A stretch of DNA of 64,000 nucleotides from Psilocybe cubensis. Taxonomy: Eukaryota. Below are positions 1 through 64,000 of this stretch, piece after piece. Numbering within the stretch: position 1 is the first letter of the stretch; every line of letters begins with the position of its first letter. The stretch is from positions 1,488,001 through 1,552,000 of the forward strand of contig CM039008.1 of the NCBI GenBank assembly GCA_017499595.2, in the 5' to 3' direction. Under the pieces are notes generated by a model, which was not told the origin of the DNA, did not search any database, and saw only the letters and a program-made list of their open reading frames with translations. Position numbers and translations under genes: made by a program.

Positions 1-438
1 TCTCTCCGCTATATGCTTGTGCTTATTGATAACACCCTCGCACTTCGCAATGTGCAATGCGCATTCAACGGCCCATATCTTATATCTCGGTGACCCTCGC
101 GCCTTCTTCACTAGCGTTATTTCCGTATGTCAGTGATCATGATCATGATCAGGGTAAGTGATTTCGCGTCAGCTTTTTTCCACTTCCCACTCGTTGATAT
201 TGATATTACAAGTTGATATAGGACAATTGATATAGAATAATGGGTAATGCATAATTGAAAAGCATCCATCCTGCCCGTGCTTTCCTTTTCAGCTCTAGCC
301 TCGCCATATCTGTTCTTGTCTTTTTAACTTACGAGAAAACATCTCGTAAATGCGGCGGCTTCAGGTGTACATGTGTGATTGGTACTTCCGCCGGGCGGCG
401 AGACGATCCGCGAGCCACTTGCGCGACCCTTGTTCAGG

Positions 439-476
439 CTCAGGACTCAGGAGTGGCGGGGCTCCTGAGTCCTGAG
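439..476. repeat. Perfect 15-bp inverted repeat (hairpin) with 8-nt loop
   Basis: CTCAGGACTCAGGAG (439-453) and CTCCTGAGTCCTGAG (462-476) are exact reverse complements. Confidence 0.8.
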
Positions 477-1079
477 GATGGGGATGGGGTACACCCCTTT
501 TCAGTGTTCACTGGTGGGTCACGACTGTCTAGGTTCTACTTAGAGGCAACTCGGACTTTTGAATCGTATGATTCGTATCGCGCAGAGCCTGGCAAAACTA
601 CGGTATGCATTGCATGTATGGCGACATACGAGCAATCACGATTCACCAGCACAAAAAATCTCCCTCGTCTCTTTGGCCGAGGCCATATCTATCGCCCCGA
701 GGTCAATGTTCAGTTCCAATTCCAACACCAATTCCAATTGCAACATCAAAAAACCAAAAACGAAATCTAAACTGTCCATCGATTTTCCCTTGTCAAAAAA
801 CGTGTCCTGTCCCCTTTCCCTGTTTTCACTTATTCCCTGTTTTTTTCCATGGGCTGTCGTGGTCATGTCGTAACCCCTCGTATATCTTCTTCGCTCGCCG
901 TCGCAAAAAACAAATTAAAACTACATAAAGGCAACGTCACTGGACCCTTAGCTGTCTGTCTGTCTCCTAATATAATCCTTCCTATCGGACGTGACCCTAA
1001 CGGAGAACAGAAACTACGGGTTCTGAGTTTATGACTTCTGACCCTGGCAACTGGGCTCGTATGTGTTTTTTTCTCACAG

Positions 1080-1410
1080 CCTACAGGACCAGGACCAGGA
1101 CCCAACCTGCCGACCGGCCTGGTCTGGTTGGGTACCCCAATTGGCTTATTGGGCGATCTGAGGTTATCTCTGACACTGGACTTGTGCAACGCGTAATGGT
1201 GCGGATGTGTAATGTGCGAATGTGCAATGTGCAATGTGCCATCATAACCGAAACCTTTAAACCTTGTATGATTGTCCTGTCAACTCGGTGCAAAAAACCC
1301 CATTCAATTGAAAGGAAAACGGAATACGGAAAACGGCACACCCGCACCTTTCAAAGTTTGACTTTTCGATGATGATGATGATGTATATGTACATGTACAT
1401 GTACATGTGC
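1080..1410. repeat. Cluster of short simple repeats in a long intergenic region
   Basis: (AGGACC)n near 1085-1102, (AATGTGC)-like repeats near 1211-1239, and (GAT)n/(GTACAT)n near 1368-1406. Confidence 0.7.
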
Positions 1411-2643
1411 CGCACATGGGACAGGGTCTGCGGCTCGTTTGTAAATTGTATTGGTGCTGCTTGCTTGCTGATCTGTACATGTCTGGTGCTACTTGTTCGA
1501 CAAATCACTGATAGTGATTCTGTGTACATGGCAATGCAAGGCACGCCGATATTTCCGCCGGTGCCAAAGCTCGCTCCCTACTTAGTACCTACGTACTCCG
1601 CCTCCAGGCTCCCAGTTCACAGCGTCAGATCAGTATAGCACCTCACCAGACTCCATCCAATGAATGTATCCACATTTCAATTCATTCAATATCCAATATA
1701 TAGTAATAAAAAAAACCAATCTCCACTTAAACCGTCATGACATTGACAATTGCAATTTGTTCACAAAAAACAGAAGGTTATACTTGCAGCAGTGACATCA
1801 TCTGCGCCCGTCCAGGTTTGTATCAGGGATCGAGGGAAGTAGGTTAAATGAAGGGGTGCTAGATAACCTCTTCGGTATCTTCCATCCACATTGCATCGTA
1901 GGAGCCTGAGTCGGAGCAGGCTCCAAATCGCCAACCCTTTCCTTTCCTTTCCTTTCTCTTTCTGTTTCTCAGCTTTCTCTTTCTTTCTTGAGATAGGTCA
2001 GCCAGACTAGCGTCAGGCGTGTGGATTGCTTATGACTCGGACTCGGACTGACGTACGCCTACGTACGTTTGCTACTTATCTCTCTATCTAGCTTTACATT
2101 GTCTCCGTGTAAAATGCGGGTTTCCCTCGATCAAGAATTTGCCAAGCCCCACCCACCCCTCCCCCTCGGACGGAGGACGCACACCTACCAACACATCATC
2201 ATGCGAAAGGAAGACACTTGCTTCAGGTCAGATCGAAACACGCACACGCACCTGGAAAGGGCTCGCTGCACTATCACCGTAAAATGACTGAATGGCATGG
2301 CGCTGCCACACTCGCATCGCAGCTTGTCAAATGGGTACTATAGTATGCCATACTATTACCAACTGATTGATCACACTCATACAAAAAAAATCGTTATCTC
2401 TCGCTCGAGAACCACGACATAAATAGCTTTTTGACGTTTTGTTGTTGTAGAGGTACACCGGCCCAGTCAGATACTATGTAATCGCAGATTGACGCGAACC
2501 GCAAATGAAAAGCCACCGCGCGCGCGACAGGCTCGCATTAGCCCGGCCGGGGGTGGGCAAATTGGATCGATCTCTCTTCTGCATACGTCTTCAATCTTAT
2601 CTTCTTATTTTTTGATTTTTTTTCTCATGTATGTGTTTAACGT

Positions 2644-2802
2644 GTTAGGGTTACTAGGAAAGGGTGTAACCTTCCGAGCCGTGTGTTCTTCCGTGCGTCT
2701 CTGTAGGCCCTTTTCCCAGCGTGCTTTTTGGCAGCACCGGCGTGGCGTTGCTATCTAGGTTCAACTAGAGCGAGTGATACTATGGAAGGACGAACGGTCT
2801 GG
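2644..2802 (+). ncRNA. Candidate structured RNA of unknown class
   Basis: 2679-2695 pairs with 2781-2797 at 16/17 positions (4 G-U), enclosing two small hairpins. A further GGTTAC/GTAACC hairpin lies upstream. No known family motif was recognised. Confidence 0.25.
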
Positions 2803-4581
2803 CAGCGGTCTGGAATAATAGGAAAAAGGAGTGCCCTGCCCCCCTTGGTCCACTCAGTCATTGGCGTTTTTATTTATTTTGCACCCTCGTTCAATTGTTG
2901 TAGTTCATAATGGAACGCCTCGAACGCGAGCTCTATAGCATCGAACTCTCGAATTTTCTGAATCGACTAGCTTCGTGACGTGAAAATACTTCGAGGCCCT
3001 GGTCTTGCCTTGGATTTGGAAAGCGCACAGACGCTTCTGCGCCGTTAAGGTGCACCTTTCGGTGAATAAGGATGCAATTGACGCGTTCACAAACTGCGTT
3101 CGCGACTGCTGGAAATTATTTACCATATATCATCACCTTCTCGTTCGAAATGGCGCTTGGGCACGGACGCACGCGCACGTCGCGCCAACGCGATAATTGC
3201 AGATCAGCCTTCACACCAACTCTGGTAACGGTGGGGGAGATCCGCCAAGTAAATGTAGGTATTTACGGAACAGGTCTCTCAATGTCCGCACACCAGGCTG
3301 CGCATTGTAGTGTGTAGTCGCCAGCTCCTGATCGTTTTACAAAGCATTACTTGTGAGATGATACTACCTACCTCAGTTATCTACGCGAAATGCTGTGTAT
3401 AAACTCCGATAGCCGCAGCATACATTGTGAGGGGATTAACCTTGTGGCCAAAAACCACGAAGAAGGGAGAGGCACAAGGGGCAGCAATACAGATATTTCC
3501 TGTACATATCATTTCCTAGAAAGATGATGAGCTGCACCACTTCGCTGGAATCACCCTCCTTCCTTTCCACGGCATTAATGCGTTTTCGCTTGAAGTTTGT
3601 ACGTCAGAAGAATGAATATCTACAGCACCACCGACTGTATGATGCTCACAAAGGGCTGCGCATCTTCCGAGCAGGGATCAGCTGTACGATGGAATATTCC
3701 GGGTCCTGAGAGGCTTCTATCTCGAATAACCATGGTCGACGGATTGCTTTTCTAGGCTCTGGATCACTTTTTAATAACAATGCATGCCCAAGCGGACCGA
3801 GATACCTTGATCAAGAGATAATTCCTCCCTTGATAGCATGCAACACGATATGCATGATGCTCATGTTCTTAACCGAAGCTTCCCATGATGATTAGATTGT
3901 TCTGTCAAGGAAAGAGAGAAAGTACCCTATGGGCACATCCTCAACATAGCACATACAGATGCCTATACATCAAGTCACCGGCCGCTGTCAAAGAAAAGAA
4001 GGAATTCGGTATGTTTCGTTGGAAAAGAAGCATACATTTGCAGATGTTACATCGGAAATCAGGAACCTCCACGATAAAGGAGCATTTGTTTTTCTTTGAA
4101 AGACTAGTGTTTGCGAGCAAGGTGTCCAACATTATCGGAGTTGGATATTCTGAGCCACGAGAAATGCAAATTCAAGCGGGTTGGATAGGAAGAGTGTCTA
4201 GAACACAAATATAAACCGAAGTAATGCACAAAAAATGAGTGTTATCGATTAAATCATTAATACCTAGCTTCTTTGCGGTGTTGCACGGCTATATCTCTAT
4301 TGAACTTTCAGTGAAAAACATTTCCAACAATGACATAGCGTAAGTTATTCACCAAAAAAGAATTGGGTTCAAAATCTTGTCGTTCTTAGGACACGCGCCA
4401 CGATGCGAATACCGAATGAGAGGAGCGCCTTTGCCGAGGGAAGCTTTCGCGATTATTCCGCAGATGAACTGTCAGAAGATATGCATCGATTCATATGCTT
4501 TGTTGTCCAGGATGATATGCGATTAGAGACTGATAAAATACAAAAGATCCGGAGAGTGAGATATAGGGGCGGAAGTAGCGC

Positions 4582-5208
4582 TTATCCCCAAGCTGGCGTC
4601 GTGCTATTGCTCGAGTTAGACATTATACGTGAGAATGAATTTGAATTTGCCTCTTACCTGTAATTCACGATGAGATATCCCTCGGTGGAGAAAGACTAGG
4701 AATATTAACCCGTGATATAGGCAGAATTGACATGAGGTATCGCACCTTAAAAAGGTTAAGCACGGTATCATCGGGAGCAGGCGAAAAGGTGGAATTGATA
4801 TACAAGAACTAAGCCGCTCATAAGCAAAAAGAGCCGAAGTGAAAAGGTAACCGACACACCAAAGGTTCACCTTTCTGCCAACCCAACTCCTTCCTCAAAA
4901 ACTGTATAACAGCCTGAAATCGGTTGGTTGCAATGATCTTGTAGACATTTTGCTTCATTATAGGTGCATTTCCAACGCCTCTAAATCTGACAACAACTGA
5001 GAGGAATATTTAGTTGTGCCTACTGTGAGTCGTCGCTCTAATTGAGTGAAATCCACTTACCCTTGGGCGAATCTTTCTTTTTGTAGGTCTCGAGAGCTTT
5101 CACCACCTCCTCCTTCAACTCAGGCCTATCGTTGTTTACCGCCATTGAAGGAAGATTCCGAGAACTTTGTCTGGGAGTAAGTTCAGGACCTGTGGCCACT
5201 TGGGCCAT
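4582..5208 (-). CDS. ATG12: Autophagy ubiquitin-like protein Atg12 (5 exons)
   Basis: Manual splicing gives MAQVATG...KDSPK|VVVRFRGVGNAPIMKQNVYKIIATNRFQAVIQFLRKELGWQKGEPL|FLYINSTFSPAPDDTVLNLFK|SFSTEGYLIVNYS|TTPAWG*, with canonical GT-AG introns and the terminal Gly. Absent from the ORF track. Confidence 0.95.
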
Positions 5209-5607
5209 TCTAGAGATGGAAGTGCCTCCTCAAGGCGTAGCTAGTGCACTTGGATCATAAGCATGTTTAAATGGATAAATAAATAATTACATAATTTTCA
5301 TATACTTATCATCCTGTTAACCTTTGAATTACAAAAACAGTAATATGGCTTGGTTTACTCTCCGATTCAATTTAATTGTTGATTTCGCTCTTGACTGGTT
5401 CTTGACATGAACCTTCGACCTGACTTCCCAACACTTACTGACAAATATCAAATCTCTCTTCTGAATTTTCAGGAAACCAAAGGAAACCGTATCTAATCTA
5501 TACCACTCTTACTTGTAAATTATTCAAGTATGTCTGTTGGATGTTTATCGCCATTCACGGTATTTCGCAGTTGTTCAAGTCGCTACCTATTCAAGTTTTC
5601 AAGAAAA

Positions 5608-6765
5608 ATGGGAGCCGAGTCCGACCTGGTTCCAAAAACTTCCAATGATACCCAGGATTGTGATAAGGCAAAATCAACGATATACCAGAGGACAAAAACG
5701 TGGAGTGGTTTCTCTGCTCTGCGGTATTTGTTCATATTGTTTGTCATTTCCTTGCTGTCGCCTCGCCAATTGTTATCTTATCATCTGAATACGTTAATGT
5801 ACATTCAGCGGTGACTCCTACAGTGACGTTGGATATTCAACATTTCGTACTCGTGTTCCGTCTCCAAGTGCAGCTCAACCTCTTGGTATAGAATTTCCTG
5901 GCATAACTTACAATGAAGAGGGCCTTCCGAACTGGGTTGGCCATTTGATATCAAAATATCGACCAGCTCCTCGCTTCGACGCTTCTGTGGATACAGCCAA
6001 TCAGGACCCAGAGTATATACGCTCTCCTCTGCTTGTCTATGATTATGCAATAGGAGGACAGACAGTAGAGGGAGTTCGCTCTCAGGTCGAGAATATCTTT
6101 CTTCAATCAGATTTAATGTCAACGGTTTCGGAGGACGCTTGGAATGCGTCGAACTCAATTTTCAGTTAGTTTTTCTCTCTTCTGTCATCGGATGAATCTT
6201 ATCTCCGCGTGGTATAGTAACATGGATTGGAATAAATGATTGCGGGTAAGCTATTTTAGAATTATTATGCCTCGATGTTTTACGCCAAAACGTTTAGTTC
6301 TTTCGTGCGTTCCAATACGCAGACTGCAATTGGGAACCTTTTTGCAACTCAACAGAAATTGTACGACGTTGGTGCTCGTAATTTCTTATTTATAGATGTG
6401 CCACCCATACATCGAAGTCCTGCGAGTAGGCCATTCTTACCGTTGCATCATGACGCATACAAATGATTTTTGTATAAGTTCCCAAACAGGAGGAAAACGA
6501 ATCAGCGTCCTACTATCAAGTTTGGAACACGACGTTGAGAACGGCGATCGACGAATTTTCTAGAAATCATGATGACGCCTCAGTTTTTCTTTTTTCATCG
6601 TATGAAATATTTGAAAATGTTCTCGACAAGCCTAAGGACTTTGGCATCAAACCTAAGGAGGTACGCAAGGCGGGTGGTCAGGTTTGGGTAGATTATCTCC
6701 ATCCCACGAGCAAGGTGCACGACATACTTGCATCGTCTTTGGCCAACTTCTTGGGACAAATTTAA
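5608..6765 (+). CDS. SGNH/GDSL hydrolase, carbohydrate esterase family 16-like
   Basis: Spliced GDSYSDVG (block I), YDYAIGG (II), TWIGINDC (III), LYDVGARNFLFIDVPP and WVDYLHPTSKVH (V). Confidence 0.85.
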
Positions 6766-7030
6766 TGATGAAACAGCTGTACCCAGATTTCCACGAATTC
6801 CATTCATAGTTTCTAATAAACACTCTGCCACAGTATGATAGGAAATAACACTGGCTTCACCACACTCTTGTTGTAAATACTTTCCTCTGAACCATCTCAC
6901 CTCGCCAAAACATTCGAACGAAATGATTGCTACTATGGATACACGAATTTTCGATATCTGTGACTTTTATTATGTAGGTTTATGTCGACCTTGACTTTGT
7001 GCCAGTACTGACAGGAGTCCAAAGAGTTAA

Positions 7031-8484
7031 TCAGGGAGCACTCGTGCTGTGGCTTATGACACTCTCCGGGCCAGGCTCCCGCAAGAATGATAATAGAACC
7101 CTCTCACGTTTTTCTTGGGTATCGTCCGTGTTGACCATCTGTAAAGCCGTCGAATGTCGAGGGCTTTGCTGGCGCTCTCCTTCGTCATTTCCCCGCGTGC
7201 TTGATGCTTCATTGAGCCATGTCGGCATGGAGGCCATGACCGTCTCGCCAAAGAGCGTTCGCGAGCGCGAGAATTGCACTCGTACGGCGATCAATACAAA
7301 CACGATTCCTACTCGTTAATTTTAGTATGTGTACAATGTCAAAGACTGTTGGCATAAATCTCTCACCCATACTGGGGATCACAGCGCTTTGAACGATCAG
7401 CTGGGCGTTGTGATGAAGTGGGAAAAGGATGATGAGAATGAGCAACTGGAAGGTGTAGATCATCGCGCTCTCGATGATTATGCGGACAACCCCCAGCAAA
7501 TCAAGGGGCGAGTTGCTGGCGACTCCCATTATTGTTGAAGCTCGGTGTTGCCTCCAGATTTTGAACGCAATCATCCCAGTTGTTATGGTGTTTTGAGCAA
7601 ACGCGAAGGGGTAGATGGTGGCCATCCATCTTAGAATGACCGTTTCAGACTGGGAGCCTTGATGTGTAAACCAGAACAACAGAGCTGCGTTGCTGCCTCT
7701 CTTTGTTATGAGATGGTTATCAATATTCGCGATATAAAGAGTCACCTACTTATGCTCATAATTAACAGGCAGAGGGGAAGAATAGTGACCCATATTTTCC
7801 TATCCCAAATGAGGTAACATCTGTATATCTAAGAGTAAAACGGATCAGAAATGACATGCAAATTGGAACGTCGATAGTAGCATACCACCAACGCGTCTCC
7901 TAGCCACGTCATAATGCATAGCATAGAATTATGTGCAACGTTATCCCATCTACTGAAGTCAAAAGAATAGGCGAAGGGGCCGTTGGGGTCAAGAACCAAA
8001 ACAAAGCCACGGATAAAGCGATATAAGTTGACCACTGCTCAGCAGATCTGAATAGGCTGGATCATATTACACAAAAGGAACTAACCCATATGCGCCGTGG
8101 CCAAAAGAAACATGGTAATGGTGCCAACCAGGAATACCTTGCATACGAGAAGGGGAGAATACCCCAGTTTATCAAAAAGGCTGCCAATTATGCACATGAA
8201 TCATTCTGACCTTCGCAGAGCCAGCATTTCCGGACTTTCTATTTAACATAATATAGAGGGCCTCGAAAAAAAGACACGCATAGACGCCTGAAAACAGATA
8301 AACGGGAACTTTCCAGAGGTTTCATTCGCCATCAAAGTTTGGAGACATACCGTACAATAGGGACTGAACATAGCGTCAAATAGACACTTGTCAGAGACTC
8401 AGAGAACAAGTTGAATGAAGTTGTGGAAATGCGTACCTCGACCCATATTCCAACGGCAAGGGCCGTATCAGCTCTCAAACCCAT
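7031..8484 (-). CDS. Uncharacterised multi-pass (7TM-like) membrane protein, paralog A
   Basis: Multi-exon. Hydrophobic helices with WLGDALVIYRCY, QNTITTGMIAFKIW, RIIIESAMIY and IVFVLIAVRV. Confidence 0.8.
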
Positions 8485-8997
8485 CTCCCATTGATCTGTG
8501 GAATGGACAGTGGTGTTGAAGGAGAGGGTGGTATACACTAAATGACACGTTTCTTAAGGCAAACGCATCTCATATTTCCGAGAATTTATGTCCTGATTGG
8601 CACACGCATTTCCGTGCTATTAAAGCTTCAATTTGTTGTATTATTAGGAGACGAATGAGAAACGAATACAAAAAACACCGAGATGTGACGCCTTCCCAAG
8701 GCGTTTGCTTCGCACCTTCCCCTTTACATAAATGTTATGATCACTGCAATTTGGATGGGAAATGCTGTCTGGATAGAGTCCAATTGCGCTAAAGAAGCGT
8801 CTGAGAGGAGTGGGTGACTCGGAATGATGCGAAAAGGGCCACTTGGAGGGAAATGGAGGGAATATTTGTCCAAACGCTTCGTTTCCGATGTGAATCCGTT
8901 ATAACGAAGTCCTGTGCCGCCCCGCTGCCAGATTTTGTCAAGTGTTATCCGGTCCCATGTCGTGCTGGGAATACCCGGCATAAAACCGTAGTATACA

Positions 8998-10435
8998 CTA
9001 CCCCATGTGTAGAAGTTTGTCTCCTGTATGACTTTTTTGGGTATACGATGACGAGTCCAGCGGCTCCGAAGGGTGATACCGGTCCTGATCGTTTGTAGAA
9101 ACCCTGAAAGTCACACCCGCGACAGGGGAAGAGGATCGGTCCCCATTCATTTCGCTATCACTGGTGTCTTCATCTAGCCAGGCAGGTAAAGTACCGAGAC
9201 CGGTACCGAAAACGCTCTGTGATTTGGCGACGTGAACGCGAACAGCTATAAGCACGAAAACAATTCCTGAAATAAATTATATCAAGGATTAATCTCATGA
9301 GATTCCCACTGAATATACGTACCAACGCTGGGGACAATTGCAGACTGGACGATGAATTGAGCATTGCTTTTCTTGAAGTACAATATAATGACCACTAGGA
9401 GCTGGAGAGTGTACACCATTGCGCTCTCAATAATAATGATTAAAATTCGTATCAAGCTGAGCCGAGATCCACGATCCACGACTCCCGACCGACTTGAGGC
9501 CTTGTGTTGGAGCCAGATCTTGAAGGCTATCAAGCCCGTCGTTAGCACGTTCTGAGTAAGTGCCAACGGAAATATGGCGTTGAGAAGGGATATCATGGTG
9601 GGCACTTTTAGATGGGTATCGTACGGATGTGTGAACCAATATAGAGTGCTAGAATTGATGCCTAAGATAAACATTAGTAAGTTACTTCACCACCCATAAT
9701 TCACCACTCACCGATAGTGCCAAAGAAGAGCACTAGTGGCAAGGCGACTATCCAAAAATTACAGTCCCAGACGTAATAGCATCGATATATCTGATGGAAT
9801 TGATCAGTAAAATTATGGATGCTCTGACGGCTGAACTAACCACTAAAGCATCTCCAAGCCATGACATAACGCACATTATCGCATTGGCGGTAATGTTTTC
9901 CCATCGTGTGCTGTCAAAAAAGTAATGGAGAGCACCTGCTGGATCGACTCCCAAGATATTTGCTCGAAGGAATCGATACACATTAATCACTGCGTGGTAT
10001 GATCAACATTAAGGATATATGTGCAGGGGCTCTGCACCCACCGAGGTGCAGTGTAGCGACCATGAACATTAAGATCACGCAGATGAGGAATATCTATCAA
10101 AATGCTTTAACCTCTTGCAAACGTGAACAGCGTGATCGACGTACCCAAGCGCTATGAGCGGACTCCATTCGTGCGGTGGCCCTCTTCTTGAGAATCACAG
10201 TAATCGCAGATACAAAAAGTGTAACGTAGACCCCTGACAAGCGGTTAAAATTCCACTGTGGATGGTAAAAAAGACATTGCTCTTACCATATAAGAATACC
10301 TGGAACGGAAGAAGGGCAAAGTGGTAAGGTTTAAACACAACATGGCTTGAAAAGCCTTCGTACCTCAATCCACACAGCGAATGTGTTTGCGACGTCAAAG
10401 GTAATACCGCCAGAGTCTGCGGGTCCTAGTGCCAT
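8998..10435 (-). CDS. Uncharacterised multi-pass (7TM-like) membrane protein, paralog B
   Basis: Same motifs and intron layout as paralog A (WLGDALV, QNVLTTGLIAFKIW, IIIESAMVY, VLIAVRVH). ATG at 10435 (MALGPADSGG). Confidence 0.8.
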
Positions 10436-11304
10436 GTCGAGAGGCTTCGTGGCTTCTGCGACGTGCGTCTGAATGGAAATTTAAAGTGAGTCGATTATTT
10501 GTGGCGATTAAGAAGTATTGTTCTTTTATAAGATTGGAATTTGAACATCATGCCTCTGGGAATAGTCCTGAAGTGAGTGGGAAAGGGTATGCCATGTTCA
10601 AAGTTTCAATTGAAAGTGTCCTTGCGGGTGACAGACACTTTCGTAATTAAGCGATGTATGTACCGGAACTAGCCGATTGTTGGGCAACCCCTCACCATCA
10701 CCACCGCTTGGCAGATGTGTGCTTGCACGCAACAGGTATATACATGCAGTAAGGTTCCTTCCAGAAAGAAGAAATTTAACTAACCATGAATTCAATAGGT
10801 GCAGTTAATGATACTCGGAGCAACTGTTCTTGAAAGACTGAGGCCTGGACCTAACACAGTCACAGAAATAATTTTTCTGCAGGCAACTGTCGGAACGGCA
10901 GTTGCTTTAGGAATGAATGAACGAATATGTAAGTTACGTTTGCGACTAACTGTGGACCCTGATCAGCTCTGTTTATGTTAGCCAGTGCCTTTGCTCCAAT
11001 TCAAAGTTTTTTCTGATTGGATCAGTTTTATCCAATCCAGGACCCAATCATTGCCAGAACCTACGTGCGTACGGCCAAAGGCTCGGTCAGCTCATTGAAT
11101 ATTGTGATAGGACAGGGACAGAATGCGCTCACCTAGGTCGGACTTGGTATGTGTCATCTCTTTGTCACGCTCAGAGGCTACGGTAATAAATGGTTTACAG
11201 TAATCTTTATGTTGGTTAAACCATTTCGTGGAATCGAAGTTTCAGTAATATTGTTCAGTTTTTGAGCCTTCTTTAACTCGTGTATGATAACTACAATTTA
11301 CTGA

Positions 11305-12351
11305 TCATGATACCTCTACAACTATCTTCACAGCGCTTACGCCCTTCTTCCACTCATCTAGAGCCGAGTTTAGCGCTTTCAAGCCCCCCTCGACAATATG
11401 CATTCTCGGGCTTGGTGAATACTCTCCTTTTTCCAGCTTCTCTTTCAGCCAAATTCTGTAGACAAAGTGAATCAGCTCTTGTATCTTTGTTGCGTCTCCT
11501 TCTGCCTCTACAAACTTAACCACCACCCCCTCTGCCTTAGGCGAATCCTCGGTCAAGGGTACCGCAGAGGCCAACCTAGCCGGACCCTCTGCTTTGGTTT
11601 TTTGTAAAATTTGCTGACATTCCTTCAACTGACCGACTGCATCGTACCCAACTTGAATGACCACCCCGTCCTCCTTCACCGCCCTAACAATGTTGTCGAC
11701 AACGTTCGGATCTTTATAGTCGAACAGTCTATCGGCCCCCAGGGTACTCAAATAACTGTGGTGCTTTACGCTGGCAGTAACATAAACCTTGAAGCCGAAA
11801 GACTTGGCGATTTGGATTGCATTGCTCCCCACACTGCTCGAACCTCCCCATATCAAAACCCCTTTCTTGTCCGCAGGCGTATACTTGGTGCCAAATGCAA
11901 TACCGGCTTGGTAGAAACCTGCCCATGCCGTCAACACTCCCAGTGGCAATAATGTCGCTTCATTGAACTTTAGCGTATCGGGAATGGGAGTAACAAAGCT
12001 TGCAGGGACGATAACGCGCTCCTGGAACGCGCCGTAATCTGGGGCACATCCAAATAAATATGAGGGTGCGAAAGCTGCGACGCGGGCGCCGACCTGGGGT
12101 GCGTCGGCTGGTACGTTTGACCCTACCGCTTCGACATATCCTGCGATGTCTGACCCAATGATGGCAGGGTATGCGGCGATTGTAACTCCGTGGTGGCGCT
12201 GCTCCCAGTCAACTGGATTGATTGCAATGGCTTTGACGTTGATCAGAAGATCGTTGGGTCCTGGGGCGGGAGTGGGACGGTATGTTATCTCGAGAGGTCC
12301 TCCTTGTTTAGGTAGAATGGCTGCAAGGTGTTGGTTGGGGTAAGAAGACAT
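11305..12351 (-). CDS. MDR-family zinc-type alcohol dehydrogenase / trans-enoyl reductase-like protein, intronless
   Basis: 348-aa single-exon ORF with AINPVDW, IIGSDIAG, GAFQE, Rossmann LIWGGSSSVG and LGADRLFDY. Confidence 0.9.
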   Translation of the reverse strand: MSSYPNQHLAAILPKQGGPLEITYRPTPAPGPNDLLINVKAIAINPVDWEQRHHGVTIAAYPAIIGSDIAGYVEAVGSNVPADAPQVGARVAAFAPSYLFGCAPDYGAFQERVIVPASFVTPIPDTLKFNEATLLPLGVLTAWAGFYQAGIAFGTKYTPADKKGVLIWGGSSSVGSNAIQIAKSFGFKVYVTASVKHHSYLSTLGADRLFDYKDPNVVDNIVRAVKEDGVVIQVGYDAVGQLKECQQILQKTKAEGPARLASAVPLTEDSPKAEGVVVKFVEAEGDATKIQELIHFVYRIWLKEKLEKGEYSPSPRMHIVEGGLKALNSALDEWKKGVSAVKIVVEVS

Positions 12352-12796
12352 AATGTACGCTCTGAATGTAATGCAATGAAGTCCACTTGAAAAAAGCAGA
12401 CTCTTATATACTGTTCACCTTTGCAGATCAAAACCCGGTAGCCCTCAAACCTCGAACGGCGAAGTAGACCACTCAACTGTCGCTTATTCATATTTCTTCG
12501 CCGTGAACATTCGTAGTCCTGTCTTCATGCTAGCAACCGCCGCTAAAAGAGCTCGGTTTTTTATCTTTAGTCAGCGTTTATTCATTGTTGAAATATGTTG
12601 TTCTTCGGAAAGTCGGATACGAGTTAGGCATTAGGGACGTTGCTTTAAATAGCACTTAATAGGCGCCTGTATTTGGCGGCTATCAGGGTGTTGGACGGAG
12701 AGATAGAGTGGGAATTAAGGGGAAATTTGTAAATAACGTAAGAGGATATTTGAAGTCTGAACAATACTGTATAACTTTTGCTCGAAAATTGAATAA

Positions 12797-13841
12797 TCAA
12801 ATTTCTACTACCACTTTAACCCCACTGACACCTTCCTTCTATTCTTCCAAGGCAAGCTGTAGCGAACCCAAGCCTTTCCCAATCACCTGAACTCGGGGGC
12901 TGGGTGAAAACTCCGCCCTCTCCAGCCTTTCCTTCAGCCAAACTCTGAAAACGAAATCGATTACTTCATCAAACTTTGGACCAGATGATGTAGGCGCGAC
13001 AAAGCCGATTTCTATGTCGTTAGTTTTAGGCGACTCCTCCGTCAACGCTGGAGCCGATGCGACTTTGGCGATTCCATTGCCCTTCACCCTTTGCAGAACC
13101 TTCAACGTATCTTGGAGGTCGCCAGTTGTGTGATATGCTAGTTGTACTGTCACACCATCTTCCTTTACGGCCTTGTCGATGTCGTCCATGAGTGTGTTGC
13201 TCCTATAATCAAATAATCAGTCTGCTCGTCTTCAGATAGTCGTGATGCTTTTTGCTTGCAGTGACATATGTGGTAAATCCGAGCAGTTTGGCAATTTGAA
13301 TGACCATCGTGCCGACGCTCGATGCACCACTCCAGATTAAGAGACCCTGTTTGTCGGACGGCTTGTATGGAGTGGTAGAAGTAGGGATTCCCAGCTGATA
13401 CACGATCCCGGTCCAAGCGGTTAAAAGAGCCATAGGAAGTATGCTTGCCTCGTTGAAGCTAACACGTCCATTTGGCAACGGGGTTACAAAATGGTCTGGG
13501 ACCAGTACACGTTCTTGGAAAGCACCATAATTGGGAGAGCCGTTTAAGAGGAAGGTTGGGGCAAATGCAGAGACGCGAGTTCCCGGCTTGAGCTCCAGAG
13601 AGACAGAGGATCCCACCTCAATAATTGTTCCTCCTACATCAGAGCCAATAATGGCGGGGAAAACGTCAATATGGAAGCCAGTGTAACGTTGAAAATAGTC
13701 GAGTGGGTTGACTGCGACCGATTTGACTTCAATTAGGACTTCATTTGGTCCTGGAGTGGGAGTACTTCGAGGCTCGATGACAAATGGCGCGCCGACCGAT
13801 GGGACCATTGCCGCAAGATGTTGACGAGAGGTGTTGGGCAT
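12797..13841 (-). pseudogene. Disrupted tandem paralog of the MDR/enoyl reductase
   Basis: Collinear with 11305-12351 but carries a frameshift near 13226, a TGA at 13217-13219 where the intact copy has Arg, and a TAG at 12839-12841 where it has Trp. The natural end KVVVEI* is at 12797. Confidence 0.85.
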
Positions 13842-16564
13842 GTTGTTATATGCGATGAAAAGTTAGAGAATCTTGTTGTCTGGTAGTTTCTGTAATCGAT
13901 TCAGTATTCATCTACCAGGCTTTATAGGTTACCGAGAAGACTAAAACATAGAGAATCGATAATTACTGAAAGCGGGTGGCGACATAATCGCAGCCAATAC
14001 AAGTGGTAGTAAGCGGCGTCGGAAGTGCAGTGATTCGGAAAGAGCACCGGTAAACTCAAATTTAGTGATGTCATGACTCAAGAGCAAACACCAGATGTCA
14101 ATTTTATCAACATCTTTGGGAACAGTGCTCGGATAACCTTCGCGGCAGGCTGGACCAGCGAGAGAGCTCCCTTGTTGATGAAACGTAGATCATCGTTTGT
14201 GGTGAGTCAGCGAGTGCTTGGCTCTGCCTATTATTAGAACTTTTGCTTCGTGGAGCCGCCTTCAAAATTCAAACCTGCCTTGCTTTTTGAACTTGAAAGT
14301 TTCAAGCTTCACCAGTCACTTTTAACGTCCATCACCAAATCTATCAAGAAAGCCAGATTGCTTAAACATCACGCGAAGCTTAACCTTGCGTCACAATCCA
14401 CATAAAAAATTGATTGTTAAGACAGAAAGTCGAGAAAGTACAAAGACTAGAGTGAAGACATATAGAGAAAGAAAAAGGGGAGGAAAGAGACGAGGGAGAT
14501 TCCAGAAACATTGTAAGACAGAGACGAGTAGGAAAAAACAAATCAAAAGAAGAGAAAAGGTCTACGGTTAGAATGGTAAGTAGAGAAAATAATTATGTCT
14601 CAAGACTGTCCATGTCAAAGTCTAAATATGATGACATGAACGAGCCGAGAGGTAAGTAGTAGGTAAGTATCTATCAGCCGGAATGATAAGTTGACAGGTC
14701 TCCAGAGGAGATCGAGCCAACTGAGGGGTTTGAACCTTTTTTTTTTGCTTTTCTTCGTGAATAATGATGAAATGTGATGGTACTGGTGAAATAGCCCCAA
14801 TCCAAGGAGGGAGATGCGAGTTGTGATCAACAGCGAGGCTGAACGAGGGTATTGATGTCATGAGCCAACTAGAGCCAGGAGGACATCAAGACAGTACAGG
14901 TAGTGCATCAGATGGTACGAGACAAGACAGTAAAGCGAATAACCGAGAGACCGAGCGAGAGTTGTCAACGATGAGGGCCAGTAAGCCATCATCGAAGTGA
15001 TTGGACACTGGATGTGGCCAAAGTGAACGCGGGATGTTTGTTGGTCGTGATCGAAGGCAATTCGGCGCTGCAGACGAAAAGGAGGCAACCCTTAGGCCCT
15101 TCGTCTTCGATTCACAGAAGCAAAGAAGTCAACACTCGTCAGCGTTGCTCCCTCACCCTGCGCAATCGAACATCGCAAGGCCCGCCGTGAAGGCTGGATA
15201 ACTCGTCAGCCATCCAGCCAGCCCGGAAAAGCCTTGCGATGCCGTAGAAAAATCGTCTCGTCAGACGACCTTTCCACAGACGAAACGGAACACTGGAAAG
15301 CCCGTCGACTTCCCAGGAACCCTAAGCCACCGAGATGATGCCAAATTTGTTCCGTCCTACGCAAACGCGTATGAAATTACCTGAAGAAAATCACATTAGA
15401 TTTAGAAAAACATACATATGCACAGATTATGACAACTTACCCATATGATAACGGTGATTACATGTCCATTTCCGATGGACAAAAAAATTTGGTAGGGGGC
15501 GCGTTGGTGGATAAATAAATGTAGAGGGTTTCAATCTCTAAGCACGTAGAAAGCAATGATGAACACCTGTAAGACATCAAAAATACAACGTAGCGTACCT
15601 CCTTAGCCAACTGAGGGTAACGTCATGGAACAGAGAAGATATTAGCCCCGCCTAGAGAATTGTTTCCGGGGACGTTCGAGTTGGTGGGTAACCGTGAAAT
15701 GTGTTCGATTTGGAGTGACAATGCCTCCATTGCATTATATTACGTGGCAGAGGCCTCCCCGCTCGTTGTAGAGATCTGAAAGTCGAGTCAGACGCGCATA
15801 CATTGACATAAAATCATCAAAAGTACGCACGCTTTTTGTTGTTTACTATGTGCAGGATCGATAGAGCCAGTTCGAAGATTCGCAATCCAAGAAGAGTAAC
15901 AGAAATTTGCCAGAGCGTATTTGGCAGATTCTGTAGTCATAAGAACGTCTCAAAGGACAGATAGGCAGCGTTGCAGAGAGTTTACAAGCTGCTTAGATGT
16001 TATGCGAAAGAGAAAGTGGTCTGAATCTGATCATCGTGATCAGCAGCGTAATTATGCATCAAGAAAGGAAGTACTCACCTAAAAGAGTCCTGATTTAATC
16101 ACCAAACGTGTACGTGTATCCAATGGAGAAGACCATATGGTGGGTCCAGCCACAGTAACAGAAGAGCTCGAGACAAGATATGAACAAAACCAGATAAAGA
16201 AGCTAGATGCAAGATGTTCCAAGAGGAGGCTGGACGAGGATAAGAAATAACCACCCGTTACGAGATTTAACAGATAATAGAGATCTCCATGTCCAATCCA
16301 ATGCTGATGGTAGCCAAGAATTCGAGTAAACAATAGATCCAAAGGATAGACGTCGAGAAAATACATCGTTGAGAAAAAACGAAAATAAAATCCAATGATA
16401 CAAATCGAGAGACAGAAAAAGGCCAGAGTTCAAATTGAGGACCGCAGATAATTCGCGAAGCTCGAGAAGCCAAAGAACAAAACAGGGTTTGGAGGCCAGG
16501 GGCGGTAGATTGTAGAAAGGTCAAGAGACGAAGGTAAAAAAAAAACCAATTTCTTTGATGTTGT

Positions 16565-18195
16565 TCAGTCTTCAGCGTTGCCCGAATCGCCTTGGAGAGA
16601 AACAGAGATAGGAAGAAGTAGTGGGCGAAGGCCTGTGAGAGAATGCCCATTGTGGTCATTGTGGTTGGCCTGCTGGCGCTCCTTGGCAATAGCCAAAAGA
16701 GGAGCAGCGTAAGTACAAACATATAGTTGTTCTCGCCCGCAAACATTTTGACGACGCTCTCGGGAGCGTAAAATGGCTGTCGATATCTCGGAAAACATTG
16801 CATTATCGGAGTCGTCGTCATCGTCATCGTCATTGCCGTCCTCATCCTCGAGAATGAATGAAGTTTTGTCCTCGTGTTCTCCGCCCTCCTCGTATTGCCC
16901 GCCAATGTCGTGGACTTTAGAATCGACAGCGACAATGTTGGCAAGCTCTGGAGAAGAGACTGACTCGTCTTGGGAAATGTAAGAGTCTTGAGAGTACACT
17001 GATATAGAATCTGCCACAGAAGGAGAGGACTCAGGAAGTTCCAACTCCATGATGTGATAGACGGCATCTTCTTCCTCAATCATGGGCAAAACAGAGTTGT
17101 GGATGTAGTATAAACGTTGAATGCGTGCTTTCCCCTTCGGTCGTCGAACAGGCATGCCATTGGCGTCCATGGTGTACCTTGGGGTGGTAGAATGTTTGAC
17201 AACATGCTTGGAGATTGACCAGCCCTTCATGGGCATGCGAGTTTGGGTGACTATATAAATCATCAGATAATGAGCGTATAGTTCAAAACATTTTGGTACT
17301 ACCTGTTGACTTCGGTCGCTCAGAGAGATGTGGGAGAACGACCTTCTTGTGGGGAGGGACAACAAGAGACTTGGTCCCACAGAATGTCTCTTTGCTTGAC
17401 CGGCGGTCAATTTTGTTCAATGGAAGTAGACGACGAACCGCAGAACGATTGTGGCCAACAGCAGCGGCATCGGCCAAAATGCTTTTGTTGGAATCCGCAA
17501 AGTAGAAGTTGAGGTCATTGATATTGTGTGTGGTCGGTCCAATGTTCATAAACTTTTCCGCATAGAACGAGCTTCGGCATTCACCAAAAGGATCGGTGTC
17601 TTTTACCATGACTCGCTCGGAGGAATTCTCGAAATCGGCGATATTCCGAGCAGCGGTTGACTTGGTGTTCTTCATGAGAGCCACATCAAAGTAGTCAATG
17701 GGCGCTAGCGTGGGGTTAAAAGTGGCGGATCTTTCAATCGGGCCATTGAATGTCGCCCGCCCAACTGAGATCGAATCAACTTGCAGGCCAAACACTGTAG
17801 CGCCTTCGATAAAGCGACTGCCCGAGGATTGAGCGCGTTCAACGATGGAAGGGGAAATGCCCATCACGTCCGCGTAGTCAGATATAATATCTTCTTCCAT
17901 GGCTTCGCGTGTGGCGTTGATGCATAATATTGCTTTTTGGAAAAACTCGAGGACTGGACATGGCATAAGAGAACGCGTCAAAGCAGAAACAAATGGACCT
18001 ACGCGTTCCACGCGACCTCAATTTCCTTTCAGGGACGCGTTTTTCGGACGCGTGAGGATCAGGGCAAACCAGATTAGGCGCGTCAAGTCCCTCGAAGCCT
18101 CCTTCACTGGATGGCCCACATTTTTTGAAAGGGCGGGCAATGTTGAACAGCCTTTGGAAGCCTTTGGAAGATCTTGTTACTTTAGAGAGGTCCAT
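16565..18195 (-). CDS. Hypothetical protein with acidic/low-complexity tract, 5' structure uncertain
   Basis: ORFs 17283-18011 and 16565-17410 join in frame through a GT...TAG intron (~17251-17302). No domain recognised. The link to the ATG at 18195 needs a frameshift or an unseen intron. Confidence 0.35.
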
Positions 18196-18847
18196 ATTTG
18201 ATATTTGAGGGATGAAAAGTCGGGATGGGGTTTCACAAATATGAGGTAGATGAAAATAAAAGAGCCGCATTAAGCGTGATATCCTGAATTTATAGGACTG
18301 AAAGTTGTACGGGTCGAGCCATGGTCGATCGTAAAACATGTCCACACACATTAGCAAAGCAAAATTGTGAGACAGTGGGCCATTTTTCCTTGAGCGTTCA
18401 GTGATAAATCACTGTTGTATTGCTTCTTTTTTGTGATATAGGCAACACATGTCTGATGAAACTGCGTAGTGGACTTTGTATAACATCGTGGAAATGAGAT
18501 GCAAGAGATGCCCAGATCCCATAGCGCAGTATTGAAAAACCTGCAATAACAAAAGAGTCAGGTACATTGAAGTTTTCCAAATCTTCCCTGTAGAAGTCCA
18601 GGATGAATCGCCGTATAGTCTTATTGGCAATGTTCGAGATATGACAGTGGTGGAGGCTGGAGCGAGAGTTATCGACGCCAAGCATGAGCAATGATGGGTG
18701 CTTGATCCGGGTCCGACTATCCTTCCGAAAGATACACAGCCAAACAGAGAACAAATCTTTCCAGTACAGGCAGTACTCGATTTGTTTTGGACTTAATCAT
18801 CATTGTTGACAGTAAATCGAACTGTCTCTGCCATTTACAGCCCAACC

Positions 18848-19685
18848 ATGATAACTGATGAAAGTCAACGAAAGTGCATACGCATCACTGGACATGGAAA
18901 AATGAAGCAATGGGTCGCCAATTCACTTGCCTTCCTGGAGGTGCGTTGCATGCTATCCAACACTTTTCGTCGAATCAAATCATTTCCATTCTCTTTCTTC
19001 AGAGTTCAGACGAAAACAAATTACTAATATTTCATACCCTGCCTTCTGAATTAGACCCCCTGATGAGTCTTGGAGAAGAATCTGGCAAACAAGTAACCCA
19101 CAAAGCTGCTTCCACGTCGACAGACCTTATTCCACGGTTAATATCAGTTGTTGAGATCATCAAACGCGAATACGTGAAAAATTTAGAATCGAAGCACACA
19201 ATACGCATGACTGGACTGCATCAATACAACGAAATGGGAAGCCTACAGGCGCTAGGAGTTAGGGTTACGCCAGCAGAAGGTGCATTCGAGGAAACGGCTG
19301 AAGTTACTAGGTCGCGGACAATAATTCAGGCCCTTGAAGGAAAGAATCAGTGAGTACTTCTTTTTAATTTCTCGTTCTCACTTAAACTTTCGCACCAAAG
19401 CCCACGACAAAGCCGAACCCCTTTCATGCGCGTAACATTATCCCTTACTGAACTCCCCGAGTTAATTGAAAATGGCGCTACGTACATGAATTCCTACCCA
19501 TAATTGGTCGTCCATTAACTCGCAGCAGATATCAACCTCCAACAAAACGAAATATGTCTAGATCAGCAAAAATGCGAGCGAAGAAACGGGTGAAGAAAGC
19601 CAAAGCCGTTGCCGCTGCCGCCGAGGTCGATAACGTCGATATGGCCGTCGATTGTACGTCTCAGGGTAAACCTACAAATCTGTAA
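18848..19685 (+). CDS. Alba-like DNA/RNA-binding protein (Rpp20/Rpp25/Pop6-7 fold family)
   Basis: Spliced IRITGHGKMKQWVANSLAFL...IPRLISVVEIIKREY...GLHQYNEMG...TPFMRVTLSLTELP...ATYQPP, followed by a basic tail. Confidence 0.65.
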
Positions 19686-20031
19686 CGAACTGTTAGTTTT
19701 ACTTTTCGATTGTGACAGTGTGCTCAATCCCGTTCATCATACGAATTATTTACATACTAATCTGTGACCTTTGACTAGAGTCCAGTTTGTAGCGTCTTAC
19801 GTCTGCATTTCACACATACTTGAAGCTGCATCCGGACTCATGAGAGTATCCCTTCTCCTCCATTTTGTCCTCTAATTTTTTCTTCAGAATGTCGGGGTAT
19901 ACCTGAGACTCTTTTCATAGAGTCTACTCGCTCACAACCTGGACTGACGCGTAATGTCACGACACGTGGTGCTGTCACAGTCTCTTGTACCGTATGCAAA
20001 TATTGCTATGAACGCTGCCATTGACATATAA

Positions 20032-23000
20032 TTAATCACGTCCAGAATACGTGTCCAGGAAAGCTCGTAAATCCCGAGCGGCAATACCATCTTCCTTCCA
20101 TGCATTCGAAAGTTTCGCCTGCACGGCCTCGGCATTTTTGCGCAGTTCCACTCCCTTCGGACCACGACATGCGTCAATCACCTCCCTTATCTCGATGCCC
20201 ACAGCCTCCCTGGTACCTTTAGGCGCGCGGCCCAATCTGTACAGAGGCTTGAGTCCCGATTCTCCTGTCCTGATCTCAATCAGTTCGAATGACACTTTGA
20301 GATTCTCCGTAAGGTGGGCGGCGGCAGCTGGCTGATCCGCGTTGAAGGGCCATATTACCCTGGAAAACATTGTGGTCAGGATGCAGTTTAGAAAAACATT
20401 CAATGGAAGTGCTGTACAGAGGTATAGCATTGCTCAATGATTCAACGATGCTGCCGTTACCGCCATGACTGAGGAACCATCCAGTGGCCTATGTCGCAAA
20501 AGATACTCAAGATATTAGATTTATGTCAGAAGCATGGAATTAAAAAAATATACCTGATGACTTAAGATATATGGCTGTGGTGCCCACTTCGACAGCAGCC
20601 CAACGCCCGAAGAGTTGACCTTGGCTACCAGCTTGTCTGACAAGGTTGCAGCAGGCGAAGCATATGCGAATATCTGGGCGATATCACGTTAATTCATAAC
20701 CCAATGTGATTAAAATAACTAACAAATGGAAATTGCTTCTCTAACAGAGCATCAATTACTTCTTCTACATAGTCAGGGGCTGTAGGCCAAAATGCCGTGC
20801 CAAATGATATCTAAAGTGAAAGTGGCTCGGATTAACGCTGAAAGAGAACTTGAAAACGAAGTCTCACATATATTACTGATTTCCCTCCAAACCTTCGAAG
20901 CTTGTCGTCTAGAAATATCTCAATTTCTCCATGACTTTTGGAGACAGTGGCATCGAATGCTGGGGATGGAGCTAAAAGTGGGCCTACGACATACATTTCC
21001 TTTTCTAGGTTGCCCCAGAAGGATTTTGCAGCGTCTATTGAAACCTCCTCAAGCGCATATGGGGACGCGGCAATAATGCCTTGGGCCTCTTTCAAAAACC
21101 TAGACACAGCGTATGTCACTATCTTCCATTTTAGCTATGAAGAAAAAAATGTGCATACTTTGCTGATGCCGCTAGAATTTTAAAAACAGGGCTAGTCGTT
21201 GCGGGCTGAGAATATTTAGAGGAGCTGGGGTCTAACTTGAAACTAAAGCAGTACCTTTTGGGGGCAAAATTCGTAGTCATACATAGCAGGAAGACCCGGA
21301 ATTTTCAGTAACTTTCCTTCGCCTTCAAACAAGATCTTTGACAAGTAACGAGTGAATGAAAATATTTGTCTGCGCATGATGCCGTCAAAAGAATGTACCT
21401 TTAAACCTGCCTCCGAGGTCGTTACCCCAGTGAGGGTAGCTTCCGCCGCAGCCCTGGACTCAAACTCTCCGAGGCCCCCGATTGTGTCGTCCCCAAAGAA
21501 ACGAATGAAGGTAGACACACCACCCGACATCCAGGTAAGTACTGGGACGGTGGAACCGCTGATGCCTTGAGTAATTCTGAACTCTGCCAGACAAAATAAC
21601 TAATAGGCGTGTTGTCAGATTGTAAGCTTGAATAAGGGATATACTTCACATACATCGAGAACAACTGCTGCGGGTACAGGAAGGGCATCGAAGACCGTGC
21701 CTTTAACGGCGCATGTAACCGGCTTTGCTTCGTAGAGGAGTCGATAGTATCGCCCATAAGCTGCAGTGGATTTCCCCCAGATTTCTGGCATTGTTCCGCT
21801 TGCGTCCTGGAACGTAGAAAGTAATCTGCACACACACTGAGTTTCAATTCAACATTTTCATTAAATGTTAAAACCTGATGCGTTTGAACGCTTTAGTTTG
21901 TGGTGTTCCGGTATGGCTGCCCAAGTGGGGAAATATTCCCCGTAAACTTATTTAGGTATTTTTCTTACTGCGTGAATTTGTAAAAAATATGTTGGAGCGC
22001 GGAAACATTTTTTGATTGCGCAGATTGTTTTCTAGCTTAGCCGTAAATATATTTGATTGCGCGGAAACATATTTGACTGCGTGGAAACATATTTTGGACA
22101 TATTTTGCTAGCGCACGTAAATTTTTACTGCCCTCAATTATATTTAATGCATAAATCTCATGCGCGTAGAAACATTTGAGCCCCAAACAAATCTTTCGAT
22201 GCGCGGAAAACATTGTTCAGTTGCACTATTTCTAGCCTAAAGTGACCAGCCGTTATGCCGAGATTATGTAAAATGATCTAACATGGCACCTCGGCACATC
22301 AAAACAACTTCAAGCTCCGACAGTTGTATACACAATGCATGTTTATTCTATCTATTACTGCCTTCTAGGACAAAATAACAATTTCTGCAGTGCTTTACAT
22401 GTAACATTAGCACATTCCCAGTTGTTCTGGGGTCTCCCCATTAGTGGTGCAGCTAGTGCGCCATTTCAGACATCTCTAGCATTGTGTGAAAAAACCTCAT
22501 CAATCGTGGGAAAGACATCAATCAGTGCATTCTTGAGCGCATTTGTGCATTTGGAGAGCCGGGAATAGGAGAATAAGATTGCAAAGCATGGTAAGATATG
22601 TATTACATAGATATCCATGAGAATATGTCAAAATATTACCCACAACTACTGTGTACAAAGTAAAGTATTAGCAACGGCCATCACAATTGCGCATCAGTGG
22701 CTGTGCAAGAAAGCGACACTTCACGTTCAAGCAACGTTCACGGCGATTTCAAGACGATTATCCCACATTACTTGATTAAAACAACAATAATATATCTCAA
22801 AAGAGTGTAGATTAGATATACTAAGAAATTTGTAATTAAATGAATGTGGGTTAGCCTTGCAATACACAATCCTCAATATCACTGTCAGGTGGAGCTTGAA
22901 CTCGTTTAGGTGTGCCGAGGTGCCATTTTAGATCATTTTACATAATCTCGGCATAACGGCTGGTCACTTTGGGCTAGAAATAGTACAACTGAACAATGTT

Positions 23001-23507
23001 TTCCGCGCATCGAAAAATTTGTTTGCAGCACAAAATGTATCTACGCGCACAGGGTTTATGCATTAAATATAATTGAGGGCAGTAGAAATTTATGTGCGCT
23101 GGCAAAATATGCCCAAAATATGTTTCCGCGCAGTCAAATATTTTTATGGCTAACCTAAAAAACAATCTGCGCACTCAAAAAATGTTTCCGCGCTCCAACA
23201 TAGTTTTTACAGATTCACGCAATAAGAAAAAAACCTAAACAAGTTTACGGGGAATATTTCCCCACTTGGGCAGCCATATTCCGGAAGATTGCGCAGAAAC
23301 TTCCGCAAAAGCCTTGTCTAGAAGGTTTGGTGCAACCATGATGGTCAGAATAGCAGATTCGCGTTCCTGAACGATTCGTGTTGCAAATATGCAAAGAGGT
23401 TTGACATGTCCTATAAGCAAGTTGACGTTAACTTGAGTAAGGTAGAATTAAACCCATGTCTCACCCCATTGAGGTGTTGTGGACAAAAGATAATGAACAA
23501 CAGGCAT
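20032..23507 (-). pseudogene. UDP-glycosyltransferase (GT1) interrupted by a transposon in exon 2
   Basis: N-terminal PQWG|HVKPL, ISFGTAFWP, and PSPG box WAPQPYILSHQ|ATGWFLSHGGNGSIVESL...WPFNADQP. The frame is broken by the 21912-23278 insertion. Confidence 0.85.
21912..23278. mobile_element. Non-autonomous DNA transposon (foldback/MITE-like), 1,367 bp, ~400-bp TIRs, 6-bp TSD TTCCGG
   Basis: Ends are TATGGCTGCCCAAGTGGGGAAATATTCCCCGTAAACTT... and ...AAGTTTACGGGGAATATTTCCCCACTTGGGCAGCCATA. Imperfect inverted arms span 21912-22318 and 22891-23278. TTCCGG lies at 21906-21911 and 23279-23284. No internal ORF of note. Confidence 0.93.
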
Positions 23508-24907
23508 TGAGTCGAAAACAATGATTTGGGATGTGGTGAAGGCCTGACTCTAAAGTGTCTCGCGGGTTTTTATACCAAAGGCGAATTATGCGTGAAGAAT
23601 GCGGCATTCAAAAACTGAAATGGTCGCTTTTTGCTTTAATCCCATGTTTCAGAGGTATTCTAAGAGCATCATCACCTTCCTGTTATTGGCTAGAGAAAGG
23701 AGATGATCCTTCAGATTCTAGATTAGTGCAAGTCCAATGACCGACATTTAATGGCTGTCGCGCTCGCGCAGACTGAGAGACTGATGTTTGACGAACGGCC
23801 ATCATGATAGGAGATCCAGCCTTACTTTTGTGACTAAATATCAGGGCGCAGATAGACTCTTTGGAGTAAAACTGAAGAACCACGAGACGCGATCCTGGTA
23901 ACATCGAGAGGTTAGCCGCGGTATATGCATATGGCTTGCGTCAGAGATCGGCAGCGTAGGCTGATCGAATTCACGGAAGTGGTTTGCGGTGATCGACCTG
24001 TCGGTCCTCGGGTAAAAAGGGTAGCTGGTTTAGAACTTTGAGAAAAGGAAGGTTGCCAGAGACGCATTGGTACAATATACATCAAGTACAATGCAACTGC
24101 GGGTTAAAACTTGAAGTCAACATTTATATTTAACCTTTACGGTTCATCGTGATCACATACCGCTCATCCATGTCAGATTCCATGCCATCAGCAAGCAAAG
24201 AGTAAGCTGGAGATTGCCAGTGCTTCGTTGTTATGTCTTCGTGAGTTTTCATTTAGAGTATACCACATGGTGGTCTTTATCAATATGTATCGGATATTCA
24301 ATCGGAATTTGAACATTCCGTTTAATTCTTGTCAATTTCCACGGTCTTTCCACAGCCACTGAACGAGCCTCAGCTGCTGCGATTATTATGCTTACGTCCA
24401 CTTTACGTTTATACTTGGATTCCACATTGAAGATGAGCTCTACGAGGCGAAATAGGTGAATTCATTCTACCAACTTGATAACTTATCAGCGCTTTGTAAA
24501 GGGGTACAAACGTCACTGAATATCCACGACTCTCGGCCCATACTGTACACCGCTGCAACTTCTGGGTTGATATTCCCATACAGATTACACTGGTACTCAT
24601 CATTGTGAAAACAGCTCCATCGTGTCCAACTCGTTGTCTAAATTCGTTAATTAATTTTGGATTGCCCCTCCGGTATACCGTTTGGCAACTTTTGCCGTTC
24701 CAAGTATGGTGACCCGACAACGTATCCCGGTATTCCGGGCAGCGATCTACATCGCTTTCGTGTGACTATCCTGCCTTGGTGGAGTTCTTCATAACGGCGC
24801 GAGGGACGGATACCGAGTGCCCTTGACATTGATTCCACCTTCGCTCTTCTCACTGCTACCACCACTATCGTATAGGGAACTTTCATTGCTGCCCTCCGCA
24901 GTTAACG

Positions 24908-26265
24908 ATGTTTAACATGGCACAAAAACCCAACATTGTTATTGTGGGTGGAGGAGGCTGCGGAGCTCAGGTTGCACGCTTGCTTTCTACTAAGTTGAAG
25001 CCGGAGGAATACAATATCTTACTCGTCACCGCCCGCCCATACTATACCCATCTTCCCGCATGGATTCGGATGTCTGTCACGTCTGAGGGTCACCTCGAGG
25101 ATCGCGCCCATATAACCTATAACTACCTTTTCGTCAATGGGAACGGACAATTCGTCATCGGAAAGGTCGTGTCCATCACCACAGAGGAGGGAGACAAACC
25201 TGGCTTTGTGACCCTTGAATCTGGAGAGACTGTCGACTATTCCATTCTCGTACTTACCCCTGGAAGCCTCTGGGAGGGTCCATTGAATATTCCTGATACA
25301 AAGAAGGAAACGGTGGACCATCTTCAATCCTGGAGGAAGAAGTTCAAGGAGTCAGATGATATTGTTTTAGTGGGTGGTGGTGCTGTTGCACTAGGTGACT
25401 ATCAACTTTTTATCTGCAGTACCAATAATTAAATTTGTTAATAGAATACGCCGGAGAGCTCAGGGACATGTCTCCAGTGAGGAAGATTTTATAACCAAGC
25501 TGTTTGTGGATTCTGATAACCTCCCAGACAAAACGCATAACAATTGTGCACGGCCAAGAACTTATGCTTAATGACGCATACCCGAAATATTTTAGGAAGG
25601 ATGTGGCAAAGGACATCAGCAAGCGCGACGTGGAGGTCATACTCAACGACTGGGTCGATGACATGGATATTTCCGAAGCGGGTACCATCAAAACGCGGAA
25701 CGGGAGGAAGCTTGTCGCGGATCTCGTTGTGAGTGCTTCTGGTAAACTTGAAGAATTGGAGCAAGATGTTCAATAACTCCTCCATCAGGTTCCCTGTCGT
25801 GGACCGAGTCCCAACACTAAGTTTGTTACTCTCGTGCCAGGTACACTCTCCGACGAAAATCGCATTAGGGTGTCATCCACGCTTCAAGTCTTTAAATACC
25901 CTCGTATTTTCGCAGGAGGTGATGCCATTGAATGGGACGAGCAGAAGCAAGTGGGGAAATATCACACCCATGCCTCGATCATCGCAGCCAATATCGTTAC
26001 TCTCCTCAAGAAAAAGCAGCCTGCCGCACTATATCAGGGATCCTTCGAGATGATATCGATTTCCAATGGCAAGGTCTGTTCCGTTTCCCATTTGGAATCG
26101 ATATATGTATATGTATGAATAACATATCTCTTCCTATAGAACTTGGGTTCTAGCTACTGGAGTATCTTCTGGGGACCGACGTTCGGCGATTTTGTATCTT
26201 CGACAATGAAGTCGAAAGACCTTTTCCTGACCTGGACACGCAAGAGTTTGGGTTTGTCGTCATAA
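24908..26265 (+). CDS. FAD/NAD(P)-dependent oxidoreductase, AIF/AMID (AIFM2-like) family
   Basis: Two Rossmann motifs (NIVIVGGGGCG; DIVLVGGGAVALEYAGE), ITIVHG, GPSPNT and IFAGGD. Confidence 0.85.
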
Positions 26266-26849
26266 CTGTATCGCCTGATGAGGCTTTAAATATCGAAATG
26301 TGCTACATAGACTTATTCATGAGTATTTTAGCTTGTTGCTTTCTGACAACATAGATGCACCGGTCTTTTTTTCCTTCGTACTTTATCGCCGTTTAATCTC
26401 ATTTGGTACTATGTAGCGTTCAATCAACGTCTGGATCACTTGAAGTTGTTTCATGTTACATTCACTTTTGTTCTATCGCCTATGAAAGCCATTTGCTGTT
26501 AGTCTTACTGATCAATTTTATGCGAGTTATTCATATCCCAAGTTTGCTATTTTGTGAATCGTCATTTTGAGTCAGACGCCAGGGGATCAAGCACTACCAG
26601 GTCGAAGGCCATAGCGAGCACGACATGTCATTTAGCGGGATTTCGGGCCGTACCCCGGAAATGAACCTCGCACCCGAAAAAGGCAATCCGTCGGTTGCGC
26701 CTGAGGTTACCGATCTGGGCAGCTGTGAACTTCGGAAAACAACTTGGTTCCTGCCACCACCATCTATCTCATACCCTTTCTCTTACTTCTGTATATCTCT
26801 TTTTTTAGCTTGTTATATACGATATACCAAAGGATCTTGACTTCATACC

Positions 26850-28248
26850 ATGAATTTCTTCAAGACTAAGCCAAGAACTCCGCCTGATCTTGTTCGGGGT
26901 CTACGTGACGCAATAAATCGATTAGAGTCGGGTGCCCCTGGAGGAGAGACCAGGAGAAAGGCGAGTTTAGTCTGTGGGGTGATCTCTGAGTGTTGTGTAG
27001 ACTAATGTATGCGTGTGACCACGCGTGATAACTCGCAGGCTACCGAAGATGTCTCAAAGAATTTGCAGCAGATTAAGGGTATTCTCTACGGCGATGGTGG
27101 TGAGTCAGGCCACGGTGCTCATCAATGATAAGCCCTTCTGATCTCATGTTACTCGATACCTCTATCTTTTGCTGCGTTACCGATAGAACCAGCGCCGGAA
27201 CTTGTTGCCCAACTAGCACAGGAAACGTACAACACAGACTTACTCCTCCTTCTTGTTCAGAACATCTCGCGGTTTGAGTTTGAGGCGAGAAAGGACGTCG
27301 TACAGATTTTCAATAACCTGCTTCGTCGACAAATCGGCTCGCGATGGCCAACTGTAGAATATCTCTCAGGAAAGCCTGAGGTTATCTTCGCAGCGCTAGG
27401 GGGCTATGAGAACGAGGAAGTAGCTTTGAACACGGGAATGATTTTGAAAGAGATGTTGAGGCATGAGCAACTTGCCAAGATTCTGTTACACTCCGAACAG
27501 TAAGCAAACTCTTGCCCATTACAACATTCCCAATAAACGATTTTGTCTTAGATTTTACAAGTTCCCACACTATATCGAAACCACAACCTTTGGTATTTCA
27601 TGCGACGCTTTTGCGAACCTCAAGGAAACTCTGACACGACACAAGCCTATGGTGGCTGAGTATCTTGATAAGAATTATGACAGAGTACGTAAAATCAGAT
27701 GACTTCCATGGTATTCGGCTCTGACATCAGAAGTTCAGTTTTTCTCCTCTTTCACCACCCTTATTCTTTCCAATAACTATGTGACCAAACGACAGTCGTT
27801 GAAACTTCTCGGAGAAATTCTCCTGGATCGGGCCAACTTCAACGTCATGACACGCTACATTGCTAATGAAGCAAATTTGAAGATGATGATGAACCTTCTC
27901 AGGGATAAAAGCAAAAATATCCAGTTTGAAGCGTTCCATGTGTTTAAGGTAAATATATGCGCATTGTGTGACATATTTATCTTTCCATTACTATGTACTA
28001 ATCATATTGCTTAGGTTTTTGTGGCGAATCCCAAGAAACCACCGCAGATTGAGAACATCCTGAGGAGAAATAAGGAAAAGTTACTGAATTTTTTGAAGTC
28101 TTTCCATAACGACAAAGAAGGTAAGTAAACAAATTGATACTTTTGATGCGACTTCACCTGATATCTTATTTATCCGTGCTGTATTGTAACAGATGAACAG
28201 TTCAGTGACGAGAAACAGTTCCTCATCGTTCAGATTCAGAATTTGTGA
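26850..28248 (+). CDS. HYM1: Mo25/Hym1 (CAB39) scaffold protein
   Basis: [16 protein letters not shown]..., [64 protein letters not shown]. The first intron has a GC donor. Confidence 0.95.
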
Positions 28249-28908
28249 ACGGCCCGTGTTTCCGGGTCTCTCCTTCTGGTCGATGTCAGCCCATCTTCCA
28301 AACATTCAGCGCCAATGTTTCTGTCATTGCGGATCTTAATATGGATATCTTGACCCACCATCTCGCTGCCTTTACCTTTCGTCGTCGTTTTGTTACAAGC
28401 CATCGCATTTGTCCTGCTTTTCCATCACATCATCATCCACTCATCGTCCTGTGTCAATTCTTGGTGTCTCTGTTCTGTTTATCCGTTTTCTCGTCTCCAA
28501 TGATCCATACATCCTAGGCATACCAAACCTCGGCCTTTTTACCAGTGCAATATCGAAATGAACTGTACACTACGTCATGCATCTTTTATTACTTCCATCA
28601 ATATCCGATCAATGCACAAGGTCACTATTTTCTATTTTTCCTTCGATTGCATCAGTCTTCACGAAATCATAATGATTAACATTTTCCTTCCACTTCACTT
28701 TCTTTTTCCGGATGTATTTCATATTTGAATGTGTCGGAGGTCGAAGGTTCACTTTTATATGTCGATAGTAAGTATGTACACTATGATATGCTTGCATTGT
28801 ATCTTACAGCGTTCGGTGGTTTGGTGCCAGTGCAGCGTCTGGCTATTGTACAAAGAGAAGAATATGTATCTACAGAAAGATTGTGTGCATGCCGAAGAGT
28901 TGAATATT

Positions 28909-31391
28909 TTAAACATTGATGGGCGGTGAATTATTTTCTGCTGCCTCGGCCCACCATTGGGATCCAAAAGAATCTTGCGAGCACGCATGTCGGGTGTAGA
29001 AGAGGCCGTAATCCGTCGACCCCGTCCTAGACGAAGGTAACGAGTAAAGCGAGATATCCCTGGTGGCAGTATTGATGCTTATCGACGACTCTTCAACACG
29101 ATCAGACTTAGAGTCTGATGTCTCAACGATGATAGAGTCGTGGGCAATCGTAGCACTCACAAGCGCATGTTCATGGCTGGGAATTAATAGGTGAGCATTA
29201 AAAGCAATGTGTTTGCCCATTGCGCACCTGTGAATAGGATACTGTAGAAATTGATCTGGTGTAGCGTTCAGTGTGATGGTGGCAAAGCAGAACGTTAGGT
29301 ACTCTTGAACTTCAGGTATAGGTTTAAGGCTATACGGTACTTGGAACGCTAACAGATCTATAATGCACGCATTGTCATTTTTATTATATTAAGTTAGTAC
29401 TGATACATGCACTCACTTTGCACAAGTTTGGCGATTTCTCGATATTTTCCGAAATTGATGAGCCGTGAGGGTGAAGGATGAATAGAACTGATATACGAAG
29501 GTGCGTCTCTTTGGCAAAAAATGATATCATACATATGCCGACCTTTAAGTCATCAATTAAAACATTGACTTGCACTGGGACTCCACTTATACGCACTCAG
29601 AATCGGAATGGCAGGGGGCGTTGTCTCGTTTAACCGATTTTGGTATCTTTCGGGGTCTGCAAGGAAATTTAGGTTCTCGGCCTGTTCCCTCTGTTTCTGT
29701 GTCAAGGCCTGAAGGAGAATTGTCAATGAGTGCTATAAACACGCAAAGAATTTTGCCTACGGAACGCAACAATTGAGACCATACCGACCATATGCTATCG
29801 TTCGGTTTCAAGGCCGCCATGATTGACCGGCATGTTGAAAAGTTATTCAACTCAAGACAGCACTGGAACGGTATGGCGATGAGTCAGAAAGCAACACGCA
29901 AATGATAATTGATATGAAAGCTTACATTGGCTAGCTGTATAAAGAATTTGAACACCCGTCTAGTCTTCTTGTGTTCCGCCTCTTTAGCAACGTTCTCAGT
30001 GACCCACTTGCTGATAGCTGTACTGATGGTCATAATAGTTTCCACACCTCTTGCTGAGTTTTTACCCGCTTGGTCTGCTCCTAGAATTTCCGATGGTCGA
30101 AGAGCGCAAAAGAGGTTCGATTCCATGATAGTAAGCTGACGAGCAAGCTCTAGAGGTTCAAACATAGTGATTGAAATATCATCAAACTCTTTCTTCTGTA
30201 AAGATGCTAGTAAAGGCTTAGATATGATAGAGGCTGGAAATGAAGGAGCTTGGTTGACTGAGTATCGTCTTGGTGTTGGTGGTGTAAAGTTCACGTTTGG
30301 ATCTATTTTTGATTCAGAAAGACCCCGTGCGCGTTTGACAGTGACAGTTCCTGGAGATAGCAAACGCTGTGAAACAACTTGTAGAAGATCAAGTGATATG
30401 GCTTTTGACTTGTCGAGAAAGTCGGCCGTCTCCTTGAGAAATCCTTCCAAGAGATGTAGAACTGAATCATCAGAGGATTCCCAATGGTACTGAATCCAGG
30501 TTTTGATCAAATTCAAAACTCTTAGCCGTACCGGAATCCACTTCCGATGCTGCCACATGTGTAACCGCTCCTGCGAAAAATTGGACGGTGGTACCAGGTT
30601 CCACCTTGTGATGGCGATCTCCAGCAGTTCCGCAGCGGAGGAGAATAACCTGAAAGTCATGAAAAAGGTGGCTGAAAAGGCCTGATCGACAAGAGAATCG
30701 TGGGGTGTCATTTCCTCTACTAGGGCATCCATAGTGGCATAAAGCAGAGTGCCATCGTCGCTATATTCGATGTCTTTCCGTTGTAAGAAATATTCGGACG
30801 AGGGCTTCAGATACGCCAATGCATGTCCACTTTTCAAGATATCCTGCGTCATGATGTCATATTCGACGGTGATGATTTTCTGTCCGTTAGAATTTTCGAA
30901 GTTATAGCCACATTCGTCGGCTGTGAATACCAATTCCTGAACCAGAGATGCGAGTTGTTCGCTAGTGCCGAGCAGTTGTACAGTTCCATTCTCCCGTTCA
31001 TCTTCCACGATATCTTCCATCAGGACATCCTGAGATTGAGTAATCAGTGTGTTGAGTGTATCCAGCACGCTTTCTCGCTGCTTCGCCAATTTAAGGAGAC
31101 GCTGGCGAACCCTGACAGTGTTAGTGTTGTGTTGCAAGACATCTGTCGTGCGCAGAAGGGTTCTAACGCAATAACTGACGCGTCTAGTGCACAACCTAAT
31201 GATAGGTAGCCGATTTGTGATGACTGCGTGTTCCAGGTTCTTCAAGCTCTGTCGTATATCTTCCAAGTCTACACCGTCAGGGAGAACATCGATGTCTTGG
31301 GCCTACGAATGTTGAAACTGGTCGAATAAAATCATTTCGAAAAACAAAAACAGCTTACATTCTCATGATCCGTGTAGTGTGAATTGCTCAT
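28909..31391 (-). CDS. RasGEF (REM + CDC25 domain) paralog 1
   Basis: ATMDALVE, TFFMTFRLF, VRLRVLNLIKTWI, PLELARQLTIMES, LNNFSTCRSIMAAL and FQVPYSLKPIPEVQEYL. Start uncertain. Confidence 0.8.
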
Positions 31392-31888
31392 AGCGACTCG
31401 GGGTGTGGATGGCAAATGGATTAGCTCAACAATTCGTTCGACTGTGATGGCTCAACTGGGGCGATATAGGGTATTGAGGAAATTGGATGTTGGCACAAGC
31501 CTGAAGATGGTATTGGGCCCAAATTGGGCCTGGATAATGCTACTGGTTGTCAAGTTCAAGCGTCTCGTGTCCATCGTCCTGGGAGATCGGGGTGTGACCC
31601 TGTAATTCAAAAGGTTCTAAAATATCGTTCGTCACCAACAAAACATCACGATCAGACCGTGTCCAAGGATCAGACAAAAGTATAGAAGTATATAACACTG
31701 CCACAACCCACAGTATATATAGGTCCCGATCAATACAAGTGTTGCCGACGTAGTGCCTGTGTACAGCAATTTAATTATAAACGAACCTTCAGCGGTGGGC
31801 ATGCGCTACACAAGTCGGTAACGATATATTATACTAAACCCGGATTCTTGAAAACCTTGAGATACTCTTAGTGTACGAATTGGCATAT

Positions 31889-33986
31889 TTAATCATTCGA
31901 AAGTTCAAACAGTGGATTGTCCGATTCCAACTCCGCAGTTTTCCATTGCCATCCCGCCAAAGCCAATGAATCTTGGGAAATTGCGTGCCTAGTATAATAA
32001 GCGCCATAATCCAGTGTCCCAATACTGGAATGGGGATTGGAATATATAGTTCCGACTGAAGATGAATAATTCGAATTGAGAGACTGATGTTTATCGAATC
32101 CTGTGGCTTGTGTTGGGGTGGTTTCCTCTTTCGAATCTTTCGTTTGGCTAGAGAAACAGACACCGAGAGATCAGGCAATGATCAACCGAAGGAGGATTTG
32201 TCATGTCTACTTACCTATTGTCAACAGGAATCGTCAATTTCTCGAGCAATTTACGTTTGCGGTCTTGTAGTGACGTCGTAATTTGAATGGATGGTTTGTG
32301 AGGTTTGTTAATTCTGTCACCAAGTATTTGAATATTTTCGAGATGCTTATCGACTTTGAATGCCACGTTTTTGAGATAAAATTGAAGCTCTGGTATCGGT
32401 TTGAGGTTGTAAGGGACCTGGAAGCGTCGAAAGTCTAGGAAATATTTGGGCATATATAGACGAGTGAAGATAGTGGGCCAAGTAACTTGCCTTCCAGGAT
32501 TTCCGCGAGCTTGGAGTGTTTGTTTAAATCAATGAGTTTCTCACTCGAATCAAATAAGGGTGGTCGATGACTCGAGTACAAGTCTCTGTAAAATATAACG
32601 GATGACAGATACAGACCTATATTGGAACCGTATTCAGGTACATGGCATGTATGTTTTGGTCGACTGCATACCTAAAAATGGAACCGATGGCGCGTCTTGT
32701 CCAAAGTTATAGAGTTCCTTGAAGCTAGGAAATTTCTTTAACTTGTTAAATTGATCTTTAGAATGCTCCCGTAAAGCCTAGGTAATGGGCTTTAAGTGAG
32801 AAACAAGACAACTTGGAAAGAAAGAAAACGAGTTACCGTCTGCGCGAGATAAAGACGTGATATTACAGGGGAGTCCAATGCAGATATAATTGAGCGTGAT
32901 GTATTAAAATTGTGAAGTTTTATGCATTTCTTGAGCAGAGAGAGTTCAAAATTGGACGATAATGAAAAGGTGAAGAACGATGCTCACGTCTGCGATTTCT
33001 ATGAAGAATCCAATTAGCCATGCCCGTCGTTGAATGTTAAGCTCGTGGAGTATGCTTTCGGAGACCCAATGTCTGACCGAATCGCTTAAACACACCAACG
33101 CTTTAATGTTTGGAGATGAATCTGGTTTCTCTGGAAAGTAATTCAACAGCTCCTGTTGAGAAATGGCGCAGTACAGTTCGGATTCCATCAAGGTCAACTG
33201 CCGCGCAAGTTCAAGGGCATCAAAATTTATGAACAACAGCCCTGCGAAGTCCTTCTTGCGAAGAGAGGTAAGCAGTGCTCTCGTTATTCTTCGTTTTGGA
33301 GTGTCATCCGTAAATGATTTTAGCACATGTGGCCTGGGTTGAATTTTGGTTCCCGGTGCATTCAGTTCGCCTTGTATGCGCAAATTAAGAAGATTTAGAA
33401 CAGGAAACAAGAGTTCCGACTTCAAGTATGGTGACATCTCTTTTATCAGAAATTTAGATGTGACCACAGTCAGGGTCGGAAATGCCGGATCGTCAACGGT
33501 AGGCAGCCAAAATTCTTTCAGCCAGGTAAAGATGAATTCCAACGTCGCATATTGAGCTCCGGAATCTGTTTTCGATTCCAATGGGTGAATATTATTGTTT
33601 CTTCCTTGTTGTGGCTTATATTGGGTGTCTATGTGCTTGGCCAGGTTCGAAGGAGAGCAATAAAGCCTGAAAGTCAAGAAAAAGGATGCAGTGAGGGCAG
33701 GGTTTCTAAGTGATATAAGCCTTGCCACGAGTGATTCCTCGGTTGCCCCAACCATTTCACCGTTAACAATTTCAACATCGCCGGAGAGGAATTCGAGATC
33801 AGATATTTCCTTGTGTCTATTAAGCGAGCTAGACGATGGAGAATTTGGAATTAGTTCTCCATTAGAGGTGTTCGGAGATGATGTTGGAGATTGGACTTCA
33901 TAGTCAGAAGAGTATGACACCGTGAGGATTGACGTCCTTGATTCTTCGTCATCTTGCTCGGGAATGGGATAAAGCTGAGTAGCCAT
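31889..33986 (-). CDS. RasGEF (REM + CDC25 domain) paralog 2
   Basis: GATEESLVARL, FFLTFRLY, DALELARQLTLMES, PSVPFLGLYL and FQVPYNLKPIPELQFYL. The last exon was reconstructed to the TAA at 31889. Confidence 0.8.
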
Positions 33987-34588
33987 GGACAGCTTCGTGG
34001 TATACACTTGGGGGCACTGAGACTACCACTGAGGTTTCTTAAATATTTGCACTGTAAGTAGCTTCACGTTCGAACTTCAATCCACCTTGCTACTAGCGAA
34101 ATTTGTTAGGGAATTGAGTGAGAATATCCGAATGAAAACGTACTCGAAACTGTACATGGAGCTAAAAAGATGAGAGCAAAAGAAGAATGTGAAGGGGTCA
34201 AGGGGGTGGCTAAATGGATGGCGAAGTTCTTCTATTGTGAGCATTGATGCAGGCGGTGCACATCTTGAACTGCTGTGCATGTCAAGGATAGTTGTTGATC
34301 GGCGGCAGGCGAAAGCTTACAAGATTTCTCATCACGTGATAAATATCAATGGACGCGTCCGACTAAAGGCGCGTCAGCGAGAGATAAATAGCTAGCCAAA
34401 TCGTGCAGTAGTATAAATACATAATATTCTATGAGTAACATAAGCCGCGCTTAGATGCAAGTTAATGTACAATTGCTTCTTTTCATTAGTTTGTGAACAC
34501 AGTGATCTTAGTCCCAGATTTTGAGAAAACATTTTACCAGACAAGGAAAGTGGACAGAAAACTATCAGATCATAGCACATCACACTCT

Positions 34589-36338
34589 TCATGACTGCAT
34601 GAAGCGTGAGAATACTGAAGTTAGGTAGTCTTGAAACCCTGGAACTGCTTCCAAGTTGTAGGAAATCTGAAATCTTTGCATATCTAACCAGTCATGAGAT
34701 AAATGCTTGATAGAGCTGAAGGCATTAATCAAACCTTGCACAATCTCAACTAGCCTGTAATATTTGCTAAGGTTGATTACTCGAAGTTTTGCATCTGGAG
34801 ATGATCGTCTATATGAAGGATAGCAATCCCGACAAAAGGTTACGTCCATGATGTACGGAGCTATGGTAATATATTTCAGAATGCCTTCGGTGACGGTATC
34901 AAGCCAGTGCATACCCAAACATGGCACCGCAGGTGCAACCATGTCCTTTAGTTTATTTCGGTATTCGGAATGATTTTTAGATCGATCGAGAAGTTTCCGT
35001 AGATATGCCAATTGATCCTTTTGTTTCATAGGTAGGCTCTACAGTCGTAGATAGTTTGAGTATACTTGCCATTGCAATTTGGGAAGAAATATGAAAGATT
35101 TGACTGACATTAAAGGCCCATTTCAATCTGGAGACTTGACTTGAGTCCAGTGCAGCCAGTATAGAGCATGAGGTACTCAAGTTGTTTAGCGTCGCACAGT
35201 TCTGTATCGAGGTAGACGGGCTTAACAGTTGCGCTAAGTAGTAACATAAGGCAATAAGACTCACATACGCGACCTGGACAAAGAACTTAATCATCGATGC
35301 CCGGGCAGCAAAATAATAGCGCTTAGTGATAATGCTCGTCGTCACCCAACGTGTGAGAATGGTGGCGAATTGATTGATGGCTTGTATGCTTTTTGGCGAT
35401 GGGGCTTCATCTGCTCCTGTCCGCAGAATATCCTCCGGCCGTACTGCACAAAAAAGCTCTGATTCTAGGATAGTCAGTTGGCGTGCGAGCTCCAGCGCAT
35501 TAAAGTCTCGGATAGAGATTCTTTTGAATTTCCCTTTGCGCAAGCGGGAACGAAGTCTGTTGGACATTCGAATCGGTTGCCTCTCGTTTCCCAAAAGATT
35601 GTTGATGAAAAAACCCGGATTCGAAAGTGTTGGATCTATGATGGTGGTGGCATCGCTTGGAGTACGTTTATGCAACATATTCTTGGCCATGTGCGCTGAC
35701 CAAGAGGACGTATCTCTCTTCATACGCCTACTTAGCAATGCTTTTAGGATCGGGAGGGCGGGTTCGTCTACCTCTGGAAGCCAGTACACCTCTAGCCAAG
35801 TGTTAATGACCTTGTAAACTTGGCGACGTATCGGAATGCCGATTTCTCGTTGCCAGTAGTCATAATCCCCTTGCGATAGGTTAGCAGGGGGCGTTAGACT
35901 GTAGCGATCCGTGAGAGCGTTGGCAAGATCTTTAGGAGTAGAAAAATGCCGAAAGGTGAGGAAAAAAACTTTCGACAACGTTGGATCAACGGGAGGATTG
36001 ACCGGAGTCATTCTCTTAACCAAGACGGATAAGGTTGCGCCGACCAAACGACCGTGTCGGTATTCAACATTTTCTCGCAGTAAGCTTGTGGCTGAGGATG
36101 CCCATGAGTAGGTATCCTCATAGGGACCGAGTGTATGGCTATCGTCCGATTCGACACGTTCCGAGTCGCAGATCGAAAAGTTGTCTTTGGTAGGGGAAAG
36201 AAAAGAGACGCTCCGGAGGTTATCCATTATTGCTTCTGTAGCGATAGATGATTTAGCAGCTCTTTGGACACCAGTGTACTTCAGCTTGCTAAGAAGAATA
36301 AACGAGTGTCGTTGAGCCAATGGAGCAGACAATTCCAT
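34589..36338 (-). CDS. RasGEF (REM + CDC25 domain) paralog 3
   Basis: GATLSVLVKRM, FFLTFRHF, NALELARQLTILES, LNNLSTSCSILAALDS, PAVPCL and MQRFQISYNL. Confidence 0.8.
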
Positions 36339-37277
36339 AAGTAAGATTTTCTAAGAAAAACGTTGAGAATGCAGCCCAGATGAGGACACCACTTGAACAG
36401 ACCTTAATCGAAGGGAGGTTGACTAAACAAGAAAAGGTGTATCCTGGTAGGAACCAGGCCTTTTAACATGGAAGAATACCACCGTTGCTAGTGCGGTAAT
36501 TTATAGTCCACTGGGCTACGCTGACTATTGATGACCTATGGTGTACTTCGGTTTGTGCATCATCGTGAAGGGTGTATAGAAACAGCATCGCATATCGGAC
36601 CAAAATAACCAGTTTTCTAGCGTCAGTCAATGATGAGAGTGTAATGATTTTGAATTTGAGGATCAGTAACAGATGACAACGAATATGAACTCACACTCAG
36701 TCAACAAACAGTACCAGTGGTAGATTATGGCCCTGGCAAAAATGGTATAATACGTGGAAGATGTTCAAAGTTGAGCGCAGCAACTATCAGTAGCACAGGG
36801 TGAACGGAGATGCATTATACCACTGATGTCGTCGAAAGCCGCGCGAGGTGATCAAAACGTTGCAGACCGCGCTGCGGCGGATATGATGATGAGTGAGCAT
36901 ATATAAAGCGAGCGGCGAATTAATTATAGTTGATTCCATCGAGACGTCCGTACAGGGATATAGGGCAACCGTGATGATTTTGTGAAGGGGAGAATGATAT
37001 CTGTTTTTTCAATAATCCCGCGCATACTTTTAGCATGTGATGGGCTATGTGGAATGGAAAATGGTAGTGCCAGATGTAGATACTGAGAAGTTGTGAAGGA
37101 AATTCAAGTGTTGATGCTGAGCACTGAGCACCAGGATTGGCAATTACCACTTTCGTGACGAGACATCACATGACTACAATAATCTGAACTGCAGAAGCAC
37201 ACAGGCTCTTCTCCTGCCACCATCTGCCACCATCTTCGCGTACAACACATATCATACGCAAACCCGTCCTTTCCGGT

Positions 37278-38524
<1,247 letters not shown>

Positions 38525-38718
38525 ATCTTCTACCATCCTCTTCTCTCAGCAACTTCGTGAGACAAAATTGTCCCCCCTTACCTTTATTTGCCAGGAATTC
38601 ATCTGCCTGGATATATATATATATGTCCATGCATGGTAATCAATCCTACAGATAAGTGGTGTGCATTAATTGTACATTAAGTCAGTAAGGTATATCATTA
38701 TACTAGAATCTTCAAAGA

Positions 38719-41700
38719 TCATCGCTTGAACATAGTGCCTTTGCAATTCGATGCTCCGCACATGCACTTCGCATATATCTTGTCATCACTTTTTGCCTCG
38801 TCCGCTTCCTCGTCTTGTTCCACAATGTCTTCCTCAAATCCACCGGAGTAGTCGAAACAAATTTCTTCATGGGCCTCAATGTCCTTGTGGGTGAAAAACA
38901 CTAGAAGTGGCTTGTCTAGATTGCCTTCATTGATATAGCAGGCTTGAAGTGAGCAATTTGGATCACAGGAGTGGTTCTTTTGAGGTATTAGATTTTGGAA
39001 GGATTGATACTTTTAAAGACCATATACTCACAAAGAAGCGAGTAAACTATGTAATTGATGGTTAGTATATAATAATTGTAGCATTTAGAGAAAATGCTTA
39101 CATTGCCAGCCTGGTAGGCATCTATAGTATACTTGTTGGTCCACTCTTTGCCATCCACACTTACATAATCCTTTTTCAGATGATAAAAATCAAGGTCGAA
39201 TAGATATGTCTTCCCAGATTTGTTGTAATAGCTTTGGAACAAAATATCAGCATAAATACTTCGAACAAATACAAAAATAACAGACGTTCCACGTTCGTGT
39301 GCTTCTGCATCCAAAAGAAGTTCTCCAGAATAAATGCCAATAAAGGTCCCACTAGGAATCCGCTTATTACCAGCAAAAATGCCTATTTGTTTGTAAAATG
39401 TTAGGATTTTCATCAAAAATAGAAGCCTGAAAGGCATACCCCATCCTTTGTGTTTGGTTTTTTTAATATTAACCTGGACTTTTCTGCCATGTTGAACAAC
39501 CTGCCACAACAAAGTTAGAACTGTGGCATGTTGCTATTTATATCACTTACTCTGTTTCTACATTCATCACCACACCCACAGAGGTCATTGCACTCAAAAA
39601 TGGGATACTCTGGGGTCCTGAGCCTCCCATGTTTGTCATAGGCAAACTCTGAGATATTGGGATCATCAGATTCCTTGCGCTGACGTATGAGACAAGCACA
39701 TGTTTTGGATTTCGGACTACAACCTCCTTTGCATGTGCAGCTTATGAGACTCTTCATGTCCGGAGCTGGAACATCCTTTCCATGCCACATCTCATTAGTA
39801 TAATGAAATTCCCAGGGCGGCGTCGGTTCGTCGTCTAAATCATTGATGACTCGAATGGGTGGCGCTTCGGGCTCATTCTCAATGGTGTTTTCAAGAATCA
39901 TTGCCTCGAAAACGTCGCGCAAAGCGGGCATTTTCTGCATATATTCTGACATAAAGTTGATTTGATCCTGGAGGCTGTGTGGCAAATCCTCACTGCGCAA
40001 GCACTTCGGAATGAAATTGTTTAGATCCTGGCGATATTCATTCCAAGTGATGGCAGGGAAGCCTCCGAGCGTTTTATTCACTGTCGGAACAAGTGGCAGC
40101 GGCACCACATCATCTGGAGTTGTATCTCGGCTGACAGGAGTTACATCACGTTCCGCTAGGTCACTGTCAGCTGGCCCAGATGAATGCGAAGACCTGCGCG
40201 ACATTTGGCGAATAGTCCTGGCGAGCGACAATGGTGCGGCGGACAAATCAGCTTCAGTCGAATTTTCTGTTTCCTCGCTCGCAGATGCTTCTCCGGTCTC
40301 TTGCTCCGAAAAAGTGTCAAGTGGAGCATCGTCCTCCATGAGAGCGTCGTGAACTTCACTCTCCTGCATGGCTTCATCTTCCGAAGTCTGAGCGCCCCGC
40401 ATTTCAATGTCTGATGACATACCTGACAATTCGTCATCGTCGTTTGGAGCGCTCTCCTCTGCTGATTCCTTGGCTGGTGAGCTTTCGATAGACGAAGGTA
40501 TGACCTTTGATTCTACCAGTTGAGGTTTTGATTTGCTGGATGATACAGATGAGATACGAGGTACGACAGGAGACGATTTGGCACGCGTCCCGGTAGTGGA
40601 AGTAAGGAAAGTAGGTTCGAAGTTCGATGAGGGTCGATTAGTAGTGAGAGCACCCTGTACTGTCATGTTCGATGCCTGTGCATTGGTTATTTGATCTGCC
40701 CTTGATACAACTGACTGTATCGAAGGAGGAGGTTTTGACCCAGCAGAAAGAGGCTTTGTATATGCCCGCCCAGGCGATGCAGCCTTGGCACGGATGTCTG
40801 TTAAATTTGAGACCTCAATCGCTGGGACATTACTGGAGGCCGGCCTATTGTCAACGTCTGGTACTGCAGGTGCAGAATTGCGTCGTTTGTCCGCCTTCTG
40901 GCGACCACTCCCATCAAACCCTTCTGAAAATTCTGCAGCGGGAGTGGCCGGAGATAACAAGGGAGGAGAAGAGGATCCAGGTGGGGGGGAAGGTTCTTCT
41001 TCTGATGGTTTCAGAAGGAGTTCGTCGGTACCAGAGCGAGGTGTTTGGATATACGGTTTGAGTGGCTCGTCAGGTGGTGAAACAGCTCGACCCTTCCCTT
41101 TCCATTTAGATAGCTGCCCAACGAGCTTTTCTGAGGCAACTTTGATAGGCTCTAACAGTAAATCGTCATTCTCAATGTCGGATGTAAGGTCGATTGCAGA
41201 TTCAATTGTGTCACCCCGGTGCCGAAAGCTACTGGGAAAGGGTTTGGAACCTGATGCAATACCTGCCTGTAATGACAATGATGCTGGCGCCCGTTGTCCT
41301 GGGGTATATTTATTTTTGGTCGGGGATTGTGCGGGTGTTGACTGTATTGATGTTCAGTGATATGCTGGGTATGAAAATAAGTTAATACACACATTAGGAG
41401 ATTTAAATAATTTAGGAGTAATAGGTTGTTTCTTGACCGAGATAGAGCGGTCAGGAGTACGAGTTGCTTTCTTAGCTGGCACATGTGAGGAGAGCTTATT
41501 AATTGCTTGTTCTCCTTTGGATGACCGTCTCGGAGACAGTTCATTCGGAGAAGACGAATCTTCGTCGCTGTTCGAGCTTGAATCTTCACTGGAGTCGGAG
41601 GGTGGCGACGAGGAATACCTTCTGCGCTGCTTCATTCTATTACCTCCAGCAGATTTGACGGCTACTTGGGGGCGTCCGAACCGCAGTGGCTTGCTGGCCG

Positions 41701-43718
41701 AAGAAGTCTCTAAGTCTTTCTTAGTTGTTTGTTGGCTGGATGAAGGCTCTGGTATTGATTTTGTGCTAGAGCTGGTGTCTGGTTTCTTAACTGAGGAAAT
41801 GGTTTGATGGGCTGTAGGGTGAGCTAGAGTTGTGCTTGGACCTGCACTAGAGTTTTGCAATGTAGGAACAGGCTTGCCGACTGACTTTGTGTTGGAACTT
41901 GATATTGACAAGTTTGAGATGTTTATAGAATTTTGAACTATAGAGGACCCGGAGAAGCTCGAACTTGGCGGAATAGGTTTATCATGTTCCACATCTGGCG
42001 ATAATGCCAGTGAATTTTGAGTAGAAGTGATGGAGTTATTGCGCTTTAATGTGTCTGATAGCCTTGGTGTGTGGGTTGATGCAGGTGGTAAGGATGGTTG
42101 AGAGACTGTATCGCCTCGAGACCGATTGAGTCCAGTAATTCCAGACCCAGCAGGGGATATCAAGGCTTGTCGAGGCGTACTAGACATGATTTGGGAGGGA
42201 TCCTTGTCATCATCCACTTGCATGTCTTCTTGGGACGATTGTCTAGCCTTCGTGACCGTGTCGCGGATCTCCAGGCCGGACACTCCGCGTCTATGTTTCG
42301 GTGGTATAGATGATTTAGTCTGTGAAGAAACGAAATTGACGGGATGAGATGCGAGCAAAGATGGTTGTGTAGGATCGACATCCATATTTTGGGGTGGTAC
42401 TTGATTCAAAGCTTTCTCCTCCGCGCGGTCTGCAGTTGATCCTGATTGTTGTGGCTTAGAGGGGTTAAGAAACGCGGAGCCCACATTTATTTTGTCGCTT
42501 CCGCTAGACCGCCTTGATGATGGAGAAGTTTTTTGTACTTTCGACAATATGTCTACAGTGGATGTGTGATTTGAATTCCTTAACGTGGAAGGCTGAGAAT
42601 TAGAGGACTGGATAGGAGGCCGAACTTTGGGCGGTAATTCCTCGTCAGTGTCGCTGCTGATTTCAATAACCTCCGGTTCCATATTATCCGTAGTTGGTGG
42701 TTTTCGGGCCATTTTACCCCCCGCGCTTTTGCGGGCGACCATTCGCTTCGGAGGCGGGTCATCGTCATCAGACATGTCCACCACTGTATTTGGATCTTTT
42801 GCGGAAAGTTGAGAGGAATTGGGGCCAGAAAGATCGATGAAATCGCCTGTAGCAGAACGAGGCCTAAAGGTAGGGGCTTTTATGTTGGTTAGTAGATTGA
42901 GATAAAAAGAATATTGAAAGCAATACCACCTTTGCCCTTTGTTGGCTCCCTTGCAGAAACAGATCGGCCAAGTATACTCTCAGATTTTCTCGGGGATTGC
43001 CTCGCGCGCTCAAAGAGTTTACTATCCAAAGAAGATGGAAAGTCTTTCTTTTTGAAATCCAACGTCGATGAAGACGCTACTGCGTTCATTGGATTCTGTG
43101 AAAGGGGACCTGATGATTTAACACTCTGATTTGAAACATTTAACACAGAGTTTGGCTGTGAAAATGGATATTTAGGCTTATGGTTGGTGGATGAACTCTT
43201 TGTTGGGATTGAGGGTGGGAGCATAGACGAGACTGTACGGGGTCCAACAGAGAGGCTGTTGCTAGACGTGCTTGCGGCATTTGGGAATCGCGAAGACCCT
43301 GGAGCAGAAGCACTCATAGTATTGGATTTTGGATGTGGTACACCTGAAATTGCTCGTTTGTCAACGTATTCTGTTAATCATTGATACGTGTCGCGTACTT
43401 GATGCTAATAACCCAGAGCTCCCACTCTGTTTCTGGTGCTCCTCGTGTTTACGCCGTTTAGATAATGATTCTAACAGTTCAGAATCTTTCCTCTTCCTAA
43501 GCGGCTGACTGGCAGTTAATGACTGGTGTGTATGCCCATCGTTGTTGTCCGCGACTTCGTCTTCCTCCCCCGAGGAATCCGTTGGTGTTGCTTCTGTCGC
43601 ATATAGTTAATGAGCTGAGTTAAATAGGCACGTCATGAAAAGTGACAAAATAATGTACAATACCCTTTAATGCCACCCAACCTGGACCAGGAGAGGGGCT
43701 TGGATGTTTTCTGAACAT
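38719..43718 (-). CDS. Histone H3K9 methyltransferase, Clr4/DIM-5/SUV39-like (pre-SET, SET, post-SET) with long disordered N-terminus
   Basis: Pre-SET CTCKGGC...CAC...IFECNDLCGCGDECRNRVVQHG; SET KGWG, AGNFTRFFNHSCDPN and EEICFDY; post-SET CMCGASNCKG. Confidence 0.9.
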
Positions 43719-44138
43719 GGAGTATGACTGTTGACAGGGCTTGATTCGATCAAGGACGCGAACTTTGACCCCCTACTTGCTGCTATTGGGAAAAGCTCAG
43801 GCACGTGCAGGTCGCGCGTGAAATTGTTTCCTGGAACTCATGCTGGAACCGAACAAAAAAATGGTTGGAAAGAAGAGCCATTCAATTGCGAAAAGATGCA
43901 AAACATATATAAAGCGGTATTGCTGGTACAAATGGTACATCTATGGGTACAGGTGGTATATTTGAAGTGTGAAGCTAATTATAGGGTGGTACATATTGCC
44001 TGTCCCCAATGCTGTGCAATCGCGTCGCCAAGATATCTACATCTTGGCTGAAGGACCTCTTCAGGTAGTGTGGTCTTTATAACAGTCGTAATAGTAATCG
44101 TAATCATGGTTGCTAAAATATACATCACCTCAGACATC

Positions 44139-46473
44139 TCACATCTTGACTTGAATGGTATCAATGCGAGTCTGTGTGCGACGCTCCTTCCACTTCCTCT
44201 TCATCTGGTTCGTCATAGACGAAATCAGGATAACAGGCCACCATAACCTTGCCCATATATCCAACTGTTTCTCGTCCGAATTGCGTCCCGAGTGTTTGCC
44301 AAACCGATAGAACGCGTACTTGGATTCTTCATTAGGCAATCCGGCGGCTTCAGCAGCAGCGTTTCTCATTTGAGGTTCGGTGATCTGGATTTGGTACGCA
44401 ACAATAATCCAGATGGTTACGGCAGTTAGAGGTATGGCAGCTGCGATGTAGTGAGGAAGGTCGACATTGCCATCAGGATTGATCTCGCGGACGTTCATGC
44501 CAAAGACGGCCTATGCAAGTATGGTGTTGATCGGTAAGCGGATACCAAAGGATGAGAAAGACGAAAGCTTACTGCTACAAAAGAGGCAGGTAAGAAAGCC
44601 ATTGTTAGGTATGCGATAATTTTCATAGCTAGAAGGCATTGGCGTATGTATTTATCATATAAGCCGGATTAACTTACCAGCACTGTCGTTAACAGCGGAT
44701 TCCGTAAGCTTCTGCATACGTTTGCTGTCTTCAATGTTGACACTGCTAAATCCCTGTAACAAGTATTAACATCCGATGTCGATATTTCACTGTCTGCTAA
44801 AATATTCATACCAAATCCATGACGTTCTTCAAGCGCTTTGCTTGCATCTGTCTACTACGTTCCAGCCGATCGATGTCCGTTAATAAATTTCCACACTCCC
44901 GCTTCATCAACATCGCTCCGTGGGCCTTCATCGTATCGAATTCTTCACTGACAGGGGTTCCAGCCGGTGACCGTAAAGCGGGATTTTGTGTATGCTGGAT
45001 AAAGTGTACAGTCCTCCTGAATTCTTCCAGAAGGGATTCGTAGTGAAGAAGATGGGCTCGAATGACATGGAGTTCGTTGGTCATATGGATATCATGGGTC
45101 GTCATAACAATAGATTCCTGCACCAATAATGTCTATATAATTCATATTTCCAAGCTGGAAAGACTTACAAGGAAGCAGATATGATTATAGACATTTTCCA
45201 GGGTTTCATCCCAGGCATAAAGGGCGTACCAGAGCAAGCTTATGAAGACAAAAGTAGGGTCGTTACTGTCCTTGAAGATGTTGCTCCAGTAAACCGATCT
45301 CCCAGTAAGTCGCGCTCTTGTGTGGAGTGCCTTTGCAGTCGTAGCTCGATGTTCTTGAGTTTGGTGAAGAGATATAATCGTGTTTCCGGCAGGTGACCGA
45401 ATCATATGCAATGCGAGCTGATCAGGAAGCAGAAGAATATCGCCTAATATCATTTTAGAAAATAAACAGCTCCATTCTCTAGACAACTTACTTGAGCGTA
45501 AAGGAAGCGGAGCCTGTGTATCAATAACCAGGTCAGGAAGTTCGCCCCTAGATAGATCATTGATATTCGCTAGATAATCTTCATTTGGTTCTGGAGATGG
45601 CACTGCAGTATTCGGGTTTGATAGTGATCGCACAAAAGTTAATGTCACAGTAATATCTTTGACGACAGCCTAGTGAGAAGAAAGTGTGAGGATGAAGAGA
45701 GAATCTTACGATCAGATTCATTGGGAACGAGGTGGGTCTGGTGCCGTGAGGGGATCCAACCTAGTGTGGAGGAGAAGAAAAACGGTTCGATATTGTAGTG
45801 GGTGCCAAGCATCCGCAGGACAGATCCAGATAATCCTTCAACGAATAAAGCGCGGACTTGAACACCAGGTGGTCGCTTTAAACATATCAGACCCCCACAT
45901 AAAATTTAAATCTGAACGATACCCAACTCACGCCATGATGAATTGCGATCCAATTCTCGTCCAAAGTTTTCTCGGTAACTTCTCTTTCGTCCCGCTTTAC
46001 AAATGTCCCATTGTCCATGACATCAAGGTAATATATAGTGCAATCTCCCTTTTGTTTTTCGACAAAATTCGCTATTCTGCTCTTCTGCTGTTGTCGTAGC
46101 GCCCAGTTCGGATACAGCGATTGCGGGTACTTGCACCAGCATACATCCTGTCCACTAGTTTGCTTGTGATCACAAGGAGAGGCCGACAATGGAATATGGC
46201 TGTCAGGGTCCTGTATCCTAGTAGGATCTACCTGGAGGACAAAGTCAGCCTTTGGATGGCCACAAGAAATTATGTCTCAAAATACCTGATCTTCAATGTC
46301 GAGATAGGGCCAAGGTCCTTGAAAATGAGGTATTGGCGTTTATAGCTATATCTGTCTTGGCAACAAGCAGAAAGCTCACCTGAAGGGGCACCATGCCTGT
46401 AGCTCGGCGCTGGGACTCTTGGGGGAAGTGAAGAAGAGCCAGAGGCATGCGGAATAACAGCACCCCGATACAT
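44139..46473 (-). CDS. CorA-like Mg2+ transporter-domain protein (fungal type)
   Basis: Helical region followed by MKIIAYLTMAFLPASFVA|AVFGMNV and a second TM helix (YIAAAIPLTAVTIWIIVA). Start uncertain. Confidence 0.75.
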
Positions 46474-47621
46474 AAATTCAACAGCGTCCAGGAGTCGAGC
46501 TGGTAGGAGGAAAGAGCTTAGCGCCCTGATCTTTGTCAGACATGTGGACTTTGGCCGTAGAACTCATGTTTCCGAACATCCAGGGTCACCGCCTTCAACA
46601 TGCGTGCGAAGGAAACTCAAAACGCCCCGCCGAAACACATTTGAGACGGAGTTTGATTTCTTGTACATAGTCCACCACGCAGGTTCGTTGCGGAGATTGG
46701 GCGGAGATCTAAGTATATACGACCGGCACTATCTCATAAAAGTTCAGCTTGCTTTCAGTGCCGTTTTCATCATCTTCTCAGCACTGTTAGTGTTACTGTT
46801 GCACTTCATTTTCTTCCACTGCGCGACGCCGCGACCCCACTACACACTGGGGGCCATTTCTATATCCAAAAATGAAAGCACAAGGTCGGTTACTATTAGA
46901 CAATGCCAAATTGCAAGTAAAATAAGTTGTCGTAGTGGCACTTAATTTTGGGTTTGCACGATTTATATACGAACAGCGGTATCTAGGCTACACCCTTGGC
47001 GGGCTGGACACCACCCATAATGGTACTCAATGTATGGGATTAGGCTGTTCTAACTTCTGGAGAGCCTCGCAAACTGACAGCATTGAGATTTGACACAGCT
47101 TTCAGATTGGTCAGTGGGAACGATGCTCAGAATGGCGAATGCGACATTTTTAAGTTGAATTAAAGAATGAGTACTTGAGTAGTTAGAGTACTATAAAAGG
47201 CAATTGTTTTGCTTTTTTAAAAACCGACTTCCATAGTAGAGTAATGGAATCTAAGATGTAATCATTAGCATACAGAATTTTCAGTCGTGTGACGTCTTTG
47301 AATACGTTTCTCCAACCAGGATTACCAATCTCGCCAGGATGAGGACATTGGCCATGTAACTGCATATGGACGAACCTCTTTGCCGCTTGTGGCGGTTCAT
47401 ATAGGGTTCTGCGTTCGACATTAAGCTGCCTGGCTTTGTTGGCTATCGAGTCCCTGCGGGATGTCCTGTGAACATCCGCAAATGTACTGGGCCTGGCTTC
47501 TGTTGACCTGATACTTGCGTTGAATTGGACCATGTGCCCTGCTGGAGTAGAGAATCAAGACATTCAAGGTCCACAAGAGAACGCTTGCGAATGTCACTAA
47601 TTTTCTGTATCTGGCACATGG

Positions 47622-49163
47622 TTACACAACATGCATCGCTTTGCTGCTTTGCTCGCTCTTGTGGGTATAGGCAGATGAGTCAAAAGGTGAATCCGGCTCG
47701 TCATCGCGTTCAAAATGGTTTGCCGAGACTCTGAAAGTAATCGCTGGAATGGGTGTAGGAGAACGTTGGTCGGTCAATTCAAAGGCACTTCCGCCATCGT
47801 CAAGCCATGCCGGCAAAGTACCAAGGCCGGTACCCAGAGTGCTCTTTGATTTAGCGATGTGAACGCGCACAGCTATAAGAACGAAAACAATGCCTGTGAC
47901 GTACAGATATCATTGAGCGGGACAATTTCTGTGCGATGGAAAAGGTTTAAGGGATGACAGTACTCACCTATGCTTGGAACGATGGCAGATTGGACAATAA
48001 ACTGAAAGGTGTTGCTCTTGAAGTACAAAATTATGAGAACAAAGATTTGGAACGTGTAAATCATTGCGCTCTCAATGATGATAAGCAGCACACGTATAAG
48101 ACTGAGCCGAGAACCCCGATCGATAACCCCAGCTGCACTAGAAGCCTTGTGTTGGAGCCATATTTTGAATGTTATCAAGCCCGTTGTCAAAACATTCTGT
48201 ATGAAGGCCAATGGGTAGATGGAGTTGAGTAGCGAAGTCACCAAGTTAATATCTATATGTGTATCGGATGGGTGGGCAAACCAATAGAGAGTGTACGCAT
48301 TGATGCCTAAAATTAGATAGTTAGCATGAGCTACAAGTGACATGCGATTGCATGCAAGCGGCGTACCAACTGTGGCGAGGAAAAGCAACAGAGGTACCAA
48401 GATTACCAAAAGGTTACAGTTCCACACATAATAACACCTGTATATCTGATGAAAGTATACCAAGTACATCAATCAACGGTGTAATAGTTCTACTTGAGGC
48501 ACTCACCACGAGGATATCTCCAAGCCACGACATTGTGCATAACAGTGCATTAGTGACGGCGCTATCCCATCTGGTGAGGTCCCAAAGATACCAAAAAGCG
48601 CCTCTTGGATCAACTCGAAGTATGTATGCCCGAAGACATCGAAAAAGAGCCAGTGCTGATTAAGAGACTGAGGTTAGGGCGCGAGTAGTTGAAATCCCGC
48701 GTGGTTGCGAGATTTTTGAAACCCACCAACGTGAAGCGTGGCCACAATGAACATGAGCATTATGAACACAGAAAAGATCTAGCAGTGAGAAGTCAGCTCA
48801 TTCGTCAGGCCAAGAAACCCACTGCAAGTAAGTCATACCCAAGCGCTGATAGTAGTCCTATTAGCTCTGTTTGACGACCTTCTCTTGAACATCACAGAAA
48901 GGGCAGAGATGAAAAGAGTGACGTAGACGCCTGATATCCATCCGACAGCTTCAGTTGAAATTTGCCAGCCTTCTTGAAGACGAAAACTGGGTCATACCGT
49001 AGAGAAGTAGCTGGAGAGAAAATCCATTGCCGCGATTAGAATTTGAACCGTGTGCCTTGAAAACAACTATCCACACCTCAATCCAGACTGCAAAGGTGAC
49101 GGCGATGTCGAATGGAATGCCTTTCATGACAATTTTGTCGAACTGATGATTTGAGTCCGACAT
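47622..49163 (-). CDS. Uncharacterised multi-pass (7TM-like) membrane protein, paralog C
   Basis: WLGDILVIYRCY, QNVLTTGLITFKIWLQH, IIIESAMIY and IAVRVHIAKSKSTLGTGLGTLPAWLD. Closest to paralog B. Confidence 0.8.
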
Positions 49164-50796
49164 CTTTGGCGGTCGACAGCGAAAAGTAACGACGAGCCTC
49201 TAGCACGAACAAGGAAAACAAAAAAAAATGTGATGCGGCAGCTGGTGCGGGCGACGCCAACATCCTTTTGTATAGATTACCTACGGATACCCTGCTAAGT
49301 ATTCCATGCTGTAGCTCGGTGGAAATAAGAAAAAGGGGTGTTCATTTGCAGCGCGTATCCGCGTACCTATCGGGGTAACGTTCGCAGATAGCCGGTTTGA
49401 TTGATCATGATGCATGATGCCCGATCGCGAGGCAGCCCGACATATTCCCGGATCGGGTTGAGCATGCCTTCTTGGAGAGCTCAAACCTTGACCAACTTCA
49501 ATGACTCTGAAAAATGAGCGCAATCATGACACATATATTTCGGTTCCTATACTACGCACTTTTCACAATAAATTTATCCAACTTGCATCTGTTCCAATTC
49601 GAGTCTGACGGTGAAAACTGCCATTCTCGTGATTTTGGTAGTCGTGGGTCATGACAGCAACACTGTCGTCCAACATCGATGTATTTGTGTTGTATGTACA
49701 GTGCTAGCGCGATTGCATAGTATACATCTCTGCTAATTTGATTGGTTGAAAGCCTCGGCCCGCAATTGAACCCATAAACACTTAAATTGTCTGTTGTACG
49801 GTTGGCGTCTAATTAATTGTAAGAAATTCCGCACAGTGTCACTCTTAACTCGGTTTCATCTTAAAGCACTAAAAAATGGCTTAACAGCCGGTATGCATCC
49901 TGGAATATTCCACTGCAACATAGTAGCAAACTGTCAGTGACGAGCAAGTGACAACCCCGAATTTAACTTTCACAAACCCAACTATCATGGGAGGCTTTGG
50001 AACTCCACCGCGCAATAAGACCTTGGCTAAAGGCACTTAAAAAAAGTGATTATGTTAGAGGTCCATACAGTCTTTTACCTTAAAAAACACACAAAGCAGT
50101 ATAACAGCTCACAATCCTCTTGTCTAATCTTCACTTGTGCAAGCCCTGTTATGTTCATCCTCATTGCTTTGGAAGGCGCAATAAAATGGCATCTTCACAT
50201 ATGAGCAATCAGCTTTTATACCGGCGACTTCCGTAATATTGTACTTATTGTGGTTACCCTGATATGAGGTGACATCTCAGTACTTGCTTTGTCTGCGCTG
50301 CGCTATTATCTAATCCTATCTTTCTGATTTTTTCTATGAACCAGTACTTGTGTGGTTCAGCATTGTTCATGTGCCTAAGTAATTGGTATTACAAGAGCGG
50401 GCACGTCACATTCCTTCAAGAAAATTTCACTTTGCACACTTCAAGCCTCTCGACCAAGCATTTAATATAATACCAGACCAAAATTCTAATTGTTCAAAGA
50501 TATCATAATAATAAGCTATCCTCCATTGGCGGAAGCAAGCCAAACGACAGAAAAGATGCCCAAAGTGCTTCCAGGCTATTTTTAATGTTCCTACATTTAT
50601 CTGTTTGTATATTGTGGCAAACCTGCCTGAGAAAGAATGTGTCCCAAAAACTCAAACTGCATATGACAATGAGTTACAAGCCAGCGCTGTCACTGTCAGT
50701 AGTCCAATGAGCACCGCAGATGCACATTCCCTCCTCTCTACAGCCTAAATGCTTCCAAGAATTCTTTTAATTGCAAGCAAATCACAAACAACTAAG

Positions 50797-53700
50797 CAAG
50801 GGGGTGCCGGTGTTCAAAAAAATAACACGACCTCATATTTTTTATTTCGAGGTAATTTGGGCAACCTACCTACCTCGTGACCATTACATAACGATCAAAA
50901 TCGCCTAAAATGGGAATTGCCAAGGGCCAAGACATTGAACTTCGTCAAAATTCACTCAATTTCCCGACATCGGACAGGTCAAAGTGTAAATAAGTAGTTA
51001 TAGAACTAATAACGACCCCGTTTGCTCCCTTTACATGTGTGGCACACCCATGTCTTTGAGACAGCATGTACGTTAAGGCAGGACAGATGAAACTAAGAGG
51101 TGAACAAAGTGTAACTTATTGAATATCCGAGTCAATAAAAGTCAATGTTAAAAGGCTCACCCAAATGGTCTGACAGTTTCGGCTTTTGCATTGTGCGACA
51201 TTTAATGCATCAGCATCATCCTTTGGCTTCGCAGAGGCACCACAGTCGCAGTAGGAAAGGTCTGTAACATCAAAGTGAGTCCTTTTTCTGTGGGGTCTCA
51301 AAGATGACACTGTTGAATCGGGTAGGCTCGCTGCTGAATCCAACGTTGCAATGTGACTTTCGAGCTCGTTCGAGGCATCCAACAATGCCAATTCATTGTT
51401 TGGGACATGGGAAAGGATGGTGTTCACGTCTGAAACAATAACAGCGTCGCTTTTGTTAGTTTCTGATGACTCATTAATAATACTTTCAGCATCGTGCTAT
51501 GATATGTGTTATCAGTCATTAATTGTGGCAGATGCAAGCTAGCTCCACTCACCGTGACTGTAGCACTTGAATTATCTGTCAAATCGTCCTTGGGATCCTT
51601 GGAATCCTTGAACTCAAGCATGGAATATGCTGTGTTGTATCCTGTATCTTCAAAATCCAAATTGAAAATTGAAAGTTATGTGCTCAACTCACCGAGATCA
51701 GTAGACTCTATCGTGCTTTGATTTGTGTCATTGGGCAGATTTTGAGCTGGCTGACGCTCCAGCTCAGTGTCAGAGTCATAAATCTCTGACAGAGTTACAG
51801 CATCCCTAAAATTTAATGGTCAGATACCCCAAAAGCGTTGGTACACAAAAATTAATGCTCACTGAAGCGAAACGGATTGGGTGGTATGTGCATCCGATAT
51901 AACAAGTCTGTTTTTCTTTGTATTTGCTGGCATTGACCGTTGCTTTGAGGGATTAGAGAAGGTATCCCAAATGCGACGCATCTCCTTCTTTTCAAACATC
52001 GTGAGCTGCCAGAAGTGTGAGTAACGATTAATCGTTGCAGATGGGTGCGATTTAACAATGTGATATCGTAGATTATACCTCCAGACCGCGGGAGCAGTTT
52101 TGTCGCATAAAGGGCAGAATATTGGAACATTAGAACATGGTGCAGACGACGTAGACCTTTCTGCAGGCCCATATTGATACTGGATCGCGTTAGGACACCC
52201 AGTCGACGCCTCCTTGTTTATCCTGATATTACCATTAGCACCCTTCTTCAAGAAAAAGAGACATTGTGGACTAGGACGAAGACATAGGCCACACGGTTCG
52301 TCTTCCCGATTGATATTCAAATCGTGCAGAATATGCGATGCCATATGCTCTAGAATGCGAGGTCCAACCTTTCCTGCAAGTTCAAATGGTGGATCGCAGA
52401 TAGGGCATGCATTCATTACACCACCAGCACCATCAAGGCTGATTGCGGATACGGAAAAACACGCTTTGCCTAGATATAGTGTTAAGATAAAGATGCAATA
52501 TAATAACTTATTGACTCACCTGTTTCCTCGTAATAAGGAAAGTCTGGCGATATAGGGACCATGGCCAACCTCTTTATAAGTTCTGTATCAGCAGAGGAAT
52601 ATAATTGGTCGACCAACGCAACAAGAAAGGTGCCTTCAAGTAGGTAGAACATATGTTCTAAACCTGACGACGAAATTGTTGGATTAAGAGGCAGTATGGC
52701 TTTAGCTGTAACATGAATTGTACGCTCTTGAGCAGGTCGATACGTCCGCCAGTCACATATAAGTGATGGATCATCTGTTTCAATGGAACGACGAAGGCCT
52801 AGAACTGAAATAGAGATAGAAATTCGACCCGGATCGGATTCAGAAATGTCATCCATTGAAATGGCTTCAACCGGCGGCTCAGAGACAATTTTGATGTTGT
52901 TAACTTCACCAATGCACAGAAATATGTGCCCGTCGCACTTGACCAAGGTAGCTACAGGATCTTGAATTGTAAGCAGTTCAGAATCGTCCAACAAGTGGGT
53001 GCATCCACCATTTGATTCTATGGCCTTTGAAAAGCGCTCGGTTCCCTGTACACGTCGCAAGCGATCTGTAGATGCTGGAGCCGCCCTGCCACGAAGTTTA
53101 CTGTGGAGTGAAATAGCCCGCGATTTGGAAACCAGTTTTCCTTGATATATAACACGGCGAGCAAACTTTTTGCCATCAAGAATCGAATACGACATGTATG
53201 AACTTGAACCGTCATCAATGTGTGGCAGCTCGGACTCCAAAAACTCGTCTTCAATAATGGCTTGGTTTTCAGTGAGGCTAGATGGTCCCAAGTCGTCTGT
53301 AGATACGGAGGATTGTTGACGCAAAGCAGACGGTCGTTGAAAAGAGTTAAAACTCTCATCGTCCTGTGCATTGCCCTCCACATTAGACCCGATAAGAGCA
53401 GTTCCGCGTGGTGAAAGAATATTGATATTTGGGCTTGCTTCGAGCTGTGAAAAAATGGAACCAGAAAATGGACAGTCCTTTTCAGCGAGTCTTCGTCCCC
53501 GCTTCCACGCCGTTAATAGAGTAACCTGGTTTACAACAACATTGCCTTTCCATGATGCTGGTTTGATATGGTCGGACGCATCAGGGAGTTCGTGCATTTC
53601 TCGGGTTAGTGCAGGGAGCTTGAGTCGACGAGGTGCTCGATCCCAATGAGGGTACTTGGCCAAAATGTTTGAAACTTGTGTGGTACCCGTTAAACGCGAG

Positions 53701-56700
53701 CCAAGTTGCCAGATATCAAGATTAGCATCGTTTCCCACCATTGTCCGCAAGATTCCAAAGAGTTCCTCGAGACGATCTGTACCCTGAAGAACAATAAAAA
53801 ACGGACACTCTGGTCGATCCACCTTTGCTTTGGCAACACAGAAAAATATGTTCTTGATCATGATCTGCAGATCAGTGTAGAGCAAGGTTGGTATGAATTG
53901 AGAGCCGGATTCATGGAACAAAGCTAGAGCGAGATGTGCAGCAGCACTGAGATGCTCTAGCTGCTCGGAAAGAGTCAAGTCGGTACACAGGTAGGGGAAG
54001 ACAGTATGATAAAACAGTCGTCCAAGGATTACCAATGATGACCGTGCTTCAACAACCGCAGGATTTTTGTGATTAGACAGAGGTGAAAGGTTCCATATGG
54101 CCCTGAGAAGATCAAAGGCAAGTTTAACATCCTGTTCATCATCAGGATTGCATATTGAATTGACATGAATGGCAGGAAGATCCGCCATCTTGAGATGAAC
54201 ACCAATGATTGCAGGTGTTATTCGGAATCCATGTACCAAAACACCACGCGGACGAAGCAAAAGGTTTCGAAACCGCTTGATTACATGCTTCCAGTCCTTG
54301 TCAGCGGTTATATCGTCGGAGCCCACATACAGATCCAGAAATGTCAAGTTAAAGAGTTGTGAATAGATTGGTGATGATGTTGACAGTGGTTTTTGATATG
54401 TCAATAACGACAGCGCTGAGCCACGACGTGTCTCTCCATCTGAGGCAATTGACACCACACGTACTTTTGTTGACAGTTTGTTGCTGCTCACGGAGTTTAT
54501 TAATGTGCGAATTAAATCTGCATGGTCTTCTCCAGTTTCCTGTTTGCAGTCTCCAGAGATAACAATTGGACGTGCAGCATAGACCCGAGTATCCTGGTCC
54601 ATAATTCCAATTGCGCCAACGGTAGCCTATTTATAAACGTGTGTTTTTAAATAGATTTAGAAGAGTCTGTGCGTGGTAAAAACAGTTTTTCTCACCTCAC
54701 GAGCAAAGTGAACCTCTTCGTTATCCAACGACTGAAAAAGCTCCACCATGTCGCTCTCGCTGTTAAATTCAAGTGCTGTTTGTTTTCCATGCTCTCGACA
54801 TACTCCAAGAAACACATTAGTATGGTCATCCCATCGTATCCGACGTTCAACAGCGATCTCATCAAGCTGCAGGTTGGCATGAAGAACATCAACACCAGCA
54901 AGTACGTCTTTAAGGCTTTCGAAACACGCCAAAAGATTTTTTGAGACCTCGGATTCAGTTGGATGAGATGGGGATGGGATTAATGGAGGCATGATTGCAC
55001 GGTTTCGAAGGGTTGTAATTCCAGGAAGTCCCAGTGCACGGTGAGCAATTCCTGCGATACGGCTTCCTCCCAGCTTCATAAGAAGCAGTCCTAACATGTC
55101 ATCGTGCTCCGAAAAACTTTTAGGGCGGTACAAATTCGAGGCGGCAGCTTCGTACATTGATATAATGTAGGGGACACCACGCTTTTGACGAAGAGCAATC
55201 TGAAACAAACGCTCGACATTTCCATACCGCCGACTTGCCACTGCTACCATCAACCGTTTGTGATAGCCCAGGGATGTAGTTTTCCGTAATATTGTGCGTG
55301 CTTGACTGATCCCGCGAAGTTTTAGAAAGCTGATCTTTGTATCCTTCTGCCGCAGCTTAGCCTTCAGACCATTGATGGAGTAGTACGCGTAAGGTGTGTT
55401 GTCGTTAATTCCATGCTCCATACGGTCAATAATCCCCTTTAAGGTTGCGTCTGTCGATAGTTCATGGCATGCTGAGCAGATCCCAAAATGCACAAGACTG
55501 CCAGACTTTTTACAGTGGAAACTGCGCAGCACCATTTGGTTATGTTTGACCTCATAGTTCCACGGTAACGACAGTGTATCGTGAAGGGAAAACGGATATG
55601 TGGAATGCGGAGAATTTCCAGGTGGGATAGGTAATGGGTATCCTTTGCATGCTGCCAATGTGTTGCTAATTGAGTTGGCGGCAGGGGTACGAGGTACAAA
55701 ATTGACAGGCTGGGGCCTAGGACTTGTATTCAAGCTAATAGCAGATTCAAGTGGCATGTCAATATCAATGACTGAGCGGGTGCTACTTTGGAATCAAGGT
55801 AAGTATTGTGCTTTTACAGTTATATTAGAAAATGAATGCGCACGTTAATTGTCTGTCTCGCAAAGCTGACATTAAATGTCCTAGTTTTCCTTCAAACAAG
55901 GCTTCGTCTACCCGGCGACAAACCACAAAAAATTCCACGAAGGGTGCGAGACCATTTAATCCATCCCTATTCCCTCTCACTATCGCTTCAACATCAAGCT
56001 CGGTTCCCCACCCCAAAATGTCCTTCAAGAGCGGGTTCAAGACTTCTTCCCACAGGTCCTCATCGCTAACCAATGGATTATTGTAGTTTGATGGGTCTGT
56101 ATGGAATGCGGAAAGGATATTATCCGCTAATGCTATATCCGTGCTTGGGGGTGGTAAGCCATCTACTAGTGTTTGGAGCGCATTGGCTAGATTTGACTTA
56201 AACCATTTGACAGTTGGCGCACACGATGGTTCTGGGGTTACAGAGGGAGGCGGCTGGCTCAGAACATTGTCGGTTGTTGTAGTCTCGCAAAGTGGAGTGT
56301 CTTTGGGTAGGATTACTGGAAGAGTTGTTGTAGTAGGTACACGAGCTAATGCTGGTCCTCGTTTCATAAAAAAACCTTTGAGTGACGAGTCCTTCAACTT
56401 CGCCTTCGTGGATAGCTTTGCTGCTGCGGCTTTACATTTGGCTGTTCCTCGATGGCGTAGATTTAGGTTCTTTGATCCTCCGGGACCACACTTAATAGCC
56501 TTTTGGCAGTCAGGGCAGATTGCGTACCCATCCGCATCAACTGGAATATCTTCTTGTGGGTCTTCACCCGCATTCTTTGCTTTATATTAGTATGCATGGG
56601 TGATAAAAATAGGTATATGCCACATACCACGTTAATTGAGCTCATTAATGACAGCTAGTGATTGTAGGGTTGCCGATGAAACAGATTGAGCAATCGTCCA

Positions 56701-57004
56701 GATGGTAAATCAATGATCTCAGTCAAAATCAGGTCAAATATCTGTGTTTCTTGAAGCCCGGCCACCTATCATGAAGATTTCAACCTAAATTTCAACGAGA
56801 TTGGTATTGTGTTTGTTTAAAAAACATAATTTGTCTATAAAATACAGTCCAAAATGCTCCAAACTTGATCACAGACAACTTTGGACCGTGAAATTCCTCA
56901 GAAATTAGACAAAAAAAATATGGTACATTTTTTTTTTTTCGGGGCTGATCGGCCAACCTACCTACCTAGGTGGTGTCCGAATTTTGAACACCGGCACCCC
57001 CTTG
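50797..57004 (-). mobile_element. Autonomous cut-and-paste DNA transposon, P-element-like, 6,208 bp
   Basis: Perfect 23-bp TIRs CAAGGGGGTGCCGGTGTTCAAAA (50797-50819 and 56982-57004), flanked by an identical 8-bp TSD CAACTAAG (50789-50796 and 57005-57012). Contains one long spliced transposase gene. Confidence 0.93.
51006..56645 (-). CDS. DDE transposase with P-element-type motifs, zinc fingers and C-terminal PHD finger (~1,700 aa, about 9 exons)
   Basis: Exons join in frame through GT-AG introns. Motifs: CPDC..H..C, LQLDEIAV, VVSIASDG, DKDWKHVIKRFRN, DEQDVKLAFDLL, GTDRLEELFGILRTMVGND, C2H2-like fingers, and CDC...CKSRNCQTIW|FHLSC...WVCHTC. Confidence 0.8.
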
Positions 57005-58512
57005 CAACTAAGTAAAAATAGGGCATGTAAAGCCATCAACAAAATTGACTTCAGCATATGTGGGGCTCCTGAGGTTGTTTGGTAATTGGCTGCATAAAAT
57101 CTTTATGACATAGAGCTTTCAATAGAAAAATTGAAGGATGGATCATGTGGTTGCGTTTGATAAATGGAATCTACACTCCATGGGAAACTGCAAACACACA
57201 CTTTGGCAGAGCTAATGTAAGTGCTGATTTTACTAGTCATTATTAAAGGAGTATTGCGCATTTTTGATTGTTGATCAACAAGAAGTTTCTTGTGCACATT
57301 TAACAAAGGGCGTGTAGGGTGAGTTACACACCTTCTTCACGCAGATATTAGCCCCTAGGATTTTCCCCAATGGTGCTCTGACATTGATCAACCCTTGCTA
57401 TTGGTCCTAGGCACATTGAAATATCCAGAAAATGGGTTTAAAAACAAAAACCCCAAATATATATGCACTAAGGGGCGCGGTGGCTCAGGAGGCACCATTG
57501 CGTACTTAACCCTAGGCTGATGGTTAGGACGCAAGTTCAAACCTCGCCGGTTGCATGGATAAAACAATTTAGACACCATGTGACTTTTCAACGCCACTCA
57601 GGTGATACCGGGCACTGATTTGGGGATCCGCTAGGAAGGCTTTAAGAATGCTTTTGCAGCAAAGCGGCCAAACAGGACGTATCTATGCCCCCCAGTGCGA
57701 TGACAACATGGTAGCTCTATTTACCTTTGTTTCTAAAAAGGGAGCAATGCCGAAGAGGGAGGACTGGGAGGTTTGGAACAAGCACAAAAGTAATGGCCTG
57801 ATGGCCAAGACGGCTAAAGCCGGCCCCCGACTGCAAGACCATTCAGTACCAAAGGGTAGGACAGAACCCACGGGCGGAGATGGCTAAAGCCAACCCAAAG
57901 AAGACTTTGGACAAGTCAGTCAGGTTGCTATGGGCTCTCTTCAGTCAACTGCCGAATAAAGGGGATGCACACTGATCACTACTGCCGGCAACAGCTCCAC
58001 AAGGGTGTGCCAGACTGACTGCACATATGGAAAAGGACTGGGAGTAGAGGGAGTACAGGGATCATTGGAACTCCGCCTGTCACAAGGCTGCACTATGTCT
58101 AGTAAAAAGATGCACGGGATGTAACATTAAAAGAGGATGGAGTCTGGGACACTTAATATAGTACTTAGGTCACGCCCACTCGTACCGATAGGAGGTAATA
58201 CTACCATCATGTAAGAGCCACTATTGATCAATACCAACTCATTCAACAAAAAAAAACAATATATGCACTGCGGGAGAAAAGGCAAGCCCTGGCGCAGATT
58301 AGATTAGATTGATTGAACATAATTATCCAAGTCACATGCGTCATACTTCCAAGATCGTCAAGAGGGTGCAATTGGCCAGACGGACTTGTGTCTTCCACGT
58401 TCCTTTCACCTTGTGTTAACAGTCTGTTTATTATCCACTTCTTGTTTGTGTACTAATATCTCCTTTCATTTTCTTTCTCCTTTCATTTATTTCCTTTATA
58501 CTCCCGGAAAGA

Positions 58513-61500
58513 ATGAGCGAAACGACCGAATCTTCACCGTCTGTACATTTTCATCCAATGTCCCCATCGTCTTCCTTTTCTTCGACGGATTCAGCACCGC
58601 GATCAGAGCCCACATCGGACGAGCAACCAGATTTGGGTGCATTTACCACTGTTCTGAGGGAATGGACTCACTTGCAGCCTATACAAAGGATTCCAGTTCA
58701 AATTCATTCAGCGACGAGTTCGACAACACCGACTTATCAGCCAGAGCAGAGCATTGCAGGCAGCGACTATAGACCTCGAAATTCCAGTAGCAGGCGCAGC
58801 AGGCTTAGCTCCAGAGGAGGATTCAGCGATATCTCCTCGTTTACTCGACCTCCAAGCAGCAGTGTACAGCCCGAAGGATCGACTGTCTGGAATCAGGAAC
58901 TGATTGCGTCGTATCTACACAGTACCACTCCGAGCAACGAAATTCTAAGCGAGGCAGATGACGAAGAGGATGGAGGAGAAGGAGAAACCTACGGAGAGCA
59001 AGAATATACCCCGTCCCCGCCGAACTCTTTGGCATCCACAGCTCTGACTGTTGAAATCGCTTCAGAAATCGATTTTCCGTCTTTTGATGGATCGCATGAT
59101 TCTCGTGCAGACCACCTTGATCCTACTCCTTCTCCCTATGTTTTAGACCCAGGGATTGTAAGGGCGATTGCTGTTGAAAGTGATGGGCAGCGGCTAGATT
59201 CCAGGGAAACTGCTCACCCTGAAGACGAGACAGAGGATGGAGAAGCACCATCAAATCATGGCGACAGTTCTTCACAGACATCCAGGGATTATGTACGATC
59301 AACGTTTCGTGATATGACTTACCCATCTTCTGCCTCGCAAAGCCATACTGGATCGCAACAAACTAGTGTTCAGTTGCTATCACAAGCTCGGGCACACTCT
59401 ACCACCGGAGCATCGTCATCGGACTCACTTGCACTCTTCCACGCAACATCTGGCTCTCCAAATGCTGCACCGTCAGTTTCATTGAGCTCAGTTTCACATC
59501 CTTATTCGTCGCATAGTAACAACAACACCACTTCTAATTCTTCTACATCAACATCAACTTTAATTAGTGCTTTGCTAAACCGAAGTCGGAACCCCTTGCC
59601 TCCCCGCACAACGTCCGATTCCTCAATTACCACAAGCAATTCTGCCTCTTCTTCCAATTTTTCTCTATTATCTTACCAGATCCCTGAAACCCCTCCCATT
59701 GAAGAGGAGTCGGATTCCGAGCCAAGGCTCAACGAGGAGCACTCATCGAACTCTCATCATAATATATCCAGCGACCCATTTTCGTCGAACCAGAGTATAC
59801 CTTCGACATCTAGCTCAGTCTCATTGAAGAGCCAGAGATCGATGCATTCTTCTGAGCATTCCAACACTCTCAGTTCGTCTACATCGACCCAGACTCAGGT
59901 TCATCAGAGACTTTCAGTACCATCCTCTATGTCACACATATCGCCTGCCACCCGATCTGACTTATCTCTTCCAAATCCCCACTCTCCCTCTCCGGCTCAC
60001 CAGCGAGACTTGCCGTCTGGATTGAATCATTCAGTGCAGCCACCAACCAACAAATGGGGCACCATTCCTGTTAGGGAGTTTGGTGTGGTAGATGACTTAG
60101 GTACCCCAGATCAACCCCCTTCGGAAACCTTTTTGTTTGATCCAAGTCAGCAAAGACGAAAAGAGTTTCTCCCTGTGGACGACATCGACGACGAAGAAGA
60201 CGACATCGACAAACCTCTATTATCTGTTCGTACCCCAAAATTTTCTTACTCCCAGGATTCTCCAAAAGCACCCACTGCGCAAGCTTCAAGTCACGCCCAA
60301 GTATATGGTATTTTCGTTTCCCCCCCTTTCTCAAGTTATCTAGCATTAATCTTTATCTTTCTGTCGTAGATCGGCCGGGTCCATCTTCAATTCGCGTACA
60401 ACCGTCTGCTTTTTCTGACAGACCTCACCTTGAGCCACAAGATGAAGACGACGACGAAGCCGAGGACGATTATCCGTATCGTTATCCCTATGCTCATACC
60501 CCGAAATCTAATGCGCAGGCCTTGACACCAAAGGGAATTTTGCATGTTGACTCGCAAGCACCTTTGCGAAGAATTGTACAACCAGAAACCATTGCTTCTC
60601 AAGCTCAGATCCGGCAATATCCTAGACAATTCGACCTTCCCTCTTCCAGTCATTCACAACGCTCTGTTCAAAAATCGGCCCAAATCTTACAACATTCTCA
60701 GACCACACATGAAGAGCCTGTCTTTACGCATGTCCAACCAGTTGTTGCATCCCAGTCACATCCTCAACCACGAAAACAAAACGAATTAAAACCTTGGTCT
60801 GGCCTGACACAACCGATTCCATCATCCTCACAATATCCTCCGCTACGTACAGACCATTCAAGTAGTCATCGGCATCTAGCAGCGCCCGCTCCCGTCATGG
60901 AATCATCGTCGAAGGATGAATTTTCGTCATCAACGCAACGCCACAGATATCCCCACTCACTGTTAGGATTGCATGAACTCCCGTCATCACTCGGTCCGGC
61001 CGAGACACAGGAGCTGTCTCGCTATCCGTACAAATCTAGCGTAATCTCGCCATCGTCTCAAGAAATTGAAAACGAACATAGACCTTTGGTTGAGATGGAC
61101 TCGACTGAAGCTCTACACCACGGTCCGGATGACGACACTGAGTCAGAACAGCCACTACCTTCGCTTGGCTACCTTGATGAAGCGCTCAGTTTTATTGCTG
61201 CTGAAAGGGCGAGATGGAATGCTGCGAGAGAGGGCCCTGGATCGACAAGCGCTAGCGTTGCTTTGGATACGGATGCCACTGACTCGCGAGAAGTTGGTGG
61301 CGGAGACGGTGCTGCAATTGGATCTGGAGAAGAGGAAGCAGGCAAACAAGTAATAGGTAAGTCTGTCATTCATTTTGAATTTTTTTTCACCTCCGCTCTT
61401 TCGATTTTCTTCACTTCTTCTTTCATTTCTTCATCAAATGACACCGTCTGTCAAATTGATCGACCAACAGTTGAATACTATCTCTATAGATAACGGGCAA

Positions 61501-64000
61501 GATATACCTAAGCGCAAAAGACGTCGAAAGAGGCCACCCAGAGCACATGCCACACCCTTGGCACAAACATCTTTGCCTCTATCTTCTATTGTCAAAGGCG
61601 ACGGCGTTTTCGAAGAGAGCTCGGGCACACCTCTTACCCCCGTTTCTTCCCCAAAGAAGAAGCGCTCAAAGTCAGCTTCTACATCTATGTCGGCGCCCGG
61701 TTCTACCGCTGTGCTTGACAGCCCGAGTAAAGTCAAGGGTAAAGGCAAGGTTGTTGAAAAAGAGTTCCTCGTCCCTCCTTCACCGAAGAAACCTCGCCCA
61801 GATAATAAGAGAGACAACCAGCCTGTTATCACAATCCTGCGGCGGCCACCAGCCATCGATCCCGGTGCTAGCCATGTGCAGGTGGGAACTGACGAAGACG
61901 ACGACGCGGAATCCGATGGAGATGGAGGCCGGACGCCGACAAATGGTGTTCAACGAGGGTCAGAAAAGTTTGAATCCATCAACCTTGTTGGAAAGAAGGG
62001 CAGACGCATAGGGCGGAAGGAGAGACAGAGAGAAAAGGCAAAGAGGGATCTGGAGCTGAAACAAGAGGAAGGCTTGGTTGCTGAGAACATATCCGAAAAT
62101 ATCAGACCAGGAATTGATTCTGACGGCGATGATGATGATGATAACGACGACGACGAAGGCGATGGTGCCGATCCTCTAGATGACGAAGACGAACAAACGA
62201 ACGACAGTCTGTCGCAAATTTCTCTTCTTAAGCCTCCCCGTCGCAACCGTTCTCGGAGTCGGCGAAGGAAGAGCAGAGACACGGCTTATATACATAGCTT
62301 AGTGGCGACTGGAGGAACAGGAGAGTATAAGAGTACTCCAGCTACCCCGAAGAGATTACATCCTGAAGGATTTGACGCCGCTGAAGAAGAAGAAGCTAGT
62401 CTGGACGTTGTTTCTGTCCATGCTAGCCAAACAGAAGACCTTGTCTCCAAGCCTAGTACCGGGCAGGCTGGAGAGAAGAAGAAGCGTACACGCACAAAGC
62501 GTGTCAAGACCCTCACTCATGCTAAATCGGACCCTTCTTTGAGGTTGGATGCCAAAGCAGGAGGTACCTCTGCTCAATTAGAAGATTCAGGCGACGCTGG
62601 GTCCAAGAAGCTTAGAAAGGGCAAAGGCAAGGCTCATGTGGAAGAAATTGACATCCTTGACATGGATCGTAACCAATTACAACGATTAATTTTTGCATCC
62701 TCCGGAGCTGGATCTCGCCTACTACTAGCAAACCAGCATCGAACAGACCACAGCCAATTCCAGGTGCCTCCTGACAGCAAACGCGGTCGTCTACTTTCTC
62801 TTGCTGCAAAACTCGGTCAGTTATTTCCGGAGCAACGTGAGGACCTGGGGAAGGTCATTGCGCGGATTGAAAGGCAGGGTGCTGAGGCGGCCGCAAAAGC
62901 AAAGAGAGCAGCCATGAGCTTAGATATTGATCCATATGGATATACATACAACCACCCCGCTAAGAAATCTAGGAAAGGCAGAAATCCAAAAACAGGCACT
63001 GGGGGCGCTGGAAATGATGCCTTCGATTTCAACGACATTGACAGTGCAGATCCGGATGACCAAGAGGATCAAGAAGAAGAGATAGACCCTCGAGGACGGC
63101 CGCCTAGGAAAGGAGACGTTTTAATTCATGTTTTTATTGATCAGTACGTGACGTTTTGGTTTCCTGTTTGAAAATATTGAAAACGCTCTAGTTCTAATAT
63201 TTTAATCGGACTTTTGTCGCACCTCAAACGACACCCTCTACAGCGCAAGATTTCAAGCTCTACACCCAGAGGTCGACCTGCGTCTACTGTACTTACGAAG
63301 GCTACAACAATCACATCTAATAGTAACGATAAGTCGGATCCAGCGTCTGCATTTGCTGCCGTAAAGTCTACCAGCACTCGGCCACTTCCCATACCCACCG
63401 GTTTAGAAACCAGCAGCGCTTCTACAAAACGTCCGCTCCCTATTCCCGTGTCCCAGGCTGGAAACCATCCCATCCCACTCCCTTCTTTTGCAACCATATC
63501 GCGCTCTCTTCCTGTGGGTTCGGTTATAAATGCCAGTGGCAAAGATACAGGGGTAGACGATTTCATGCCTCCGGGAAATGAGCAAAACTCGGATGGGGAG
63601 GAAAATACTGTTATGGATCTAGGTGCAGCTGATGCAGTCGGCACAGATGCACTGTTTGTTGGTGCATTGAAAAAAGAAAAGAAAGCCCCGAAGCACATGT
63701 GGCATGCTGCTCTAACCTTGATCTTGGAGCGCGGTCGACCGATTACTCGTAAGATACAATTTGGGTTATTTTATTCAAACATTGAGACAAAAATGATATA
63801 GGAAGAGTTGTAGTTACGTCGAGTCCCTTATATCAGCCGATGGAAAGTATAGAAAGGCTTGGATACGAGTTACGGGTTTTCATTAGGGTTCCAGACTTCG
63901 GTGAATACCTTTGTTTTATACACACTCTCTGCAGATGTTCTTAACCTCCTCGACAGGCGATGGTATGGACCGCGAACGATATCGAGAAAAAGAACGCAGT
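58513..64000 (+). CDS. Large low-complexity protein with C-terminal PIN/NYN-like domain (runs off window)
   Basis: Long Ser/acidic/basic exons, then IHVFIDH|SNILIG...HAALTLILERGRPITR|RVVVTSSPLYQPM...GYELRVFIRVPD, resembling fungal LabA/NYN-type PIN domains. Confidence 0.65.

Follow-up and report, generated by a model that had tools for sequence, protein, structure and literature searches.

A P element-type transposase with a predicted C-terminal ING-like PHD finger in the mushroom Psilocybe cubensis

Introduction

What is known of how transposons choose chromatin comes, to our knowledge, mainly from retroelements and from RAG, a domesticated recombinase. Chromoviruses, which are Ty3/gypsy elements of fungi and plants, have an integrase that ends in a histone-mark reader, the chromodomain, in contrast to the DNA transposase with a PHD finger considered here. 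PHD fingers of the ING type are known as readers of the histone H3 tail, and sit on subunits of histone acetylases and deacetylases. RAG1/RAG2 combines a cut-and-paste enzyme of the RNase H type with an acidic hinge and, at the C-terminus, a PHD finger that contacts H3K4me3, according to the part of the literature accessible to us (PMC12337333). Its PHD finger lies on a separate subunit, and the recombinase is domesticated and of Transib descent.

The transposase of the Drosophila P element is a protein of 751 residues. [quoted passage not shown] In fungi, according to the available text of a Pfam-based survey, Repbase has P elements from Pucciniales and Allomyces alone, and the survey found 11 copies (PMC5751038). 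Two other DNA transposases, Rehavkus (PMC6446971) and piggyBac (PMC5861402), are said to bear a PHD or PHD-like finger, the accessible parts of both papers reporting no likeness to ING fingers. They differ from the element described below, Rehavkus being Mutator-like with a 9-bp duplication (PMC6446971), and piggyBac belonging to another superfamily, with a finger that binds DNA and has another order of ligands (PMC5861402).

Boundaries and mobility of the element

The window that we analyzed is a stretch of 64,000 nucleotides of the P. cubensis genome. It contains a complete element delimited by the following features:

50797..57004, minus strand (that of the gene), whole transposon of 6208 bp, bounded by inverted repeats and a target duplication, with the 50788->57005 joint in X1 and X2 contigs
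50789..50796, no strand, left copy of the 8-bp target site duplication CAACTAAG, identical to the 8 bases at 57005-57012
57005..57012, no strand, right copy of CAACTAAG, based on its match to the left copy and on empty-site contigs
50797..50833, plus strand, left terminal inverted repeat, its first 23 nt equal to the right end
56968..57004, minus strand, right terminal inverted repeat, pairing with the left end
50862..50875, plus strand, copy 1 of the subterminal 14-nt motif CAACCTACCTACCT, from a pattern search of the window
56954..56967, plus strand, copy 2 of the same motif, from the same search

The repeat arms (50796-50833 and 56968-57005) form an imperfect repeat of 38 nt with 84% complementarity, of which the outer 23 nt are perfect. 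In the pattern search of the window, this terminal 23-nt pattern has two matches against 0 expected, and the 14-nt motif has only two, both on the plus strand, against 0.01 expected.

An exact empty site is present in one contig of each of the public runs X1 and X2, where a joint from 50788 to 57005 skips 6216 bases and precisely 8 letters are common at the joint. Contigs of public runs also contain shorter, internally deleted copies, with joints 50939->56228 and 51064->56695/6, and depth is about 620 at the element termini versus 32 inside. A single insertion site was seen for the element (n=1). We consider it probable that this is an intact, autonomous and recently mobile cut-and-paste DNA transposon of the P element superfamily; the same degree of confidence was assigned jointly to the whole of our best explanation, that is, a P-superfamily transposon together with the tethering to H3 through a PHD finger proposed below.

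Gene structure

Predicted splicing gives a gene on the minus strand with nine exons and eight GT..AG introns of 50-69 nt, and an open frame of 1724 aa without stops. The parts needed here are:

56643..56645, minus strand, start codon of the model, in agreement with the public model P0001
52520..54626, minus strand, exon 4 (large), with the remainder of the RNase H-like core including the second Asp, the helical insertion domain, the D-x-x-E motif and a barrel
51161..51496, minus strand, exon 8, with the end of the acidic linker, HRKR and the first half of the PHD finger
51093..51160, minus strand, intron 8, 68 nt, GTGAGC..TCTTAG, phase 0, dividing the W and FH of the PHD finger
51006..51092, minus strand, last exon, with the second half of the PHD finger (FH..C..C-x2-C), the basic tail and the stop codon

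The segment 51006-52520 holds five exons, separated by introns at 52519-52470, 51862-51806, 51692-51642, 51552-51497 and 51160-51093 (50-68 nt), with GTGAG at the 5' sites and YAG at the 3' sites. The last one falls between CQTIW and FHLSC, and its removal restores a full C4HC3 finger: in the predicted splice, NVAQCKSRNCQTIW is joined to FHLSCLNVHAVSKTWVCHTCKGSKRGRY followed by the stop, which lies 8 codons past the last Cys, the frame being kept across the intron. The original prediction that this intron hides the finger from open reading frame tracks is borne out by the public record, where the P. cubensis entry P0001 is 100% identical to the gene but reads through the last intron, and therefore misses the second half of the finger.

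In a paralogue, P0002, with 63% identity in the large exon, the annotated protein has a complete finger across the same junction. Scored with an HMM of PHD fingers from other members of the family (23 instances), the spliced C-terminus reaches 66.8 bits versus 33.7 bits for the unspliced public model, and the best of 200 shuffles only 9.2 bits, which places the finger above chance. The place of the intron is conserved, since 6 of 15 homologue models with only the first half of the finger continue with Val (GTx) straight after the Trp. Failure to splice out the intron within the PHD finger is flagged here as a systematic annotation error. No RNA run was listed for this stretch, and two runs presumed to be RNA, X4 and X5, had no match on the element, X4 matching only 57478-57800.

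Catalytic core and relationship to the P element

The acidic motifs of the core are:

54828..54872, minus strand, first catalytic Asp motif LQLDEIAVERRIRWD in exon 3, site of weak PF21787 matches
54420-54452, minus strand, second Asp, SIASDGE, the Asp being invariant across the family
53745-53783, minus strand, D-x-x-E motif, GTDRLEE, near-invariant across the family

An AF2 model, made with no template, was obtained for the 714-aa exon (52482-54626 of the window, minus strand), the first strands of the fold being encoded in the preceding exon. With this model (pLDDT 80.4, pTM 0.80), Foldseek found only 6p5a_A (E 1.5e-4) and 6pe2_A (2.5e-4) at E<=0.001. VIA-align places residues 1-328 of the model on residues 254-569 of 6p5a_A, the Drosophila P element transposase, with Z 19.4 and an rmsd of 3.9 over 285 residues, and the runners-up (RAG-like, RAG1, Hermes and Transib) have Z 6.3-7.0. 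The D-x-x-E residues, D284 and E287 of the exon, are spaced as D528 and E531 of the P enzyme, numbered as in the accessible part of PMC7776569. The match of the predicted fold, the 8-bp target duplication and the terminal inverted repeats support the original prediction of a P-type transposase. As other sources of an 8-bp duplication, we considered hAT and Transib/RAG, over which the P fold is favoured by 12 Z units (Hermes, Transib), and Zisupton/KDZ, for which no KDZ Pfam family was matched.

No link to the P enzyme emerges by sequence. PF21787 matched 15 of 28 family members at E<=1 (best 8.4e-4), at the first-Asp motif, and the window exon at E 0.19, and all scores in the tables examined (13.4-18 bits) are under the 24.6-bit cut-off. 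Neither PF12017 nor PF12596 matched the window exon or the 28 members, so that the Pfam P-element models (PF12017, PF12596, PF21787-9) are all without a significant match, and a profile of the 28 members found no P element chain among PDB sequences at E<=10. Pfam detected no THAP domain in the gene or in the 28 members; because THAP is confined to animals in the portion of the review available to us (PMC7776569), its absence may not define the non-animal P members.

The mushroom element and its protein share with the Drosophila P transposase and THAP9, of the P superfamily, an RNase H core fold with an all-helical insertion domain, the D-x-x-E motif, an acidic region past the core, internally deleted derivatives, a target duplication of 8 bp and inverted repeats of about 30 nt at the ends, the last two as given in the accessible part of PMC7776569. 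The mushroom protein differs in having a C2HC finger and no THAP, and in scoring under the thresholds of the Pfam P models. It is more than twice as long (1724 versus 751 residues) and adds a barrel, a zinc module and a PHD finger. An architecture atypical of described P elements had been foreseen, and is consistent with the available description of these, which has no PHD finger (PMC7776569).

Accessory domains

The following domains, fingers and linker were delineated around the core:

56434..56517, minus strand, N-terminal zinc finger C-x2-C-x17-H-x5-C, not THAP by Pfam
52602..52976, minus strand, beta-barrel domain lying after the catalytic core and before the zinc module, from AF2 strands with pLDDT mostly above 90
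51865..52467, minus strand, zinc module of 201 aa, folded part about residues 20-170, AF2 pLDDT 86.7, pTM 0.77
52333-52407, minus strand, zinc module finger CPIC..H-x4-H, from translation
52261-52293, minus strand, zinc module finger CGLC..C, from translation
52045-52137, minus strand, zinc module finger C-x6-CPLC..H-x5-H, from translation
51293..51804 with two introns included, minus strand, acidic linker rich in Ser/Thr/Asn, 135 residues long and encoded by three exons, from a composition count

The barrel has weak structural matches to BAH, Tudor, chromo, PWWP and KOW barrels (Z 4.5-5.4), and a search for its language-model look-alikes gave no usable match. The three fingers of the zinc module, announced in the original prediction, are predicted to form a confident fold of about 150 aa, and their Cys/His columns are near invariant in 47 sequences. 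No solved look-alike of this module was found, the best VIA-align score among 48161 chains being Z 2.1 and the best Foldseek E 3.0. The acidic linker was also recovered as predicted, with 27 D+E against 6 K+R, and 45 S+T+N, among its 135 residues, and is followed by the basic patch HRKR and then by the PHD finger.

The PHD finger and its family

51033..51250 with the intron included, minus strand, PHD finger C4HC3, residues 1667-1716, from predicted splicing, the family profile matching ING-type PHD fingers

The finger has the pattern C-x-C-x17-C-x4-C-x5-H-x2-C-x11-C-x2-C, at residues 1667-1716 of 1724 aa, so that the complete C4HC3 with ING-like spacing anticipated across the last two exons is indeed present. 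In an alignment of 24 family fingers, 13 columns are at 90% or more, including all C4HC3 ligand columns, with the C-x-C start and the ING spacing. The whole pattern occurs at the C-terminus of 22 of 120 long homologues, and its first half in 14-15 more; conservation in homologues, a check named beforehand, was therefore observed, and absence from other copies was not. The pattern is lacking in 84 of the 120 models, of which 52 are under 1550 aa. Of the 63 models that reach at least 1550 aa, a whole PHD finger is present in 20 and a half in 11, and pieces of it are visible by eye in the last 70 residues of 14 among the remaining 32.

Searched against PDB sequences, the profile of 28 full-length members matched Pho23 (1.8e-10), Yng2 (4.7e-7) and Png2 (6e-7), then ING1-5 (1.2e-5 to 5.9e-4; 1.2e-5 to 1.5e-3 with Yng1 included). 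Pfam matches were fewer: the PHD model PF00628 hit 6 of the 28 members (best E 0.021), and PF23011 hit 5 (best E 2.3e-5). On this profile evidence, the C-terminal finger is a real, ING-like PHD finger, conserved with its intron across Agaricomycetes relatives.

The likeness to the fingers of Pho23, Yng1, Yng2, Png2 and ING1-5 includes the C-x-C start, the C-x5-H with a Trp two before the His, the W-x-C-x2-C end, and the C-terminal location with basic residues after it, the tail being KR-rich in most family members. The aromatics of the trimethyl-lysine cage of ING2 are a Tyr before the first Cys and a Trp before the His. The Trp at the cage position is found in 24 of 24 family fingers, and the Tyr before Cys1 in one of 24, which is the window's own copy. 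Other differences are a Cys2-Cys3 loop that is longer than in ING fingers in profile alignments, an invariant Gly after Cys2 and an invariant C-E-T before the Trp; a further one is that the finger is carried by a transposase. Because of the rarity of the Tyr and the longer loop, the reading of methyl-lysine is uncertain.

A representative search returned 1866 clusters, the best 150 of which were all at E<=1e-78, and by these matches the family is large in Agaricomycetes. Many diverged copies are present per genome in relatives, and the finger and its Trp are strongly conserved over orders of mushrooms. Among 10 candidate shorter proteins with the closest PHD fingers, no cellular donor was found at E<=0.01. 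The literature searched gave no description of such a family (P kind with PHD in Basidiomycota), and a Repbase entry may exist. As the lineage escapes Pfam models, P-type elements are far commoner in fungi than reported in the accessible part of the survey (PMC5751038).

Discussion

We propose that binding of the element ends would fall to the N-terminal zinc finger, with the region that precedes the core, and that the D-D-E core would excise the element and join it to target cuts with an 8-bp stagger. On its flexible acidic linker, the PHD finger would bind the H3 N-terminal tail of nucleosomes; in this way the transposase may be tethered or licensed on particular chromatin, rather as RAG1/2 is through the PHD finger of RAG2. 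That the finger binds the H3 tail in any state seems to us slightly favoured; that it binds methylated H3K4 specifically is somewhat doubtful. The original suggestion that the finger reads histone marks, and so steers insertion or evades silencing, is putative, only one of the two ING cage aromatics being conserved. The mushroom element differs from RAG1/RAG2 in having all parts in one polypeptide of a mobile element.

The finger and linker may instead be a regulatory gate, which folds back on the transposase and keeps it from cleaving or from capturing a target until displaced by a histone tail, as described for the acidic hinge and non-core PHD finger of RAG2. The order of parts is the same, with an acidic stretch (135 aa, 27 D+E), HRKR and then a C-terminal PHD finger, and the RAG2 PHD finger and acidic hinge inhibit target DNA binding, an inhibition that H3K4me3 peptides release, in the available part of PMC12337333. 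We hold this to be unlikely, as it is a pure analogy, RAG2 being its own subunit in an enzyme that resembles Transib rather than P (RAG1 Z about 7), and as it would still require histone binding.

Decidedly less expected is that this cross-brace finger binds DNA, for example sites at the element ends. The basic patch and basic tail on either side of it would fit such a role, as would the subterminal 14-nt motif, a candidate protein-binding site at both ends; some PHD fingers bind DNA, and the C-terminal cysteine-rich cross-brace finger of piggyBac binds a specific sequence, in the accessible text of PMC5861402. However, the latter has a different ligand order, C5HC2 (PMC5861402), whereas the family profile recovers ING fingers, which are histone readers and share its C-x-C start, W-[YF]-H core and W-x-C-x2-C end, and the N-terminal finger is the more usual site for end binding.

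The finger might also bind a non-histone partner, or merely help folding or nuclear import, with no role in the landing site, a reading compatible with the single cage Tyr among 24 fingers, with the KR-rich tail of most members and with the invariant C-E-T, for which we know of no counterpart in ING fingers. We find it improbable, since the strong conservation of finger and Trp over mushroom orders argues for a specific ligand, and ING-type fingers are readers of the H3 tail. It is very improbable that the last exon is unused and the protein carries half a finger, as in P0001, which reads through intron 8, a reading to which the lack of a listed RNA run lends itself: this intron is canonical (GTGAGC..YAG), keeps the frame up to a stop 8 codons beyond the last Cys and raises the family HMM score from 33.7 to 66.8 bits when removed, and 22 homologue models are spliced there with a whole finger. 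A domesticated, immobile host gene, to which the very long protein with chromatin-type domains might point, as in some domesticated transposases, is hardly credible against intact ends, a target duplication, many end copies and many diverged copies per genome in relatives, and the exact empty site and deletion joints rule it out for the window copy unless these joints are assembly artefacts.

Returning to the tethering that we prefer, a PHD finger common to the relatives of this element implies that its transposase may sense chromatin when moving. A bolder reading, which we regard as tentative and, in its entirety, doubtful, is that of a large, still active and Pfam-invisible P-superfamily lineage in mushroom-forming fungi, whose single-chain transposase has acquired an ING-type reader of methylated H3K4 after an acidic hinge, and perhaps another reader of the barrel type, representing an independent in-cis re-invention of the RAG2 'acidic hinge plus PHD' gate that would steer or license insertion by histone marks. 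A natural, apparently active cut-and-paste element with a histone-reader-type finger on its own transposase would offer a direct and testable system for transposition guided or gated by chromatin, and might yield insertion tools that are aware of chromatin.

An intact and recently mobile element

The element is bounded by inverted repeat arms at 50796-50833 and 56968-57005 (38 nt, 84%), whose outermost 23 nt, CAAGGGGGTGCCGGTGTTCAAAA, are the same at both ends (two matches in the window against none expected), and the 8-base CAACTAAG abuts it on both sides. In contigs of two public sequencing runs, X1 and X2, we found a joint from 50788 to 57005 that skips 6216 bases, with eight letters fitting either side, and which is the exact empty site with a single copy of the duplication. 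The kind of these runs is unrecorded, but their contigs carry introns and intergenic flanks and are therefore DNA-like. Two further joints in the same runs (50939 to 56228, and 51064 to 56695/56696) have a depth above that of the element's inside, depth reaches about 620 at the element ends versus 32 inside, and loose ends from 57004-57006 continue into unrelated sequence. These data indicate further insertions and shorter, internally deleted copies of about 0.6-0.9 kb that are probably non-autonomous. Because of the inverted repeats, the 8-bp duplication, the empty site and the deleted copies, we define the element as 50797-57004 (6208 bp) and consider it recently mobile; with both ends and the frame intact, it is an autonomous-looking P-type element. 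The best-matching run is possibly the assembly's own sample, in which case the sequence is not independently proven, although the empty and deleted forms are still new information.

A 14-nt subterminal repeat, CAACCTACCTACCT, occurs in the 64 kb only at 50862-50875 and 56954-56967, both on the plus strand and unequally spaced, 66 and 38 nt inward of the two ends. It is possibly a transposase binding site.

Just outside the element, 57308-57800 has high depth in X1 and X2, with contig breaks at 57468-57472, and contains the sole stretch matched by a contig of X4, a run guessed to be RNA; this may be a further repeat or an expressed gene. On either side, the closest long open frames, 47873-48472 (minus, 199 aa, hydrophobic) and 58420-60369 (plus, 649 aa, Ser-rich), both face away from the insertion, which at this one site may thus lie between two diverging predicted genes.

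Gene model and the last splice

Reading the minus strand from 52600 to 50900 reveals five short introns with 5' sites GTGAG and 3' sites YAG. The complete model joins nine exons by coordinates:

Exons of the transposase gene
56645-56628, minus strand, exon 1
56574-55844, minus strand, exon 2
55782-54696, minus strand, exon 3
54626-52520, minus strand, exon 4
52469-51863, minus strand, exon 5
51805-51693, minus strand, exon 6
51641-51553, minus strand, exon 7
51496-51161, minus strand, exon 8
51092-51006, minus strand, exon 9

The joined exons make 5175 bases, divisible by three, with a sole terminal stop and 1724 residues; all eight introns are GT..AG and 50-69 nt long. The original prediction held that an intron splits a PHD finger and hides it, and indeed the last intron (51093-51160) falls directly after the Trp codon of CKSRNCQTIW, the following exon starting with FHLSCLNVHAVSKTWVCHTCKGSKRGRY. 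The public model of the same gene, P0001 (1615 aa, "uncharacterized protein, Psilocybe cubensis", 100% identical to the large exon), differs from ours in two respects: it omits 95 conserved residues including the CPLC finger (51863-52147), and it retains the last intron as coding, ending in ...QTIWVSLLTLTFIDSDIQ. The same-species paralogue P0002, 63% identical, is annotated with a complete finger over this junction. In 6 of 15 homologue models with half a finger, Val directly follows the Trp, as expected if a GT-intron is read through; judged from these protein models and P0001, intron read-through in the finger is a recurring annotation error across species. Scored with an HMM of 23 fingers from other members, the spliced C-terminus reaches 66.8 bits, against 33.7 for the read-through model and 9.2 for the best of 200 shuffles. 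No RNA run with this stretch was listed, and neither of two public runs presumed to be RNA has a contig on the gene; support for the last splice comes from comparison with homologues.

A P-type transposase by predicted fold and ends

The sole Pfam match in the window exons was PF21787 (TNP-like RNase H N-terminal; E 0.19), which also matched 15 of 28 full-length relatives at E<=1 (best 8.4e-4), every time at L-x-F-D-E-I, with the listed scores below its cut-off of 24.6 bits. No P enzyme turned up at E<=10 when PDB sequences were searched with a 28-member profile. The AF2 model of the 714-aa reading of large exon 4 (52482-54626, minus; 52 sequences, no templates; pLDDT 80.4, pTM 0.80) had two Foldseek matches at E<=0.001, 6p5a_A (1.5e-4) and 6pe2_A (2.5e-4), both of the Drosophila P element transposase strand transfer complex. 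Among 48161 representative chains, VIA-align aligned residues 1-328 of the model with 254-569 of 6p5a_A (Z 19.4, rmsd 3.9, 285 residues), followed by RAG-like, RAG1, Hermes, Transib and ISCth4 at Z 6.3-7.0.

In the family alignment, the Asp of S-x-A-S-D-G-E is invariant and fits the second Asp of the P enzyme, while the near-invariant G-T-D-R-L-E fits D528/E531, in the P enzyme numbering of the sections consulted of a review (PMC7776569). The same sections agree with the 8-bp duplication and ~30-nt repeats, and describe THAP as restricted to animals. Pfam matched no THAP domain in the window exons or the 28 full-length relatives; in its place is a C-x2-C-x17-H-x5-C finger. The element falls outside the Pfam definition, and we assign it to the P superfamily because of its predicted fold and its ends.

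Modules downstream of the transposase core

Past the core come a beta-barrel, a zinc module, an acidic linker, HRKR, the PHD finger and a basic tail. The barrel (52602-52976, minus; exon residues ~548-668) is well modelled and in the PDB most resembles chromatin-reader barrels (BAH, Tudor, chromo, PWWP) and KOW domains, though only at Z 4.5-5.4, a range that the tool rates as common; a second reader domain is one possibility, a plain SH3-like barrel the other.

The predicted CPIC, CGLC and CPLC motifs lie at residues 1336-1360, 1374-1384 and 1426-1456. In the model (201 residues, 51865-52467, minus; pLDDT 86.7, pTM 0.77), these "extra zinc fingers" make up a single compact domain and not three classical fingers; its Cys and His columns are near-invariant. 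No look-alike was found among PDB structures (best Z 2.1; best Foldseek E 3.0), making the module a candidate new zinc-binding fold. The acidic linker, likewise foreseen, has 135 residues, with 27 Asp+Glu versus 6 Lys+Arg.

A conserved ING-type PHD finger

Once joined, the last two exons encode the complete C4HC3 that had been proposed (residues 1667-1716, C-x-C-x17-C-x4-C-x5-H-x2-C-x11-C-x2-C). Among 120 homologues of >=1251 aa, a whole finger is present in 22, 0-29 residues before the C-terminus, one having a second, more internal copy, and the first half alone in 15 more. In the 63 models that reach 1550 aa, the finger is complete in 20 and limited to its first half in 11; by eye, the last 70 residues of the remaining 32 hold finger pieces in 14 (P0004, P0009, P0014, P0028, P0057, P0066, P0072, P0075, P0084, P0091, P0093, P0099, P0104, P0120) and none in 18. 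Among 134 further cluster representatives from an exhaustive search, 99 of which are fragments below 1000 aa, 2 have a whole finger, 6 a half and 126 none. The finger is found in Agaricales and in Lactarius, and is therefore old in the family.

Thirteen columns are conserved at >=90% in 24 fingers from 23 proteins (C-x-C-G, C, C-E-T-x-W-x-H-x2-C, W-x-C-x2-C). The "ING-like" label is borne out by the 28-member profile, which matches Pho23 (1.8e-10), Yng2 (4.7e-7), Png2 (6e-7), and ING1-5 and Yng1 (1.2e-5 to 1.5e-3), the next being ASH1L (0.059). Trp is kept in 24/24 family fingers. In ING fingers the Tyr before Cys1 (alignment rows of Pho23, Yng2 and Png2) is a cage residue, whereas only 1 of 24 family fingers, the window's own, has it; the others carry A (6), Q (5), E (3), D (2), G (2) or other residues (1 each). 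Moreover, the Cys2-Cys3 loop is at least six residues longer than in ING fingers. Both features count against simple H3K4me3 reading.

Distribution and precedents

Every host among the 120 listed of 170 homologues from a word-based search is a mushroom-forming fungus, with many copies per genome; we take their genera to belong to Agaricales, Russulales, Boletales and Auriculariales. The exhaustive search gave 1866 clusters (50% identity) at E<=0.001 and 542 at 1e-30. The consulted part of a Pfam-based survey of fungal cut-and-paste elements places P only in Pucciniales and Allomyces (Repbase), with 11 copies found (PMC5751038), a low count that fits the failure of Pfam models on the present lineage. 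No paper describing this lineage was found in the literature searched, which excluded Repbase and supplements, and the literature read held no report of a PHD finger in the P superfamily. A PHD on a transposase is not unprecedented, since Rehavkus transposases with one are on record (PMC6446971, in part).

Possible roles of the finger

In the mechanism that we propose, the N-terminal finger would bind the element ends, D-D-E catalysis would cut the target with an 8-bp stagger, and the reader at the C-terminus, tethered by the flexible acidic linker, would bind the H3 tail. The PHD finger may thereby target insertion. By analogy with RAG2, whose PHD and acidic hinge gate activity according to the portion consulted of PMC12337333, finger and linker may instead gate the enzyme; or the finger may bind DNA, as that of piggyBac does (PMC5861402, in part). 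The original prediction is confirmed in all details readable from DNA and partly supported as an interpretation.

Our results define a lineage within the P superfamily that combines an ING-type PHD finger, conserved among its members, with a zinc module of candidate new fold. We consider both this architecture and its conservation solid, and they would surprise many; the function is directly testable.
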